In this document: in pieces, positions 1-64,000 of the stretch | Layout of the letters: every line of letters starts with the position of its first letter | Position numbering within the stretch: the stretch's first letter is position 1 | Origin: a virus | Taxonomy: Duplodnaviria > Caudoviricetes | Virus record (IMG/VR): IMGVR_UViG_3300046615_000451 | Span: 1-64,000 of that record | DNA: 64,000 nucleotides | Strand: one strand, 5' to 3' | Program-made: the position numbers and the translations under genes | The notes under the pieces: generated by a model | Database searches by the model: none | What the model was told of the DNA's origin: nothing | The model's input: the letters and a program-made list of their open reading frames with translations, nothing else

Positions 1-19
1 AATCCTGCCGTCTGGCGCT

Positions 20-2665
20 GTGCTCTACACCTATGTCGATCCTGAAGGCGTGGCGGTGGCGTTCAAGGGCGATATTTCCGGGATTGCCCGCGACTTGCCG
101 AACCTGAAAAGCTTGATGGCGCAGGAATGGGGGCCGGTGAAATTCCGCGCCGTGTTTGGTGAGGATGCAGCGCCGGCGGACGTTGAGGCTTACCAGGAAG
201 AACAGGCCGCCATTGCCCAGCGCAAACAGGGCTCGCTCGATGAGGCGGCGCAGGCCATTGCTGATCAGAAGCTGGCGCAGGAACAGGAACAGCTCCGGAT
301 CCAAGCAGAAGCCGACGAAACCGCGCGGATCGTGGCGCAGAACCAAGCGGACGACCAGGCTGAATTTGAGCGCACCATCGGCGCCGGCACTTCTGAAAAC
401 CCACTCTACCAGGCCTATCTCGACACCCTGGAAGAGCTGCCCACCAAGAGCAGCAATGCCGGCTTCTTGGGTTGGGCGGGCATTCGCGCCGGCGAATTTG
501 AACGCCTGAGTAAAGGCCGTATATCGGCCGACAGGGCGGGGCACCTGGCCTACGTGCGCCAGTGGGCAGACGAGCACCTATCGGAGCGTGTGAAGGCTGC
601 AAAGGCACACGGCGCCACGCTGGAAATCACCGCCGAGACACCAGACGCCACCATTGAAGGCGCCAGCGATGAGCAGCTGCAAGCCAAGTTGCTGGCCGTG
701 GCCAAGGACTTCTATCGCGGCCTGAGTCATGCCACCAAGGACATTGCCCGCCGCCTGGAGAAAGGCACCTACGACCGCACCGACGCCATTAAGGCGCTCA
801 AGCAGAACCGCGAGTACCTGATTGAGCGGGTGCAGGCGAGCGCCGAGTGGGACGCCGACATGATGGCGCGTATGGGCCGCCAGTACGGTGAGAAGTCCGT
901 GGCCGAGCTGGAAGCGATCCACGAGGGCATGGGCGGGGAAATCCGCGGCATGCAAAGCGACCGTGAAATGAACGGTGGCGGTCGGCGCACTGGTCCGGCC
1001 GTGGCCAACGAAGCCGCGCGCGGAATGGGCCAGCACCGTCTGGAACTGGGGATCTACATCAAGGCGCGCAAAGCCGCCGAGCCGGTACCGGCGCCAGTGG
1101 CCGAAGAGCCCGTAATAGACCAGCCAGCGGCAACGCCTGCGCCGGCGGTACAGCACGAAATCATTGAGTACGTCACCAAAAGCACGGGCAAAACCCTGCG
1201 CGGGATCATCCGCACGGACTTGAGCCAGGCCGAAGCCAAGACCATCGACCCGCACAGCTGGCGCATGAACGGCGGCTACTTCATTCGTGAGAAGTATCTG
1301 GAAGGCGCCACCGCGCATATCCAAGCCGCGCCGGCGCCGGTTGTGCTGTCGCCTGAGCAGCAAGTGGAGAAAGCCGCCACTGACGAACGCCTGGCCGAAG
1401 AACGCCGCCAGAAAGCACTGGGTAGCCAGGTCGAGAAGCTGCGCAGCGTGGCGAACAAGGCCATTGAAGGTGGTGAGGCTGGCATGGGCCAGGACCGCAA
1501 CACCAACACCGCCAGGCGCGCCGGTATGGCCGCCAGTGCCATCGCCAAAGCATCCGCCAACAAGGCCGACGGTCAGACGCTCAACAACATCGCAGACGCT
1601 ATCGAAGTCGGCGCCGGTGGCCTGCTGACCAAACTCAGCAGCCGCGCCCAGCTGGAAGAGCTGCAAAGAGCCTTGCGCATGGCGCAGTACGAGACGGATC
1701 GGCGCCTGAGCTATAGCGAGCAGTTGAAGCGCAAAGGCCGTCCGTTCGATGACGAAGACTTGAAAAACGTCGTCATGCCGAGCCAGGTAACGTGGGCGAG
1801 CCGCTTCAATGACGCCGCCAAGATCATTGCCAAGAAAAGCCCGACCGGCAATGCCCGCCTGATCGCAGCCCTGTACAAGATGGGCGCCCGCTCCGAACGC
1901 TTCACCATGAACCCCGAGGATGCCGCGATTACCCGCAAAGCCTACGACGTGCTCAAGGGTTTGAAAGAGGGGTACACGCTGCAAGACCCGATGGAAAGCC
2001 TCGCCCGCCAGGAGCGTTTGGCCCGGATGGGGATCACCGACGCCTCAACCTTGCGCGAAGCCACGCGCGAGCTGTTGCCCATGATGTCTGCAAAGACCGA
2101 AGAGAGCGCCGTCAAAAAAGCTGAGCGGGCCATTATTGGCCAGAAGGTCGGTATCGACTTTTTCCCAACGCCTGCAAACGTGGCGCAGCGCATGGCCAGG
2201 CTGGCGGGTATCAGCAAGGGCATGCGGGTACTGGAACCAAGTGCCGGCAACGGCAACCTGGCGGACGCTGCAAAGGCGGACGGCGGGGAGGTGGACGTGA
2301 TCGAGATATCCAGTCAGCTGCGCGACATCCTCACGGCCAAGGGCTACAACGTCGTTGATCACAACTTTGACGGCTTCACGCCCGAGCAGCCATATCAGGC
2401 GATCCTGATGAATCCACCGTTTAGCCAGCGCCAGGACGCGGCGCACATCATGCGCGCCTATGGAATGCTCGCCAGTGGTGGGCGTCTGGTAGCGATTGCC
2501 GGGGAAGGCGTGTTCTTCGGTCAGGATCAGAAGGCTGTCGCTTTCCGCACTTGGCTGGACACTCACAACGCCACGGTTGAAAAGCTCGATGGCGGCACGT
2601 TCAAGGATAAAGAGCTGTTGGCGCAAACCGGTGCCAATGCCCGTCTGATCGTCCTCAAAAAGTAG
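20..2665 (+). CDS. DarB-like/large polyvalent protein with C-terminal N6-adenine DNA methyltransferase domain; 5' end probably lies outside the window
   Basis: DFFPTP, VLEPSAGNG (motif I) and NPPF (motif IV); frame is open from position 2; directly upstream of the capsid gene. Confidence 0.7.
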   Translation: MLYTYVDPEGVAVAFKGDISGIARDLPNLKSLMAQEWGPVKFRAVFGEDAAPADVEAYQEEQAAIAQRKQGSLDEAAQAIADQKLAQEQEQLRIQAEADETARIVAQNQADDQAEFERTIGAGTSENPLYQAYLDTLEELPTKSSNAGFLGWAGIRAGEFERLSKGRISADRAGHLAYVRQWADEHLSERVKAAKAHGATLEITAETPDATIEGASDEQLQAKLLAVAKDFYRGLSHATKDIARRLEKGTYDRTDAIKALKQNREYLIERVQASAEWDADMMARMGRQYGEKSVAELEAIHEGMGGEIRGMQSDREMNGGGRRTGPAVANEAARGMGQHRLELGIYIKARKAAEPVPAPVAEEPVIDQPAATPAPAVQHEIIEYVTKSTGKTLRGIIRTDLSQAEAKTIDPHSWRMNGGYFIREKYLEGATAHIQAAPAPVVLSPEQQVEKAATDERLAEERRQKALGSQVEKLRSVANKAIEGGEAGMGQDRNTNTARRAGMAASAIAKASANKADGQTLNNIADAIEVGAGGLLTKLSSRAQLEELQRALRMAQYETDRRLSYSEQLKRKGRPFDDEDLKNVVMPSQVTWASRFNDAAKIIAKKSPTGNARLIAALYKMGARSERFTMNPEDAAITRKAYDVLKGLKEGYTLQDPMESLARQERLARMGITDASTLREATRELLPMMSAKTEESAVKKAERAIIGQKVGIDFFPTPANVAQRMARLAGISKGMRVLEPSAGNGNLADAAKADGGEVDVIEISSQLRDILTAKGYNVVDHNFDGFTPEQPYQAILMNPPFSQRQDAAHIMRAYGMLASGGRLVAIAGEGVFFGQDQKAVAFRTWLDTHNATVEKLDGGTFKDKELLAQTGANARLIVLKK

Positions 2666-2686
2666 GCTCGCGCAACGCGAAAACCA

Positions 2687-2728
2687 TGCAAACCCCCGCC
2701 AAAAACGGGGGTTTTTCGCACTTAACAT
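2687..2728 (+). promoter_or_regulatory. Putative late promoter (TGCAAA-N30-TAACAT) overlapping a terminator-like hairpin
   Basis: Shared fixed-spacing motif seen at nine sites; hairpin aaacccccg/cgggggttt followed by T-run. Confidence 0.6.
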
Positions 2729-2781
2729 CATTTCTGAAACGAATCGGGCGCAGCCCACCATTATCAGAAATGAGGTTACAC

Positions 2782-4467
2782 ATGCCTACGAATACTTACG
2801 CGCCCGACTCCGGTTTGGGTGAGGTTGCCGCCAAGGTTGGTACGCTGGTCGGTGCTGCGCGCGGCAACGGCAACATGCTCGACAGTCTCAGCGCCAGCGC
2901 TCAAGACGTGGTGAAAAACGCTGTCGCCAACGCTGGTGCTTTGCTGCCGGCGCGCATGGCCCGACTGCTGGACAAGATCGACGGCGATGCCAATCGCGCC
3001 CTGGCTGTTACCAGCATGCTGGACGGTATTTCCAGCTTCCAGCGCAAGTGCGGTTTCATGCCGTCCGCCGACATGATCGACGCGGTAATCTCCCAGGCGG
3101 AAAACCTGGCAGACGGCACCAGCACCCATGTGTTGCCGCATGGCACCACCCTGGACAGCATCAGCACCAACAACGCCTCGGCCACCCTGTCGCACCAGCC
3201 AAACCGCATTGCGGTAGCCATCACCGGCGGCCTGAGCGATGCGATTCCGTTCGGTGCTTACCTGCCATCCGACCTCAGCTCTAACGAGTCGAAGCTGGCC
3301 ATCATCACCTCGGTTGCCGGCTCCACCTTTGGCGCATACACCGCGGGCGAAATCATCGACGGTACCGCTGGCGGCCGTGAATACACCCGCTCCGAACGTG
3401 TTGTGGACGTGGTTGTTGACGTTGCCCGCACTGGCGGCACCTTCGCCATCAAGACCCAAATCGGTGGCGCCGGCGCTACTGTGCCGCTGTTGCGCAACCG
3501 TACCTCGATTGTCGTGAACGGCTTCCCGGTTGGTTTCGAGCAGACCAACAACTCCGGTACCGCCACCTCGCTGATTTCCGGTCAGTTCAAGGTCGGCGCC
3601 ACGGATTACGTCATCAACGGTAGCGTCAACGTCACCACCGGTGCCGGCACCCTGACGTTCGCCCCGGCCCTGGCCGCTGATATCGACGTGGAAGCGCAAG
3701 GCTTCATCGACTTCGAAGCCAAGCCTGAGCTGGCGCCGAACATCGGCACCGTTGCACAGAGCTTCTCGCTGTACTGCGCGCCGACTCGCTTGATCATGCA
3801 GGCCACGCCGGACTCCCGTAGCCAGTCCCAATCGGAACTGGGCGCTGACCGCCTGACCATCGCTGTACAGGCTGCCCGCACTCAGCTGGCCAACGAGCGC
3901 TATATCTCCGCGCTGCACAAAGTTCGCAAGATGGCCAAAAACACCGCTCGCGAATACGACTTCAACGCTGCCGGCCAGCTGTTGCAGAAAACCCGTGCGC
4001 AAGGCTGGCGCGACTTTGGTTCGTTCGTGGCCGCTGTTGACCAGGACGTAGCCAACCAGACCATGGAATTCGGCCTGAGCTTCTTCTACGTCGGCGCCAT
4101 CGGTATGTCCCAGTTCCTGTCGATGGATAGCACCGACTTCGTATCGTCCGGCGTGGCGGCGAAGCCTGGTATCTGGCGTGTAGGCCGCTACAAGGACAAG
4201 TTCGACGTTTACTACACCCCGTATGTCGTCGAAGAAACCGACGTCGATATCGAAATCCTCTGCATCGGTCGCTCCCCGCAAGTGGCGCGTAACCCGATTG
4301 TGTTCTCGGATGCGGTATCTCCGACCCTGATCCCGCTGGCGGTGAACTCGGATCTAAAAACCGGCGCGGCGCTGTTCTCCCGCCAGTTGACCGAAGTGAA
4401 CCCGCACAAGCCGTCCGCACTGGGTTGCGCGCTGATCACCATCAAAAACGTGTACGCACTGGGTTAA
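2782..4467 (+). CDS. Major capsid protein precursor (P1 gp23-like)
   Basis: Size, position ahead of sheath, beta-rich insertion, N-terminal MLDS/MLDG/TLDS motifs; start placed at ATG 2782 after gaggt RBS, downstream of the predicted promoter. Confidence 0.8.
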   Translation: MPTNTYAPDSGLGEVAAKVGTLVGAARGNGNMLDSLSASAQDVVKNAVANAGALLPARMARLLDKIDGDANRALAVTSMLDGISSFQRKCGFMPSADMIDAVISQAENLADGTSTHVLPHGTTLDSISTNNASATLSHQPNRIAVAITGGLSDAIPFGAYLPSDLSSNESKLAIITSVAGSTFGAYTAGEIIDGTAGGREYTRSERVVDVVVDVARTGGTFAIKTQIGGAGATVPLLRNRTSIVVNGFPVGFEQTNNSGTATSLISGQFKVGATDYVINGSVNVTTGAGTLTFAPALAADIDVEAQGFIDFEAKPELAPNIGTVAQSFSLYCAPTRLIMQATPDSRSQSQSELGADRLTIAVQAARTQLANERYISALHKVRKMAKNTAREYDFNAAGQLLQKTRAQGWRDFGSFVAAVDQDVANQTMEFGLSFFYVGAIGMSQFLSMDSTDFVSSGVAAKPGIWRVGRYKDKFDVYYTPYVVEETDVDIEILCIGRSPQVARNPIVFSDAVSPTLIPLAVNSDLKTGAALFSRQLTEVNPHKPSALGCALITIKNVYALG

Positions 4468-4480
4468 TCAGGGGGCTGTC

Positions 4481-5098
4481 ATGGCTGCGAAGAATGGCGT
4501 TAAACCAGCGGTGAAAGCCGTTGGTGCTAAACCCGCAGCGGCCCCAAAGACCCCGGAAGTCGTGGAGAAATCCACGGCCTTTCCGGGCGTTGGTGCGCCT
4601 GCTGATAACACGGCTCCACCTGGTGGCGAAAGCGAGACGGACAAAGCCGCCCGCGAAGCCGATGAAAAACTCATGGACGAACTGCGCGAAGAGGCCGAGC
4701 GCCTGAATCGGGAGTGGGACGACGAAGCCGCCCGCGTGTTAGCGGAGCAAATGGGGCTGCTGGAAGACGAGGCCCGCGCAGAGGATCTGGCCCGCGCCGA
4801 GAGCCTGAAAACCACGCAAACCACCGCCGAAGAGGGCGCCAACAGTGCCGTAACTTTGACCGGGTGGGTGCTTCCTGAAATCAGCGAGTTCCCGGCAACG
4901 ATCACCCTCGAAAACCACACACGCAACCGCGTCCCGGTCGCCGGCGCTCAAGTCGTCCTGGCCTCCTATGAACAGGTTGAAGTCACGGTGACAGGGGATC
5001 AGTTCGCCAGGCTCGCTAAAGCGCTGACCAGCAGTGCACGGGCGCACAAGTGGGACAACCTCAAAGGCTTGCAGGTGAAATATGACCGTAAAGATTGA
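4481..5098 (+). CDS. Hypothetical virion-associated protein
   Basis: Co-oriented in structural operon; low-complexity K/P/A then acidic N-terminus; C-terminal domain resembles the next ORF. Confidence 0.6.
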   Translation: MAAKNGVKPAVKAVGAKPAAAPKTPEVVEKSTAFPGVGAPADNTAPPGGESETDKAAREADEKLMDELREEAERLNREWDDEAARVLAEQMGLLEDEARAEDLARAESLKTTQTTAEEGANSAVTLTGWVLPEISEFPATITLENHTRNRVPVAGAQVVLASYEQVEVTVTGDQFARLAKALTSSARAHKWDNLKGLQVKYDRKD

Positions 5099-5408
5099 TC
5101 GAAACGCTGGCAGTGCCCCGCGCCCTCTTGCTGAGGCGTTGGTGGCTGGCCAGTCGTTCCCGTTCCTGGCGTCTTTGACGCACAGCAATAAAAAAGCATT
5201 GGTGGTCCCGTCCTCGGGCATCAATACCCCGATTGCACCAGGTGAGCCGGTCCAGGTGAAGGTTAAGAGCTTCGACCAGGCCTGGCTGTTGGTCACGGAC
5301 CTGGCTGAGCTGGCGCACCGCGCTGGCAATGACGCCGAAGATTTTGCCGTGCTGACCGCCCCCAAGGTAGGCAAGGCCAAGGCCGTCGAAGCCCAGGAGG
5401 CTAAGTAA
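5082..5408 (+). CDS. Hypothetical virion-associated protein
   Basis: Overlaps previous ORF and abuts sheath start. Confidence 0.6.
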   Translation: MTVKIDRNAGSAPRPLAEALVAGQSFPFLASLTHSNKKALVVPSSGINTPIAPGEPVQVKVKSFDQAWLLVTDLAELAHRAGNDAEDFAVLTAPKVGKAKAVEAQEAK

Positions 5409-7043
5409 ATGACCACTCCTTTTTCTCGATCCATTGATAAGCGTTCGGGCGTACAGCTCAACTACATCAATGACATGTCGGAAATGCCGAGCGTCAGCAC
5501 CGTAGCGCACAACATGGCCATCACTGGCCGGTTCGCGCGTGGTCGCATCGACAAGGTATTTGCGGTATCGCGCAACAAGATCAAGCGCATTTTGGGCGCC
5601 GCTCAGTCGCTGTCGGTAAGCGCCTTGGGTGAGCCTTACGTGCATATCGTTGAGGCTCTGAAGGGTGGCACGGTGCAGGCCATCGTTTCCCGCTTGGTAA
5701 GCGCGGACGCCACCAACAAGCTGATGGTTGCTACGGCCTCGGTATTGCCAGAAACAGCGGTGTGGACCCTGGTGGACGAAGCCACGGGCGCCACCGGTAA
5801 CTATCTGATCGCCATCAAGCACTTGGAATGCTTCTCGGAAGGCGTGAAGGCGGAGATTCATGCCGACGCTGCCACGGATGCCGAGGGTGACCCGGCCGCG
5901 TCCAAAATCATCGTGCTGCAACTGCGCGACGTGAACACCAACGAAATCGTCCTCGGTCCTTACAAAGGCTCGCTGGATCCGGCGGCGCTCAATGAGTTCG
6001 GTGAAAGCAATTACATTGGCGATGTCGTGGCGCAGTTCACCGACCTGTTGCAGGTTGTCGACGTGCATGATGCGGCCTCGGTTCCGGCCACTTGTGTGTT
6101 CTACGGCAAGCAGAATGGCAAAGACGTCTACGCGTCGGCGGCCCTGAGCTACTTCACCGAAGGCCCGACGCTGTACACCACCACGGACCTGGACGCGGCG
6201 ATTGATCGAATCAAGCGCTCCAAGCCGACGTTTACCTACATCGGCTCCGGCGGCACCGAAAACGTGGCATTGATTTCTCGCCTGCTGGAACTGGGCAAGC
6301 TGATCAACAAGCAAACCCCGTGGGACATCCCTGGTCGTTTCACTCCGGAAGCTGCCATTAACTTCTACAAGTCCGTGGGCGGCGCGACTGACAGCCTGTA
6401 CAGCCAGTGCTATTGGGCGCCGATCATGGCGGCCAACCCGGCGGCGGGCGGCATTGCTTACATTGGCACCTCGGGCCTGAACATCGGCCTGCGCTGCGCT
6501 CGCAACGCTCAGACCAACGCCAAGGGCATCGCTCCGCGCAACGTCGTGATTGCCGGCAGTGACTACGCCGTCAACCGTACCAAGATGGTGCAGATGTATG
6601 AGCCGGACGAAGACACCGAACTGGAAGATTTGGCGGCCTGCCGGATCAACCCGGTGCTGCACAAGGATTACCAGAGCGGTGAAAAATACGCCTGGCTCGA
6701 TTCCTTGACCGGTGCGCAGACCGAAGGCGCCAGCAAGTTGATCGCCGTGGTCGAAATGGCCACCTACGTCGACGACACCATTGCCTCGGCCGCTCAGGAA
6801 GCGTTGCAGAAGCCAATGGCCAAGGCCATCAAGAAAACCACGAAGTTCATTGCGACCTTCCTTGAAGCGCTGCAATCGGCGGAATGGCTGCTACCGAGTG
6901 AAGAACTCGACGGCGCCTGCTACAAGGCCACCATCCAGGCGAATGCTAATCAGCCATTCGAGAAAATGAACATCGACACGTCCATCTGCTACGACGGTAC
7001 GGCTCGGATCATCGTCCAGCAGCAATCGATCGTCCGCACTTAA
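5409..7043 (+). CDS. Contractile tail sheath protein (P1 gp22-like)
   Basis: 544 aa; C-terminal RINPV...WLDSLT sheath-type segment; position. Confidence 0.8.
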   Translation: MTTPFSRSIDKRSGVQLNYINDMSEMPSVSTVAHNMAITGRFARGRIDKVFAVSRNKIKRILGAAQSLSVSALGEPYVHIVEALKGGTVQAIVSRLVSADATNKLMVATASVLPETAVWTLVDEATGATGNYLIAIKHLECFSEGVKAEIHADAATDAEGDPAASKIIVLQLRDVNTNEIVLGPYKGSLDPAALNEFGESNYIGDVVAQFTDLLQVVDVHDAASVPATCVFYGKQNGKDVYASAALSYFTEGPTLYTTTDLDAAIDRIKRSKPTFTYIGSGGTENVALISRLLELGKLINKQTPWDIPGRFTPEAAINFYKSVGGATDSLYSQCYWAPIMAANPAAGGIAYIGTSGLNIGLRCARNAQTNAKGIAPRNVVIAGSDYAVNRTKMVQMYEPDEDTELEDLAACRINPVLHKDYQSGEKYAWLDSLTGAQTEGASKLIAVVEMATYVDDTIASAAQEALQKPMAKAIKKTTKFIATFLEALQSAEWLLPSEELDGACYKATIQANANQPFEKMNIDTSICYDGTARIIVQQQSIVRT

Positions 7044-7053
7044 GGGGAATTAC

Positions 7054-7791
7054 ATGGAAAAGCTACTGCAACGCGTGCTCTCTTCTGGCGAGACGATCAC
7101 CAAGGCCTACGCGGCACCGGTGATTGTTCCCGAGGTGCCGCTGGTACCAAACCTGGAGCTGACGCCACTCGCGCAAGCCATGCTTGACGCCATCGATCCG
7201 GCCAATGCGCCGGCCGCCCTGTTCACCGACGAAATGCGCCAGGAGGCGGTGGCCATCGTCCAGGAGTGGGCTGAGTCGGAACTGGAAACCGGCGAAGGCT
7301 TTGGCGACCGTCTGTATGCGCTGGTCGTGGGCAGCGCCACCGACGGCGACGAAGCAATGAGCGACGACGAAGCCGAATATGCCGCTTCCCTGGCTGAGCT
7401 GGTGGGCGACTACCTGGAAGGCAAGGGCATCGACGGCGCTGACGTGGATTCGCTGCTCAGTGACGATCCGTCGTTTGATAACGACGTGGCCGCCCGCATT
7501 CACGACGCGCTGCTGGACAAGCTGCCGCAGGGTGAGGATGCCATGCTCGATGACGCTGACAAGTTCGTCAGTGGCGAAGACGATGAAATGCTCGACGCGG
7601 TTTATAAAAAGGTCGTGGCGATCCGTCACGGCAAGAAGGTCCGCATCAAGAAGCGCGTCAGCGGGCACGTTCGCCTGACCGCGGCGCAGAAAGGTGCCGT
7701 GCGCAAGATGCAGCGCAAAGCCTTCTCGGGTGGCGCGAAGATGAAACGCGCCAAGTCCATGCGCTTGCGCCAACGTCTGCTCGGTAAGTAA
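7054..7791 (+). CDS. Acidic protein with ultra-basic C-terminus; putative head core protein (P1 gp21-like position)
   Basis: D/E-rich body, three MLD motifs, last 64 aa contain 23 K/R and no D/E. Confidence 0.55.
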   Translation: MEKLLQRVLSSGETITKAYAAPVIVPEVPLVPNLELTPLAQAMLDAIDPANAPAALFTDEMRQEAVAIVQEWAESELETGEGFGDRLYALVVGSATDGDEAMSDDEAEYAASLAELVGDYLEGKGIDGADVDSLLSDDPSFDNDVAARIHDALLDKLPQGEDAMLDDADKFVSGEDDEMLDAVYKKVVAIRHGKKVRIKKRVSGHVRLTAAQKGAVRKMQRKAFSGGAKMKRAKSMRLRQRLLGK

Positions 7792-7794
7792 AAC

Positions 7795-8976
7795 ATGGCT
7801 GACTTTAGCGTTGATAGCCTGGGCAAAACCGTCTCTGCCAGCATCAAGGGCGTTACCGGGACGGTGGCCGGGAGTACTTCCAACTCACTGCTAGGGTCAG
7901 CCACCAAATTCGTAGGGGACGGCGCCGCTGGCGCCGCTTCGGGCATCCTCAAGGCGGGCGTATCGACGCTCGACGGCTTTGTGGGCGGTTCCACCAACCG
8001 CAAGGCCATTGAGGGAGCTGTGGGTACCGTAACCGGTACCGTGGCCGATCTGTGGAGTGGTAAAACCTCCGTCGGCGCGGTGTACGACCAGGTTTCTGAA
8101 AAAGTGATGGGGCTGGTGGGTGGCGAGCCAGGCAGCGGGACAGACGCGGTGGTCGGCAGCATCATGGGCAGCGTGGGTGAGTACCTGCCAGGGCTCAAGA
8201 CGCTCAGCTCTGACCTGGGCGGCGACTGGGGCCGGCTTTCGCCGTTGTTGCTGGCGCGGATTTTCGTCTGCAACGCCAAGGGCGTGGCCGATATCCAAGA
8301 GTTCGCCGGTGTGTATGCGGCGATGAAAGAGGGCTCGCTGGAGATTCAGCAAAACTGGCAATCGCCGTTTGAGAACACTGGCCCGGAAACCAAGGCGCCC
8401 GCGTTGGCCGGCATGCTGCAATCGGGATCACTGGTGCCGGTTCTAAACGCGCTCCAGGCGATTTCCCCATTCAAGGATGGGCAGATATCCGACTCGCTCA
8501 ATGCGGGCTCTGACAAGCTCAAGAGCGTCATGCGCGACCTTGAAGGCCGCACGGGCATCACCAAGCTGAATTCGCGCCAAGTGTTTTCCGGCATGCCGCC
8601 GATGAAAGTGAACTTTACGCTGCATTTCCGGGCGTTGAGTGATGCGCTCACCGAAGTCGAGGCACCCCTGACGCGCTTGCTGGAATGGGTATTCCCGCAG
8701 CAGCTGGCCGAGGACGGGATTCTGTCGGAAGTGCTGAAAACCACGAACAATGTCGAGTCGTTTATTCAGGCACTGTTTCCATCCACGGCGCCCAAGCTGC
8801 TGGGCCTCACCTACGCCGGCCGTACCTGGTCGCCCATGGTGATCGAAAACGTCAGTTTCCCGCTGGATTCGCCCAAGAATTCCCAAGGCTATTTCATCGA
8901 CCTCCCGGTGCAGGTATCTATGTCGACGCTCACCGCGCTCGACCGCCCGGACATCAAGCGTTTCTTTGGCCGCTAA
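7795..8976 (+). CDS. Putative tail tube initiator/baseplate hub protein (P1 PmgG-like)
   Basis: G/S/T-rich N-terminus, structured C-terminal domain, synteny with P1 22-21-pmgG-bplB. Confidence 0.45.
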   Translation: MADFSVDSLGKTVSASIKGVTGTVAGSTSNSLLGSATKFVGDGAAGAASGILKAGVSTLDGFVGGSTNRKAIEGAVGTVTGTVADLWSGKTSVGAVYDQVSEKVMGLVGGEPGSGTDAVVGSIMGSVGEYLPGLKTLSSDLGGDWGRLSPLLLARIFVCNAKGVADIQEFAGVYAAMKEGSLEIQQNWQSPFENTGPETKAPALAGMLQSGSLVPVLNALQAISPFKDGQISDSLNAGSDKLKSVMRDLEGRTGITKLNSRQVFSGMPPMKVNFTLHFRALSDALTEVEAPLTRLLEWVFPQQLAEDGILSEVLKTTNNVESFIQALFPSTAPKLLGLTYAGRTWSPMVIENVSFPLDSPKNSQGYFIDLPVQVSMSTLTALDRPDIKRFFGR

Positions 8977-8990
8977 CTGACTGCAAACCC

Positions 8991-9032
8991 TGCAAACCCT
9001 GCCTAAAAGCGGGGTTTTTTACGTGTGACGAT
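8991..9032 (+). promoter_or_regulatory. Putative late promoter (TGCAAA-N30-GACGAT) with hairpin and T-run
   Basis: Motif spacing conserved; tgcaaaccc is tandemly duplicated at 8982-8990 and 8991-8999. Confidence 0.6.
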
Positions 9033-9066
9033 TGCCCGGAGTGATCCATTTCTCCAGAGGTGATTT

Positions 9067-9540
9067 ATGTCTGTTAGCAGCATGGCGGTATTGAGCCGCA
9101 CGTTTCAAAACACCAACGATATGGGCGCCAAAGCCGTCCAGGCTGACGCCTGCCTGGTGATCGATGGTTACGAGGACATGGTGTTGCTGTTCAAGCAATT
9201 CCCTTGGCCGGTGGCTACCGTTGGCGGCGTTATCGAGTACTTCGGTCCCTTGGGCCAGAAGATGGGCCAGGCCAGCCAGGTTAAGACCATGCAGGAAGGT
9301 CCGGTAGCCATTTACGAAACCCGTCTCAACAAAGCCGGCGAGTTCCTGAAACAACTGATCGCCGATGGTGGCGAGTTCAGCGGCACCGTGTACGCCGGAC
9401 GCCCGGATGACTACACCCGCAAAGAAGACGTGAAGAAGTGCATCTTGGCGGTCGACACCCCGGATCGCGACTGGGAAAACGACATGCAGGTGCTGATCCT
9501 GGCCGGCACCATGACGTTCCACTGGTTTGCGAATCAGTAA
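9067..9540 (+). CDS. Tail tube protein (P1 BplB-like)
   Basis: 157 aa, tube-like beta pattern, position after sheath cluster, gaggtg RBS. Confidence 0.6.
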   Translation: MSVSSMAVLSRTFQNTNDMGAKAVQADACLVIDGYEDMVLLFKQFPWPVATVGGVIEYFGPLGQKMGQASQVKTMQEGPVAIYETRLNKAGEFLKQLIADGGEFSGTVYAGRPDDYTRKEDVKKCILAVDTPDRDWENDMQVLILAGTMTFHWFANQ

Positions 9541-9542
9541 GC

Positions 9543-9947
9543 ATGAAAATCAGCCAATTAGTTGACCAGTACGTTGCTGAGCTGCCGATTGGCTGTGTGC
9601 TGACAGAAGAGCAAATCACCCGCCACCTGCGCGATGCCGTGCGCCAGTATTGCGGGTATGCCCGACTGACCAGCGCGCAGTCACTCGACACCGTGCACAG
9701 CGACCTCTACACCCCCGATACCGTGCCCGGTGCTGTGGACGTTGATCTGACGCACAGTGAACTGGCGATCATCCGCCCCTTGTGGCTGCTGTACATCGAG
9801 CATGAGAACGCCATGGCGCTGGAAGCCTCCAGAAGCCAGGGCGCCGACCCTTATGGCCGCTCCACGCCTGAGGTCAAGCAATCGATCCTCGACTACGAGC
9901 AGCGCCTGCCACAGATGACGTTCGTTTATGAAGTGAGGTCGATTTAA
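9543..9947 (+). CDS. Putative head-tail adaptor (P1 PmgC-like)
   Basis: Start MKISQ at 9543; helical; synteny. Confidence 0.45.
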   Translation: MKISQLVDQYVAELPIGCVLTEEQITRHLRDAVRQYCGYARLTSAQSLDTVHSDLYTPDTVPGAVDVDLTHSELAIIRPLWLLYIEHENAMALEASRSQGADPYGRSTPEVKQSILDYEQRLPQMTFVYEVRSI

Positions 9948-10654
9948 TGGCCAACATCTTCGAGCGGATGGCGTACCAGGGTATCGAGTCGATCACCCCC
10001 AAGCAGGGCTTGAGTAGCAAAGTGCTCAAGTACACCAGCTCCGCTCGCAACCTGCTGAGCGGCAACCTGAGCGGCGCTGCCAATAGCCTGATGGACAATA
10101 AGTTCGGCCGTAGCGGCATGGCTTCCGACGACGGCAATATCATCCTGGCGGGCCAGTCCTGGGCCAGCCAACTCCAGATGTTTGAAGAGGCATCGAGCGT
10201 CCTTCGCGAGCGCACGAACCTGTGGCACATCGGCATCGATCCGGTGGGCAAAATCGCCGCACCGCGCGTCAACCTGCTGGCCACCGAAGTGTCGTTTAAC
10301 AGCGTCCAGCTTGGGTATGAGCCGGTAAAAGTCGGTTCTGGCTTCACCCAAGCCCCCACGGGCGCCGATCCGGCCGAGCTGCGCATCGTCTGTTACGACG
10401 TGAACGGGGAAATCAAAAACTGGTTTGACCGCCTCGCCACCCTGGCCGCGCACCCGGACGGCACCTTTGGCGTGCCCTCGGACTACGCCAACACCATCAC
10501 CGTGACCCATGGCGCCATTGAAGAAGGCAAGGGGTATTCCAAAAGCTGGGTACTGCTGCCGGTGTCATGTGAGGTCAGCCTTTCGCGCAGCACGGATGAA
10601 TTTACCGCGCTCAACCTGTCATTTACCCAACACGACACCTTTGGCGGCCTATGA
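9947..10654 (+). CDS. Tube-like baseplate/tail protein (P1 Tub-like)
   Basis: Translationally coupled; tube-fold-like C-terminal half; synteny. Confidence 0.45.
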   Translation: MANIFERMAYQGIESITPKQGLSSKVLKYTSSARNLLSGNLSGAANSLMDNKFGRSGMASDDGNIILAGQSWASQLQMFEEASSVLRERTNLWHIGIDPVGKIAAPRVNLLATEVSFNSVQLGYEPVKVGSGFTQAPTGADPAELRIVCYDVNGEIKNWFDRLATLAAHPDGTFGVPSDYANTITVTHGAIEEGKGYSKSWVLLPVSCEVSLSRSTDEFTALNLSFTQHDTFGGL

Positions 10655-11421
10655 AATATATCAACCCCGTAAACACGCGGCGCATATCCGTAGAAATGGA
10701 TGAATTGCTCATTGAGGACGTGGAAAAGCTGTGTGAAATCCCGTCCATTTTTGAGCAGCGAACCGCCACCGAGCTGCTGCGCCGCGTCTGCAAACCAATC
10801 GACCGTCCCGGCGCCGTGGCTGACCCGCGTTTCTGGTCGGTGAACGAGCGGATTTTTGTGGTAGCCAACTACATGGCCGCCACCCGCGACGATGGCCCCG
10901 ATTTTCCGGTGGGTGACGACAAGGACGGCGGACATTTTAGCGATTACCTGCTGGCGGATACCGATTACGTGGGCGACATCCCGTTCACCTGTGACGGCCG
11001 CGACCTGCTCTATACCCCGCTGCTGGGCTACCAGGCCGAGATTATCGAGGCGTTGATTGCTGGCGGCACCTATAAGGCGACCGATTTCAGCTGGTGGTGC
11101 GCCGCTATGGCCGCATGTGTGCGTGGGGCTGATGAAGAGCCGGTGCCCTATACCGACGACGCCAGTTATGAGACCGCACTGGTGGCCCGCATCACCCCCA
11201 TTCGCAAGCTCAAGGATCGCAAGTTCGTGGGCCTGTTCCATGCCTTCCTGGATGTGCAGCAACGCGCCGCGCACCTGGTGCATGCGGTGACCAGCTCGTT
11301 CGGTGTGGTGGCCTCGCCTGTCTCCGCGCGTGCAGAGGGGGCGCCAGAGTTAGCACCGGCCTGCTTTCCTGCCCATACCGCCATCAGCAGCGGCGCGCGT
11401 GCAGTTATGGGAGTCGTATAA
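10651..11421 (+). CDS. Putative tail/baseplate assembly protein (P1 PmgB-like)
   Basis: ATGA overlap; DPRFWSVNER segment; synteny. Confidence 0.45.
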   Translation: MKYINPVNTRRISVEMDELLIEDVEKLCEIPSIFEQRTATELLRRVCKPIDRPGAVADPRFWSVNERIFVVANYMAATRDDGPDFPVGDDKDGGHFSDYLLADTDYVGDIPFTCDGRDLLYTPLLGYQAEIIEALIAGGTYKATDFSWWCAAMAACVRGADEEPVPYTDDASYETALVARITPIRKLKDRKFVGLFHAFLDVQQRAAHLVHAVTSSFGVVASPVSARAEGAPELAPACFPAHTAISSGARAVMGVV

Positions 11422-11647
11422 CGACGTTCGCGCCGAGCTGGCGCTGTACTTCGGCCAAGACCTGGCGCAGGCCGGGAAGCTCACCGAAAGCCGTGTTCGC
11501 AAGCTGTTTGAAAGCAAGCCTTTTGGCAACTGGAAGAGCATGCGCGAAAACGAGAACAAGGTAGTCCAGGCAGAGCTGAATCGCTTGGACGCGATCATTA
11601 AATCACTGGGCAACGTGGCGCAGATCATCGCCAAAAAAGGCGTCTGA
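11399..11647 (+). CDS. Small putative tail assembly protein
   Basis: Overlaps the previous stop; helical, typical codon usage. Confidence 0.5.
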   Translation: MQLWESYNDVRAELALYFGQDLAQAGKLTESRVRKLFESKPFGNWKSMRENENKVVQAELNRLDAIIKSLGNVAQIIAKKGV

Positions 11648-11651
11648 AACG

Positions 11652-11693
11652 CGCAAACCGGCCACGGAAGGCTGGCACAAAGCCATAGACAAT
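11652..11693 (+). promoter_or_regulatory. Putative late promoter of lysis cassette (CGCAAA-N30-GACAAT)
   Basis: Same motif and spacing. Confidence 0.6.
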
Positions 11694-11707
11694 ATCGGTA
11701 ATGAACC

Positions 11708-12034
11708 ATGACTAGATGGGAAAACGATATGGCCGCTGACGTGCAGCGATTCATGGATACACCCTTTGCCAAGATGGGCTTCGGGATCGCGCAGGGGTTG
11801 GCGGTTGCGGCGCTTATTGGGATTGGCAGCAGCATGATGACCAAGCTCGACAACATCCAAAACGCTGTCAACCAAGGAGCGCAAAACATGGCCCTGGTGC
11901 AGCGTGACGTGCGCTTGCTGGAAGCGACGACGACCGAGCTCCGCACCGAGCAGGTATCGGGCGAAAAACGGACCTCGCGACTGGAATTCAAGGTTGAGCA
12001 GATGGAAAAGGACCGGGCCAATGAGCGCAAGTAA
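11708..12034 (+). CDS. Single-TM coiled-coil membrane protein (lysis regulator/holin-associated)
   Basis: Hydrophobic segment GFGIAQGLAVAALIGIG followed by coiled coil; first gene of the lysis cassette. Confidence 0.5.
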   Translation: MTRWENDMAADVQRFMDTPFAKMGFGIAQGLAVAALIGIGSSMMTKLDNIQNAVNQGAQNMALVQRDVRLLEATTTELRTEQVSGEKRTSRLEFKVEQMEKDRANERK

Positions 12035-12281
12035 GGCCGCCCCGCCGGCGACACTCAAGGATCTGTTGCGCCAGAAGCTCAAGCCCCACAACAAGCTGAT
12101 TTTTGCGGTCTGCGTGGTGTTCGACTCGCTGGTAACGATCATGACGCTCTACAGCGATCACCCGCCGTTTAATCCGGTGATTTACGGCGCTATTTCCGCC
12201 CTCGTGAAGGGCGCGAACATCGGCCTTCACTACCTCAGCAAAGCCATTCAAGAGGAAGAACCCGATGCAGCAGCCGAATAA
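12021..12281 (+). CDS. Putative holin
   Basis: 86 aa from ATG 12021, two hydrophobic segments, charged termini, immediately before the endolysin. Confidence 0.55.
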   Translation: MSASKAAPPATLKDLLRQKLKPHNKLIFAVCVVFDSLVTIMTLYSDHPPFNPVIYGAISALVKGANIGLHYLSKAIQEEEPDAAAE

Positions 12282-12711
12282 GGCGCCCGCCGCCACCACG
12301 TCGGAAATCGACATTCTGGCCCGCACCCTGTGGGGCGAGGCCCGAGGCGAGAGCCAAGCCGGTATGGAAGCCGTGGCGTGGACCATCCGCAATCGGGTGT
12401 TCGATGGCAAGGCCAAATCCTGGTGGGGCGAAGGTTATGCCGGGGTGTGCCAAAAGCCATGGCAATTCAGCTGTTGGAACGCCAACGATCCGAACTCGCC
12501 TTACCTCAAGGGCGCCAAGCCAATCCCGGCGGGTGAGTACAAGAAGGCCCTGGCAGCTGCGACTGCTGTAGTCAACGGGGCGGTACCGGATCCAACCAAC
12601 GGCGCGACCCACTACTACGCGACCACCATACCGAAGCCGCCGAAATGGGTGATTGGCGCCACACAGACGTTCAAGCTGGGGCAGCACGTCTTTTTCAAGA
12701 ACGTCCCATGA
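12265..12711 (+). CDS. Endolysin, SleB/Hydrolase_2 cell-wall hydrolase family
   Basis: LARTLWGEARGE, QFSCWN and GATHYY motifs. Confidence 0.9.
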   Translation: MQQPNKAPAATTSEIDILARTLWGEARGESQAGMEAVAWTIRNRVFDGKAKSWWGEGYAGVCQKPWQFSCWNANDPNSPYLKGAKPIPAGEYKKALAAATAVVNGAVPDPTNGATHYYATTIPKPPKWVIGATQTFKLGQHVFFKNVP

Positions 12712-13049
12712 GCGGCTGGCACCCGTTGTCTCGCGTACTGGCCAGCGCCAACGTGGACCATTTGGTTTTTGAGTGCCCTGGCTGCAAGGTCAAACACGGC
12801 ATTCAGCACGGACCCGGCAGCGGGCCACGTTGGGGGTGGAACGGTAATGTCGAAAAACCGACGTTCACCCCTTCGATTCTGGTGACGTGGAGCGAACCAA
12901 GCGACAAGCCTGGCGAATTTGACGACACCTCAAAGGATATTAAGAAGGTCTGCCATTCGTTCGTCACCGACGGCCGCATTCAATTCCTGGGCGATTGCAC
13001 GCATGCCCTGGCTGGCCAAACGGTTGATTTGCCGGACTGGGAGAGCTAA
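12708..13049 (+). CDS. Small Cys/His metal-binding protein (DUF6527-like)
   Basis: CPGC..H, WNG...PTFTPS, CHSF...DCTH; ATGA overlap with the endolysin. Confidence 0.55.
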   Translation: MSGWHPLSRVLASANVDHLVFECPGCKVKHGIQHGPGSGPRWGWNGNVEKPTFTPSILVTWSEPSDKPGEFDDTSKDIKKVCHSFVTDGRIQFLGDCTHALAGQTVDLPDWES

Positions 13050-13054
13050 CGCCA

Positions 13055-13417
13055 ATGAGTATTAGCGTTAAAGCGCTGCTGGCGTTACTGCTGTTGAGCA
13101 TTGGCGCCGCGGGCGGATTCTTGAATGCGCAAGACTACTATCAGCCTCGGCTCGATACCGCTAACAGTGACCTGGCCACCGTCACGGCCGGGCGCGACAA
13201 CCTGGAAGCGCTGGCCGGTGAACAGGGCAGGAAGCTGGGGGAGTTGGTGACCGAGGGGAACGCGCGTGAGGAATTGGCGCGCCAGGCGCTGGCCACGGCC
13301 CGCGAAGAGGCGAAACCCGACTACGCCGCGGCCAATCGAATCCAGCGGGAGCGGATCGGCGGCGATGATTGCGTGGCGGCCACGGTAGTGATTGATCAGG
13401 AGATTTTCGGCCTATGA
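13055..13417 (+). CDS. Inner-membrane spanin (Rz-like)
   Basis: N-terminal TM anchor plus periplasmic coiled coil. Confidence 0.75.
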   Translation: MSISVKALLALLLLSIGAAGGFLNAQDYYQPRLDTANSDLATVTAGRDNLEALAGEQGRKLGELVTEGNAREELARQALATAREEAKPDYAAANRIQRERIGGDDCVAATVVIDQEIFGL

Positions 13418-13671
13418 AGGCGTTACTCATTGGTGCCCTGGTGCTGCTGGCGGGGTGTGCCGGGCAACCGCCAGAAGTCCGCACCGTGCGCGTACCGGTA
13501 CCAGTTCCGGTTCCGTGTCGCACGGGCGCTGTGGCGGCGCCAGCCTTTGCAGCAGAGGGACTCAAGAAGACGGATTCTCTTGAGGTGAAAGTGCGCGCCT
13601 TACTGGCCGAACGGAGACAGCGCATCGGCTACGAGCGCGAGCTGTTGGCGTCTCTGTCGGCGTGTCAGTGA
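13414..13671 (+). CDS. Outer-membrane spanin lipoprotein (Rz1-like)
   Basis: Lipobox LLAGC; Pro-rich VPVPVPVPC linker. Confidence 0.8.
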   Translation: MKALLIGALVLLAGCAGQPPEVRTVRVPVPVPVPCRTGAVAAPAFAAEGLKKTDSLEVKVRALLAERRQRIGYERELLASLSACQ

Positions 13672-13761
13672 CCAGGCAGCAATAACCCTGGCGACAGGTT
13701 ACGTCGCCATAAAGGTACTCCACAAAGTCAAAGGCAAGGCGTTACAGCCCGGTGCCTTTTT

Positions 13762-14973
13762 TTATGCGTGGACGCTTGCCAAGGGCTGTCTTGGCGTCGC
13801 GCGCTTTTCGACATACGAAGGCGCTACGCTGCGTTCCATCACATACTTGGCCCAACGGTCCATCAGCGGGCGGCGGCGTTCCAGCAAGTTGCCCCGGTTG
13901 TAGGCGCGGGTGGTGGCGTTGCCCACGGAGTGCGATAGCGCTACTTCACACAGATCCGACGGGAACTTGGTTTTCTCGGCTGCCCACATCCGGAACGTGG
14001 CGCGGAAGCCGTGCGGCGTGGCGCTTTCCCCGTAGCGGATGAGCACGCGGCGCATGGCGTTGTTGGCCATGATCGCCTCAAGGGTGCGGTTCGGAAAAAT
14101 CAAGCTGCTCTTGCCACGGGTATGCACGTCTTTGAGCACGGCCATGGCCGCATCACTCAGCGGGATCTGGTGCGGCTCGCGGTTTTTCATGCGCTCGGCC
14201 GGAATGTTCCAGGTTTTGGTTTCGAAATCGATTTCGTCCCAGGTCGCGCCCATGGCCTCGCCACTACGGCAAGCTGTCAATATTACGAATTGCAGGCAGC
14301 GCGCGGCGCGGGTGATATCGCCTTCCAATTTTTCCATGAAGGCCGGTAGGCGCGAGTAGGGCATGGATTCCAGGTGTGTGGTTTCCGGTACCGACTGCGA
14401 CAGGATGTTTTGCAGGTGCCCGCGCCAGCGCGCCGGGTTTTCGCCGGTGCGGTGGCCACGCGTTTTGGCGAAGTCGAGGATCAGCTCGATGCGGTTTCGC
14501 ACGCGGCGGGCCGATTCTGGCAATTCACGCCAAATAGGCTCAAGGACCGACATCACCGCTTTCGTGTCGATGTCACTGACCGGCATCAGGCCGATTATTG
14601 GGAATACGTGGTCGCGCAGAGAGCTGAACCACTGGGCGGCGTGTTTCTCCGACCAGCCGTGTTTATAGCGCTCAATGCGTTCTAATGCTTCGTCTTGAAA
14701 GGTAACGGTCGGTTTGGTCTGCTGGTGTTTCTGCGCCAGCGGATCAATACCGTTGTTGATCTGTACGCGCAATTCCAGGCATTTGGCCCGAGCTTCCGCC
14801 AGCGACACGAGCGGGAACGAGCCCAGCCCCATGTCGTGACGGTCGCCGTCGAGCTGGTAGCGGAAGATCCAGGATTTTGCACCGGTCTTAGTGACGCGCA
14901 GGGACAAGCCATTCTTATCCGTGTACGTCGCTGGGATGGTGATGTTTTGGATCACTTTTTGTGTGAGAGCCAT
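13762..14973 (-). CDS. int: P4-family tyrosine integrase with N-terminal arm-binding domain
   Basis: GLSLRV..TGAKSW...Y arm domain; catalytic residues in CRSGEA, HGFR, LSH and RAY are intact. Confidence 0.93.
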   Translation of the reverse strand: MALTQKVIQNITIPATYTDKNGLSLRVTKTGAKSWIFRYQLDGDRHDMGLGSFPLVSLAEARAKCLELRVQINNGIDPLAQKHQQTKPTVTFQDEALERIERYKHGWSEKHAAQWFSSLRDHVFPIIGLMPVSDIDTKAVMSVLEPIWRELPESARRVRNRIELILDFAKTRGHRTGENPARWRGHLQNILSQSVPETTHLESMPYSRLPAFMEKLEGDITRAARCLQFVILTACRSGEAMGATWDEIDFETKTWNIPAERMKNREPHQIPLSDAAMAVLKDVHTRGKSSLIFPNRTLEAIMANNAMRRVLIRYGESATPHGFRATFRMWAAEKTKFPSDLCEVALSHSVGNATTRAYNRGNLLERRRPLMDRWAKYVMERSVAPSYVEKRATPRQPLASVHA

Positions 14974-15278
14974 TGTGATTACCTTTTATGCGCGATTTGT
15001 TGGAGCGATATCCATTTCGTGAGCAAAAATTTGCTGGGTACGGCTAGACAGTTTTGGATTAAGTAGGTTTAGGGACAGCCGTTCTTTCAGATAGTGCTGA
15101 AAGTACGAGGGATATGTTATCCCCGAACGGCCGGCCGTAAACCCCAACAAGGTAAGGCTTTTGGCATAAAAGGGGTGGCGTGGTCCCACACTTGCCCCCA
15201 CATCAAACCGTAGAAGGTTTGCCGGTGGGGGCGGGGCTTTATCTAGAGGGGGTGCGGCGATTCCGACGAATGGTCGGA

Positions 15279-15623
15279 TCAGAAGGGGGTTTTTTGCGCG
15301 GTTTTGCTGTTCAAGTACGTCAAATATGCGTCTGCACTGCCAAATAACTCAATCATTCGGGCCGCGTGGCGCTGTTCGGCGGCCATTCGTCGATCTGTGC
15401 GGGCACTTTGCTGCTGTACCTGGTGCTCATTCAAGCGCTGAAGGCCTCGCCCGACCTCGACCGGCAAGCCATAACCCGCCGCCACACTCAAAATCATGAT
15501 CAGCCCCCCGATTCCGACGCGGACGCGCTTGGCCAGCGCCGGGATGGGATGCAGTGCCGGGTACAGGGCGCGATAGACAAACACCAGCGCCAGGCAGAGG
15601 ACGATTGCGGCAATTGACAGCAT
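15279..15623 (-). CDS. Two-TM membrane protein
   Basis: Start MLSIAA at 15623; two hydrophobic helices. Confidence 0.55.
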   Translation of the reverse strand: MLSIAAIVLCLALVFVYRALYPALHPIPALAKRVRVGIGGLIMILSVAAGYGLPVEVGRGLQRLNEHQVQQQSARTDRRMAAEQRHAARMIELFGSADAYLTYLNSKTAQKTPF

Positions 15624-15627
15624 ATGA

Positions 15628-16131
15628 TTACCCCTTGAATTCGAATTGAATGAGCCAGCACCACGGGTTGCTTTCCGCTGGGGTGCCGGGAAGACTTCCC
15701 GCCCAATATTTGTGGAACTCGACCTTGGTTGAATAGCCACACGCCTGCCAATCATGCTCACCAAGATCGGCAAAGCGGGCGATGTCCAAGCGTTTGACGC
15801 GCCCGGTACCGAAGTGCGCGAGCTTTTGCGGGGGCAGCTCTTGCAGCAACTCGAAAGCGTGGCCCTGTTGGATGGGGGCGATATCGCGGCCGATCAGACC
15901 GATACGGAAGGCGAGCCGAACGGCGTACATCAGTGCCGGCGCGTCATCGAGACTCATGCCGCACGCGGCCAGCTCCTGGGCATCGATCACCGGTTGTGGA
16001 TCGAAGGGCACGATGACCAATTTCACCGCACCGCTTTGCACTTTGGCGCTAATTTCTGGCGAAAAGACCATTTTCTTTAACGAAAAGTCGGAATTCCCGT
16101 CATTGGCGCGGGTAAGGGCGCCGTCACTCAT
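15628..16131 (-). CDS. ASCH/PUA-like domain protein
   Basis: C-terminal W...NPWCWLIQF signature. Confidence 0.5.
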   Translation of the reverse strand: MSDGALTRANDGNSDFSLKKMVFSPEISAKVQSGAVKLVIVPFDPQPVIDAQELAACGMSLDDAPALMYAVRLAFRIGLIGRDIAPIQQGHAFELLQELPPQKLAHFGTGRVKRLDIARFADLGEHDWQACGYSTKVEFHKYWAGSLPGTPAESNPWCWLIQFEFKG

Positions 16132-16555
16132 CAGCGGTTGCCACCGGCGCCGATATTCGCCAGCCCACTACAAAGTCGACGTCGAAAGCGAGTGATATAC
16201 AGCTCCATGTCACATGGTAGCTTCGTCCTGTTTTGGTAGACGCAGCGCCCAGCAGCACGCTGCCGTCTTTGAGTTTTAAATCGAGAATGGCAGGCAGTTC
16301 GGGGTAGTCTTCGGTTTCCCAGCTGTGGGCGTCCTTGGTCAGCAGCTCGACAGCCGCAACAACCTGGCTCACTTCGAAGCCGTCGCGCTTCGACAGCAGG
16401 CCCACGGCCGAGGCAATCGCGAAAATGCCGGTTTGCCAGCGATCTTTGCGCACGGGCTTATCATCACCGGGCCGAAACTCGTAATCCTCAAGCTTGGCGG
16501 TGCGGAATTCAGGAAGGCGAAAATCAGCCTCGGAAACTGTTCGTTGGTGTTTCAT
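16124..16555 (-). CDS. Hypothetical phage protein
   Basis: Coupled ORF in the leftward operon. Confidence 0.6.
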   Translation of the reverse strand: MKHQRTVSEADFRLPEFRTAKLEDYEFRPGDDKPVRKDRWQTGIFAIASAVGLLSKRDGFEVSQVVAAVELLTKDAHSWETEDYPELPAILDLKLKDGSVLLGAASTKTGRSYHVTWSCISLAFDVDFVVGWRISAPVATADE

Positions 16556-16845
16556 CAGCGGCTCATTAGATTGAAAGTGATTTTCTTGATAGGGGCGTTA
16601 TGTTCTGTGCGGAGCATCGCCACCAGCGCATCGATTAGGTTGAGGGCCGCCTCGCGCGCCTCGTTGTACGTCATCAGGGCGCCGCTCTCGGGCAACCATT
16701 CCGCCTCGCGGGCATTCCCTTGAGCATCGGCCACCATAAACTTACCGGACCAGCGCACGGGCTTTTTGGGGAGCTTGCGCTGGCTTTTTGAAGGCTTTCC
16801 TTTGAAGTGGTTGACGAGCGTTCGGCCGTTAAAACTGATGTTCAT
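16555..16845 (-). CDS. Hypothetical basic phage protein
   Basis: Coupled ORF; aaggga RBS. Confidence 0.55.
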   Translation of the reverse strand: MNISFNGRTLVNHFKGKPSKSQRKLPKKPVRWSGKFMVADAQGNAREAEWLPESGALMTYNEAREAALNLIDALVAMLRTEHNAPIKKITFNLMSR

Positions 16846-16920
16846 CGGATGTTCCCTTGCATAACTGGCGCCCTTGGGTAGAATCCGGGCTACTTTGTCT
16901 CTGGCGAGTGAAGTGAGAAG

Positions 16921-16953
16921 AAACCGCGCAGCCTTGGCTTCGCGGTTTTTTTT
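16921..16953. terminator. Bidirectional intrinsic terminator
   Basis: aaaccgcg/cgcggttt stem with T8 on + and tttcttct on -. Confidence 0.7.
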
Positions 16954-16967
16954 CGCCTGCTGTTTGG

Positions 16968-17888
16968 TCAGATCCCTTGCGGAACTTCCTCGCCGCCCAA
17001 GGCCTCGATCAGCGCCGGAAGGAATTGCCGGAAGGTCAGCATCATCAGGACAAACCCTGCATCGAGCTGGCCCAACGCATCATCACCGCCGTCGGCTTCT
17101 GCCTGGTCGGTCAAGATGTCCTCAAACTTGATGCCCTTGATGGTCATACGGTCGTCGAGCGCAAACGACAGCTTGTCCTGGTAAGCCATGGCCACCTGAG
17201 TGACCAGCTTCCCGGTGCTCAGGTGCAGTTGAATTTCATCGCTGGTCAGATCCTGGCGCGTGCAACGTACAACGCCGCCGTCTTCATGGGTGTCACGCAA
17301 CTCACACTTATCGAGCACGAACAAATCGTCCGGCGCCTTCTTGGTCTGGACCCACTCCGTCATGCAGGCGGCCGGGCTCATCTTGACCATTAGGGGGCGC
17401 ACAGGCAGCGAGCCGAGTACTTCGCGCAAGGTCGACAGCAAGTCCTCGGCACGGGCTGGAGAAGCCGTGTTGACCAGGATCAGCCCCGCCTTCGGATCGA
17501 TGGCGGCGAAGGTAGTCCCCCGGCGAACGAATGCCCGCGGCAGGAAGGCCTGAATGATTTCATCCTTGATCTGATCGCGTTCCTTTTTGTAGACCTTGCG
17601 CCCCTGGTCCGCTTCGATTTCCTCGACCTTTTCCTTCACCGCGTCGCGCACGACGTTGCCGGGCAGAATGCGCTCTTCTTTACGGCCGGCGATCAGCAGG
17701 AAGTCGCCACTGACATGCACCAGCGGCGCGTCATCGCCCTTGCCGAAGGGGGCCGCAAAGCCGTAGGTGTTGAATTCTTGGGTGGCGGTCGGGCGAGCCG
17801 GCTTGGTTGCCAGTGCGGTAGCCAGCGCGTCGATGTCCCAAGGCAGGGTTTGGGTGAGGCGGTAGACCAGCAGATTTTTGAAAAACAT
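16968..17888 (-). CDS. rdgC: Recombination-associated protein RdgC (P1 hrdC equivalent)
   Basis: [11 protein letters not shown] start, RKEERILPG, typical length. Confidence 0.93.
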
Positions 17889-17939
17889 GGTTGTCCTTAG
17901 CGGGGTAGGGCAAGCGTGGACCGGGTGGCCCACGGGGAG

Positions 17940-18491
17940 TTAGGCGCCAGCCAGGTAGGGCATTGGCGCAAAAGGTATGTCGTCGTCGAAGCTGTCAAAG
18001 TCCGGCGGGTTGCCGCCTTGTGGCCCATCAGCGCGATGCGGAGCCGGGGCGGCCTGTTGTGGGCGCGGTGCTTGCTGGCGGCCGGCGGTGCTTGGATCGG
18101 CTGGCCGTTGGCGTTGCTGCTGTTGCTGGCCCTGCTGGTCACCCTGTGGACGGCCGCCGAGCAGCTGCATGGTGCCCTGCATGTCGACGACGATTTCAGT
18201 GGTGTAGCGCTTGATGCCGTCCTTTTCCCACTCGCGGGTTTGTAGCTTCCCCTCGATATAGACCTGAGAGCCTTTGCGCAGGTATTCGCCGGCGATTTCC
18301 GCAACCTTGCCGAACATGCTTACCCGGTGCCATTCCGTCTTCTCGACTTTCTGGCCGGTCTGTTTGTCGGTCCATTGCTCGCTGGTGGCCAGGCTCAGGT
18401 TCGTTACCGCGTTGCCGTTGGGCAAATAGCGGACTTCGGGATCCTGGCCACATGTGCCGACCAGGATCACTTTGTTGACGCCGCGAGCCAT
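17940..18491 (-). CDS. ssb: Single-stranded DNA-binding protein
   Basis: [14 protein letters not shown] fold and acidic DDDIPF tail; aggag RBS. Confidence 0.97.
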
Positions 18492-18647
18492 AAAAGCCCC
18501 CTCCTGTTGTATCCCTATACGTGGTTCGGGCGTAGAAACCCGCTGTCGGCGCATAAGATAATGCCTTATCAAGATTTAAAACAGCGCTTTTATGTCTGCA
18601 TAGTTTAGTATCTAGCCATATCGAACTGAATTAGGGCTGTGAGGACA

Positions 18648-19139
18648 ATGAACCTGGAAGTATTTGAGGGGGCTGTAACCGTCGAAGAGGCGGTGCAAGC
18701 CAGTTACCTGGAGCGACAGCGCCGGTTTTACCTGTACGTCGACCTAAAAGCCGATGGCGTGCGCTTGGACTTGTTTCGGCACTTGCCGGAAAAGGAGCTG
18801 CATACCCTGTCGAATCAGGTGAGCGTGGCGTGTAAGGCGCGGACTGGCATTACCGAAAAGCTGGCCAGACGGCTGGAGTTCGTGATTGGCATTCCGTTTG
18901 GCTTCTTCGATCACCCACTGCCTGAGCGTGAGTTGCGGGCCTCCATGGCGCGCGGTACCCGACTGGTGCGCAAGCTGGCCAAGTACGACCTAGACCCGGA
19001 ATGGGCAGGGCGCAGCAAGAACAAAATCGCGCAGATTATGGAGTCGCCTACCGGCCAGCGCGGGGTGTCGAAAGCCCTGTATCAGCAGGTAATCACGGCG
19101 CTGCGCCCGAAAAAAGGCAGTGTGAACAAGGAAGTATAG
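18648..19139 (+). CDS. Putative HTH transcriptional regulator, divergent from ssb
   Basis: ITEKLARRLEFVIGIPFGFFD resembles the XRE/repressor helix 4-5 pattern; gagga RBS. Confidence 0.45.
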   Translation: MNLEVFEGAVTVEEAVQASYLERQRRFYLYVDLKADGVRLDLFRHLPEKELHTLSNQVSVACKARTGITEKLARRLEFVIGIPFGFFDHPLPERELRASMARGTRLVRKLAKYDLDPEWAGRSKNKIAQIMESPTGQRGVSKALYQQVITALRPKKGSVNKEV

Positions 19140-19529
19140 GGAGCGCGCAATGTTAGACGGCCACCTTTCCGCTATGGTATACAGCACGCCGAATTGAGGC
19201 GATCCGCCTAGCGCACCAAACTGGAGACGAAAAAAAAGAACCACTCCCGACCAAGGCAATAGGTTCTTTTTTTAACAACGATATGCAACAAATAAATGAT
19301 CAATCCGTAAGCTTTCCTTGCTTACCCCGTGCTATCGGAAGATGGCGCCAGGGGGATCTGCTTTGTTGACGTCCCGAGTATACCACAGGCTCGGGATCTG
19401 CAAAGTTTCCAGCCTTTTCCAAGAATTCTCTAACGGTGTTTTGCTGATCCAGCCGCGTGGCTGTGTCTTTCGGCTCCCGTTCGTGTCCGTGTTTTTTGCC
19501 GTCAGCATCCAATCTTTAGGGGGTGCTCG

Positions 19530-20555
19530 ATGAGCATCGTTCGCGCCGCACGAAAAGCCCAGTTCTACAACCTGCCCACCAACATCGTCGATGACGATCG
19601 GTTGTCGTGGGAGGCCCGCGGCATGCTGGTTTACCTACTGAGCAAGCCGGATATGTGGACGGTGCAGGTGCGGGATCTGATGAACCGCACCAAGAACGCC
19701 ATAGGCAAGTCTGCTGGCAAAGACAAGGTGTACAGCATCCTCAACGAGCTACGCGCCGCAGGGTATGTCTACCGGGAGTTCAGGCGGGAGGGCGGAAACT
19801 TCGTGGGGGTGGATTACGAAGTGTCTGAGACGCCTGATTTAGAGGCTGCTGCCGAATATGTGCAGTCCTTGGAAGTGAAAGCCAGCGCACCGTTTCCGGA
19901 TTTGACGGAAACGGTAGATCCGGCGCCACCGTTTCCGGATTTGGCGGAAACGGCGGAATCGTTTACGGCAAAGCCCGAAACATTAGACAGTACTGAAAGA
20001 GCAACAAGTATTGAAAAAGCAGTAAAACCTATCACCGACCCCCTGGTAGCAAAATCTGACCAGGATCAGGGCGCCGATATCGACTCAACGCTACCCGCTG
20101 ATTACCCAAGCGAATACCCACGCAATCCGGCCAGTACGATCTATGCCGCCTGGCTGGCGTATGCCGTGGCCTTCCGTGAGAGGTACAAGCTTTGGCCGGT
20201 CTACAACGCCACCGTGGCCGGGATCATGGGCAAGGCCGTGGCTCGCATCCAAGACGCAACGCCAGCCGCTGCGACCCATTACGTCAAGCATGAATCCGCC
20301 GCGTCACTGACTGACAAGCTCCACCCCGTCGCCATCTTTTTGAAGCATTGCGAAAGCTACGCCGGCAAGGCCGTGCTGACCGAGCAAAGCCAAAAGCGAG
20401 CGGACAGAGCGGCGGTGGCCGTGCAGGAAGCGGAACGAGCCAGCGCAGCAGCGCCCCAGGCAATCGAAAACACTAAATCCACACCGTCGCCAGCCTCCAC
20501 CGGCGCCGCAGCCCTGAGCGCGCTCAAAACTCGCGTGGGCATCCCGAGCAAGTGA
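19530..20555 (+). CDS. Phage replication initiator (N-terminal winged HTH)
   Basis: LSWEARGMLVYLLSKPD..W and GKDKVYSILNELRAAGY; internal repeats. Confidence 0.8.
   Translation: MSIVRAARKAQFYNLPTNIVDDDRLSWEARGMLVYLLSKPDMWTVQVRDLMNRTKNAIGKSAGKDKVYSILNELRAAGYVYREFRREGGNFVGVDYEVSETPDLEAAAEYVQSLEVKASAPFPDLTETVDPAPPFPDLAETAESFTAKPETLDSTERATSIEKAVKPITDPLVAKSDQDQGADIDSTLPADYPSEYPRNPASTIYAAWLAYAVAFRERYKLWPVYNATVAGIMGKAVARIQDATPAAATHYVKHESAASLTDKLHPVAIFLKHCESYAGKAVLTEQSQKRADRAAVAVQEAERASAAAPQAIENTKSTPSPASTGAAALSALKTRVGIPSK
19888..19953. repeat. Two 27-bp direct repeats (26/27 identical, period 39), each palindromic; putative origin iterons
   Basis: caccgtttccggatttg(a/g)cggaaacgg at 19888-19914 and 19927-19953. 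Confidence 0.7.
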
Positions 20556-20600
20556 TTCACCCGTAACGCCAAACACTCAATCGCCAGAGAGAAAACAACC

Positions 20601-21008
20601 ATGCGCTATTCCGGTAAAAACCCAACCAAGGCCCAAGACCAGTGGTTCAACGACGTTGCGGACATTTGCGGTTGCATCTGCTGCATGTTGGACGGCTTCA
20701 AGCGGGACTTTTCAGAGCAGGCCCACGTTTCGATCCACCACTGTGACGGCCGCACCAAGCCCCACGCGCATTTCTTTGTGCTGCCGCTGTGCGCTGGACA
20801 CCACCAAAACGGCTATGGCCAGCGACCGGGGATGTTGGCGGTTCACGGCCACAAAGCGCGCTGGATTGAGCAGTACGGCAGCGAAATCGAACTGGTGGGG
20901 ATGTGTGTCCAGATGGTAGACGCCTCGGGCCGCGCGGTACCGGATGGCGTGCGGGCACTGGTGACCGCTTGGGAACAGAGCAATCACGATTCGACTGAGG
21001 CCGCCTGA
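20601..21008 (+). CDS. ref: Ref-like recombination-enhancement HNH nuclease
   Basis: CGCICC...IHH...H..VLPLC.GHH pattern. Confidence 0.7.
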   Translation: MRYSGKNPTKAQDQWFNDVADICGCICCMLDGFKRDFSEQAHVSIHHCDGRTKPHAHFFVLPLCAGHHQNGYGQRPGMLAVHGHKARWIEQYGSEIELVGMCVQMVDASGRAVPDGVRALVTAWEQSNHDSTEAA

Positions 21009-21217
21009 TGAGCGACACCGAACAAGTACAGGCACCGGCAAAAAGGAGCACGAAGGTTTGCCGGTGCGGGAGTACAGCCCTGATCACATTCAAGTCGCTC
21101 AACCGCAAGCGGTGCAGTGACTGCAACAAGCTCATGTACTGGCCGCTCGACGAAGGCCAGCAACCACTCAACGGCCACCACCGGGCGGGCCGCAAGAACA
21201 AGGATCAACCAAAATGA
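21008..21217 (+). CDS. Small zinc-ribbon protein
   Basis: CRCG...CSDC. Confidence 0.55.
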   Translation: MSDTEQVQAPAKRSTKVCRCGSTALITFKSLNRKRCSDCNKLMYWPLDEGQQPLNGHHRAGRKNKDQPK

Positions 21218-21654
21218 AAGCCAAACGTATCGGCACCCACGATCTGCCACTGCCTGAGCGCGCCAAGGCCCGAGACTTCGGTTACGACCTGCGCACCGCA
21301 CACATGGTGTACCTGCCGCCTGGCAAGCGCACCACAATCCATACCGGCTTCGCCTATGAGTTCCTGGCCGACCAGGGCGCGCAAATCTGGCCGCGCAGTG
21401 GGTTGGCGGAAAAGCACGGTATCGACGTATTGGCCGGACTGGTCGACGGTGGCTATCAGGGTGAGGTGAAAGTGATCCTGGTCAACCACGGCGATGAGCC
21501 GGTGACGTTTGAGGCGGGGGATAGAATCGCGCAGATGGTAATCGTTACCCGTGTAATGCCGACGTTCTTCGGTACAGAGCTGGTCGAGGTGGAAGAGTTC
21601 ACCACGGCCTCAGACCGTGGCGCCGGCGGTTTCGGCCACACTGGCGCCGCGTAG
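21214..21654 (+). CDS. dut: Trimeric dUTPase
   Basis: RSGLA, GLVDGGYQGEV and RGAGGFGHTG motifs. Confidence 0.95.
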   Translation: MKAKRIGTHDLPLPERAKARDFGYDLRTAHMVYLPPGKRTTIHTGFAYEFLADQGAQIWPRSGLAEKHGIDVLAGLVDGGYQGEVKVILVNHGDEPVTFEAGDRIAQMVIVTRVMPTFFGTELVEVEEFTTASDRGAGGFGHTGAA

Positions 21655-21668
21655 CTTTGCCTTAGTGT

Positions 21669-21695
21669 GTCCGGGGATACTTTCTATCCCCGGAC
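21669..21695. terminator. 11-bp perfect hairpin after dut
   Basis: gtccggggata/tatccccggac; no strong U-tract. Confidence 0.45.
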
Positions 21696-21787
21696 GCAAT
21701 CCATAAGTTTTATTCAAATAAAGCTTTATAAAATTCAGGGCCTAATGATAATCTTGCGTCTTCACCAAAACGCCAGAGATAAACCCG

Positions 21788-22144
21788 ATGCCCACCCTCC
21801 CACTCATGTTTAGCCGGATGTCGGCGGACCTGTTAGCGCACCGAATGCGCTTCCTGGCCTGCCCTGAAATCCTGGCAGATTTGTACGACATCAACCCGCC
21901 GGCCGGGTTTGACCTTGAGCGCTGGGCCGATACCGCCCGTGCGCTGACCGAGGATCTGCAAGCCGGTAAAGCCATTACCCCCGATCAAGCCACCATCGCG
22001 TTGCTGGTCGAATCGCTTGAAGGCAATAGCGTGATCGCCAAAGCCCCTATGAGTAGTCGTGCCGGCCTGATTCAAGTGGCCGCCATGATTGCAACCCGTC
22101 TTAAGCCCTATGCAGGCCGCACGATTCATCCGGAGGTTCACTGA
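21788..22144 (+). CDS. Hypothetical phage protein
   Basis: First ORF after an AT-rich promoter region. Confidence 0.55.
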   Translation: MPTLPLMFSRMSADLLAHRMRFLACPEILADLYDINPPAGFDLERWADTARALTEDLQAGKAITPDQATIALLVESLEGNSVIAKAPMSSRAGLIQVAAMIATRLKPYAGRTIHPEVH

Positions 22145-22145
22145 T

Positions 22146-22814
22146 ATGACCGTTCAAACCCTAACCCCGGTCGGCGGCAAGCCTGATTGGGTTGGCGCGA
22201 TGGTGGGCAATCCCCGCTTTGAGTTCACCGCGCGTCTGTGTACCGGCAACGACAAGCTGCGCCTGATCGCCAAGCACCTGCCGACCTGCACCACGGCCGA
22301 GCTGGAGGTGTGCGCCGTCGGCAATTCCGACATGAATACCGCCCGTGTTGAGCTGTGCGAGAAACTGGTGGCGACCATGCTGCAAGAAGGCACGGTAGAT
22401 CACGGTATTAGCCAGTTCGCCAAACTGCTGCGCTGTGAGTACGCCAATCGCCTGATTCAGGTCATTTCCAGCTATGGCCGGTTCTTCTTTTACTCCCGGT
22501 CGTGCGACAGCGTGGCGCGGCTGACCTTTGACCAGCGGGTTTACTTGCACGATGAGAAAGGCGCCACGATTGAGGTTAAGGCATCCAGCAAGTGGAAGGG
22601 GTTCAGCCACGGGGGCACGCTGCGCGATCTGGTGTTGCAGATGCGCAACTACGTGATGCGGGGGGAGCGTATCGACCCGGCCTATCTCGGGATCGATCGT
22701 CGGCTGGGCGGAAACATTTGGGGCTACCCGCCTGAGCAGATGCGCCTGTGTCGTGAGGCGGCGCAGCAGCTGCCGATTATCAACGTGGCCACCCCAATGG
22801 AGTGCGCCGCATGA
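22146..22814 (+). CDS. Hypothetical phage protein, remote paralogue of 45236-45694
   Basis: Shared RV...D...W.GF...G...LV..(M/L)R.YV..G..I pattern. Confidence 0.6.
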   Translation: MTVQTLTPVGGKPDWVGAMVGNPRFEFTARLCTGNDKLRLIAKHLPTCTTAELEVCAVGNSDMNTARVELCEKLVATMLQEGTVDHGISQFAKLLRCEYANRLIQVISSYGRFFFYSRSCDSVARLTFDQRVYLHDEKGATIEVKASSKWKGFSHGGTLRDLVLQMRNYVMRGERIDPAYLGIDRRLGGNIWGYPPEQMRLCREAAQQLPIINVATPMECAA

Positions 22815-22960
22815 GCATTCACCTCGGGCCAAAGCCGTTTGGCCATATCAGCGTTAAGTCCGTTTGTGATGAGTGCGGCAAGGCGCGTAGCAGCGGTAAC
22901 CACGCGAAGTGCAGCAAGAAGCGCCAAGTTCGCACCGCCTCGCTGAGGGCTGGGCAATGA
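22811..22960 (+). CDS. 49-aa zinc-binding peptide, not in the ORF track
   Basis: MSIHLGPKPFGHISVKSVCDECGKARSSGNHAKCSKKRQ; ATGA overlaps at both ends. Confidence 0.6.
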   Translation: MSIHLGPKPFGHISVKSVCDECGKARSSGNHAKCSKKRQVRTASLRAGQ

Positions 22961-23343
22961 CCACCTCTGTCGCGCCACCGCTGGCGCCTGTCTTGACCGC
23001 CGCGGAACAGGACCAGATCGAAGCCGCCGAGCTGCAAAGCTGGCTGGTGGGTAATGCCCGGTCGATCCGCCCAGTGGCACGCGTTGGGCTTATGGGTTGG
23101 GCGCTGGCGGCACTCAAGGCCAACCCTGCACTGGCCGAGCTGCATATTCTTGAAGAGGTCTGCGCCTTCTACGCGAATGACGAAGACACTTTTAACCGTG
23201 AAGGCGGGGAGCCTTTCGGCTCGATCCCTACTGAGGTCGGCATGAAAGCCCGCCAGGCCCGCGAACGGTTCATTGAGCGGGAAGAACGGGCCAATAGCGC
23301 TATTGAGTTAAAGCGTTATAACTCTTTAGAGTCGGGCGAATGA
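22957..23343 (+). CDS. Hypothetical phage protein
   Basis: Coupled ORF. Confidence 0.55.
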   Translation: MTTSVAPPLAPVLTAAEQDQIEAAELQSWLVGNARSIRPVARVGLMGWALAALKANPALAELHILEEVCAFYANDEDTFNREGGEPFGSIPTEVGMKARQARERFIEREERANSAIELKRYNSLESGE

Positions 23344-23717
23344 TGCGGGCCGCCGAGATACAGACCGACATGTTTGCCATGCCGGTCGAAGCGTCGAAGC
23401 CGGTACCCATGGCGCCGGTGGCCAGCGTGGAAAGCCGGGCACTCAATGCGGTGTATGGCGAGTATCTGGAGCACAGCATTCGCTATTACCTCCTGGACGC
23501 CCCTTTAGTTTCAGACGCTTATTTCGACGGCCTTTGCAAAACGCTGCTGGCCGGCTGGGAGCTGGTCACGCACCGGTTCAAACACATGTGTGACGAATCG
23601 GCCTTGCATGCCGGGACGGGGTTTCAGTTGCCATTTCACGAGCTGGACCCAATCGTCTGGATGTGCCGCCAGCACCACGAAACCCCACTCAAAGACATTT
23701 ACGGAATCCACCCATGA
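23340..23717 (+). CDS. Stand-alone NAD+-ligase subdomain Ia-like (Nlig-Ia) protein
   Basis: HSIRYYLLDAPLVSDAYFDGL matches the LigA domain Ia pattern H..YYV.D.P...DAEYD.L. Confidence 0.65.
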   Translation: MMRAAEIQTDMFAMPVEASKPVPMAPVASVESRALNAVYGEYLEHSIRYYLLDAPLVSDAYFDGLCKTLLAGWELVTHRFKHMCDESALHAGTGFQLPFHELDPIVWMCRQHHETPLKDIYGIHP

Positions 23718-24448
23718 ATAACCAAGCCCCCGCCGTCGCTATTACCCGCCACTCCGCTACAACCCTGCGCTTTGCCACTGGTGACCTGGCGAAGGCCGAG
23801 TATGTGGACGCCAAGCTGTTGGACGAAGCCCTGGCGCGCATTGCCGAGCTTGAGGCGCCAGTGGCCCAGCACCAGGGCGCACCGGCAACGCTTCGATTCC
23901 CCACCATGCTGCGCAAGATGTGGTCGGGTGGTGAGGTTCAGAGTTGGATCGAAGAGCAAGGCCCGCTTTATCGTCAGCCAATGCAGTACCAGGGCGATGC
24001 GGCAACGCTCCAGCAGGTTTATGACGTGTTCGGTGTTGGTGAGCTGGCGCGTACCCCCAGCACGCTGCTGACCTGTCTGCACAACGTGAAACGGTTTTCC
24101 GATCTTCTGCACGCCGTGGAGCGTGAGTTTTTCATGGTGCCGGGTGAGCCGTCTGGTGAGCCGGAGGACGAAGGGGCGCCGGTTGACGACGATTGCCTGG
24201 TGAATTGCTGGGGATCGTCACAAGAGCAATACCTTGAGCAGTTCCGTACCGCGCTGCTGCTGATTTCCAAGCCAGCAGGGGAACCGGTGGCGCATATCCA
24301 GTTTGGCGAGGTTGATTCGGGCGAGATTGGCGATTACGAGATTGAGCCAAACCGTAAGGTCTGCGAGGCCTTGAACTTGGCGGATAACGGGAATGCGTCG
24401 ATCTATGACCTGTATCTGTTCCCGCGCCAGGAATCCGCCGAGCAATGA
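23714..24448 (+). CDS. Hypothetical mosaic phage protein
   Basis: Coupled ORF. Confidence 0.55.
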   Translation: MNNQAPAVAITRHSATTLRFATGDLAKAEYVDAKLLDEALARIAELEAPVAQHQGAPATLRFPTMLRKMWSGGEVQSWIEEQGPLYRQPMQYQGDAATLQQVYDVFGVGELARTPSTLLTCLHNVKRFSDLLHAVEREFFMVPGEPSGEPEDEGAPVDDDCLVNCWGSSQEQYLEQFRTALLLISKPAGEPVAHIQFGEVDSGEIGDYEIEPNRKVCEALNLADNGNASIYDLYLFPRQESAEQ

Positions 24449-24584
24449 CCAAGCACCTCGTTTGGTTCCCGCCCCAGTACGGTAATCCCGGCGCTTGGCG
24501 CGAATGCACCGTAGACCGGTTCGGCGTGTGGCGTGGCCCGACCGGCTCGTACATTCCGGCCCCTAGCCCTGATCGAGTAAAAAC

Positions 24585-25001
24585 ATGAAAGCACTGACAA
24601 TTCGCCAGCCATGGGCCTGGCTGATCATCCACGGCGGCAAGGACATCGAAAACCGCTCGTGGCACACAAAGTTTCGCGGGCGCTTCCTGGTGCATGCCGC
24701 CAAGGGGATGACAAGGGACGAATACGCCGACGCTTACCAATTCGCCCTGGAATGCGGCATTACCGACCTACCGCGTTTCGCAGAACTGGAGCGCGGCGGG
24801 ATTGTTGGCTCTGTTGAGCTGGTCGACAGCTTGGACCGTAGCGATTCGCCCTGGTACATGGGCCAGAAGGCTTTCCTGCTGCGCGATCCTCAGCCTATCC
24901 CGTTCATTCCGTACACCGGCCAGCTCCAATTTTTCGAAGTGCCTGACAATCTTGTTGCCCGGTGCCGAATCCCTACAGCCTTCAAGGGAGAATCCAAATG
25001 A
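24585..25001 (+). CDS. ASCH domain protein
   Basis: ALTIRQPWAWLIIHGGKDIENRSW. Confidence 0.88.
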   Translation: MKALTIRQPWAWLIIHGGKDIENRSWHTKFRGRFLVHAAKGMTRDEYADAYQFALECGITDLPRFAELERGGIVGSVELVDSLDRSDSPWYMGQKAFLLRDPQPIPFIPYTGQLQFFEVPDNLVARCRIPTAFKGESK

Positions 25002-25807
25002 CCGACATCGACCCTACCGAGCTTGAGCGCGTTATTCGCAAGATCAAGCACTGCCTGGCGCTGTCGACCAGCGCCAACGAGCACGAAGCGGCGGCCGCCA
25101 TGCGTCAGGCTCAAAAGCTGATGGCCAAGTATCGACTCACCGAGGCAGAGGTGAACCTGAGTGACGTGGGCGAGGCCCGTAGCGACCTGTCCAAGGCCAA
25201 GCGCGACGTGTGGGACTGCATGTTGTCGTCCATGGTCGGCACGGTGTTCGACTGTGAGGTGCTGACAGTAAAGGGCTACAACCAAATCACCCTCAAGCGT
25301 ATCGAGCGGGCCATGTTTGTGGGTGTGAAACCGGCGCCGGAAATTGCCAAGTACGCCTATGAAACACTGCACCGTCAGTGCTCAGGCGCTCGTAAGGCGT
25401 ATATCGAGCGGATCAAGCGCGGAGAGGTTCCAGAAGCGCCGGGAACCCCCAATACCCGAGGCAACCACTTCGCGTTTTATTGGGTGGGCGTGGTCGAGGA
25501 CAAGCTGCGGGCGCTGGTGCCGGATGGTGAAGACACGCCAGAGCAGGCCGAAAGCAATGCTCGCGCGCTGATCGTGATCAAGTCCAACAACCAGGAGCTG
25601 ATCACGGCCTACATAAGAGACCTCACGGGCGGCAAGGGGCCGACCGAAGGGACAAACCATCGTAAGTGCAAGGTATCCCCGGTGGACGCTCATTTTGGCA
25701 TCAGGGCGGGGCGTCAGGCTCAGGTCAATCATGGCGTGGGCACTACCGGCGAACCACTGGCCGCCATTGGCCAGCCACCCGTAGGCACGCAAGGGAGCTT
25801 TCTGTGA
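24998..25807 (+). CDS. DUF2786-like protein
   Basis: KIKHCLALSTSANEHEAAAAMRQAQKLMAKY. Confidence 0.8.
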   Translation: MTDIDPTELERVIRKIKHCLALSTSANEHEAAAAMRQAQKLMAKYRLTEAEVNLSDVGEARSDLSKAKRDVWDCMLSSMVGTVFDCEVLTVKGYNQITLKRIERAMFVGVKPAPEIAKYAYETLHRQCSGARKAYIERIKRGEVPEAPGTPNTRGNHFAFYWVGVVEDKLRALVPDGEDTPEQAESNARALIVIKSNNQELITAYIRDLTGGKGPTEGTNHRKCKVSPVDAHFGIRAGRQAQVNHGVGTTGEPLAAIGQPPVGTQGSFL

Positions 25808-26427
25808 GCGAATTCCTATTGCAGGACTCCCGCGGCAACACCGGCGACCGCCTGATGTTTTGGGCGGCGGGCGGCGGGTACACGACGAACCTGGTCGCGG
25901 CTCAGCGCTACACCAAGGAAGAGGCGGCCAGTCAGAACGAAAGCCGGGAAACCGATCTGCCTTGGCCGGTTGATTACCTGATGGCGCGTCACACGCTGGC
26001 GGTCGATTGCCAGTATGTGAATCCGGACGATATCGCGGCGCAGCTGGACGGTACCGAGCCGGTCTATCTGTACGCGGCCCGCGCCTGGGATGGCAATGAT
26101 CTGCTGTGGCAGACCAATGATGGTCGGCATAGCGACAACCTGGCCGAGGCTGAGGCGTTTGAGGGGCGCGTGGGTGTCTCCGTGGGCGCTGTCGCCAGCA
26201 ATGGCCTGAGAGCGATCCCTAAGGCCGTCGCTGACTCACTGGCGCGCAAGGTGGTGGCCGCCGGCAACGTAAAGCACAAGGAAGCACTGAGAGGAACGGG
26301 GATTATCCTTACCAAGCCCCCGAAGCTCAGGGTGTTCCGCGACCGGTGCGGCGGCTGCGGGGTGTTTATCTCCGACGCCCAGCGCTTCCAGGACTGCCCC
26401 AGGTGCGGAGGGAGTAACGCGCCATAG
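25804..26427 (+). CDS. Conserved phage hypothetical protein with C-terminal zinc ribbon
   Basis: LQDSR...FW....GYTTNL..A..YT; CGGC...CPRC. Confidence 0.65.
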   Translation: MSEFLLQDSRGNTGDRLMFWAAGGGYTTNLVAAQRYTKEEAASQNESRETDLPWPVDYLMARHTLAVDCQYVNPDDIAAQLDGTEPVYLYAARAWDGNDLLWQTNDGRHSDNLAEAEAFEGRVGVSVGAVASNGLRAIPKAVADSLARKVVAAGNVKHKEALRGTGIILTKPPKLRVFRDRCGGCGVFISDAQRFQDCPRCGGSNAP

Positions 26428-26456
26428 CGGCAACCCACAAGCGACATGATCCATTC

Positions 26457-26487
26457 AACGGCAAAGCGCCAAAACGCTTTGCCGTTT
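26457..26487 (+). terminator. Intrinsic terminator-like hairpin
   Basis: aacggcaaagcg/cgctttgccgtt 12-bp stem followed by a T-rich tail. Confidence 0.65.
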
Positions 26488-26675
26488 CTGTTTGAAGCGA
26501 CGACAGCGACTGCCCGGCCAAAGGCATAAAGATTCGACTAACTGCAAAGAGTTAAGGCGTTAAAACGTTAATGACACATTAGCGTTTTTATGTAATTATG
26601 CCGTTACTCCGCCAGAGATAAGGATTACCCCCATGAACGATTACCAAGCAATGGCTCCCGGCCAGGAGCACGCAA

Positions 26676-29600
26676 ATGGCTGAATACCTGTTAGTCACTC
26701 GCGAGCTGCTGCAAGGGCTGTATGAGGATCTTGAGCGCGCTGCGCCCGAAATGCCGTCTTTGAAGTCTGACGCCGGCGCCCGTCGCAACTTGATGCGCCT
26801 CATTCTGGCCCGCCAGCCGTCCGAGCATGTCCGCCCGATGCCGACCACTACGGAAGAGCTGGCGGAACAGGCGAAAGCGACGGCCGAACGCTTGCGCCAT
26901 GCCGAGCGCTTGTTGCACCGGTGCCGGCCGCTGATCGTCGAAGGGGGGCGCCATGTCGAAGTCGGATCGGTGACTGAATCTGTAGAGCGGTTCCTTAAAA
27001 CTGCATACCGTGGGGGTGAGGAATGAGCACGACAGACGGACCAGTTCGCCACGACATCATGTTCAGCATGTCCGCCGCGAGCCATGGGCGCGTGATTCTG
27101 CTGCTGAGCCAGTGTGGCCACAAAAACCTCAATCTGTTGCTGGCGCGTGGTCTGGCGCTGGTGCAATGGGTGGAGGATCAGCAAGACCTTGGCCGCACCA
27201 TTGGCGCCGTGATTTATGGCGATGAGGGTGTAGACGTGGCAGAACTGGAAGAGCGCCCGGAGCTGTTGAAGCCTCAGCCGCGGCCCCAGTCGTTGACTCA
27301 ACCCAAGGTCGTCGCCCCGGTACCGGTACAAGAGTCGGCGCCGGTGGTGGAGCCAACTCCAGCCCCAAAGCCTGAGCCGGTGGCCACGCCTGCGCCGGTG
27401 ATCGATCCCGCCAAGCTGGTGGCGCGTCCCAAGATGCCGCCCCCGGTAACGCAGCCGAAATACCGCGCCCCAAGTGGCCGTGAGCAGGTATTGCGCGCCC
27501 ATATCCCCAATGACAACGGCCCGGTAAAGAGCCATTCGTGGGTGTGCTGGAAGTTTAAGCAGGAAAAGCGTCTGCCGCCGATCCTCATTGGTGATGACCG
27601 GGCGCTACCGGGGGAGTTGAGCCTTGAGCACCTGCCAGAGCTTGAGCGCATGTTGGTGGACGCTCGCCACGCCACGCACTTCCAGCTGACCAAAGAGAAC
27701 TACCTTGCCTACTACGCCTTCCAGCACGGTACCGGGAAGCGCGGCGGCTGGTGCTATGTCGAAGAAGGTTCTATGCAGCTGCGCAAGGATGACCAATGCG
27801 ACGGCGGGCTGTTTGCGATCTTTCCGGTGGTGATGGCTGTCGAGTACTTGCGCCGTCTGGCCAATCCGCGGGCTTCGGTGGCCCGCGCATGAACGGCCGG
27901 AAGCATTGCGCCTTTGAGGCGTTCGTGATCGATCAGCACAGTGCGCAGATGAAGGGCGCCGGGCACCAGTTCACCGAGGCGATGCGCCAGCACATGGTCA
28001 AAACGCTTGAGCATGGGCGTCCGTATTACAGCTTTATCGAAGGTGGGGAGCAGTGGCCCGCGTTCGAAGCGGCCTGGAATCTTTCGCGGGAGGCGCTGGT
28101 GATTACGTTGCCGGCGCGTGCCAAGCCGATCGAATTGATGATCGAAGGCCGTCCGATTTTCAGCATGAGCGGCGAAGGCCGTAACGCGGCGCTGGATGAA
28201 TGCCGTGCCAATATCGAATCAGAAGGGGTAACAGTCAGTGAATGAATCAACGAAATTTGACCTGTCCACGTCGGAAGGTGGGCGCGGTTACCTGGAGAAC
28301 CTGTTTCAGACGCAGCTCAAGCGCCACGACTTTACGAATTACATCCGCGTCGAGCTGGCGGCTGACTTCGCCTGCGCCCTGTCGCAGTACATCGCCCCCG
28401 CCCAGGCCGAAATCAACGCTGGTCTGGCTCGTGAGCAAGTGTTGCGGGAACAGCTGGAGCCCAAGACAGTGCGCGAGCTTCTTGAGTGCAACATGATCAA
28501 GAATCTTTCCGAAAAGCAACTCAACGACGGACTCAAGCAGTTGCACCGTGAGAATACGGACCTGCGCCGTCACCTTCACGAGGCCGCCACGTCGCTGGAA
28601 ACGATCAGCAAGCTGGCCGGTCGGGATGAGTTCATGAAGCACATGAGCCAGGTGTGTGGCTACGCTAATAGCCGCGCCACGGTGGCTCGTGCGTTCATGG
28701 ACCAGCTAGCAGAGGTAGATAATGCGCCGGTAGTGCTCCCTGACTCGGGACCGTATGGCGTTGAACTGCCAGCGCAGACCTGGGACCAGATACACCAACA
28801 CGCCAAGGAACTTGCCGAGTGTGCGAAGGACAGCAGCGACGTGACTTGTGAGCTTTCAGAGTCAGATATCAACGAGCTGATTTCCTTTGCCGTTGAGCTG
28901 ATGCGCCCGAAACCAGCCGAAGAGGCCGCGGGTGATGAGTAAGCATGTGATGGAATGCGTTGAGCTAGACGACGGCGGTAGCAGGGTATGCCTTGGCTGC
29001 CGCCAGTACGTGTACGGGAGCCTTACCGAAACCCCACCAGGTGAGTGCCCGACGCCGTACAAGTCCCCCAAGCAGCTGCTGACCGAGTCTGTAGCCCGTG
29101 AGGCAGCGTTGCGGGAAGAACTGGAAACATCAAGGATCGCACACCATGAAACGGCCAAGGTTGCCGACGCCCTGAAACAGCGCCTTGATAGCGAGTCTGG
29201 CGCAGTGTTGTGCCTTCAAGAGCGCCTGACAGCCGCCGCGCAGTGGAATACGGAGCTGGTTAGCGCCGTCCGTTCAATCAATCGCGGCAAGTATCATGAG
29301 GTCTTGGTGCCTGGTGACGATGAGCCGCAGTACAGGCAGCGTAAGGAGTGGGTTGATTGGGTGCTCGGCATTTGCGATGAGGTTTCCGCCACAACACCCA
29401 ATGAGCAGGGAGCGGTTGCGCTCGCACCGATGGTTGAGCGGATGAGTGGTGAGCAGGCCGGTTTGACATTCAAGTACCAGCACCCACTGACCAAGGAGAA
29501 CCGTAGCGTCAGCCTGACGAAAGCCGAGGTTGCCGCCGGGATGGAAGACACCTTGTATGAAAAGCTGGTCGCTCAGTTCTGCCAGTGCGAATCGGTAGGC

Positions 29601-32600
29601 GAAACGAATGTGGTTGATTGCAACTGCGACGAGTACATCCACGACTTTGAGCTGGTAGCGGATGATGCCGAGGCCGAGCAACCCGTGTCCGATCCGGTAA
29701 ACGAATTTGACGCCCGGTTTCTGCGGAGTATTGACAGCGGCAACGGCCAGCCCGGTGCATTTTCCCATAACAGCCGGCCCAGTGCATTTAACCATGAGAA
29801 TTATGGCGCCTGCGGACAGACGCCAAGGGTTTACGGCGGCTATCAGACCAGTGACAACAGGCCGATGTCCCATGACTTCACTAAGGCCCGCGATTTTAAT
29901 GCTGCATCGGCGCCTACGCCTGGAAGAGCCTATAGCGACTGGGCCAACAAGTGCGAGTCCGCGCCGGTAACGGTAGTAGGTGATGAACCATCGAGCCGCG
30001 ACTACCCGCACGGCGAATCCTTTTATCGCAACAAGGATGCAGACTGATGGATAACAAAACAATTGACGGCGTACCGCGTGAGTTGCTGGAGCGCATAGCT
30101 CAATGGGGCTCAGTAACTTGGCCAGATAAGAACAAACTGCGCGCTCTTCTCGCCAAAGCTGATGTCCCCCTCACCAATGAGGGAAACATGTCGGGCGTGG
30201 TCGGTACGGTTGTCGGCGGTGATTGCAGCCACAACACGGTAACCGTCCAGGTGATCGGTGATGTTCCAAGCGAGCTGTGGACGATGGGCGAGGCGGCTAC
30301 GCTGACTCACGGCCACCTAGCCGCCACGCCTGACTTTGACAGCGTGCTGGCGGACCACAATCGCCTGGTGCGTGAGCTGGACGTGCTGCTGAATGGCGAA
30401 GCTGGCGCCGCTGATCAGGCCAGCCTGTGCGATATCGTTGCCCAGGTGCGTATGGCGCGGAAGAAGCCCGGCACAGGTGCGCTCCAATTGCTGGCGCTGG
30501 TCCCTGACCAGGTTGTGGGGCGCGTGCATCACAACCCGGATCAACACGACCAGGTTCGCGCTGTGCTGAATGAATGCGGCCGCGCGCTGCCTGACCACGC
30601 GCCACTCTATGCCCGCCCGGCCGATACCCTTCTGCGCTACGTCCGTGCGCCGTCTCGGAAAGATCCGAAGTACCACGAGGAATGGCCAGAGATTGAAGGC
30701 GGCCCGGTGTTCGACGGCGTGACCTACTGCAAGGATTTGTTTGAGGCGCTAAAGCGTTTTAACGTTATAGTGGCGGAAACCATGCCAGAGGATGCCGTCG
30801 ATGAGTAACAAGGAACGATTTGCCGATATCGTCGGCCAGTTTGAGCGGTACGGCTGGCCGTCTGAGCCGGTATTGAACCTGCTGGAAGCCGTCACAAATT
30901 TAAACGATGACGTCTGCAACGACCGCTTGCTTGATCGCAGTCTGGCGCAGATCAAAGGCGCATTGGCGGCATTCACTCCGGCCGATACCAGCCAAGGCGC
31001 GCCGGTGGTGGGGGGGCCCGCAGGCTGGAAGCTGGTACCGATCCAGCCAACCCCGGACATGCTCAAGGCCGTTGACGACGAAGCTACGGACAAGCACTTG
31101 GCCCGTGGGCGCGCGATCAGCGCTTGGGGGTTGATGCTCGATGCTGCACCGATGGCTCAGTCCGTAATGCAAAGCATGGAAACGGCGCCGCGTGATGGCA
31201 CTCACATACTGGTGAAGCACATCGTCACTCACTACGTCCGCGAGCCCTGGCTGCCCCGCCCCGGTGAATACTCCCACGGTGAGTACCGCCCCGTAGGCCA
31301 CAAGTGGGAAGAGTTCTGGTTTGTGGACGGAAAGTTTGAAGCGTGGGGCGGTACTGACAAAACCCGCACGATCAACGGAGGCGGCGAGCCGATAGGCTGG
31401 GTTCCCCTCCCATACGATAAAACGCCAGAGGTGAAGTCTTGAACAACAACGAAGCTATTCCGGGCATGGTGCCTACATTCACCGGCACGCATGCGGTGAT
31501 GATCGATTCGAAGAACGGGCATTACGGGTGGGTTTTCTTTAAGCATCCGGACGGCGGTTGGGTTTCGTCCCGCAAAGCCTCGGAGGCAGAATTTAAGGCA
31601 GCCCAGCACCAGGTGCAGGCACTTACCGCTGGCGCTCATGCGTTCCTGGCGCCATCCCCGGCTGAAACGCCTGGCGCCAAGTGGCGCGCTGAGGGCTCCC
31701 CTGATCCACACGGGGAGAGTTACGACTGCGAGCGCGCCAATCTGTGCATGGGTGATTTAACGGACGATGAGCTGGCGAACGCGCTGTTTGTGTGTGACCA
31801 CCGCCGGAGCCTGGACAGCATTGGGTATTTGACGGCGGCCAAGGATCGCATCCGGTGGCTGTCGCGGGCGCTTGAGAAGGCGCAGGCCGGTGGCGGGTTA
31901 TGAGTAAGGCGTCTGTAACCCGCATTCGCCATGCGCTGCCAGTGAGCCAGGAGATTTCTGAGTCGCTGGCGGCGCTTGAGGCTGGCATTCGGGCCGCGAT
32001 AGGCAAGGCCAAGGACGATGGCTTGCCGCAAGGGCTGCTGTCGTCAATCCTGAGTGCCTATGCGCTACAGGAGACACAGAGAATGCTTGGGGGCGGTGAG
32101 TCATGAGTGAATTCAAGCACGAGCCATTGAAACGGATCCGCGAAGACGTTGCCGGGGAGGGGATCTTTGTCCGCCTGTGGCAAGAGCTGATGCAGTGCTC
32201 GATTGAAGAGCACTCCCGGATCATCGTGACGCCGAACAACAAACTGGGCGAAATCATGATGTACAGCCCGGTGGAGGTGACGCAGCGCACGGCGAGCATC
32301 TGCGCCGAGTTCTGCCGCTACTTGGGCACGAATGGCGGACGCGGCTATCTCCAGTTGATCGATGAGCAGGTGAAGATCCAGCGTTCCAGGGAGCAGGCAG
32401 CGATTGCGGCGTGGGCGCTTGAGAATCGCCGGTGCTTTGGCACCAATGGTGGGCGCCGAACGATTGAATTCCTGCTGTCGTCTGTGTGGGGCGAGACTGC
32501 CAATCCCGCCGATATCTCTTTTGAAGACGTGGAGGCGGTCGACGCGATGGCCAGCTGGCTGGGCACGAAAGAGGGTGCGGACTTCGCGGCTGAGGGGGTG

Positions 32601-32714
32601 CGCCGGATCGATGAGGCCTATCAGCAAAAGCGCGCAGCCGAGCGTGAGGCATTCTGGAACTTGCACCATCCGATCCAGATCCAACCACCGAGCACTATAG
32701 TGCTTTTGCGTTAA
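26676..32714 (+). other. Run of coupled hypothetical accessory ORFs: 26676-27026, 27023-27892, 27889-28245, 28238-28942, 28932-30047, 30047-30808, 30792-31442, 31439-31903, 31900-32106, 32103-32714
   Basis: Continuous ATGA-type overlaps on +; several mosaic Pseudomonas-phage-type segments (GWKLVPIQPTPDM, METAPRDGT, MGDLTDDELAN). Confidence 0.65.
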
Positions 32715-32954
32715 AGCTCTTTAGCGCCAAATAAAGCCACCCGATGGCCGTACATAATCGGCGGTTGTCGAGAGTGCCCTTGCTTTTATCTCAAAACTGA
32801 TATAAATTGAGTGTGTTGGGTTACATAAAGCTCTGTGACCAATGCCAAATGAGGCGGACAGGCTACCCAACATCCCTAAATGACAGGAGAGGCATCATGA
32901 GCCCACAACATAAATTCAGATTTAATCGGCGACGAAGTCGTCTAAGGAACCTTA

Positions 32955-33284
32955 GTGAAAAATCAGGAATTGAAGCCACTCGAATGGGTCGGTAGTAGCA
33001 AAGAAGATCTGCGGGACTTCCCGAGTGAAGCGAAGCAGCGAGCAGGGTATCAGTTGGAAATCCTGCAAGAAGGCGATGAGCCTGATGATGCGAAGTGGAT
33101 GAAAACCGTTGGGCCGGGTGTGCAAGAGATCCGGATCAAGTGTGATGATGGGGCTTTTCGCGTGTTTTATGTGGCCAATCGGCCGGAAGCAATCTACGTG
33201 TTGCACGCGTTCCGAAAGACCACTCAAAAGACGGAAAAGCGCGATATTGATTTGGGCAAAGCTCGATTGAAATCGCTGGACTGA
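32955..33284 (+). CDS. RelE/ParE-family (HigB/Gp49-like) toxin
   Basis: LEWVGSSKEDLRDFP...GVQEIRI...FRVFY...YVLHAFRKTTQKT. Confidence 0.9.
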   Translation: MKNQELKPLEWVGSSKEDLRDFPSEAKQRAGYQLEILQEGDEPDDAKWMKTVGPGVQEIRIKCDDGAFRVFYVANRPEAIYVLHAFRKTTQKTEKRDIDLGKARLKSLD

Positions 33285-33387
33285 AGCTCGGGCGCCCCCT
33301 CACCACCAGGTGGGGGAAAGGCGTTTCTACCTTCGATGCTACTCAACGATCTACATTATTGATAAGCAAAACTAGAGGAATTACCTA

Positions 33388-33672
33388 ATGGCAAACGAAC
33401 GCTCTACCTCTGTGTGGGATGCGTTGGTTGATTCGCCAGAAGAGGCTGAAAATCTGCGCCTGCGATCCAAGCTGATGCGGGCAATCACCCGGACTGTAAA
33501 GAGCTGGGATGTCGCGCAGAAGGAAGCGGCTCAGCGGCTGCATGTGACACAGCCGCGCCTGAATGATTTGTTGAAGGGGAAAATTGATAAGTTCTCCCTG
33601 GATGCACTGGTGAACATGTTGGCCAGCGCCAATCTGGAAATAGATGTAACTGTGAAGATGAAAGCCGCGTAA
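33388..33672 (+). CDS. HigA-like XRE-HTH antitoxin
   Basis: LRLRSKLM...QKEAAQRLHVTQPRLNDLLKGKIDKFSLDAL. Confidence 0.9.
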   Translation: MANERSTSVWDALVDSPEEAENLRLRSKLMRAITRTVKSWDVAQKEAAQRLHVTQPRLNDLLKGKIDKFSLDALVNMLASANLEIDVTVKMKAA

Positions 33673-33692
33673 GTGCGGTAGGCTCACAAAAG

Positions 33693-33719
33693 AAAGCGGC
33701 CAATGTGCCGCTTTTTTTT
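33693..33719 (+). terminator. Intrinsic terminator after the TA pair
   Basis: aaagcggc/gccgcttt stem plus T8. Confidence 0.8.
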
Positions 33720-33826
33720 GCCCAGCAGAAAGTGGCTGGTCTGTGCGGAAGAGGCCTCGGTTTCGCTTTCATAGTATTGTTTGGTGGCATAACGCCAACA
33801 AACAACCCTGAAAGGGATTTTCCTGG

Positions 33827-34462
33827 ATGTCTAAAAAGCTTGCCGCACTCGCTCTAACCACTGGCCTTGGCCTACTTGCGGGCATGCCCAGCGCAGTTGC
33901 TGGCGTGAGTCTGTTCAAGGATTACACCTACGGCACGCCCATTGATAAATACACGCGTTCGGCCGGTTATTACGACTGTTCGAATAGCGAGCAGAAGGGG
34001 CGGTGCACCGACAATTTCAACTTTGTCGGGGAAAAGTTCACGGCGGTGCTGTACTTCCGTGAGGACAAGCTAGACATGGTGGCGCTCATCGCCCCGTACA
34101 AGCAGAGCCTGTACCCGAAAGTCTCCGACGCGCTGGGTAAGTCGTTCAACATCATTTCAATGGAAAACGAGAAATCGTTTATCGACATGGTGACGCTGAG
34201 GAACACGGCCACCCAAGAGGACTACGTGAAACAGTTCACGGCCTTTGAGCGTGCCGCGCTCGCAACGGGCGACCTGACCTATACCTATCTTGAAGTGCCG
34301 GACACCGTGGGTTATGCGGATGTTGGCGCGATCATGCAGGCCGCGCCGGAAGACGTGAGGCGCGCCGCGGTTCGGCTCGTGCGCGACGAAGAGTCGTCCA
34401 GCTTGGTGGTGCGGTTCGAATTGCCCAATGTGAGCTATAAACACGTAGCTGAGGCTTTCTGA
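33827..34462 (+). CDS. Secreted/periplasmic hypothetical protein (moron)
   Basis: Sec signal MSKKLAALALTTGLGLLAGMPSAVA. Confidence 0.7.
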   Translation: MSKKLAALALTTGLGLLAGMPSAVAGVSLFKDYTYGTPIDKYTRSAGYYDCSNSEQKGRCTDNFNFVGEKFTAVLYFREDKLDMVALIAPYKQSLYPKVSDALGKSFNIISMENEKSFIDMVTLRNTATQEDYVKQFTAFERAALATGDLTYTYLEVPDTVGYADVGAIMQAAPEDVRRAAVRLVRDEESSSLVVRFELPNVSYKHVAEAF

Positions 34463-34477
34463 TAAGGATCCCCAACC

Positions 34478-35191
34478 ATGGCGAAGAGCAAGCCGTTAAC
34501 CCGAATGATTCCATCGGGATACGATGACGAAAAGATCGAAATCGACACCTACCAGGAAAAGCACTGGCCGAAAAACCAGCGGCTGGTGGTCGAGCGATTC
34601 CCGCTTAATCCCATTTTGCGCGATTGGTTCGACCAGACGCCCAACGACCAGCGCGAGCCCTTGGAGTTGGCGCACTGGTGGGATTTGCCCTTTATCGTCA
34701 CGGACACTTGGGAAGACTGCGAGACGCATTTTCGCAACCACCAGTCGAGGCTGCGTGCCGAACGTATCGCCGGCGCCCTGACTGAAGAGCAGGTAGCGGC
34801 CGAAATACCGACGCGCAAGGCTGAATGGTTCAAGGGATGGCCAACGGGTACACGCTATGAGGTGCGCTGTCTGGATGGCGGGGCTTGGGATCGCTCCACG
34901 CACTGGGGAATGGTGGCTACCCTGGAGGAAGCTGTGGCGAAATGCGAAGCCGGACCGGTATGGCGCCGTGATCTGGACGCGATGAGCGAAGAGGTGCGGA
35001 CCGCCGCGGGCTTGGTCCTAGAAGGCTTGCCAGGCTTCCAGCGCGTCGAGGTGTGGACCGAAGACTACGACCTGACTGGCGTTTGCGATAGTTGTGGCGA
35101 AGTTGCACCGCTGACCAATGACGATCTGTGTCGTAAGTGCGCTGAGGGTGGTGTGCCTGCGAATGGTGATGACGACCAGCCCGCGAACTGA
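34478..35191 (+). CDS. Hypothetical protein
   Basis: YEVRCLDGGAWDRSTHWG segment; C-terminal CDSC...CRKC. Confidence 0.6.
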   Translation: MAKSKPLTRMIPSGYDDEKIEIDTYQEKHWPKNQRLVVERFPLNPILRDWFDQTPNDQREPLELAHWWDLPFIVTDTWEDCETHFRNHQSRLRAERIAGALTEEQVAAEIPTRKAEWFKGWPTGTRYEVRCLDGGAWDRSTHWGMVATLEEAVAKCEAGPVWRRDLDAMSEEVRTAAGLVLEGLPGFQRVEVWTEDYDLTGVCDSCGEVAPLTNDDLCRKCAEGGVPANGDDDQPAN

Positions 35192-35199
35192 GAGCCCCC

Positions 35200-35436
35200 A
35201 TGAGTACCGAGAAAACCCGCCGCCGGATCAGCGCGGCCCTGGACCTGATCGACGAAGCACCCGACCCGTTGCGGGTGCGCTTTGTCGCCGCCTATGCCAT
35301 CGGCTACATCGACGCGCTGCACGACGAGCAGATAATCAGCATCGACGGCGCGCAGCTCTACCGTGAAGACATTCAGGAGCGCCGCCGGAGCCGTCTGGCC
35401 GAGTTCGGTATCGAGCAGGACGACCGCGAAGGGTAG
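35200..35436 (+). CDS. Hypothetical protein
   Basis: Helical 78-aa ORF. Confidence 0.55.
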   Translation: MSTEKTRRRISAALDLIDEAPDPLRVRFVAAYAIGYIDALHDEQIISIDGAQLYREDIQERRRSRLAEFGIEQDDREG

Positions 35437-35549
35437 CCGCATGCGTTACACGTAAAGCCTGATATCATCACCGCTCGCTCTGCCTTTGTTGGCTGTGGTG
35501 ATGTATCCAGGGGGATGGCCGTCGAAAACTTCCCCCTTGGATCGCTGGT

Positions 35550-35586
35550 AAAAGCCCTGACGCTGTAATGGTGTCAGGGCTTTTTT
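35550..35586. terminator. Bidirectional intrinsic terminator
   Basis: aaaagccctgac/gtcagggctttt stem plus T-run. Confidence 0.75.
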
Positions 35587-35685
35587 ATGTCTATTTTCCA
35601 GATAAATACATAAAATTGATGTATTGAGTTTTGTGGCCGGTGTATAGTGGCGCCAAGCCAGAAATAGCCAGTCAGGTACACGGGT

Positions 35686-36417
35686 ATGTCGGACACTGAA
35701 AACGTCGTAGAGATAGGCGAGCTGCGGCTTGCAAGGGTTGCGCAGGGTTATCTGCGGATGCGTGAAGGCTGCCAGCACAAGCAGGTTGAGCTCGACGATA
35801 CCGGCGAAGTTGTCACCTGTATGGCCTGTAAAGTCCAAGTATCCGCGTACTGGGCGCTGAGCATGCTCACCACCTATTGGGCCGACAACATGCTCAAGGT
35901 GAAGCGCGCACAGGAGGCGGCCAAAGAAGAGCGCGGCGCCGTGTTGCATCTGACAGCTGCCAAGAAGGTCGAGGCGGCTTGGCGTAACAGAACCATGGTG
36001 CCGGGCTGCCCACACTGCAATCGCGGGATCTTTCCGCAAGACGGCTTTGGCGGCTCGATGATTCAGCGTCGATTTGAGGAAGGCCTACGTGAGCGGGAGA
36101 GAGCAGACAGCATTGCGCAGGGATTGCCGGTGGTAGCGAAGCTGTTGCCTCGCAAGACCGTGAAGAGAACCACACCAGCCAACGCAAAACCACGCTCCAA
36201 GGTCAAACCCCGCCCATTGTGGGCCAACGCACCGGCTTGGGCTGAATGGCTCACAGGTGACGTTAAGGGGCGCTGGACGTGGCACCAGATCGAGCCCTTT
36301 GAGGTATCGAGCGAATATCAGAGCGGATCCATGAGCGAGTTTGCCGGCACGACGCTGGCGGCCGCGGATGGTGCTGGTATCAAAGAGAAGCGCCCACGGG
36401 CCGAGCCGTCCCAATGA
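35686..36417 (+). CDS. Zinc-finger hypothetical protein
   Basis: C.H, CMAC, CPHC motifs. Confidence 0.6.
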   Translation: MSDTENVVEIGELRLARVAQGYLRMREGCQHKQVELDDTGEVVTCMACKVQVSAYWALSMLTTYWADNMLKVKRAQEAAKEERGAVLHLTAAKKVEAAWRNRTMVPGCPHCNRGIFPQDGFGGSMIQRRFEEGLRERERADSIAQGLPVVAKLLPRKTVKRTTPANAKPRSKVKPRPLWANAPAWAEWLTGDVKGRWTWHQIEPFEVSSEYQSGSMSEFAGTTLAAADGAGIKEKRPRAEPSQ

Positions 36418-36611
36418 TCACCCGTAACCACACTGGCCATCGCGTTGGTGCCTGTCACCAGCACGCCAAGCTGACCACTGCGCAGGTTCTGGCTATTCGT
36501 GCTGACTACGCCGCCAAACGTGGCGGCTACATCGTACTGGGCCGCCTACACGGCTGCGGAGCTTCGACAGTCCGCGACATTGTTCTGTATCGAACGCGCT
36601 GGGCTGCATAA
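36414..36611 (+). CDS. Small HTH protein
   Basis: AKLTTAQVLAIR...LGRLHGCGASTVRDIV. Confidence 0.6.
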   Translation: MITRNHTGHRVGACHQHAKLTTAQVLAIRADYAAKRGGYIVLGRLHGCGASTVRDIVLYRTRWAA

Positions 36612-36645
36612 GCGCTTACACCCCTTAACCGTCTGGAAACCTGAA

Positions 36646-37743
36646 ATGAGCCGAGAAGAAGAAAACAAGCTGCTGGCTGATAGCGCTGAGTGGCTGAAGG
36701 ATCATGCTTACACCGAGCTGGCCAACACGAAGGGCGTAGAGGTGTGGCGCTGCCAGCAGCCCGGCACCGTCCATTTGGCGTTCGACATCTGCATTACCCG
36801 GTTCGGTATTTCCGTAATGGGCGATATCGGCTCGCTGGCGTTCTCTGTGGGAGCGAGCTACGGCGTGAAGTTCCTGGCCGGTACCGATGGGGATTACATC
36901 TTTGGCAAGCTGGAAGCGTCCAGCAAGACAACCGAATTCGATCTGCCGGGGTTTATCCAGCGAGTGGAAGACGTCATGTGTGATTGGCTTTCGCATTCGC
37001 GTGAGTCGGCGCCGGAGTGGATGGAAGACTATTCAAAGAATCAGGGGCGCGGAAAGGATATTGAGGCGTGGTTGCTCGCCAATGCCGAGGGAGACGGCGA
37101 GTTGTCGGCGCTGGTCGTTGCTCTGCGTGAGGCGTGGGCATTTGAAGGTGATTCGTCAGCGGCCCATGAATGGCTGGTAGACCATGAAGAGCTGTTAGAA
37201 GTCAGTGATACGTGGGAGTGGGATCTACGCAAGCCTACTGACAGCGTGCTGCGCCGTCTGGCCAGGGTGCGCCATGCTGCGCGGATGATCATGGCTCAGA
37301 AGGCCACGGCCGAAGCCGCTGCACAGGCAACCGAGTACTGCTACGCCCTCGGCCCGGCGGATGAGCGTTGGAGTAGCGACAGCTTGGCGTCATACGTGAG
37401 CGACCACGAATTGACTATGGGCGCAGTGATCCAGCGCGCGGTGATATCCCGTAGTAGCGCAAGTAGCTTCCTGCCTGATGCCAATGACGTGATCGAGCAC
37501 ATGGCGAACTCTGCCGCCGACGAAAACAGCGAGTTTGCCGATGGATTCCCCGACGCCACTAAAGAGCAGGAAGCCGAGATTGAGCGCCTGTTGAAGCCGC
37601 TGACAGCTTGGGTCGACCGAACTTTCGACGTGAATTTCTACACCGTCGAGGGCAAAACCATTGAGGCTTACACCGTGACCGCCGAAGACGTGGCCGCTGG
37701 CGAGGCGTACCGCAAGACTCTGGAAGCCGAGGTGGCGGCATGA
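36646..37743 (+). CDS. Hypothetical phage protein
   Basis: AFDICITRFGISVMGDIG segment; start MSREEE at 36646. Confidence 0.6.
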   Translation: MSREEENKLLADSAEWLKDHAYTELANTKGVEVWRCQQPGTVHLAFDICITRFGISVMGDIGSLAFSVGASYGVKFLAGTDGDYIFGKLEASSKTTEFDLPGFIQRVEDVMCDWLSHSRESAPEWMEDYSKNQGRGKDIEAWLLANAEGDGELSALVVALREAWAFEGDSSAAHEWLVDHEELLEVSDTWEWDLRKPTDSVLRRLARVRHAARMIMAQKATAEAAAQATEYCYALGPADERWSSDSLASYVSDHELTMGAVIQRAVISRSSASSFLPDANDVIEHMANSAADENSEFADGFPDATKEQEAEIERLLKPLTAWVDRTFDVNFYTVEGKTIEAYTVTAEDVAAGEAYRKTLEAEVAA

Positions 37744-38174
37744 CTGCTACAGCCGAAACGAAGACGATCGTTGTCGAGACGTGCAAGCTGGAAGGGCTGG
37801 CGCTGAATTGGGCTGTAGGGAAAGCGCTGGGCTGGCTGGACTATCCCGATGATTCGATAGAGCAAGGCGCATGGTGGTACATCGACCCGGTAAAAGCGCC
37901 ATTCTGCGAGCGTACTTACAAGGCAGATTGGAAACCATCTACTGACTGGCGCCAGACCGGTGAGCTGGTGGACGCCCATATCAAGCGCATGGGTGACTGT
38001 GCCGAGCCTGTAAATGGTTGGGATGCCCTTCGCGATGGCAAACAGTGCTACGCCATGAACCATAACAGCGACATGGCCTTTGGATCGACCAAGCGCATTG
38101 CAGTGTGTCGTGCTGTGGTGCTGGCCAAGCTGGGAACGTCGGTGGAAGTGCCGGCCGTATTGGTGACCCAATGA
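37740..38174 (+). CDS. NinX/DUF2591-like protein
   Basis: LEGLALNWAVGKA...PSTDWRQTGELV. Confidence 0.7.
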   Translation: MTATAETKTIVVETCKLEGLALNWAVGKALGWLDYPDDSIEQGAWWYIDPVKAPFCERTYKADWKPSTDWRQTGELVDAHIKRMGDCAEPVNGWDALRDGKQCYAMNHNSDMAFGSTKRIAVCRAVVLAKLGTSVEVPAVLVTQ

Positions 38175-38632
38175 CTACCGAATTCAACATCCTTAATCAT
38201 CCGTGGCCGCTTCCTGAAAGAGCTGCCGCGCCGACACCCCGTGAACAGTTTGAGGCCCAGGCCTTGGTGCTGGCTGTGAAGCACTACGGATACGAGCCAA
38301 GCGATGCGCTGTTGAAATCGATCCTGGAGCGCCGCGCCAATGATCGTTACATGGTGCCGTGGGTAGATGGCGCTTGGATTGGCTGGCAGTCGGCGATTGA
38401 GGCCGTTGAAGGGATGTCGGTGATTACTATCGATCCGCCAGACCTTTCCGGTTTCGAGGATCGAATCAAGGCGCTGATTGAAAAGGCGAGTCACCAAGTG
38501 AACCCGCGTCAGTTCATGGTTGTTCTGCCCAAGGGGGGCAGCATGTGGGACGACGAACCCGTTGAAATTAAGCGCAGTGACGCGGTGACAGCCATTGAAG
38601 CCGCTGGCGGCACCGTGAAGGGGAAATCATGA
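38171..38632 (+). CDS. Hypothetical phage protein
   Basis: REQFEA...Y.......AWIGWQSA pattern. Confidence 0.55.
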   Translation: MTTEFNILNHPWPLPERAAAPTPREQFEAQALVLAVKHYGYEPSDALLKSILERRANDRYMVPWVDGAWIGWQSAIEAVEGMSVITIDPPDLSGFEDRIKALIEKASHQVNPRQFMVVLPKGGSMWDDEPVEIKRSDAVTAIEAAGGTVKGKS

Positions 38633-39081
38633 ATACCGGAATCGTGCTTGTTGATGTCGCTGTAAAGGATTTATCAGGGGCTGCGCTTGATTGGGCGGTG
38701 GCTCAGGTTGCCCCTCAATGCCAAGGGCTCAAGTGGGAATGGCAAGGCGGCTACTACATGGCTGGTAAAGCCCCTGAGACGGGCGATACCTGTGTTTTTA
38801 TCTGCGGATCAGGCGTTATCACTGCTACGCGCTTGGCTCGCGACCTTGAAGCCCCGCGCTACAACCCTTCCAGTTCTTGGGCTCAGTGCGGGCCGCTGAT
38901 CGACAAGTACAAGGCGTGTTTTGCTGCCTATGACTACGGGTATCTGTGTCGGTTGGCGCATAACGACCTGCACCATGGCCAAGGGAAAGGTCCGGACCAT
39001 CTTACCGCCGCGTGCCGTGCCATTGTCGCCGCCATCCTTGGCGATATCGTCAAAGTCCCTGCCTGCCTGGTGATGCCATGA
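38629..39081 (+). CDS. Second NinX/DUF2591-like protein
   Basis: LSGAALDWAVAQV...YNPSSSWAQCGPLIDKY. Confidence 0.7.
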   Translation: MNTGIVLVDVAVKDLSGAALDWAVAQVAPQCQGLKWEWQGGYYMAGKAPETGDTCVFICGSGVITATRLARDLEAPRYNPSSSWAQCGPLIDKYKACFAAYDYGYLCRLAHNDLHHGQGKGPDHLTAACRAIVAAILGDIVKVPACLVMP

Positions 39082-40011
39082 GAAACCATAATCAAGAATT
39101 GTTGACCTTTGCTGCCAAGGCTATTGGCCAAGGCCCGAGCGGCACCTATTACGCTGCTGGTGGGTGGTCGCCAAGCACAGAGCAGCACTTCAAACCATCC
39201 AGTGGCATTGGGGGCGGATGTGACACTTCCGGCTGGGATCCGTTGAACGATGACGGCGACTGCGCTCGCTTGGAGTCTGCGCTGATGTTGTCCGTGGTGT
39301 GGGGTGAGAGCGAGGTAAGCATCCATTACCAGGGCGATACCCTTAGTAGGCAGTCTTACGCGATGTTCGGCGGTGATCGAAACATGGCTCGCCGCCATGC
39401 GACGGTTAACGCTGCCGCCTTGATCGGAGGGGCTATGGCATGAAGGTGTTCGAAATTGAAATGACCGTGACGGCCGTGGTTGCGGCTGAGAGTGAATTTG
39501 CAGCTGAGCAGTGGGCGGATCTGAATATGGTCGAGATTTGTAACGGTTCTACAGTGCTGGCCACCAGTTCCCGCGAAATCACGTCGCGCGCCGAGTTGGA
39601 CACGGTGGAGAACGGCCAGTGGAACGACGCCCAGCCGTATGGTCTGCCGTCGGGTGATAAGCGCCTGATCGTGGACCTGCTGCCGTTCGATCCGACCGCG
39701 CCGTATCGCTGTGAGCAGACGGAGGACATGTTTTCGCCTAACCCGGTGACGGCTGGTATTGACCGCGACACTACTGGAGCGATAGGCCAGCCATGACTTT
39801 CGAGAAAAAGCGGATAGAAAACCCTGTTGTGCTGCTGAGCGATCCGGACGGCGATAAATTGCGGAAAATCGTCGAAGAAATGGCGCGCAATGAACAGATC
39901 GTCTCCTACGAGTACCAGGGCGAAGGCGCTGATGGTCATTCGTACAAGCTGACCATGGTGGCGCCGGTTGAATATATCTCCATGACTCAGGTGTTGAAGC
40001 GTGAGCCGTAA
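39078..40011 (+). other. Three coupled hypothetical ORFs: 39078-39443, 39440-39796, 39793-40011
   Basis: ATGA overlaps; WDPLNDDGDC.RL motif in the first. Confidence 0.55.
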
Positions 40012-40306
40012 TGTTTACCGCTATGCCGACACCACCATGACGCTGGCCACCTACAAGGAAGCCGACAAGCTGGCGGGCTTTCGATTGGATCGGCGCAAGC
40101 ATTACCTGATCGAGGGCAACGAGGTACAGGAGCAAGGCCGGTTCACCATGCGCTGCTCAGGTTGCTGCTGCGGCTGCGAAATGGGCGGGTGTGGCTGTGG
40201 CAACGCTGGGTGTCGGGAGTGTGGCTATACCGGGCGGGCGCGACATGTCGAGTGGGGGCCGGTGATAAAGCCAGAGTCTGCTATCCATCAAAACAATCGA
40301 AATTAA
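40001..40306 (+). CDS. Cys-rich small protein
   Basis: CSGCCCGCEMGGCGCGNAGCREC contains 9 Cys. Confidence 0.6.
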   Translation: MSRNVYRYADTTMTLATYKEADKLAGFRLDRRKHYLIEGNEVQEQGRFTMRCSGCCCGCEMGGCGCGNAGCRECGYTGRARHVEWGPVIKPESAIHQNNRN

Positions 40307-40315
40307 GAGAGCGAT

Positions 40316-40663
40316 ATGAAAATCAATACAGGCGGTTCAAGCGTAACCATCGACGGACGCACGTTCACCGGCAAGAGCATCAGCATTAACGGTGACAAGG
40401 TGGTGATCGATGGCGTAGAGCAGGCCGGTTCGTTGGTAGGCCCTGTGAGCGTGACAGTGAACGGCAACGCTGATTCGGTTGAAACCACGTCGGGCAAGGT
40501 CGAGGTCACCGGCACTGTAGGGCGTGTAAAGACCATGAGCGGCGCCGTGCGCTGTGGGGATGTTCGGGGCGATGTAGGCACCATGTCGGGCGACGTGACC
40601 TGTGGATCGGTTGCAGGCAACGCTAAAACCATGTCGGGCGACATCACTGGCTTGCGCAAGTAG
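40316..40663 (+). CDS. Beta-solenoid repeat protein (DUF4097-like)
   Basis: Repeated V.G.V.T.SG.V units. Confidence 0.7.
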   Translation: MKINTGGSSVTIDGRTFTGKSISINGDKVVIDGVEQAGSLVGPVSVTVNGNADSVETTSGKVEVTGTVGRVKTMSGAVRCGDVRGDVGTMSGDVTCGSVAGNAKTMSGDITGLRK

Positions 40664-40675
40664 GGCAACGGATCG

Positions 40676-40717
40676 TGCAAAGGGCGCCCAGGTTGGCGCC
40701 CTTTTTGTTGGGAAAAT
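40676..40717 (+). promoter_or_regulatory. Putative late promoter (TGCAAA-N30-GAAAAT, TG extension) fused with a terminator hairpin
   Basis: Motif spacing; aaagggcgcc/ggcgcccttt stem plus T-run. Confidence 0.55.
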
Positions 40718-40723
40718 GCGGCT

Positions 40724-41260
40724 ATGAGCACAACACGATGGATCAGCGAAGAGCATTTGAAGAGCCTGCCGGCGGACATGACGCGGCGGGCGCTGGGTGG
40801 CGCTGCCTCGGCCCCCGCGGCCAGGAAGCCAGCGAGCAGAGCCACGGCCAAGGCTGTGCAGGTTCCGCCGCCGGTGGTGGCGGCCAAGCCCGCCCCAACG
40901 GCCAAACAACGCATGCAGGCCAAGGGGCGCTTACCGAAAGGCGTGATGAACGCCACCGAAACCAAGTACGCGGCGCACCTGGACGAGCTGAAGCTGGTCG
41001 GGGAGGTCGTGTGGTGGCGTTTCGAGCCTATGAAGCTGTTGCTGGCGCCGCTCACTACGCTGACGCCTGATTTCATGGTGCAACTGGCTGACGGCATGAT
41101 CGAGTTTCACGACGTGAAGGGGGCGAAGGCGATCTATGAGGATGACGCTAAGGTCAAAATGAAGGTGGCGGCCAAGGAGTACCCCTTTGTGTTCCGTGTG
41201 GTGTTCCCCAAAGCCAAGCAGGACGGCGGCGGCTGGTTGATTGAGCAGGTTGGTGAATGA
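40724..41260 (+). CDS. PD-(D/E)xK endonuclease, DUF1064/resolvase-like
   Basis: MNATETKYA...TPDF......EFHDVKG. Confidence 0.75.
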   Translation: MSTTRWISEEHLKSLPADMTRRALGGAASAPAARKPASRATAKAVQVPPPVVAAKPAPTAKQRMQAKGRLPKGVMNATETKYAAHLDELKLVGEVVWWRFEPMKLLLAPLTTLTPDFMVQLADGMIEFHDVKGAKAIYEDDAKVKMKVAAKEYPFVFRVVFPKAKQDGGGWLIEQVGE

Positions 41261-41535
41261 GCGGGCCTCAGCCTCCCGAGGTGCTGGCCGCTCACGAACA
41301 ATACGTTAGCCATATCATGTTATGCGTTGTTTGTTTTGCCCCAAAAAAGCGCCATTGTCCTACAGGATTGGTATTGCGGGTTGAGTACGACGCCCGGTTT
41401 TTAATGACAATTTCCGACCTGCGCTGGCGCCGAATCCTGTTGCAGCGTGAGGTCGAACAAAACCCGGCAAACGCAGACGGGCTCAAGGACCGCGTTATAG
41501 AGCTGTACAACGAAGAGCAGGGCGAGGCGCAATAG
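41257..41535 (+). CDS. Hypothetical Cys/His protein
   Basis: H...CVVC......C. Confidence 0.55.
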   Translation: MSGPQPPEVLAAHEQYVSHIMLCVVCFAPKKRHCPTGLVLRVEYDARFLMTISDLRWRRILLQREVEQNPANADGLKDRVIELYNEEQGEAQ

Positions 41536-41647
41536 GTTGTCAGTTTTCCCGCGTCAATAGCTAAGCTCTTGCGCCTTTTTGGCTTGCTAAATGTATAGGG
41601 ATACTTTCTAATCGCCGACGTTGAGACGTGCCGGGGAGGGTGCTTAG

Positions 41648-42403
41648 ATGGACGGGGACAAAACAATCGCAGCGGCTACTACAGAGCAGGCAGGCACCAC
41701 GCCTGGCGATACCCAGCCGTCTGTGCTCTCGCTGTTTTGTGAGTCGGAGGATCTGGGGGTTGGTGCTGGCAAGAGCGAGCGCCGACGGGCCGAAGAATCC
41801 AAGCTGATGGCCGTTGTAGGTGCCAAGCTGCGCCGGGCGCGCAAGGCTGCCGGACTGAGTGAAAGCGCCGCCGGTCTGGCGCTGGCTCAAGAAGGTATGA
41901 CCATGATCAGCCTGTACGAGAATGGCCATCGTCTGCCCAGCCTTTCGAATGTGCGTTTAATGGCACAATTGTACGGTGTGACGACTGATTACATCCTTGA
42001 TATGCACGACGACATTCTGGCCGAGCCAGAAGAGGGCAATCAGGCGGTACTGCGGGGGATTATCAGCGCCTCCCTCATGGGCCAGTTTGGTCAGTTCGTA
42101 GATGTCATGTCCCGCCGCAACTCCGTAATGATCGAGGCCTTGAGCCTGGATCGCGCCCTATTGTCCAGCCTGGCCGTCGTCGCCACTGATCTGGTCAGCG
42201 CTTTAAACGTCGTCAAAACCCACGCCCCCGAGTTCGAAGAGATTCGCGGAGGTGCAAAGCTCGTCCGTTTGGTCGGTGAGCTGCATGGGAGTATGTCCGA
42301 ACAGATTCGCCGGAGAGCGCGAGAGGAAGCCATGGCCGACTACGAGCCGTTTTGTCTCGCCCCCGAACAGATTGCAAAGCAGGTGCAGCAGCTTTTGTTT
42401 TAG
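41648..42403 (+). CDS. XRE-family HTH regulator with long helical C-terminus
   Basis: GAKLRRARKAAGLS...ISLYENGHRLPSLSNVRLMAQLYGVTTDYIL. Confidence 0.85.
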   Translation: MDGDKTIAAATTEQAGTTPGDTQPSVLSLFCESEDLGVGAGKSERRRAEESKLMAVVGAKLRRARKAAGLSESAAGLALAQEGMTMISLYENGHRLPSLSNVRLMAQLYGVTTDYILDMHDDILAEPEEGNQAVLRGIISASLMGQFGQFVDVMSRRNSVMIEALSLDRALLSSLAVVATDLVSALNVVKTHAPEFEEIRGGAKLVRLVGELHGSMSEQIRRRAREEAMADYEPFCLAPEQIAKQVQQLLF

Positions 42404-42426
42404 ATGGTGGTTTCAGGTGCTGGGGA

Positions 42427-42950
42427 AGTGGACGCGTATAGCCCTGCGTGGCGTCCACTGGCTTGACCAGCTGGTTAACGGGGGCAGTGGTACCCCCATC
42501 GGCCTAACTTCGGAGGTCGGTGGGGTGTTTTAAGGGTTACGCATAACCGGAGCGCTTTGTGAAGAGCGCTGCGGTATGCAGTAGGCCGAAAGGCGAGCAA
42601 GCATGGCCGGGGCTTCCTACCGGTTGTAGAGGCGCCAGTAACGCGGGTTGACCATGCGCCTAAGCGCGTTACCTGCTGCATTTCGAATTTGCGCTCTGCG
42701 CGGATAGCTTGGCCTCCTTAAGGGGCATGTGATGCGGTCGCTCGTTGTTGGTGGTCAGGTGTGCGGTTTGCACTCGGCATATGGCGTCCTTAGACAGTGC
42801 GCTGAAACACCACGGCATGGATAACCGACAGGGAGAAAGGTATTACCACCTTTGCGGCGCCGATCAGTAGCGTTCCCGTTGGCTGATAGTGGTGGGGGTC
42901 TACCAGGACCCACGCCCAAAAGAATGGCCCGCACTGCGGGCTATTTTTTT
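42427..42950 (+). ncRNA. Candidate structured non-coding RNA or long leader
   Basis: About ten consecutive hairpins with G-U pairs, a GAAA tetraloop and a 4-way junction, ending in an intrinsic terminator. Confidence 0.45.
42924..42950 (+). terminator. Intrinsic terminator
   Basis: gcccgc/gcgggc stem plus tattttttt. Confidence 0.8.
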
Positions 42951-43021
42951 AACGTAAGGCGCAAGAAGTTGGCCGCGTTACCACGGCCGATAGCGAACAT
43001 ATTACGCATTAGGGATAGCAG

Positions 43022-44095
43022 ATGCCGCGCAAGCCAGAGACTGAAAAACCTACGGTGTCGAGGGATGATTTATCCCCGTCCAAGGCTCCCGCGCGCTCTC
43101 GAAAACCTGCAAAACCGCGCGCTACTAATGCCGACAAGGTGAAAAGCAGCAAAAATCCGGCCACCACGGAAGCAAAAAAGCCCGTGAAAGCTGCTGCTAA
43201 ACCCGCAGCTAAACGCAAGCCTCGCAGCGCGGCCACGATTGGAAGGACTGCGATCAAGAACCCGGTAAAGCTCACCCCTAAGGCACAGCAAGCCATTGAT
43301 ATCTCTGCTTTCCAGGGGCTGGACGCTCGACAGGCAAAGTTCGTGGATCTGTGGCTGGTCACCTACAACGGCGCTCAGTCCTACAGGGACGCGGGTTACA
43401 AGTGCAAGAACGATAATGTTGCGCGGGTGGGTGCTCACAAACTGCTAACTAAGGTTAAAAACCACCCTTATACGCTCGCTCGACAGGTTGAACTGTTCTC
43501 ACGCACCGCCGATGTGCAAAACCAGATCGTCGCCACCTTTCACGCGGCCTCCTTTGCCGATCCGCGGGAGCTGGTCGAGTACGTGCGCCGGTGCTGCCGC
43601 TATTGCTACGGCATCGATCACAAGTTTCAGCTGCGCCCCAGTGAAATGGAGCGCCGCCGCCAGCAGTACGAGGCCGACAAAGCCGCTCTCAAGGCCGAGG
43701 GAAAGGAAATTGGTGAGTTCGATGAGCTGGGTGGTGTGGGGTACGACGGCAAGAAGTCGCCCAACTACGATTGCCCCGAGTGCGACGGCGAAGGCGAAGG
43801 CCGTGCACTGTTCAAAGACAGCTCCACCCTGTCCCCTGCCGCCCTGACGCTGTACGAGGGTGTGAAAGAGGGCAAGGACGGTACCGAAATGAAGGTCGCC
43901 AGCCAGAAAGGCTATCGCGACTCCCTGGCCAAGCTGTTCAACATGAACGTAGAGCCGGCTGTAGTGGTGAATGTGGGTATCAGCGAGGAAGAGCTTGAGA
44001 AAATCCTGGCGCTTGCCCAGGCGAACACCGAGAAGAATCGCGAGGCCATGGCCGGCCGCGCCGAAGAGCTGGCCAAGATAGGGATCGTGAATTGA
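43022..44095 (+). CDS. terS: Terminase small subunit (PacA-like role)
   Basis: QAKFVDLWL..YNGAQSYRDAGY HTH; FADPRELV, CCRYC, CPECDGEG, LYEGVKEGKDG; basic K/P/A N-terminal tail. Confidence 0.8.
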   Translation: MPRKPETEKPTVSRDDLSPSKAPARSRKPAKPRATNADKVKSSKNPATTEAKKPVKAAAKPAAKRKPRSAATIGRTAIKNPVKLTPKAQQAIDISAFQGLDARQAKFVDLWLVTYNGAQSYRDAGYKCKNDNVARVGAHKLLTKVKNHPYTLARQVELFSRTADVQNQIVATFHAASFADPRELVEYVRRCCRYCYGIDHKFQLRPSEMERRRQQYEADKAALKAEGKEIGEFDELGGVGYDGKKSPNYDCPECDGEGEGRALFKDSSTLSPAALTLYEGVKEGKDGTEMKVASQKGYRDSLAKLFNMNVEPAVVVNVGISEEELEKILALAQANTEKNREAMAGRAEELAKIGIVN

Positions 44096-44373
44096 AGCCT
44101 TGCAGCCCCACCGCCGACCAGGTGAAGAAATCTCGCGCCACGACCGGCCTGAGCCAGCGTGAAAGCGCGGAGTTGATCAGTGTCAGCCGTAGAGCCTGGC
44201 AGACCTACGAAGACGGCACCGTACCGATGAAAGTCGGCCTGTGGGAGCTGTACCAGTTCAAAACCGGACAAATATGGGTCCGTCCGTTGCCTTTGAAGGC
44301 TCAGAAGCGGGCGACATTACGCCAGGGTAGGCAAGAAAACTTAACGCCATTCAAGGCTAAGTCACAGGAGTAG
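44092..44373 (+). CDS. Small XRE-type HTH protein
   Basis: GLSQRESAELISVSRRAWQTYEDG. Confidence 0.75.
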   Translation: MKPCSPTADQVKKSRATTGLSQRESAELISVSRRAWQTYEDGTVPMKVGLWELYQFKTGQIWVRPLPLKAQKRATLRQGRQENLTPFKAKSQE

Positions 44374-44379
44374 GCATAC

Positions 44380-45039
44380 ATGCAATCACAACAATCAGTA
44401 GCTGTTGAGCGTCGTTCACCTGTTGCGGCACCAGGTGCAAGCATCGTGAACGATATCGGTCTGTTGAATGCCGGTCAGATCCCGGCCTTCCGGGTGTACC
44501 TGGAGGAAAGCGGCCTGCTGGTCCGTGATTCGGCCGGCTCCGGGCAGTTCTTTCACGTCCGCCTGCCTGAGTTGCCGCGCTGGTTGGCGATTGAGCGTGG
44601 TTGTGGTGGTGCGCCGGTAACGCCGGACGTGCTGCGCCCCTTCGTGGCCAGCTTCCTCAAGAAGCCATTGGATAGCGCAATTGGTGAAGTCCGGGCCGCC
44701 CGTCAATCTGCCGAGCGCGCCGTGGCCCGTGCTGCGCTGGCGCTGCCGGCGTCTGTTGTCGGTGCCGCCGAGCCTGCCCTGGAGTCGGTCCACGCCACCG
44801 TAACGCGAAAATTGCAGGCCGCCGCATCAGAGTCGTGGCGTCAACCTGGCCACGCTCCTGTCGCCGCCCCTGCCCCCTTATCGCGCTACCTGAGCGACCT
44901 GCGCGACGACCTGGCCCTGCATGCGCCGATCAGCCTGCCCGTGAATCCCTCAGCAGACGACATGCTCCATAACGCTATTCGCCGCTGGGCTTACGCGGAC
45001 ATGATGCTTGCAACACGCACCGCCAAGGCCGGGGATTAA
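44380..45039 (+). CDS. Hypothetical protein
   Basis: C-terminal LRDDLALHAP...RWAYAD.ML..R segment. Confidence 0.55.
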   Translation: MQSQQSVAVERRSPVAAPGASIVNDIGLLNAGQIPAFRVYLEESGLLVRDSAGSGQFFHVRLPELPRWLAIERGCGGAPVTPDVLRPFVASFLKKPLDSAIGEVRAARQSAERAVARAALALPASVVGAAEPALESVHATVTRKLQAAASESWRQPGHAPVAAPAPLSRYLSDLRDDLALHAPISLPVNPSADDMLHNAIRRWAYADMMLATRTAKAGD

Positions 45040-45235
45040 CCGGGAGAGTACAAGCCAATGGTTTGCCGTTACTGCGACGGGGCCAGGGTCGTTTGGCGCA
45101 CAGGTGCGCACGGCCCTTACACCCTGTGCCAGGACTGCAAACGTCGGAACTGTGAGCGGGGCACGCGCGCCCTGCCTCACGGGCTCCACGAATGCGTCCG
45201 CGCCCAACTTCAACTGAAAATGCTGTGAGCCCCAT

Positions 45236-45694
45236 ATGAGCAAGTCACAGAAAACCCTGTTAGCCGCCACTGAATTGAATCGCGCCACCCGCCTGATGCG
45301 GTTGCAGCACGCCAACGCGGTGTTGATCGAGATATCGAAGGTCGGGAACCACACATGGGCGAACGAAGCGGGGGACGTGTGCCGCTTGCGCCTCACCATC
45401 GACGGCCGCGTGCATTTCCGCGACCACAACCCGGAAACGCCGACCATCGACCTGCACAGCACCGCCAAGGGCGCCAACGGCTTCTGGCTGGGGTTTCCCT
45501 ACAAGGGCTCCGAGGCGCTGGTGCTGCGCGGGCTGCGCGACTATGTGGCGAAGGGGACCAAGATTCACCGCACGTTGCTGGTGCCGCTGGTAAACGGCCG
45601 CCTGGCTCGTGGGTATACCGCCGCCGACGTGGCGCTGATCGAGGATCGGTTGAAGTTCGTGCCGATCTTTGTTGAGCCAGGGGCGCGGCCATGA
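45236..45694 (+). CDS. Hypothetical protein, remote paralogue of 22146-22814
   Basis: See pattern given for 22146-22814. Confidence 0.55.
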   Translation: MSKSQKTLLAATELNRATRLMRLQHANAVLIEISKVGNHTWANEAGDVCRLRLTIDGRVHFRDHNPETPTIDLHSTAKGANGFWLGFPYKGSEALVLRGLRDYVAKGTKIHRTLLVPLVNGRLARGYTAADVALIEDRLKFVPIFVEPGARP

Positions 45695-46278
45695 TCTTTT
45701 TGAATCGCGCTGATTTTGAGTATGCCGCCAAGGAAGCCGGGATTACCGACCTGGAGCACGACGGCGACGGTTACGCCAGCGCCCACACACAGGCGGCGTA
45801 TGCGGTCTGGAAGAGCGTGGCATTCCCACTTGGGGATAAGGGTGATGCCCCATTGGTATGGGTAAACATCCGCGGTGGTAAAGCGGTTGGCCTGTCCACA
45901 ACGCGCCCGAGCGGGCCTGAGTCGCCGCTATGGCCCAAGCGCCGCGCACAGGGTTGGGAGCCTTCAAGGCCGCTGCATATCAACGTGCCGGGGGTGAGCC
46001 CTGAGGTGATGGCGGTTATCCGTGAGTTACAGCGCCAGCGCCAGGAGGAAGGCTATTCGGTTGAAAGCGATATCGAGCAGTACCAGGGCGGGGAGTTGGC
46101 GCGGGCGGCGGCGTGCTATGCGATGCAGGCGGCCGGGGTGTATCCGATGCGGTTCGCCAGCTTCTGGCCATTCAAGTCGAAGATGAAAACATGCCTGCCG
46201 GCCGAGTCGCTGACAAAGGCGGTCGCGTTGATCCTGGCCGAGGTTGAGCGCGCCAAGGCGCAAGGGTCCGCCCGATGA
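45691..46278 (+). CDS. Conserved phage hypothetical protein
   Basis: ELQRQRQEEGY...GELARAAACYA...FWPF...KAVALILAEVER. Confidence 0.65.
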   Translation: MIFLNRADFEYAAKEAGITDLEHDGDGYASAHTQAAYAVWKSVAFPLGDKGDAPLVWVNIRGGKAVGLSTTRPSGPESPLWPKRRAQGWEPSRPLHINVPGVSPEVMAVIRELQRQRQEEGYSVESDIEQYQGGELARAAACYAMQAAGVYPMRFASFWPFKSKMKTCLPAESLTKAVALILAEVERAKAQGSAR

Positions 46279-46964
46279 GCACGGCACCGCTCTACGAGGA
46301 TGCTCGCTGGCCGGCGTTCATCGCTCGTTACGCCAACGACCTCTGCGCGTTTGCTGCTGATGTCCTCGGCATGGAGGTAACGCCAGCGCTCGCCCGTACC
46401 TACTGCCTCGCCTCACTTCCGGGCTGTCGTGTGTCCATCGCTACTGACATCGATCTGCATGGAGTCGACGCAATCAGCCCGATGGCGCCTATCGCGATCT
46501 GGCGCCTGCTGTGTTGCCCCGAGTCCAGAACCTTGGTGACCATTCCGTTTGGTGGTGGTCGTGCCCGCAAGCAGCAATACGCGCGTTTACTGACGTGGAT
46601 GGCCGGGGGCGCCCACAGCTGGTTGCGTGCCTATATCAGTGTTGACGCTACTCAAATCCATCTGAGGCGCGAGTATACGGGCGCAAAAATCCTGTTTCTC
46701 TGTGCCGATCATAGAAGCCCCGAGAACCTGGCTGGGTTCTTCGGTGATCACATTTGCTGGCTGATGGAAGCCGCCGAGGACATCCCTGATGCGTGTTTCA
46801 GCGTGGCACTCGCGGCGATGCGCAATCCTGGCGCCAGCATGTTGCTCACCAACAAACCTTGGCGGGAGTCTGGATTTGCCGCCGACACGCGCGGAAGACT
46901 GAGCCGGGACCAGGGTGGATCGTGGGATGTCTGCACCCTGGAAAGCGCGCAAAGCCAGCAATAA
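46275..46964 (+). CDS. Degenerate paralogue of the TerL ATPase domain (Walker A and B lost, no nuclease domain)
   Basis: Colinear with TerL residues ~12-240: RWPAF.ARYA, GCRVS.A, IA.W.LLC, PENLAG, IPD, SGF, QGG.W. Confidence 0.85.
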   Translation: MSTAPLYEDARWPAFIARYANDLCAFAADVLGMEVTPALARTYCLASLPGCRVSIATDIDLHGVDAISPMAPIAIWRLLCCPESRTLVTIPFGGGRARKQQYARLLTWMAGGAHSWLRAYISVDATQIHLRREYTGAKILFLCADHRSPENLAGFFGDHICWLMEAAEDIPDACFSVALAAMRNPGASMLLTNKPWRESGFAADTRGRLSRDQGGSWDVCTLESAQSQQ

Positions 46965-46989
46965 GTGCCATCAAATCAAGCAGTAAGGT
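46948..46989 (+). promoter_or_regulatory. Putative late promoter for terL (CGCAAA-N30-TAAGGT)
   Basis: Motif spacing; begins in the last codons of the dead paralogue. Confidence 0.5.
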
Positions 46990-46991
46990 GT

Positions 46992-47015
46992 AAGGGCCGG
47001 TAATACGGCCCTTTT
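46992..47015 (+). terminator. Terminator-like hairpin before terL
   Basis: aagggccg/cggccctt stem plus tt. Confidence 0.55.
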
Positions 47016-47030
47016 GCGTTAAGGAATGGC

Positions 47031-48596
47031 ATGGCCAGGGCGAAGAAAGAAAAACAGTTGGTGCTCGATGCCGATCCGCGCTGGCCCGCGTTCGTCGCCC
47101 GGTATGCCTTCGAACAATACAAATTCGCCGTCGAAGTGTGCGGCATGGGTATTGTGGGCAAGCCCGTAACGCACCAGCAGAAAGAACTGTTTGATGAAGC
47201 CTCGCCCTATGGGTGCCGGGTGTCGGTGGCGTCTGGCCACGGTACCGGCAAGACTAGGAGTTTTGGCGTTATAGCGCTTTGGCACCTACTCTGCTATCGC
47301 AATTCAAACACCTACATCACCGCACCAAAGCTCAAGACCGTGCGCGAAGGTGTATGGAAGGAAATCACCACGCTCAAGGCGCAGATCGAGAAAGGCCCGC
47401 ACGCCTGGATTGCGCAATACATCACCATCCAGGCCGAAAAGGTCTACATCAACACCAAGTCGGCTATCTGGTACGTCACCACCCGTACAGCACCCCGCGG
47501 CGCCCCTGAGAACCTGGCCGGTACCCACGGCGATTACCTCTTATGGATGGCGGACGAAGCCTCAGGTATCCCGGACGAAAACTTTGGCGTGATCGGTGGC
47601 GCCCTCACCGATCCGCGTAACCGCTTCATCATGGCCAGCCAGCCTACCCGTAGCAGCGGGTTCTTTCGTGACTCGCACCACAGTAAGAGCAAGCGCCAAG
47701 GCGGGGCGTGGACAAGCCTCACGTTCAGCTCCGAAGAAAGCACGTTGGTGGGTATCGAGTTCATCAAGGAAAAGCTCATCCAGTACGGTGGGCGCGATGA
47801 AATGGAGTACCAGATCAAGGTCCGGGGCATGTTCCCGACCAACTCCAGCAAGTACCTGCTCAGCCAAGCAGCCATTGAGCGCGTCATTGAAGGCCCGAAC
47901 GTCATCCTGCCGGGCGAAGCCTATGGTCACCTGATCGTGGTCGACGTAGCGGCGGGCGTAGGGCGAGACAAGACCGTGGCCACGCATATGAAGGTGATCG
48001 GCAATGGCGACCGCATGAGCGCAGATCGGCGCCGGATTGAGGTGGTCGCGGTACCGGTCTACACCAACACCGAAGACTGGACACCGGTGGCGGTGAAGGT
48101 GCTGGACTACGCGGCGCAATTCTCCAACGTCACGATCATCGTCGACACCAACGGCATGGGTAACCAGTTCCTCAAGCGGCTGATAGAGCTGTCGGGGGGC
48201 GGGATCCATGCCAAGGGCTGTCGCTGGGGTGAATTGCCGTTCAGCAACGAATACCGCAAGCGATTCCTTAACCAGCGGGCGCAGTCCACGGTCCACCTGG
48301 TCGAGGCGATCAAGGACGGTGTGGTACGCCTGTCGAGCCAGTACAAAAAGGATCTGATCGACCAGGGCAGCCGTATTCCTTACTTCCTGGATGAGTTGGG
48401 GCGCTACCACATCGCCCGCAAGCAGGACATGGCCGCGGAGGGGCTTCCATCCCCCGACCTTTTGGACACGCTCGCCATGGCGTTTCTGGAATCTGCGGAG
48501 TACGTGCCGGCGCAAGGCGAGGCCGTCAGCCTCAGCACAGACAGGCGCCAGGCCGCACTTGATGCTGCGCGCGAGGCGCTGGCTGGCATCACGTAA
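47031..48596 (+). CDS. terL: Terminase large subunit (P1 PacB-like)
   Basis: Walker A GHGTGKT, Walker B WMADEA, nuclease VDVAAGVGRD and PDLLDTL. Confidence 0.95.
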   Translation: MARAKKEKQLVLDADPRWPAFVARYAFEQYKFAVEVCGMGIVGKPVTHQQKELFDEASPYGCRVSVASGHGTGKTRSFGVIALWHLLCYRNSNTYITAPKLKTVREGVWKEITTLKAQIEKGPHAWIAQYITIQAEKVYINTKSAIWYVTTRTAPRGAPENLAGTHGDYLLWMADEASGIPDENFGVIGGALTDPRNRFIMASQPTRSSGFFRDSHHSKSKRQGGAWTSLTFSSEESTLVGIEFIKEKLIQYGGRDEMEYQIKVRGMFPTNSSKYLLSQAAIERVIEGPNVILPGEAYGHLIVVDVAAGVGRDKTVATHMKVIGNGDRMSADRRRIEVVAVPVYTNTEDWTPVAVKVLDYAAQFSNVTIIVDTNGMGNQFLKRLIELSGGGIHAKGCRWGELPFSNEYRKRFLNQRAQSTVHLVEAIKDGVVRLSSQYKKDLIDQGSRIPYFLDELGRYHIARKQDMAAEGLPSPDLLDTLAMAFLESAEYVPAQGEAVSLSTDRRQAALDAAREALAGIT

Positions 48597-48607
48597 CAAA
48601 CAATGTT

Positions 48608-48669
48608 TTGATAATGCGTAATCCGCTGATATGCTGGCGCCCGCCCCACATACTCGGAATAAATCTTAT
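48608..48669 (+). promoter_or_regulatory. Sigma70-like promoter TTGATA-N16-TATGCT with downstream operator-like GAATAAATCTTAT
   Basis: -35 at 48608-48613, -10 at 48630-48635, 13-mer at 48657-48669 repeated at 53158. Confidence 0.55.
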
Positions 48670-49711
48670 GAGTGAATCCACCTCAAGGCCGGCGCCGATC
48701 AGCGCCAGCGACATGTCCAGGATCGAACAGGATGCCAAGCGCGGCATAGGCGCCAGTTCAGGCGACACTATCCGCCTGGTGGGCGAGCTGAGCCGCTACG
48801 TGCGCGATCCCGTTGTGGTCGAAAGCACGATGGTGAATGCAATCTTTGACGTTACCGAAGACTACATAGCCGATAACACCACGCTGGAGGCCGAGAACTA
48901 TCGCCTGCGCGCCCTGCTCGCTGAGAAGGTCGTCACCTCCACCATGCTGACGGGCCTTGTCCCCGAAGACGGCGGCATGACTGTCGGTTTCGAGGGTGGC
49001 GCCTGCGGGATGCTGGCTCAGGTATTTGGCGATCAGTTCTATCAGAACAAGGCCATCAACTATCTGGAGCTGCGCTTTAACAGCGCCAAGCACCCGGAGC
49101 TGGGTCCGCTTGTCGTCACCCTACAGCGCGTAGAGGGCAAGACGCCGCACCAGTTGCGCGAAGTGGCCGAGGCCCAAAACCGCACGCTGACCGAACAGGT
49201 TGCCGTCCTGCAATCCGATGCCAATAGCTGGCAGTCCGGGTATGACGAAGGCCGGCGCATGGGTAGCAAGACCATGCAGGAAGCGCGGACGGTGGATGCT
49301 CGCCTTGCCGGTTTCTGGAACTCCCTCAAGGAAACGCCACCTGTGGGCGTACCGCTGGTGGTACTGCGCGATGCCGGCAACGTGGGGAATGGTCAGCACC
49401 CTGGCCACCGCTGTGGGCGCTGGCTTGAGCTGACAGCCATTCAGGGAACCATGTTCCTCTGTGATGCGTTTTCAACCGGCCATGTTATGGGCTGGGTGCG
49501 CGCTGATGAGTTCCTAGGGCTTGAGGCCATGCGCAAGGAGGCCGAGCTGTATCGCTTCGTCAGTCGGCTCGCTTGGTATGTCGACAAGGCGTCGTTTGTT
49601 TATGACATCGGGAATAACCGCTCCAACTGGGCTACCGAACGCCAGTCAGTAGACGCTGACGAGGTTGAGGCAGCCATTACCGCCACTATGAACAAGGAAA
49701 CAGAAGTATGA
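48668..49711 (+). CDS. Mosaic hypothetical phage protein
   Basis: NYLELRF.......VVTLQRVEGKTPHQLR segment; start MSES. Confidence 0.6.
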   Translation: MSESTSRPAPISASDMSRIEQDAKRGIGASSGDTIRLVGELSRYVRDPVVVESTMVNAIFDVTEDYIADNTTLEAENYRLRALLAEKVVTSTMLTGLVPEDGGMTVGFEGGACGMLAQVFGDQFYQNKAINYLELRFNSAKHPELGPLVVTLQRVEGKTPHQLREVAEAQNRTLTEQVAVLQSDANSWQSGYDEGRRMGSKTMQEARTVDARLAGFWNSLKETPPVGVPLVVLRDAGNVGNGQHPGHRCGRWLELTAIQGTMFLCDAFSTGHVMGWVRADEFLGLEAMRKEAELYRFVSRLAWYVDKASFVYDIGNNRSNWATERQSVDADEVEAAITATMNKETEV

Positions 49712-50114
49712 GCATTCTCAATTTGAAATGGATCAAGGGCGCCCCGCCCAAGCTGCTGCCGGGGATGGTTGTGCGCGTTGGTCCGGAGCAAGTCGTTCTG
49801 ATGGGCTCGTATGCCGACGAAAGCGAGCAGACCGGAATCCTGTCGCGCGCCATCGAGCACGCACAAGCCATTAGCGGCTACGAGCTGGATTGGCTCGCAA
49901 ACATGGGACTACCTGCTAAGGCGGTTGCGTGAGTGACGAAGCGCTGGCCACGTTGGTGATCTGCTACCTGGCTGGCAGCACCGTAACCCTCATGAGCATG
50001 GACGCTCCCAGCAAAGTCCGTTTCCTGTACCGCCGTCTCGCGCTGTGGCCGCTGTACTGGGCCTACCTGCTCGTAAAGATGGCTTTCATGCTGGCGCACG
50101 AGCTGCGCCGGTAA
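49708..50114 (+). other. Two small coupled ORFs: 49708-49932 and 49929-50114 (the second hydrophobic)
   Basis: Overlapping starts and stops. Confidence 0.5.
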
Positions 50115-50156
50115 ACACCCCTTTCAATCCCGACCATAACCGATAGGAACATCACC

Positions 50157-51170
50157 ATGCCTGTACTCCATAGCGCTATTCACAAGATCGACAAGAAGCC
50201 AGACGGTAGCCCTGCCGTGCTGCACATCGGCCGTTCCGAGCAGGTCGAGAGCCAGGCCCGCGACGATCTGATGAGTCAGTTCAACGAAAGCTACAACGGC
50301 ACTACCGGCAAGGCGTGGGGCTTCTTCCATGCGGAGTCCGGGGCGCACCCACTGCGCGGATGGCTCGCGACGTACCTGGCCGGTGGGTCTGACTTCTTGG
50401 CTTTCAGCACCATCGCCGTCGAGCACCTGACCAGGCTCATGGAAGAGTCGAATCTGACCGTGGGCGGCCACGCGCTCTTCTGCCACTACCGTCAAGGTCT
50501 GACCGACTACCTGGTCATCGCCCTGGTGCAGGAAACCGAAGCGCTGACAATGACCGAAGAGCTGGACCTGATCAGAGGCAAGCGCCTGGACTTGGACCAT
50601 TTGCGCCTGGCCGCGCGTATCAATCTGTCGGAGTGGGCGAGTAATTCCGCGTCGAAGCAATACGTCTCTTATCTCAAGGGTAAGAACGGCAAGCGGTCCA
50701 GCGAGTATTTTCGTGACTTCATTGGTGTTCAGGAAGGCGTCGACGGCGCCGGCGAAACCCGGACCTTGCTCAAGGCGTTCAGTGACTTCGTTGAAAGCGA
50801 GGATCTGCCAGAAGAGTCCACCCGTGAACGCACCAAGACCCTGATCGATTACGCCACCAGCCAGACAAAGCTGGGCGAGCCGATGAATCTTGAAGAGCTG
50901 TCGGAGCTGATCGACGAAGAGCGCCCGAAAGCCTTCTATGATCACATCCGGGCCAAGGACTACGGCCTGTCTCCTGAAATCCCGGCCGATAAGCGCGTTC
51001 TGAATCAGTTCCGTCGCTTCACCGGGCGCACCGAAGGCCTGTCGATCAGCTTTGAATCGCATCTGCTGGGCTCTAAGGTCGCGTTTGACCAAGAGGGCGG
51101 CACGCTGACACTGAGCGGCCTGCCTACCCAACTCACCGACCAACTCAAGCGCGCAGCGGTGCAGAAATGA
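50157..51170 (+). CDS. yejK: Nucleoid-associated protein YejK/NdpA family
   Basis: [14 protein letters not shown]..., [24 protein letters not shown]; 337 aa. Confidence 0.92.
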
Positions 51171-52120
51171 AGACGCGTTTTACTTGGGTGTGGGTGGCGA
51201 AGGCAGTGGCTACAGGGCCACTTGATGCCGATATCCGGACCGAAGCGTGGTCAGGGTTCAAAACACTGGCGAACGCCGTGCTGGCGCTGATTTTGCGGAC
51301 TGTGATGCTGTTAACGTTCCCTGTGTCCGTTCCGGCGCGAGTGTATGGGTTCCGGTGGGCCGAGCGCCGCCGGGCAAACAAACGAGCGGCGACCAGTCTG
51401 GCTCGCCGTGCTGCACAGGATGCCGACGCATGAAAAAGAGGAAATCACTTCAAGCGCTGCTCCGCCGAGAGCGCGCACGGGGCCGCGCTGAGGCCGTCAC
51501 GATCTTTAGCAGCCTTTGCCCTGAGGATGGGCTTGATAAGTACATAGGCTGCTCAGCAAACGGTGAGTCGGGCGACTACAGCAGCTATTGGGACGTGGAC
51601 GCGCTGCGTAAGCTCCTGTGTGCTGATACCGAGGTGTGCGACAAGATCGATCGGTTGGCGGGCGCGCATGAATGGGTGTCCTACCTGGAGTTCGATCTGG
51701 CCAAGGCTCGCAAGGCCCTGGCGTTGGCGCAGATTGACGTGGACCGGTTCACATTTATCGCAGGCGACATGCTGTCGTCGCTGGCCCGTCGCTATGCTGA
51801 CGACGTGTCTGCCGAGCTGCCGGCCGTACTGAAAGGCCTGGATGCGGCCCGCGGTCCCTCCCCGCAACAAGAGTTCTACCCTACGCCCGCCCACTTGGTC
51901 GAAGCGCTGGCGAATCAAGTCGATGAGTGACGTGGAACTTGTTCAGGTTGTCGTCAGTGTTGACGGCGCACTATGCCAAGTTGTGATCCCGCCCGAGTGC
52001 AAGCCGCTCCTGTTGCAGCTGATGCAGGGCTTCCAGAACGACCGTGCCTTGAAGGTGGTCCGCCTACCCGCTACGGTGGGCCTGATGCCACTGCATGACT
52101 TAATTAAGTCAGAATCGTGA
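51167..52120 (+). other. Three coupled hypothetical ORFs: 51167-51433, 51430-51930, 51923-52120
   Basis: ATGA overlaps. Confidence 0.5.
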
Positions 52121-52240
52121 AATGCACTAGAGTGGCGTTTTGGCATCACTAAAGCCGTTTTTTAACCAAAAGAATGTATAGGGATGCTTTTTTGGATCCC
52201 TTTCTGCCACAAACAGTAAAACCATAAGGATGGAAACCGG

Positions 52241-52630
52241 ATGATCTTGAAGGCGTACAGGGATGGGCAATTTCATTACATCAAGGCCCGCGATTTTGCC
52301 GTGTTCAAGGCAGACAGCAAGTATGTGATAGGCGTCACCCCGGATGCGCGCGAGTGGTTGTTGTCGGATGGCGTGACACTCAAGTCTCTTGAGTCGGTGT
52401 TGCCCAGCCTGATCCGGTTGAATCGCGGCGTGCTGGTCAAGCGCTCCCAGGTCACCGGGCTGATTCGCACCCGCAAGGGCAGTAACATTGCCATTACGGT
52501 GGTGACGACGGCGGGCGAGTACAGGCTGGCGCGCCGCAGCTGCACGAACACCATTGTCGAACTGATCGAGCACAACCTAAGGCGCGAACGTTCGCCCACT
52601 TACCCCATGGAATCGCCAGATGAGCTTTGA
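52241..52630 (+). CDS. Stand-alone LytTR DNA-binding domain protein
   Basis: FKADSKYV...TLKSLE..LP.LIRLNRGVLV. Confidence 0.75.
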   Translation: MILKAYRDGQFHYIKARDFAVFKADSKYVIGVTPDAREWLLSDGVTLKSLESVLPSLIRLNRGVLVKRSQVTGLIRTRKGSNIAITVVTTAGEYRLARRSCTNTIVELIEHNLRRERSPTYPMESPDEL

Positions 52631-53102
52631 AAGCACAACCCCGGACCTGTCCGGCCTTATACCGCCCACGCCCACCGAAACACTTGAGCAGGCCCGTGAA
52701 CGCATCATTGCCCAAGTGATGGCCCGTCAGAAGGCCCTGAGCGAGCAATTCAGTAAGGTCGATCACCCATTTGTCAGTGAGGCCGCACAGGATGACTATG
52801 AGCTGGCCGCCGAAGAGTTTCGGGCGCTGATCAAGTGCGTGGTCCATCTGCCCCAGTCGGTCGAGGGGGTACGCTTCCTGGAAGGCTGGCACGCTAACCG
52901 TATGAAGCAAGTCGAGCTGCTGATGGATCACGCCAGACCGGGTAAACACATGGTGTTTGGCGCAGGTACCGAGCCTGTACCAATCAGCGAAGACTTTGCT
53001 AGGGGTATGTACGCTGCCCTTACGGTAGTTCGCGATATGTTCGGGAATTTCCCCCTGGAACTGACGGTGAGCGAAGAACCCGAGGACGATCCGGAGGAAT
53101 AG
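52620..53102 (+). CDS. Hypothetical phage protein
   Basis: Coupled ORF followed by a terminator. Confidence 0.55.
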   Translation: MSFESTTPDLSGLIPPTPTETLEQARERIIAQVMARQKALSEQFSKVDHPFVSEAAQDDYELAAEEFRALIKCVVHLPQSVEGVRFLEGWHANRMKQVELLMDHARPGKHMVFGAGTEPVPISEDFARGMYAALTVVRDMFGNFPLELTVSEEPEDDPEE

Positions 53103-53120
53103 CCCGCAACGCTCATAAGG

Positions 53121-53141
53121 CCCGCCCACACGGCGGGTTTT
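53121..53141 (+). terminator. Intrinsic terminator
   Basis: cccgcc/ggcggg stem plus tttt. Confidence 0.6.
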
Positions 53142-53148
53142 GCTTTTC

Positions 53149-53170
53149 TGGTATGCTGAATAAATCTTAT
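53149..53170 (+). promoter_or_regulatory. Extended -10 promoter TGn-TATGCT abutting operator-like GAATAAATCTTAT
   Basis: Direct reading; upstream of the Cro-like gene. Confidence 0.55.
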
Positions 53171-53201
53171 AAGCACCAGACTCAAAATTCAGGGTGGCAC
53201 G

Positions 53202-53426
53202 ATGGAAGTAGCACGATTGGTTGAACTACTCGGCAACAAGAAGGCGGTAGCGGAGGCGCTGGGACTGGCCTATCAAACCGTTTATTGCTGGGACAAGGAC
53301 GTCCCCCCGAAACAGTTGCCCACGGTTCTGGTGGCGCTCGAAACAAAAAGCATTGAGGCGATGGAGCATTCCAAGTTGCTGGCGCGAGAAGCCAAGGCGT
53401 TGCGCATCAAGCTGACCACCGAATAA
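53202..53426 (+). CDS. Cro-like HTH protein
   Basis: LGNKKAVAEALGLAYQTVYCW...VP. Confidence 0.75.
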   Translation: MEVARLVELLGNKKAVAEALGLAYQTVYCWDKDVPPKQLPTVLVALETKSIEAMEHSKLLAREAKALRIKLTTE

Positions 53427-53450
53427 GCCGGCGCCGGACCTGATCCGGCA

Positions 53451-53492
53451 TGCAAACCCGGAATCTCTCCCCCTTTCCCTGCATGTGACACT
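53451..53492 (+). promoter_or_regulatory. Putative late promoter (TGCAAA-N30-GACACT, TG extension)
   Basis: Motif spacing. Confidence 0.6.
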
Positions 53493-53523
53493 ACCGCCCT
53501 GGCTATCAATGGGGTGCGTGGAC

Positions 53524-53820
53524 ATGATCGAAGAGTCGCGGTTTTATCGGGAGGTGCGCAAATTCGCCACCACTGAGCCGAGCTATTCCGCCAACTGCCA
53601 AGTGATCCGCACGCTTCCCAGTGACCGACACAACCTGTCGGCGGTGGCGCGGCGGGCGTTTGGTGACGCGACAGAGACGCGCACGATCCTGGCGGCGGCC
53701 GGCCTGCCCAATGTCGACTCCCCGCTGATCGAGCAAGACCTGGTGCTACCGACGATTGCCTACCTGCGCTATCTGAAAGAGAAGTGCGGGCTCACCACAG
53801 CGGTTAGGACGGTTCGCTAA
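53524..53820 (+). CDS. LysM-like baseplate/tail protein
   Basis: NLSAVARRAFGD......ILAAAGL; start set downstream of the predicted promoter. Confidence 0.55.
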   Translation: MIEESRFYREVRKFATTEPSYSANCQVIRTLPSDRHNLSAVARRAFGDATETRTILAAAGLPNVDSPLIEQDLVLPTIAYLRYLKEKCGLTTAVRTVR

Positions 53821-54893
53821 TGGCGGCCAAGGACCAGGGCCGGCCGGATGTCGTCCAGGACGCGCGCAAGGCGGGCAAGGAGGCGCGGTTAGCCTTTGAG
53901 TTTGACCTTAAGCGTCGTCTCGGGGACCAGGCCAAGATCCTATCCGCCGACGACATGGGCGGCCTGTACGAGCCCAAGCGCGGGCTGTTCACGTCGATTG
54001 ACGGCAAGCCGCGCATGCTCACCTTTGACGACATCCTGGCTTTCAAGGCGGCCGTCAAAGACATTCAACGGATGCACGGCCAGCACAGCAAGCAGGCGTC
54101 CGGCGGGATCCTGGTCAAGAAGGTGATCGACCTGTCCACGCCCCAGGACCGGGAGCGCGCCAACAAGCAGATTCATTTCGCGGTACCGATGAGCAACCGG
54201 GCCGGCGTGGTGCAGTTCCAGACCAACGCCGGCCCTAACTCCGACGTCTCGCGCCACACGGTGATGGTGCAGTTCCTCAGCTATGACGCCGCCCTGTCGA
54301 GTGGTCAGCCGGCGGCCGAGGCTGCGAAGTCGCTGGCGCGCGGCAAAATCAAGTACGACTGCGACTGCAACCGGCACACGTTCTGGTTTCGCTACATCGC
54401 CAGCATTGGCAACTTCAACTACGGCCGCGCCGAGGACGGTTTTCCGCGGATCCGCAACCCCAAGCTGTATGGGGTGGCCTGCAAGCACGTCATCCGCGTT
54501 ATGGGCACGCTGGGGCACGCCGGTACGTTCAACAACTTCGCCACGAAGATGATCAATCACGGCCGCAAAACGCTGAGCGGCAAGCAGCAGATCATGACGG
54601 TAAAAGAGCAGCAGGCGTTTATCGACAACGCCGCCAGTGCTCGCAGTCGGGCGCGCACCGTCAAGACCTCCGAAGAGAAGCGCCTGGAGCGTGCCGCACA
54701 GCCTGCGCAGCAACGCAAAGCGGTAGAGGCGGCCAAGGTGCGGGCGGCGAACGAATCGCTGCGCAAGACGCACGCCACCAAGGTCAACAAGCCGGTGCCA
54801 CTGGATAAGAAAATCAAGGCCATGATGAAGCTGGGCTATTCCGAACAGGCCGCGCGGATCGCCATCACCGCCGCCGACAACGCACAGGGTTAA
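53820..54893 (+). CDS. Late protein with SWIM-like zinc site
   Basis: YDCDC....FWFRY...CKH. Confidence 0.6.
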   Translation: MAAKDQGRPDVVQDARKAGKEARLAFEFDLKRRLGDQAKILSADDMGGLYEPKRGLFTSIDGKPRMLTFDDILAFKAAVKDIQRMHGQHSKQASGGILVKKVIDLSTPQDRERANKQIHFAVPMSNRAGVVQFQTNAGPNSDVSRHTVMVQFLSYDAALSSGQPAAEAAKSLARGKIKYDCDCNRHTFWFRYIASIGNFNYGRAEDGFPRIRNPKLYGVACKHVIRVMGTLGHAGTFNNFATKMINHGRKTLSGKQQIMTVKEQQAFIDNAASARSRARTVKTSEEKRLERAAQPAQQRKAVEAAKVRAANESLRKTHATKVNKPVPLDKKIKAMMKLGYSEQAARIAITAADNAQG

Positions 54894-54896
54894 GAC

Positions 54897-55406
54897 ATGC
54901 TCAATAACGTCGCAATTCAGATCAACCGGGCCAACCGCCAGCGCACCCTGCGCGAGCCCAACGCTATCGAGTGCGTGCTGTTCACCAAGCAAGTCGACCG
55001 GGAGTCAGACAGCGCCAGCTATGACGGCTATCCCACGCTGGGCGGCGCTGGCGTGATGAGCGATGAGGATGAGGTTAACTATTCGTGGGTGTACGCCTGC
55101 GATGCCAAGATCCACTTCGCCCAAGGCTTCGCCGCGCCGCTGGGCAACACGTCCGACGATGGTGGGCGCCTCAACTATCCCGAGGGCGTAACAGAGGCGT
55201 CCATCGAGCCAATCCTTGACCCTGGCGCCGAAGGCTACGTGCAGCCGGCCAAGCGCATGCTGGTGGCCTTGCTGATGGGTGACGGCCTGATCATCAACTA
55301 CGAGATTGTTGACGTCACCGGTAACGTGAACATTCCGCCGTACACCCGTAAGTACCTGGTCAACCCGCGCCCGGATGAAGAGGCTACCGGCGACCTGGAG
55401 CCATAG
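54897..55406 (+). CDS. Putative neck/head-completion protein
   Basis: Beta-rich, acidic; located before the portal. Confidence 0.4.
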   Translation: MLNNVAIQINRANRQRTLREPNAIECVLFTKQVDRESDSASYDGYPTLGGAGVMSDEDEVNYSWVYACDAKIHFAQGFAAPLGNTSDDGGRLNYPEGVTEASIEPILDPGAEGYVQPAKRMLVALLMGDGLIINYEIVDVTGNVNIPPYTRKYLVNPRPDEEATGDLEP

Positions 55407-55426
55407 CGCGCACGTCATCCATATGG

Positions 55427-55468
55427 TGCAAAGCCCCGCCCGGAAGGGCTCAAAACCGCCTGTACGCT
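55427..55468 (+). promoter_or_regulatory. Putative late promoter of the portal unit (TGCAAA-N30-TACGCT)
   Basis: Motif spacing. Confidence 0.55.
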
Positions 55469-55499
55469 GACCGGTAAATGGGACTAATGCGTACAGACA

Positions 55500-57098
55500 A
55501 TGGCCGACGAAAAGAAACCGAAAAAGAGCTGGTTGGGGTCGCTTGGCGGCGCCACCAAGCTTTTGCTGGGCGAGGTGAGCACGGCGCCCGAAAACCGAAT
55601 GGAAGGCATCAGCACCTTCGACGCTGATTACGTCGGCGTTGAAATGCTGTTGGGGTCAAGTGATCGCCCCGCCCGGTCCCGTTCTGCGATCTATCAGAAG
55701 TGGCACTACATGATTCAGGACGGGCTGATCAGCACCATCCTGCGTTTGCACGTACAGATGGCGCTGGGCGGCCACGAGACGACCGGGGAAACGATCTTTA
55801 TCGAGCCCAAGCCCGGTATCTCGGCGGCGGACAAGAAGGCCGTCGACGAACTGCAATTTATCGCCAAGATCCTCAACAAACACGCCCACAGCATGTGCTT
55901 CACCGCCTGCGCCTTCGGGGATGCCTACGCCCGGCTCTACACCCAAAAGGGCGAGGGAATGTTTGCTTTCGACAGCGAGCAGCCGTTTGCGCCCCTGGTG
56001 CAGGCCTATGAAGAGATTGGCCAGACCGTGGGCTACATCGTCAGTCTCGGATCGAAGCTGCAAAGCCGCTTCAATCACCTGGACATGGTGCGTATGCGCA
56101 TGCCGCGCATGGTGTACCTGCCGCAGATGCGCGCTATCGAGAACGCCCAAAAGATCAACCTGGAAGCCACAGAGCCGCGCGATATGCGGCCATTGCCGGC
56201 GCTGGTGGGCGGTTCGTTCCTGGAAGCGGCCGAGGTGGACTACGACAACCTCATGTCCGCCCTGCGCGGGATGATCGGCCAGCGTATCGCCGGATCGATT
56301 GACGAAACGATGATCGGCGCCAACCTCTCCGACATGACGGCGGCGCAGCAGAAGCTGTTCATGGACTCGCTGGAAAAGATGCTGATCAGCATGAAAACCC
56401 GCGCCGAGGAAGCGGTGAAGACGGGCCAATACGCCACCTCCCGCAACTTCCACGTTATGCCGACCTTCAATGAAAAGCAGCTGACGCAAATCAGCTCGTT
56501 TCAGGGCGGCTCCAACTCCGGCGCCGGCGCCAATATCGAAGACGTGATGTTCTGCGCTCGCAAGCTGGCGGGCACGCTGGGTATTGACCTGTCGATGGTG
56601 GGCTTTGCTGACCAAATGACTGGGGGCCTGGGTGAGGGTGGTTTCAACCGTACCAGCAGCCAGGCCGCTGAGCGCTCCCGGATCATCCGCACCGCCTTTA
56701 TGCAAACAGTTAACGACACCATCGACCGCCACATGCTGGCGAAGGATGGCAAGTGCTGGGCCGACGATGAGCGCCCCTATGACGTGAATTTCTTCGGTTC
56801 CATTGCGGCGCTTGAGGCCGAGAAACAGGCCAGCCGAGAACGATCGATCAACGCCGGCGTGATGCTGCTCCAGGGCATGGACCTGATGCGCACCATGGGT
56901 CTGCCTGAGTCGATGTGCGAGCAGTTCATGGCCACGATGATGGAAATCGATACCGAGAAGGCCAAGATTTTTGCCAAGGGACTCAAGGAAGCAAAACCGC
57001 CTGCACCAGATATGGGTGGGGGATTCGGCGGTGGTGATGACGACCAGCAGCCGCCACAACTACCGGCGCCGAACGGCACGAAAGAGAGCGAGGAATGA
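55500..57098 (+). CDS. Portal protein (P1 Prt-like)
   Basis: 532 aa; FGDAYARLY, LAGTLGIDLSMVGF, GGLGEGGF; directly precedes the protease as in P1 prt-pro. Confidence 0.8.
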   Translation: MADEKKPKKSWLGSLGGATKLLLGEVSTAPENRMEGISTFDADYVGVEMLLGSSDRPARSRSAIYQKWHYMIQDGLISTILRLHVQMALGGHETTGETIFIEPKPGISAADKKAVDELQFIAKILNKHAHSMCFTACAFGDAYARLYTQKGEGMFAFDSEQPFAPLVQAYEEIGQTVGYIVSLGSKLQSRFNHLDMVRMRMPRMVYLPQMRAIENAQKINLEATEPRDMRPLPALVGGSFLEAAEVDYDNLMSALRGMIGQRIAGSIDETMIGANLSDMTAAQQKLFMDSLEKMLISMKTRAEEAVKTGQYATSRNFHVMPTFNEKQLTQISSFQGGSNSGAGANIEDVMFCARKLAGTLGIDLSMVGFADQMTGGLGEGGFNRTSSQAAERSRIIRTAFMQTVNDTIDRHMLAKDGKCWADDERPYDVNFFGSIAALEAEKQASRERSINAGVMLLQGMDLMRTMGLPESMCEQFMATMMEIDTEKAKIFAKGLKEAKPPAPDMGGGFGGGDDDQQPPQLPAPNGTKESEE

Positions 57099-57997
57099 TC
57101 ATGCGTAAGCGCACAGGGGTTATCAGATACAACTTGAACACGCGAGGCCGCGACTTTAATGGCCAGGATCGTGAGGTGGACATTGCGGCGGCCATGCTCT
57201 TGATTAATGGCCCCGCAGTGCAGGAGCTGGTACGCCAGGGGGACGTATACGGCTACGTCGGCCACACGTTCCGCCAGAAATATGGCCTAAACGTGCCTGA
57301 GGTGACCACTGAGGGCGGAACGGTGGTGGTGCTTGAGCCCTGCGTGCGCACGGTTTACATCAAGTGTCTGCCCGATGGCACGGTAGAGCATGAACAGGAG
57401 TTTTTGAACAACGCGCCAGGGCGGATCGGCGGCCGTCTGTTCGACAGCAAGGCCTACGGTTTCAGCTCTGTATTCCACGCGCCCGAAGAGAACGGCAAGC
57501 GCACGCCCAAGACGTTCCACGGTATGGATTTCGTCAGAGTCCCGAACTACAACACCAACAAGGGCTACGCAATGCTGGATAGCCTTGAGCCGGGCGCCAT
57601 TGAGTCGCTGGGCTACGCTGGCGAGTGCGCGGCCCTCATGGACAGCATTGAGGCGATCCTGGCGCAGAGCGATGCAGGGGCGGCGGAAATCAGCGAGGCC
57701 TACCTGCACCAGTGCAAGGTTAACGATGAGCAGACAGACCTGATCGCTCGCCTGATGCTGCGCCTACAGAAAGCCGGTACCGGCGCCATGCTCGATAGTA
57801 TCGATCCGACCACGCTGCAACGCGGCTCTGAGTTCCTGCCAAGTCGTGCGGCGGACATGCTCGACAGCGCCGACCGATTCATGTCCGCTGTTCTGCCAGA
57901 ACTGGAGCCGGCGCCCGAGGAAGTGGAAGCTGAGAAGAAATCCGGCGTGCTGGCCAAAAGCATCGACATGGTGCGCAAAGTGATTGGGGGGGTGTAA
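57095..57997 (+). CDS. Prohead protease/scaffold (P1 Pro-like)
   Basis: YGYVGH, GFSSV and DFV..PNY protease-type motifs; acidic tail with MLDS repeats. Confidence 0.75.
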   Translation: MIMRKRTGVIRYNLNTRGRDFNGQDREVDIAAAMLLINGPAVQELVRQGDVYGYVGHTFRQKYGLNVPEVTTEGGTVVVLEPCVRTVYIKCLPDGTVEHEQEFLNNAPGRIGGRLFDSKAYGFSSVFHAPEENGKRTPKTFHGMDFVRVPNYNTNKGYAMLDSLEPGAIESLGYAGECAALMDSIEAILAQSDAGAAEISEAYLHQCKVNDEQTDLIARLMLRLQKAGTGAMLDSIDPTTLQRGSEFLPSRAADMLDSADRFMSAVLPELEPAPEEVEAEKKSGVLAKSIDMVRKVIGGV

Positions 57998-60571
57998 GTG
58001 GCTAACCTTCCCTCTGGTCCAGACGGCTTCCTTGCTGGGAAGGACTCCGAATCGCTTAGCCGGATCGCCAGCGAAATCGAGGTGCTAAAGGCGATTCACT
58101 CGGACACGACCGCGACCCTCAAAACGCTGACCAAAATGGCGCGCTCGCTGTCTGTCCCTGCGCCAGCGGCGCCGCCCAATCAGCGCGCCCCAGTTGCCCC
58201 GCCGCGGGCGCCCGTAGCGCCGCGCGAGCCCTCTTCAAGGCTGCCAGGCGTCCCCTCGGCCAGTCGTGGCCGGGATGAGAACGGCCGGTGGAGCCCCAAG
58301 ACGCCAGCCTCAGACGCTGGCCCGTCTCGCAGCAGTGAGGGCGGCCGCGTCTCGGCGGCCATGCACAACGTCGGGGACTCTCTGAAAGGTGCCGGCCACT
58401 CCATAGCGTCCGGCGCCGAAGGCATGGACCCTACTGTCCAGGCCGTCAAAGAAATCAGCGGCATATTCTCCCCGCTGTCGAGCATGCTTAAGCCCATGGG
58501 GCGGCTGTTCGGCCGGGGCAAAACCCCGGAGCAGAAGAATCAGCGCGAAAATGTGACCTGGTACCGCCGTATCTGGAGCGCGGTTAAGAACCCGGCCGGT
58601 GGTAGTGGCGGCGGTATGGGCATGATGATGACGGCCTTGCTGTCGATGCTTGGCATGCTGCTGGCGCCTATCAAGGCATTGGGGCGGCTGTTGGGTATGG
58701 GCTCACTGGGCAAGCTCTTGGGCGGGCTTGCGGGTGGCGGCCGCGCGGGCTTAAAAGGCTCTAAAAGTCGGCTCAATGCGGGGGCGCCGGGCTCAGTAGA
58801 CGCGAAGGGAAAGCCAGGTAGGGCTGGTAGTACCGCCGGCGCTGCGCCGGCCGGCACAAAAGCCGAGGCACAAGCGGCCAAGGCAGCAAAGGCCGGCGGT
58901 AAGGGGCTTTTGGGCAAAGGCGTCGACTTCGGTAAATCCCTGATCGGCAAGGGCGCCGGTCTGCTGGGTAAGTCGGCCAAAGGGTTCATCCGCAAGATTC
59001 CATTCATTGGCACGCTGCTGGGCGGCCTCATGGTCGCCAACGCGGTGCTGGCCGACGAAAACCCGAACGCAACCCCGGACGAGAAGAAGCAAGCCAAGGC
59101 TGACAAGTGGGGAACTGTCGGCGGTGTCGCGGGTGGTGTTGTCGGCGGCGCTATAGGTAGCTTTCTCGGCCCGGTCGGCACTGTCATTGGCGGCGTTGTG
59201 GGCGACTATGTTGGCTCGATGATGGGCGAATGGCTGTCGACCGTTGATTTTGACGCCGTGGCCAAAACCGTCAGCGATACCTTTAGCTCTCTCGCTGATA
59301 GCACTCTCAAAGCGGCCAGCTCGGCGTTCGACTCGGTAAAGAGCTCCTGGAACGGCATGGTGGAGAGCGCCGCCAAAATCTTTACCAGCATGAGCGATTG
59401 GGCCAAAGACACCTGGAAGGCTGCCACAGAGGCAGTCATGGGTATCAAGGACACCGTGGCCGACAAGGTGCAGAGCGCTCAGGACTATGTGGGCGATAAA
59501 GTCACGTCGGTGAAGGATGCCGGCCAGAACCTGCTGGCGAAGGCCACAGGGGGCAGCTACACGGGCGGCTCCAACGCGCGCAAGGATGAGCTGATTAAGG
59601 CGATGGACGCCGGCGGTATCACCGATCCGAAGTCGAAAGCCATGCTCATGGCCAACGTTGACGTTGAGACGGGCGGTTTCAAGAAGAACGAGGAAAACCT
59701 TAACTACAGCGCCAAGCGCCTACAGGAGGTATTCCCCAAGTACTACAGCACCCCCGAGGCGGCGCGCGCGGATGCCAACAACCCCGAGGCCATTGCCAAC
59801 AAGGTCTATGGCGGGCGTATGGGCAACACCGACGCGGGAGACGGGTACAAGTACCGTGGGCGTGGCGATATCCAGCTCACCGGCAAGGCGCAATATGCGG
59901 ACATGGGCAAAAAGCTGGGCGTCGACCTGGTGAATAACCCGGATCTGGCCATGGACCCGAAATATTCGGCGCAGATCGCCGTGCAGCACTGGAAAGGTTC
60001 CGGCGCCGACAGAGCAGCCATGGCTGGCGACCAGGACCGCGCCCGTAAGCTCACCAACGGCGGCACCAATGGCCTGGAGGACGTGAAAAGCAAGTACGAC
60101 GGCTACCTGGCTCAGGCCAAGGCCGGCGACTTGACGCCAACCCGGCGCGCCGATCAGGGCAAGGTGCAAGCCCCCGAGGGCGCCACCGCTGCGCTGGCCA
60201 GTACCATGTCAGCGGTAAAGGGCGCCCCAGCCGTGGGAGTAATGCCGATTGGACCGCGTGGACCACTGGCCCCGGCCATGCCTGGCGCTCAAACGGTGGG
60301 GGTTATGGCGCCGACGGTGCCGAGCGTGGGTATGGCATCCATCAGGCCGATCAATGCCGGCACGATGGCCGCCCCCAGCTACTCCCCGCCGGCGCCGGAC
60401 GCCTCCCTAACCAAGATCGCGCCGACGCCCGCAGTTGAAAAGCCCCTCCTGACGCCAGGCAAGGCCGCGCCCGCCACGAGCGTTCAAGTGTCGGTGCCGC
60501 TCAGCCAGAACCTGGAAGACAGGCAGATTGCCCACGTCGCCAGTGGTGGCATAGGTATGGGGAGCATGTAG
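57998..60571 (+). CDS. Tape-measure/Sit-like virion protein with GH19 lysozyme domain
   Basis: G/A-rich helical body; ETGGF..NEENLNYSA, YRGRGDIQLTG. Confidence 0.8.
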   Translation: MANLPSGPDGFLAGKDSESLSRIASEIEVLKAIHSDTTATLKTLTKMARSLSVPAPAAPPNQRAPVAPPRAPVAPREPSSRLPGVPSASRGRDENGRWSPKTPASDAGPSRSSEGGRVSAAMHNVGDSLKGAGHSIASGAEGMDPTVQAVKEISGIFSPLSSMLKPMGRLFGRGKTPEQKNQRENVTWYRRIWSAVKNPAGGSGGGMGMMMTALLSMLGMLLAPIKALGRLLGMGSLGKLLGGLAGGGRAGLKGSKSRLNAGAPGSVDAKGKPGRAGSTAGAAPAGTKAEAQAAKAAKAGGKGLLGKGVDFGKSLIGKGAGLLGKSAKGFIRKIPFIGTLLGGLMVANAVLADENPNATPDEKKQAKADKWGTVGGVAGGVVGGAIGSFLGPVGTVIGGVVGDYVGSMMGEWLSTVDFDAVAKTVSDTFSSLADSTLKAASSAFDSVKSSWNGMVESAAKIFTSMSDWAKDTWKAATEAVMGIKDTVADKVQSAQDYVGDKVTSVKDAGQNLLAKATGGSYTGGSNARKDELIKAMDAGGITDPKSKAMLMANVDVETGGFKKNEENLNYSAKRLQEVFPKYYSTPEAARADANNPEAIANKVYGGRMGNTDAGDGYKYRGRGDIQLTGKAQYADMGKKLGVDLVNNPDLAMDPKYSAQIAVQHWKGSGADRAAMAGDQDRARKLTNGGTNGLEDVKSKYDGYLAQAKAGDLTPTRRADQGKVQAPEGATAALASTMSAVKGAPAVGVMPIGPRGPLAPAMPGAQTVGVMAPTVPSVGMASIRPINAGTMAAPSYSPPAPDASLTKIAPTPAVEKPLLTPGKAAPATSVQVSVPLSQNLEDRQIAHVASGGIGMGSM

Positions 60572-60585
60572 CCCCGTCAGTTCAC

Positions 60586-60627
60586 TGCAAACCGCCCCGC
60601 AATAGGGCGGTTTTTGTTTGTCATCAT
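60586..60627 (+). promoter_or_regulatory. Putative late promoter of the baseplate unit (TGCAAA-N30-CATCAT) fused to a terminator hairpin
   Basis: Motif spacing; aaaccgccc/gggcggttt stem. Confidence 0.6.
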
Positions 60628-60655
60628 GTAATCAATAAACCGCTACCGGTGCCCT

Positions 60656-60976
60656 ATGGCAGACGACACGCTCAACACGGACCTGCTCTTTCGCATGATT
60701 GCCCATTGGGTGGGTACCCGGCCGAACACCTATTACGGATCGACCTATGGCGCGCCGACCGAGGACTTGCTGCAAAAGCCCCTCAGTTCGCCCATTGCTG
60801 ACGCCTACCTGGCCAAGATGCGCGAAGACATTCCCGTTATCGCTGCGCTGCCGCCGGGCACGATCAACATGTACACGGACAACGATGGGCTTGACCGAAA
60901 AACCATCTATATCGATATCAACGGCTCCTACGTGAGTCTGGCGGACCTGGGGGACGTGCAACGTGGCAGTTACTAA
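60656..60976 (+). CDS. Baseplate wedge initiator-like protein (gp25/GPW-like, P1 PmgA position)
   Basis: WVGTRPNTYYGSTYG; synteny. Confidence 0.55.
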   Translation: MADDTLNTDLLFRMIAHWVGTRPNTYYGSTYGAPTEDLLQKPLSSPIADAYLAKMREDIPVIAALPPGTINMYTDNDGLDRKTIYIDINGSYVSLADLGDVQRGSY

Positions 60977-62357
60977 AGACGATTTCATTCAAAGCGCGGT
61001 TAATGAAATCGCCAGCTACCCCACTATCGCCATGCGGTACCAGATTGGCGACCCGCTGATTATCCAGGGGCTCGCCTCGATGGGGGGCATGCTGGCGGAC
61101 GTGAGCAATCAGGTGGAAGTGACCGCCGGCGAACCCTTCACAAAGGCCCGCGACGTGACGGTACGCAGTGATGCAGCCGTTAAGGGTATCTTGCCCTTCG
61201 CTACGCCAGCCATTGCCGCCATCAAGGTCACGAACGGCGCCCTGGTGCCGGTCCAGGTGCTGGCGGGGCGAGTGCTCCAAGATGCGGCTGGGCGCTATTG
61301 GCTGGTCACGTCGGGGGTGAACCTGGCCGCCGGCGCAATCGGCTACCTGACGGCCAAGCAAGTCAGCTCGCGAGCATTCACGCACCAGGTGGCGACCTAC
61401 GCCCCGTTCTACTCGATCCCCCTCAGTCAGCCCGAAGTTGGGTTTATCGCCAACGTGCTGGTGGACACTTTCGAGTACTCCACAAACTTCGCCAACATCC
61501 TGGACGGCGAACGGGTTTACAACATCAAGTCCAACGAAGTCAGTGAGCTGTTCCTGCAATTCGGTATCGCTGGGCTTTCCGGGTTTCAGCCGGCCGTGGG
61601 CGCGCAGATCAAAATCGCCGTGCAAGATACAGAGGGGGCTGTGACGCTCTCCACCGGTATGAAGTTCTATTTTGAGTACACCGGTGGCGCCAGTGATGCG
61701 TTGTTGGCCATGGAGCTGTCAGAGGTCAGCCAGGCCGGCGCCAACCCGATGGACATCACGACCATGCGCGAGGTGTGTTCCTACCCCGGCATATACGACG
61801 ACAGCGCCGTATTCGGCTCCAACTTCGATTTTGTGGTGCGCAAGGCCATCAGCCCGGTAACGTTCCTCAGTATCTGGAACGAAGCCAAGGAAGAAACGGT
61901 GCGCGGTGCCAGCCTGGACAATATCAACACCCTGTTCATCGCCGTTCGTAAGGCCGGATCAACCGACACGGTGCTGCGCGCGCAGATCGACACGGTAATC
62001 AAGCGCGCCGACGACAGCTACAAGCGCAAGTACGTGCCGGTGATCGATGTCGTGGTGCCCATGGTGATCACCCTCACCATTCCATCGGTCTATGACTCGG
62101 GCGCCGTTACCCAACAAGTCAGCACCATCCTGCTCGACCACTACGGCCCCGAATCGGCTTGGGCCAAACGGGGCGAGGCGCAGATTCTGGAAAAAGACGT
62201 ATACGCGCTGATGGTCGATAACAACGTGACTGCACTCTCTGCGCGCCTGGGTAACATGACGGTAGACAGCATTGGTGATGACGCTGAGGTGTTACCCGAG
62301 CAATACCGGTACATCACGCCAGAAAGCTTAATCATCAACATTCAGGAGGCGGGCTGA
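60963..62357 (+). CDS. Baseplate structural protein (P1 BplA/baseplate J-like)
   Basis: Size, beta-rich composition, synteny. Confidence 0.65.
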   Translation: MAVTKDDFIQSAVNEIASYPTIAMRYQIGDPLIIQGLASMGGMLADVSNQVEVTAGEPFTKARDVTVRSDAAVKGILPFATPAIAAIKVTNGALVPVQVLAGRVLQDAAGRYWLVTSGVNLAAGAIGYLTAKQVSSRAFTHQVATYAPFYSIPLSQPEVGFIANVLVDTFEYSTNFANILDGERVYNIKSNEVSELFLQFGIAGLSGFQPAVGAQIKIAVQDTEGAVTLSTGMKFYFEYTGGASDALLAMELSEVSQAGANPMDITTMREVCSYPGIYDDSAVFGSNFDFVVRKAISPVTFLSIWNEAKEETVRGASLDNINTLFIAVRKAGSTDTVLRAQIDTVIKRADDSYKRKYVPVIDVVVPMVITLTIPSVYDSGAVTQQVSTILLDHYGPESAWAKRGEAQILEKDVYALMVDNNVTALSARLGNMTVDSIGDDAEVLPEQYRYITPESLIINIQEAG

Positions 62358-62358
62358 T

Positions 62359-63075
62359 ATGGAGCTTCTGCCGCTTGTTCGCAGTGCTGAGTTCGACGAG
62401 GTTGAAAGCGAATTCAAAGCGCTGTTCCTCAGCCTGTACAAGCAACACGTAGACGATCAGGTCACCGAGGTGGCGCTGTACGGCATGCCCCATATCGGCC
62501 CTGACTCTTTGGTTGAGCGAAGCCTTACCGTGGATGGCCTGGCCGTCTTGCGCACCACCACCATGGAGCAGATCCGCCACTTGTTCCACGCCTGGCGTTA
62601 TCGCAACCCTCAGCGCGGCACGACGTTTCTGGCGACCTATCTCAAGACCTTGTTTGGCCCGGTGTTCACCATTAATCAGCTCTGGTGCAAGAAGGCCGGC
62701 GAATACCCGGTCGACGTAATGACGGCGGCTGAAATGACGCTGGCCGGCGAGCAGGAGGCTGATTACTTCCTAACCAGTCGACTGCGTGTGGACATAGAGA
62801 CTGAGATTATTCCATCGCGCATCCTGGCTGCGGCCCGTACCGCCGTGGCCGCCAGATTCGTGCTGGAACTGCGCGCGGTACGTCGCACCCTATCCACTTA
62901 TCGGGTGGGAATGATCGCCAACTCAGTGCTGGTGTGTCGCACTCAAGGTGCTTCGCTATACCAGCAGCCTGAAATCCAGGCGGGCGAGACTTCTAGGTTG
63001 GCTACGATCATGGGCGGATCGAACTTTGTGTACAGCGTGGGAGGCGGCGCAGACACGCAAAGTCACCTAAATTAG
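62359..63075 (+). CDS. Baseplate/tail protein (P1 gp16-like)
   Basis: Between the BplA-like gene and the tail fibre. Confidence 0.5.
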   Translation: MELLPLVRSAEFDEVESEFKALFLSLYKQHVDDQVTEVALYGMPHIGPDSLVERSLTVDGLAVLRTTTMEQIRHLFHAWRYRNPQRGTTFLATYLKTLFGPVFTINQLWCKKAGEYPVDVMTAAEMTLAGEQEADYFLTSRLRVDIETEIIPSRILAAARTAVAARFVLELRAVRRTLSTYRVGMIANSVLVCRTQGASLYQQPEIQAGETSRLATIMGGSNFVYSVGGGADTQSHLN

Positions 63076-63097
63076 GGCGTTTTTTGGTCAGTAGACT
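63056..63097 (+). promoter_or_regulatory. Putative late promoter of the tail fibre (CGCAAA-N30-TAGACT)
   Basis: Motif spacing. Confidence 0.55.
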
Positions 63098-63123
63098 TTG
63101 CCATAAACCAACTTGGGGGCTTT

Positions 63124-64000
63124 ATGGCGAATCCTGTAATCATCAACCCGACACTGACGCTGGCGGGGCAAATTGCCGCGTTTAACGCCAGTGGTACAGG
63201 GCTTGAGCTGAACATCACGCACGTTTCCTTCGGGACCGATCACTATGATCCAACTGGCGATGAGATCGCGCTTCGCGCCCCGGTCGGGATCAAGATTCCG
63301 GTAGCGGGGGCCAGTCGTCCGACTCCTACTCAAATCCGCATGGTCAGTGTCTGGCACGACGACGTTGGCGAGGTGCCCGTTGGTGAAATTGGGTTTTGGG
63401 CAGACGACACGCTGGTATTCGTTTGGTCAAAAGCTGACGGCACAATCGCGTCGTACAAGACTAATGGCGTTGCCTACGTCCTTTTCAATGACCTGACCTT
63501 TTCCTCTGCCCCCCCCAACAGCATCAATTTTACCGTAGATCCTAACGAAAGCGTGGCGCTGGCGGCGTTGGCTGCGCACGAGGGCGCATCAAACGCTCAC
63601 CCGCAATATGTACTACGCGCCAAGTTCCCCGACTACCAGGGCCACTTGTGGGGTGACGTGGGCGGCACGGCCAACGCCATAACACTAACCTTGCCGGCCA
63701 TTGTTGAGCTGACGGGCTATATCAAGGGAAATCGTTTCACGTTCAAAGCGACCTCGACGAATACCGGCGACACTACGATCAACGTTGCAAACGTAGGGCC
63801 GGTGCAAGTGCTCAAAACCGGCGGTTTGGCGTTGTCGGCAGGCAGTATCGTCGCGGGTGGCGTGTATGACGTGTATTACGACGGTGCAAAGTTTCAGCTC
63901 ACTGCGGGCGCGGGCTTTGCAAGTGCCGAGGCGACAACTGCCGAAGTAACCGGAACTACGGCCATCAATAGCACTAGCTGGGTATCTGTTCGGCGCCTGC
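63124..64000 (+). CDS. Tail fibre protein, 3'-truncated by the window
   Basis: MANPVIINPTLTLAGQ...ITHVSFG...GEIGFW collar-fibre N-terminus; open frame to the window end. Confidence 0.8.
   Translation, partial: MANPVIINPTLTLAGQIAAFNASGTGLELNITHVSFGTDHYDPTGDEIALRAPVGIKIPVAGASRPTPTQIRMVSVWHDDVGEVPVGEIGFWADDTLVFVWSKADGTIASYKTNGVAYVLFNDLTFSSAPPNSINFTVDPNESVALAALAAHEGASNAHPQYVLRAKFPDYQGHLWGDVGGTANAITLTLPAIVELTGYIKGNRFTFKATSTNTGDTTINVANVGPVQVLKTGGLALSAGSIVAGGVYDVYYDGAKFQLTAGAGFASAEATTAEVTGTTAINSTSWVSVRRL

Follow-up and report, generated by a model that had tools for sequence, protein, structure and literature searches.

In this phage genome, the gene directly upstream of that for the large terminase (terL) encodes a protein of 229 residues which is genuinely paralogous to the N-terminal, ATPase-bearing half of the neighbouring TerL. 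The upstream gene, which we refer to as ORF229, is under purifying selection and is not debris. The protein has the fold of a motor domain and is predicted, from its sequence and structural model, to be unable to bind or hydrolyse ATP. The window analysed here is the first 64 kb (64,000 nucleotides) of an IMG/VR virus record of 83,356 bp with direct terminal repeats, and the features discussed below are collected in Table 1.

Table 1. Features of the window, with positions counted from its first nucleotide
Feature	Position	Strand	Description
First ORF of the window	20-2662		Match to phrog_15406 (E 1.3e-94), giant phage proteins that bear DNA methyltransferase domains; probably DarB-like
Tyrosine integrase	13762-14973	-	Full-length; phrog_1, E 2.5e-50
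Stretch without genes	42404-43021		618 nt, 5' of terS; possible pac or regulatory region
Hairpin	42494-42525		Terminator-like, within the stretch without genes
terS	43022-44095	+	Small terminase, first gene of the operon; PF03592 Terminase_2, E 1.2e-12; phrog_51, E 7.6e-21
HTH protein	44092-44373	+	HTH matches
219-aa protein	44380-45039	+	Matches the flanks of a 431-aa protein of relatives that bears a dead TerL nuclease-like domain
4-Cys 56-aa protein	45058-45228	+	Conserved gene between terS and terL
152-aa protein	45236-45694	+	Conserved gene between terS and terL
p195	45691-46278	+	Conserved upstream gene, translationally coupled to ORF229 by an ATGA overlap
Deletable segment	46258-46946		689-nt in-frame deletion; p195 fused to the last 6 codons of ORF229
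ORF229	46275-46964	+	229 aa; predicted catalytically dead paralogue of the TerL ATPase domain (pseudo-ATPase)
Stem-loop	46994-47015	+	GGGCCG-GTAATA-CGGCCC, then TTTT; lies between ORF229 and the ribosome-binding site of terL
terL	47031-48596	+	521 aa, intact PacB-type large terminase with ATPase and nuclease domains; phrog_2, E 1.5e-28

Fold and residues of ORF229

A single colinear BLASTP alignment joins residues 9-227 of ORF229 with residues 15-237 of TerL (34% identity over 227 aa, E 2e-39). When all 83,356 bp were searched with TerL by tblastn, ORF229 and terL were the only two TerL-like places found; there is no third TerL-like gene in this genome and nothing else in it matches the C-terminal half of TerL. 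ORF229 is about 26% identical to P1 PacB and the ORF229/TerL pair was therefore assigned to the PacB group. The initial annotation had given the gene the position and length listed in Table 1 and had described it as colinear with the N-terminal half of TerL. Both statements agree with the alignment, and all of the shared motifs that it quoted were found in the two proteins (RWPAFIARYA/RWPAFVARYA, GCRVSIA/GCRVSVA, QGGSW/QGGAW and PENLAG in both).

A structure search and an AlphaFold comparison had also been suggested on that occasion. The AlphaFold2 model of ORF229, which was built from 40 family members, proved to be confident (pLDDT 91.3, pTM 0.90) and its best PDB matches in Foldseek were solved TerL ATPase domains, namely those of P74-26, Sf6 gp2, D6E, T4 gp17 and HK97 (top entries 4ZNL, 4IFE, 5OEB, 2O0H and 6Z6D; probability 1.00). 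The Avs3-bound TerL structure, 8DGC, was also observed among the fold matches. ORF229 hence has both the ASCE/TerL ATPase fold and sequence homology to TerL, as judged by Foldseek and BLASTP. Searches of ORF229 and its neighbours against Pfam, NCBIfam and PADLOC gave only HTH and zinc-ribbon hints.

Residues were compared between 33 members of the dead-copy family and 25 PacB-type TerLs. No Walker A P-loop (G/SxxxxGK[ST]) is present in ORF229, where 68-SGHGTGKT-75 of TerL aligns to T-DIDLHGVDAI. The stretch from S68 to K74 is invariant in the TerLs and entirely lost from the dead copies, where GK[ST] occurs in none of the 33 members and no P-loop was found in any. The Walker B sequence WMADEA of TerL is WLMEAA in ORF229, with E[D] in most relatives; across the dead copies D175 is replaced by E and E176 by D or A, and the catalytic glutamate is gone. 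The adenine/Q motif (T47, Q49 and Q50 of TerL) and the coupling (C) motif (S203 and Q204) are likewise invariant in the TerLs and not kept in the dead copies. In addition, the C-terminal RNase H-like nuclease domain is missing, as ORF229 stops level with TerL residue 237, where that domain starts. The name of a catalytically dead copy of the ATPase domain had been proposed earlier from the change of GHGTGKT to DIDLHGV, the altered Walker B and the absent nuclease domain; all three are borne out here, fold and motif losses agree with the name, and the lost Q and coupling motifs can be added to the list. A retained arginine finger was considered and rejected, since the arginine that aligns near TerL R105 in close relatives is unconserved across the wider family.

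Several residues were observed to be common to the dead copies and the TerLs. These are R11, F15, R18, Y19 and F26 in the N-terminal helices (ORF229 numbering), together with W76, P91, G112, W116 and the PE..G motif. Other conserved residues are specific to the family and have newly arisen in the dead copies, where SP.AP is found in the place of the P-loop and WL.E[D]A is conserved as well. It is the combination of a motor-like fold with the loss of the nucleotide motifs that leads us to predict neither ATP binding nor hydrolysis, and since ORF229 lacks the residues for binding and burning ATP, it would have to act by binding something.

The packaging operon and its genome

The genome that carries ORF229 is that of a P1-like Pseudomonas phage. 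P1-like genes found in it include a PmgG-like head morphogenesis gene, a P1-type portal, a tail sheath and a baseplate protein, and no near-identical DNA was detected among phage records by megablast. This P1-like genome carries a tyrosine integrase, and its relatives are plasmids on record.

The operon runs from terS to terL in the order given in Table 1, with the stem-loop and its T-run between ORF229 and terL, and this gene order is common to the relatives. The terL product keeps Walker A (SGHGTGKT) and Walker B (WMADEA). The start of ORF229 overlaps the stop of p195 in the sequence ATGA (46275-46278), and coupling to the upstream gene had been noted in the initial annotation. The gap from ORF229 to terL is 66 nt. 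Every examined relative with a copy has the order p195, dead copy, terL, and when the hairpin is included the order still holds down to 23% identity. The 4-nt overlap between p195 and the dead copy also recurs at every junction that was checked. Relatives with this order include two plasmids, CP048608.1 of P. fluorescens (81 kb) and pKF715C of P. putida (94.7 kb), as well as P0043, which is the deepest branch of the family. For p195 itself no family match was found, and its AlphaFold2 model (pLDDT 76, moderate) gave no PDB fold at E <= 0.001 and no useful Atlas match.

In relatives with and without ORF229 alike, compensatory changes preserve the stem of the hairpin before terL, which may serve within the packaging operon to terminate or attenuate transcription or to stabilise RNA. 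A repeated late-promoter operator was also considered for this element and rejected, as the motif was found only once in the window. In a soil RNA-seq library (run X12), contigs span the whole terS-terL stretch (window 43000-48600) of a relative about 93% identical, and one assembled contig of 2,427 nt runs from p195 through ORF229 and the hairpin into terL. DNA carry-over is possible in this library and the contig is taken as a weak hint of joint transcription of ORF229 and terL.

Many relatives were observed to carry a further paralogue in the packaging operon. It corresponds to the nuclease domain of TerL and in all cases has another residue in the place of the first catalytic Asp (VVDVA to VRV or VVV). 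Its sites are L001:5185-6480, L006:3151-4443, L007:3173-4459, L008:3178-4473 and L011:7557-8276. In some relatives it lies within a 431-aa protein after the HTH gene, and one relative has it as a separate gene of 239 aa that follows terL. The ORF229-type copy and this nuclease paralogue form a two-piece 'dead terminase' in many relatives. In the window, the 219-aa protein matches the 431-aa protein of L001 by BLASTP in two parts (residues 13-184 to 2-158 and 156-213 to 375-429); the nuclease-like insert is missing from it and only both flanks match.

Three close relatives have an intein-bearing terL (L004:6757-9051, L016:5050-7362 and L021:4956-7232), each read as a single frame of 758-770 aa. 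The insert of about 240-250 residues lies inside the Walker A loop, after TerL residue 70-72 or so, which corresponds to about 47238-47246 of the window. It was identified as an intein because one of the three is annotated as a 'Hint domain-containing homing endonuclease'. The terL of the window is free of it.

Family, selection and natural loss

A word-indexed search found 14 intact homologues of ORF229 (228-240 aa, 96-40% identity), and when 1.84 billion cluster representatives were searched exhaustively with HMMER, numerous further short proteins (185-262 aa) were found that share its losses. All 162 retrieved relatives were screened by alignment to a PacB-type profile, and the dead copies amount to at least 33 lineages (185-262 aa). 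All 33 group together in a single clade among the PacB-type TerLs when a maximum-likelihood tree is built (SH-aLRT 99). This single clade points to one old duplication of a PacB-type TerL as the likely origin of the family.

The selective constraint on ORF229 was compared with that on its neighbours using unsaturated pairs. The dN/dS values were 0.18-0.31 for ORF229 and 0.19-0.32 for p195, with a similar value of about 0.16 for TerS, and 0.04-0.09 for TerL. Tree path lengths gave the dead copy an evolutionary rate about four times that of the TerL ATPase domain. The loss of all catalytic motifs and the dispensability of the gene in some relatives might suggest a functionless, slowly decaying leftover of a partial terL duplication. 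Such decay is hardly credible, however, as the frame is intact in 33 of 33 lineages down to 23% identity, the dN/dS values are low, the model is confident and well folded, and new conserved residues (SP.AP and WL.E[D]A) have appeared. Simple decay of ORF229 is thus contradicted. The initial annotation had argued for a retained function rather than decay and had named dN/dS and synteny as the means to check it; intact homologues down to about 23% identity, the conserved order of p195, dead copy and terL in relatives and the dN/dS range of ORF229 all speak for its view.

Allele shuffling between the dead copy and TerL was hinted at by the large tree and is not claimed, as the grouping seen for TerL is not rejected by an AU test (p-AU 0.22) of the data for the dead copies. 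The dead-copy tree is thus not significantly different from the TerL tree and shows no sign of allele swapping, which argues against ORF229 as a weapon that binds the TerS or TerL of co-infecting related phages or satellites and so poisons or hijacks their terminase, by analogy with satellite proteins that interfere with packaging. Its shape would suit competition for TerL partners, it diverges fast, and the intein in the TerL of relatives shows that mixed infections are frequent. We nevertheless regard such a weapon as quite improbable, for ORF229 is also encoded, and apparently expressed, with its own terminase, which it should poison too.

ORF229 is optional. In a contig from wastewater (run X24), position 46257 is joined to 46947 at a 6-nt microhomology, which leaves p195 in frame with the last six codons of ORF229. 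In the viral contigs L013 and L016, TerL is 87% and 97% identical to that of the window and the gene order is unchanged except that ORF229 is absent; p195 directly adjoins the conserved hairpin and terL, and the junction is as in X24. P. atacamensis SM1, a cultured strain, has an 81-kb plasmid in which the same arrangement and junction were found. It is therefore seen that p195 stays where ORF229 is deleted. Because every deep lineage has a copy, these absences are best read as losses, and such clean loss in close relatives, including the plasmid of a cultured strain, implies that any role in packaging is non-essential.

Candidate roles and known systems

Few viral machines have been studied as well as terminases, for which usually just TerS and TerL are counted as subunits. 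The ORF229 family adds a widespread, selected and apparently non-catalytic third protein to the packaging operon. Comparable copies have arisen separately in P1/D6-like phages and also, as the literature indicates, in jumbo phages. This repeated independent origin points to a general need, which could be the regulation of packaging or a way of dealing with immune sensors that watch TerL.

The initial annotation had offered three candidate roles, namely a terminase decoy against Avs, a dominant-negative brake on packaging and a weapon against co-infecting related phages. We tentatively favour a non-catalytic binding subunit or regulator, which would take the place of TerL on a partner and tune the start of packaging, and regard it as a real possibility rather than a settled assignment. 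ORF229 would be made from the packaging operon through its translational coupling to p195, with co-expression with TerL assumed, and would act purely by binding. We infer both its partner and its effect on packaging. It might replace TerL on, or bridge, either TerS bound to pac DNA or TerL itself, and the contact would be made through the N-terminal helices and the core surface that ORF229 and TerL still have in common. In lambda gpA and other TerLs, the N-terminus is a region that docks TerS. As a result, the frequency or timing of terminase cutting and of packaging initiation would be tuned, which would be helpful to the phage and non-essential. The position in the operon, the coupling, the common N-terminal surface and the presence of a dead nuclease paralogue favour such a terminase-associated role. 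Several points count against it, among them the clean loss of the gene in close relatives. The terminator-like hairpin lies between ORF229 and terL, competition of a dead subunit with TerL would be expected to carry a cost for the phage, and the roughly fourfold faster evolution relative to the TerL ATPase domain also fits a protein engaged in an arms race.

A second candidate role is counter-defence. ORF229 might engage host sensors of the TerL ATPase fold (Avs1-3 and Upx) without activating them, or it might shield nascent TerL and let the real terminase go undetected. Avs2, Avs3 and Upx target TerL at its ATPase domain, and the Avs2 pocket accommodates stand-alone TerL-like ATPase proteins such as T4 vs.8 (PMC13601566). 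Furthermore, 8DGC is among the fold matches noted above, ORF229 diverges fast and it is present or absent among close relatives, as is often seen with accessory anti-defence genes. The logic of a decoy is weakened by the fact that target binding itself activates Avs sensors and that Avs2 contacts the terminase-bound ATP, which ORF229 is predicted to be unable to hold (PMC13601566). Its fixed place in the packaging operon across all deep lineages is also unlike typical anti-defence islands, and no PADLOC matches were found near it. We therefore consider a counter-defence role unlikely. It is equally doubtful that ORF229 is a dedicated immune-evasion device, that is, a mimic of TerL without ATP which is made just before TerL and blocks Avs1-3 and Upx while leaving them untriggered. 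If this were true, the independent copies beside terL in several phage groups would represent a general and undescribed counter-strategy against terminase sensing.

Among cultured Pseudomonas strains, the gene is part of the element in P. fluorescens (CP048608.1) and P. putida (pKF715C) and is naturally absent from it in P. atacamensis SM1 (plasmid). The system is easy to test.

The closest known proteins are PacB of P1 and P7 and the TerL of the window, with which ORF229 has in common the ATPase fold, clear homology, the N-terminal helices and PENLAG. It differs from them in being half as long, optional and about four times faster evolving, and in lacking the Q motif, Walker A, the catalytic Glu, the coupling motif and the nuclease domain. 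The favoured role as a binding subunit is nearest in kind to that of Ppi from SaPIs and Rpp from PICIs, which are small non-catalytic satellite proteins that bind a terminase subunit and redirect or block packaging. The kind of mechanism proposed for ORF229 is alike, but the folds are unrelated, and Ppi and Rpp are encoded by satellites against a helper phage whereas ORF229 is encoded by a phage beside its own terL.

P1/D6-like phage-plasmids of E. coli were found to have their own dead ATPase paralogue of the PacB type, as for example in vB_EcoM-813R1 (356 aa, L018:4989-6059). Walker A (PHGIGET) and Walker B (IVINSAE) are both broken in this protein, which is annotated as hypothetical, has an extra C-terminal domain and is encoded between ssb and hxr (the P1/D6 type lies near ssb/isaA). 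ORF229 is not a paralogue of the P1/D6 type, since the two form separate clades with SH-aLRT 99 each. The placement of the P1/D6-type copies beside another TerL branch suggests an independent duplication. No description of dead copies of the PacB type was found in the literature for either Pseudomonas or P1-like phage-plasmids.

Truncated large terminases that adjoin terL have been noted briefly in Rak2-like jumbo phages (CBB_274 beside CBB_275) and in the Sinorhizobium phages phiM12 and phiN3, where they were remarked on as unusual and of unknown function (PMC5259590). As in these phages, ORF229 is a shortened TerL-domain gene directly beside a full terL. Their copies come from gp17-type (T4-like) terminases whereas ORF229 comes from the PacB type and belongs to its own clade; when set against CBB_274 by its published description, ORF229 most likely arose by a separate duplication. 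Phage T4 has a further stand-alone protein, vs.8, which is a homologue of the ATPase domain of T4's own terminase and for which an anti-defence role has been suggested; it retains Walker A and B, activates EcAvs2 and fits the Avs2 pocket (PMC13601566). Both Walker motifs are lost from ORF229, in contrast to vs.8.
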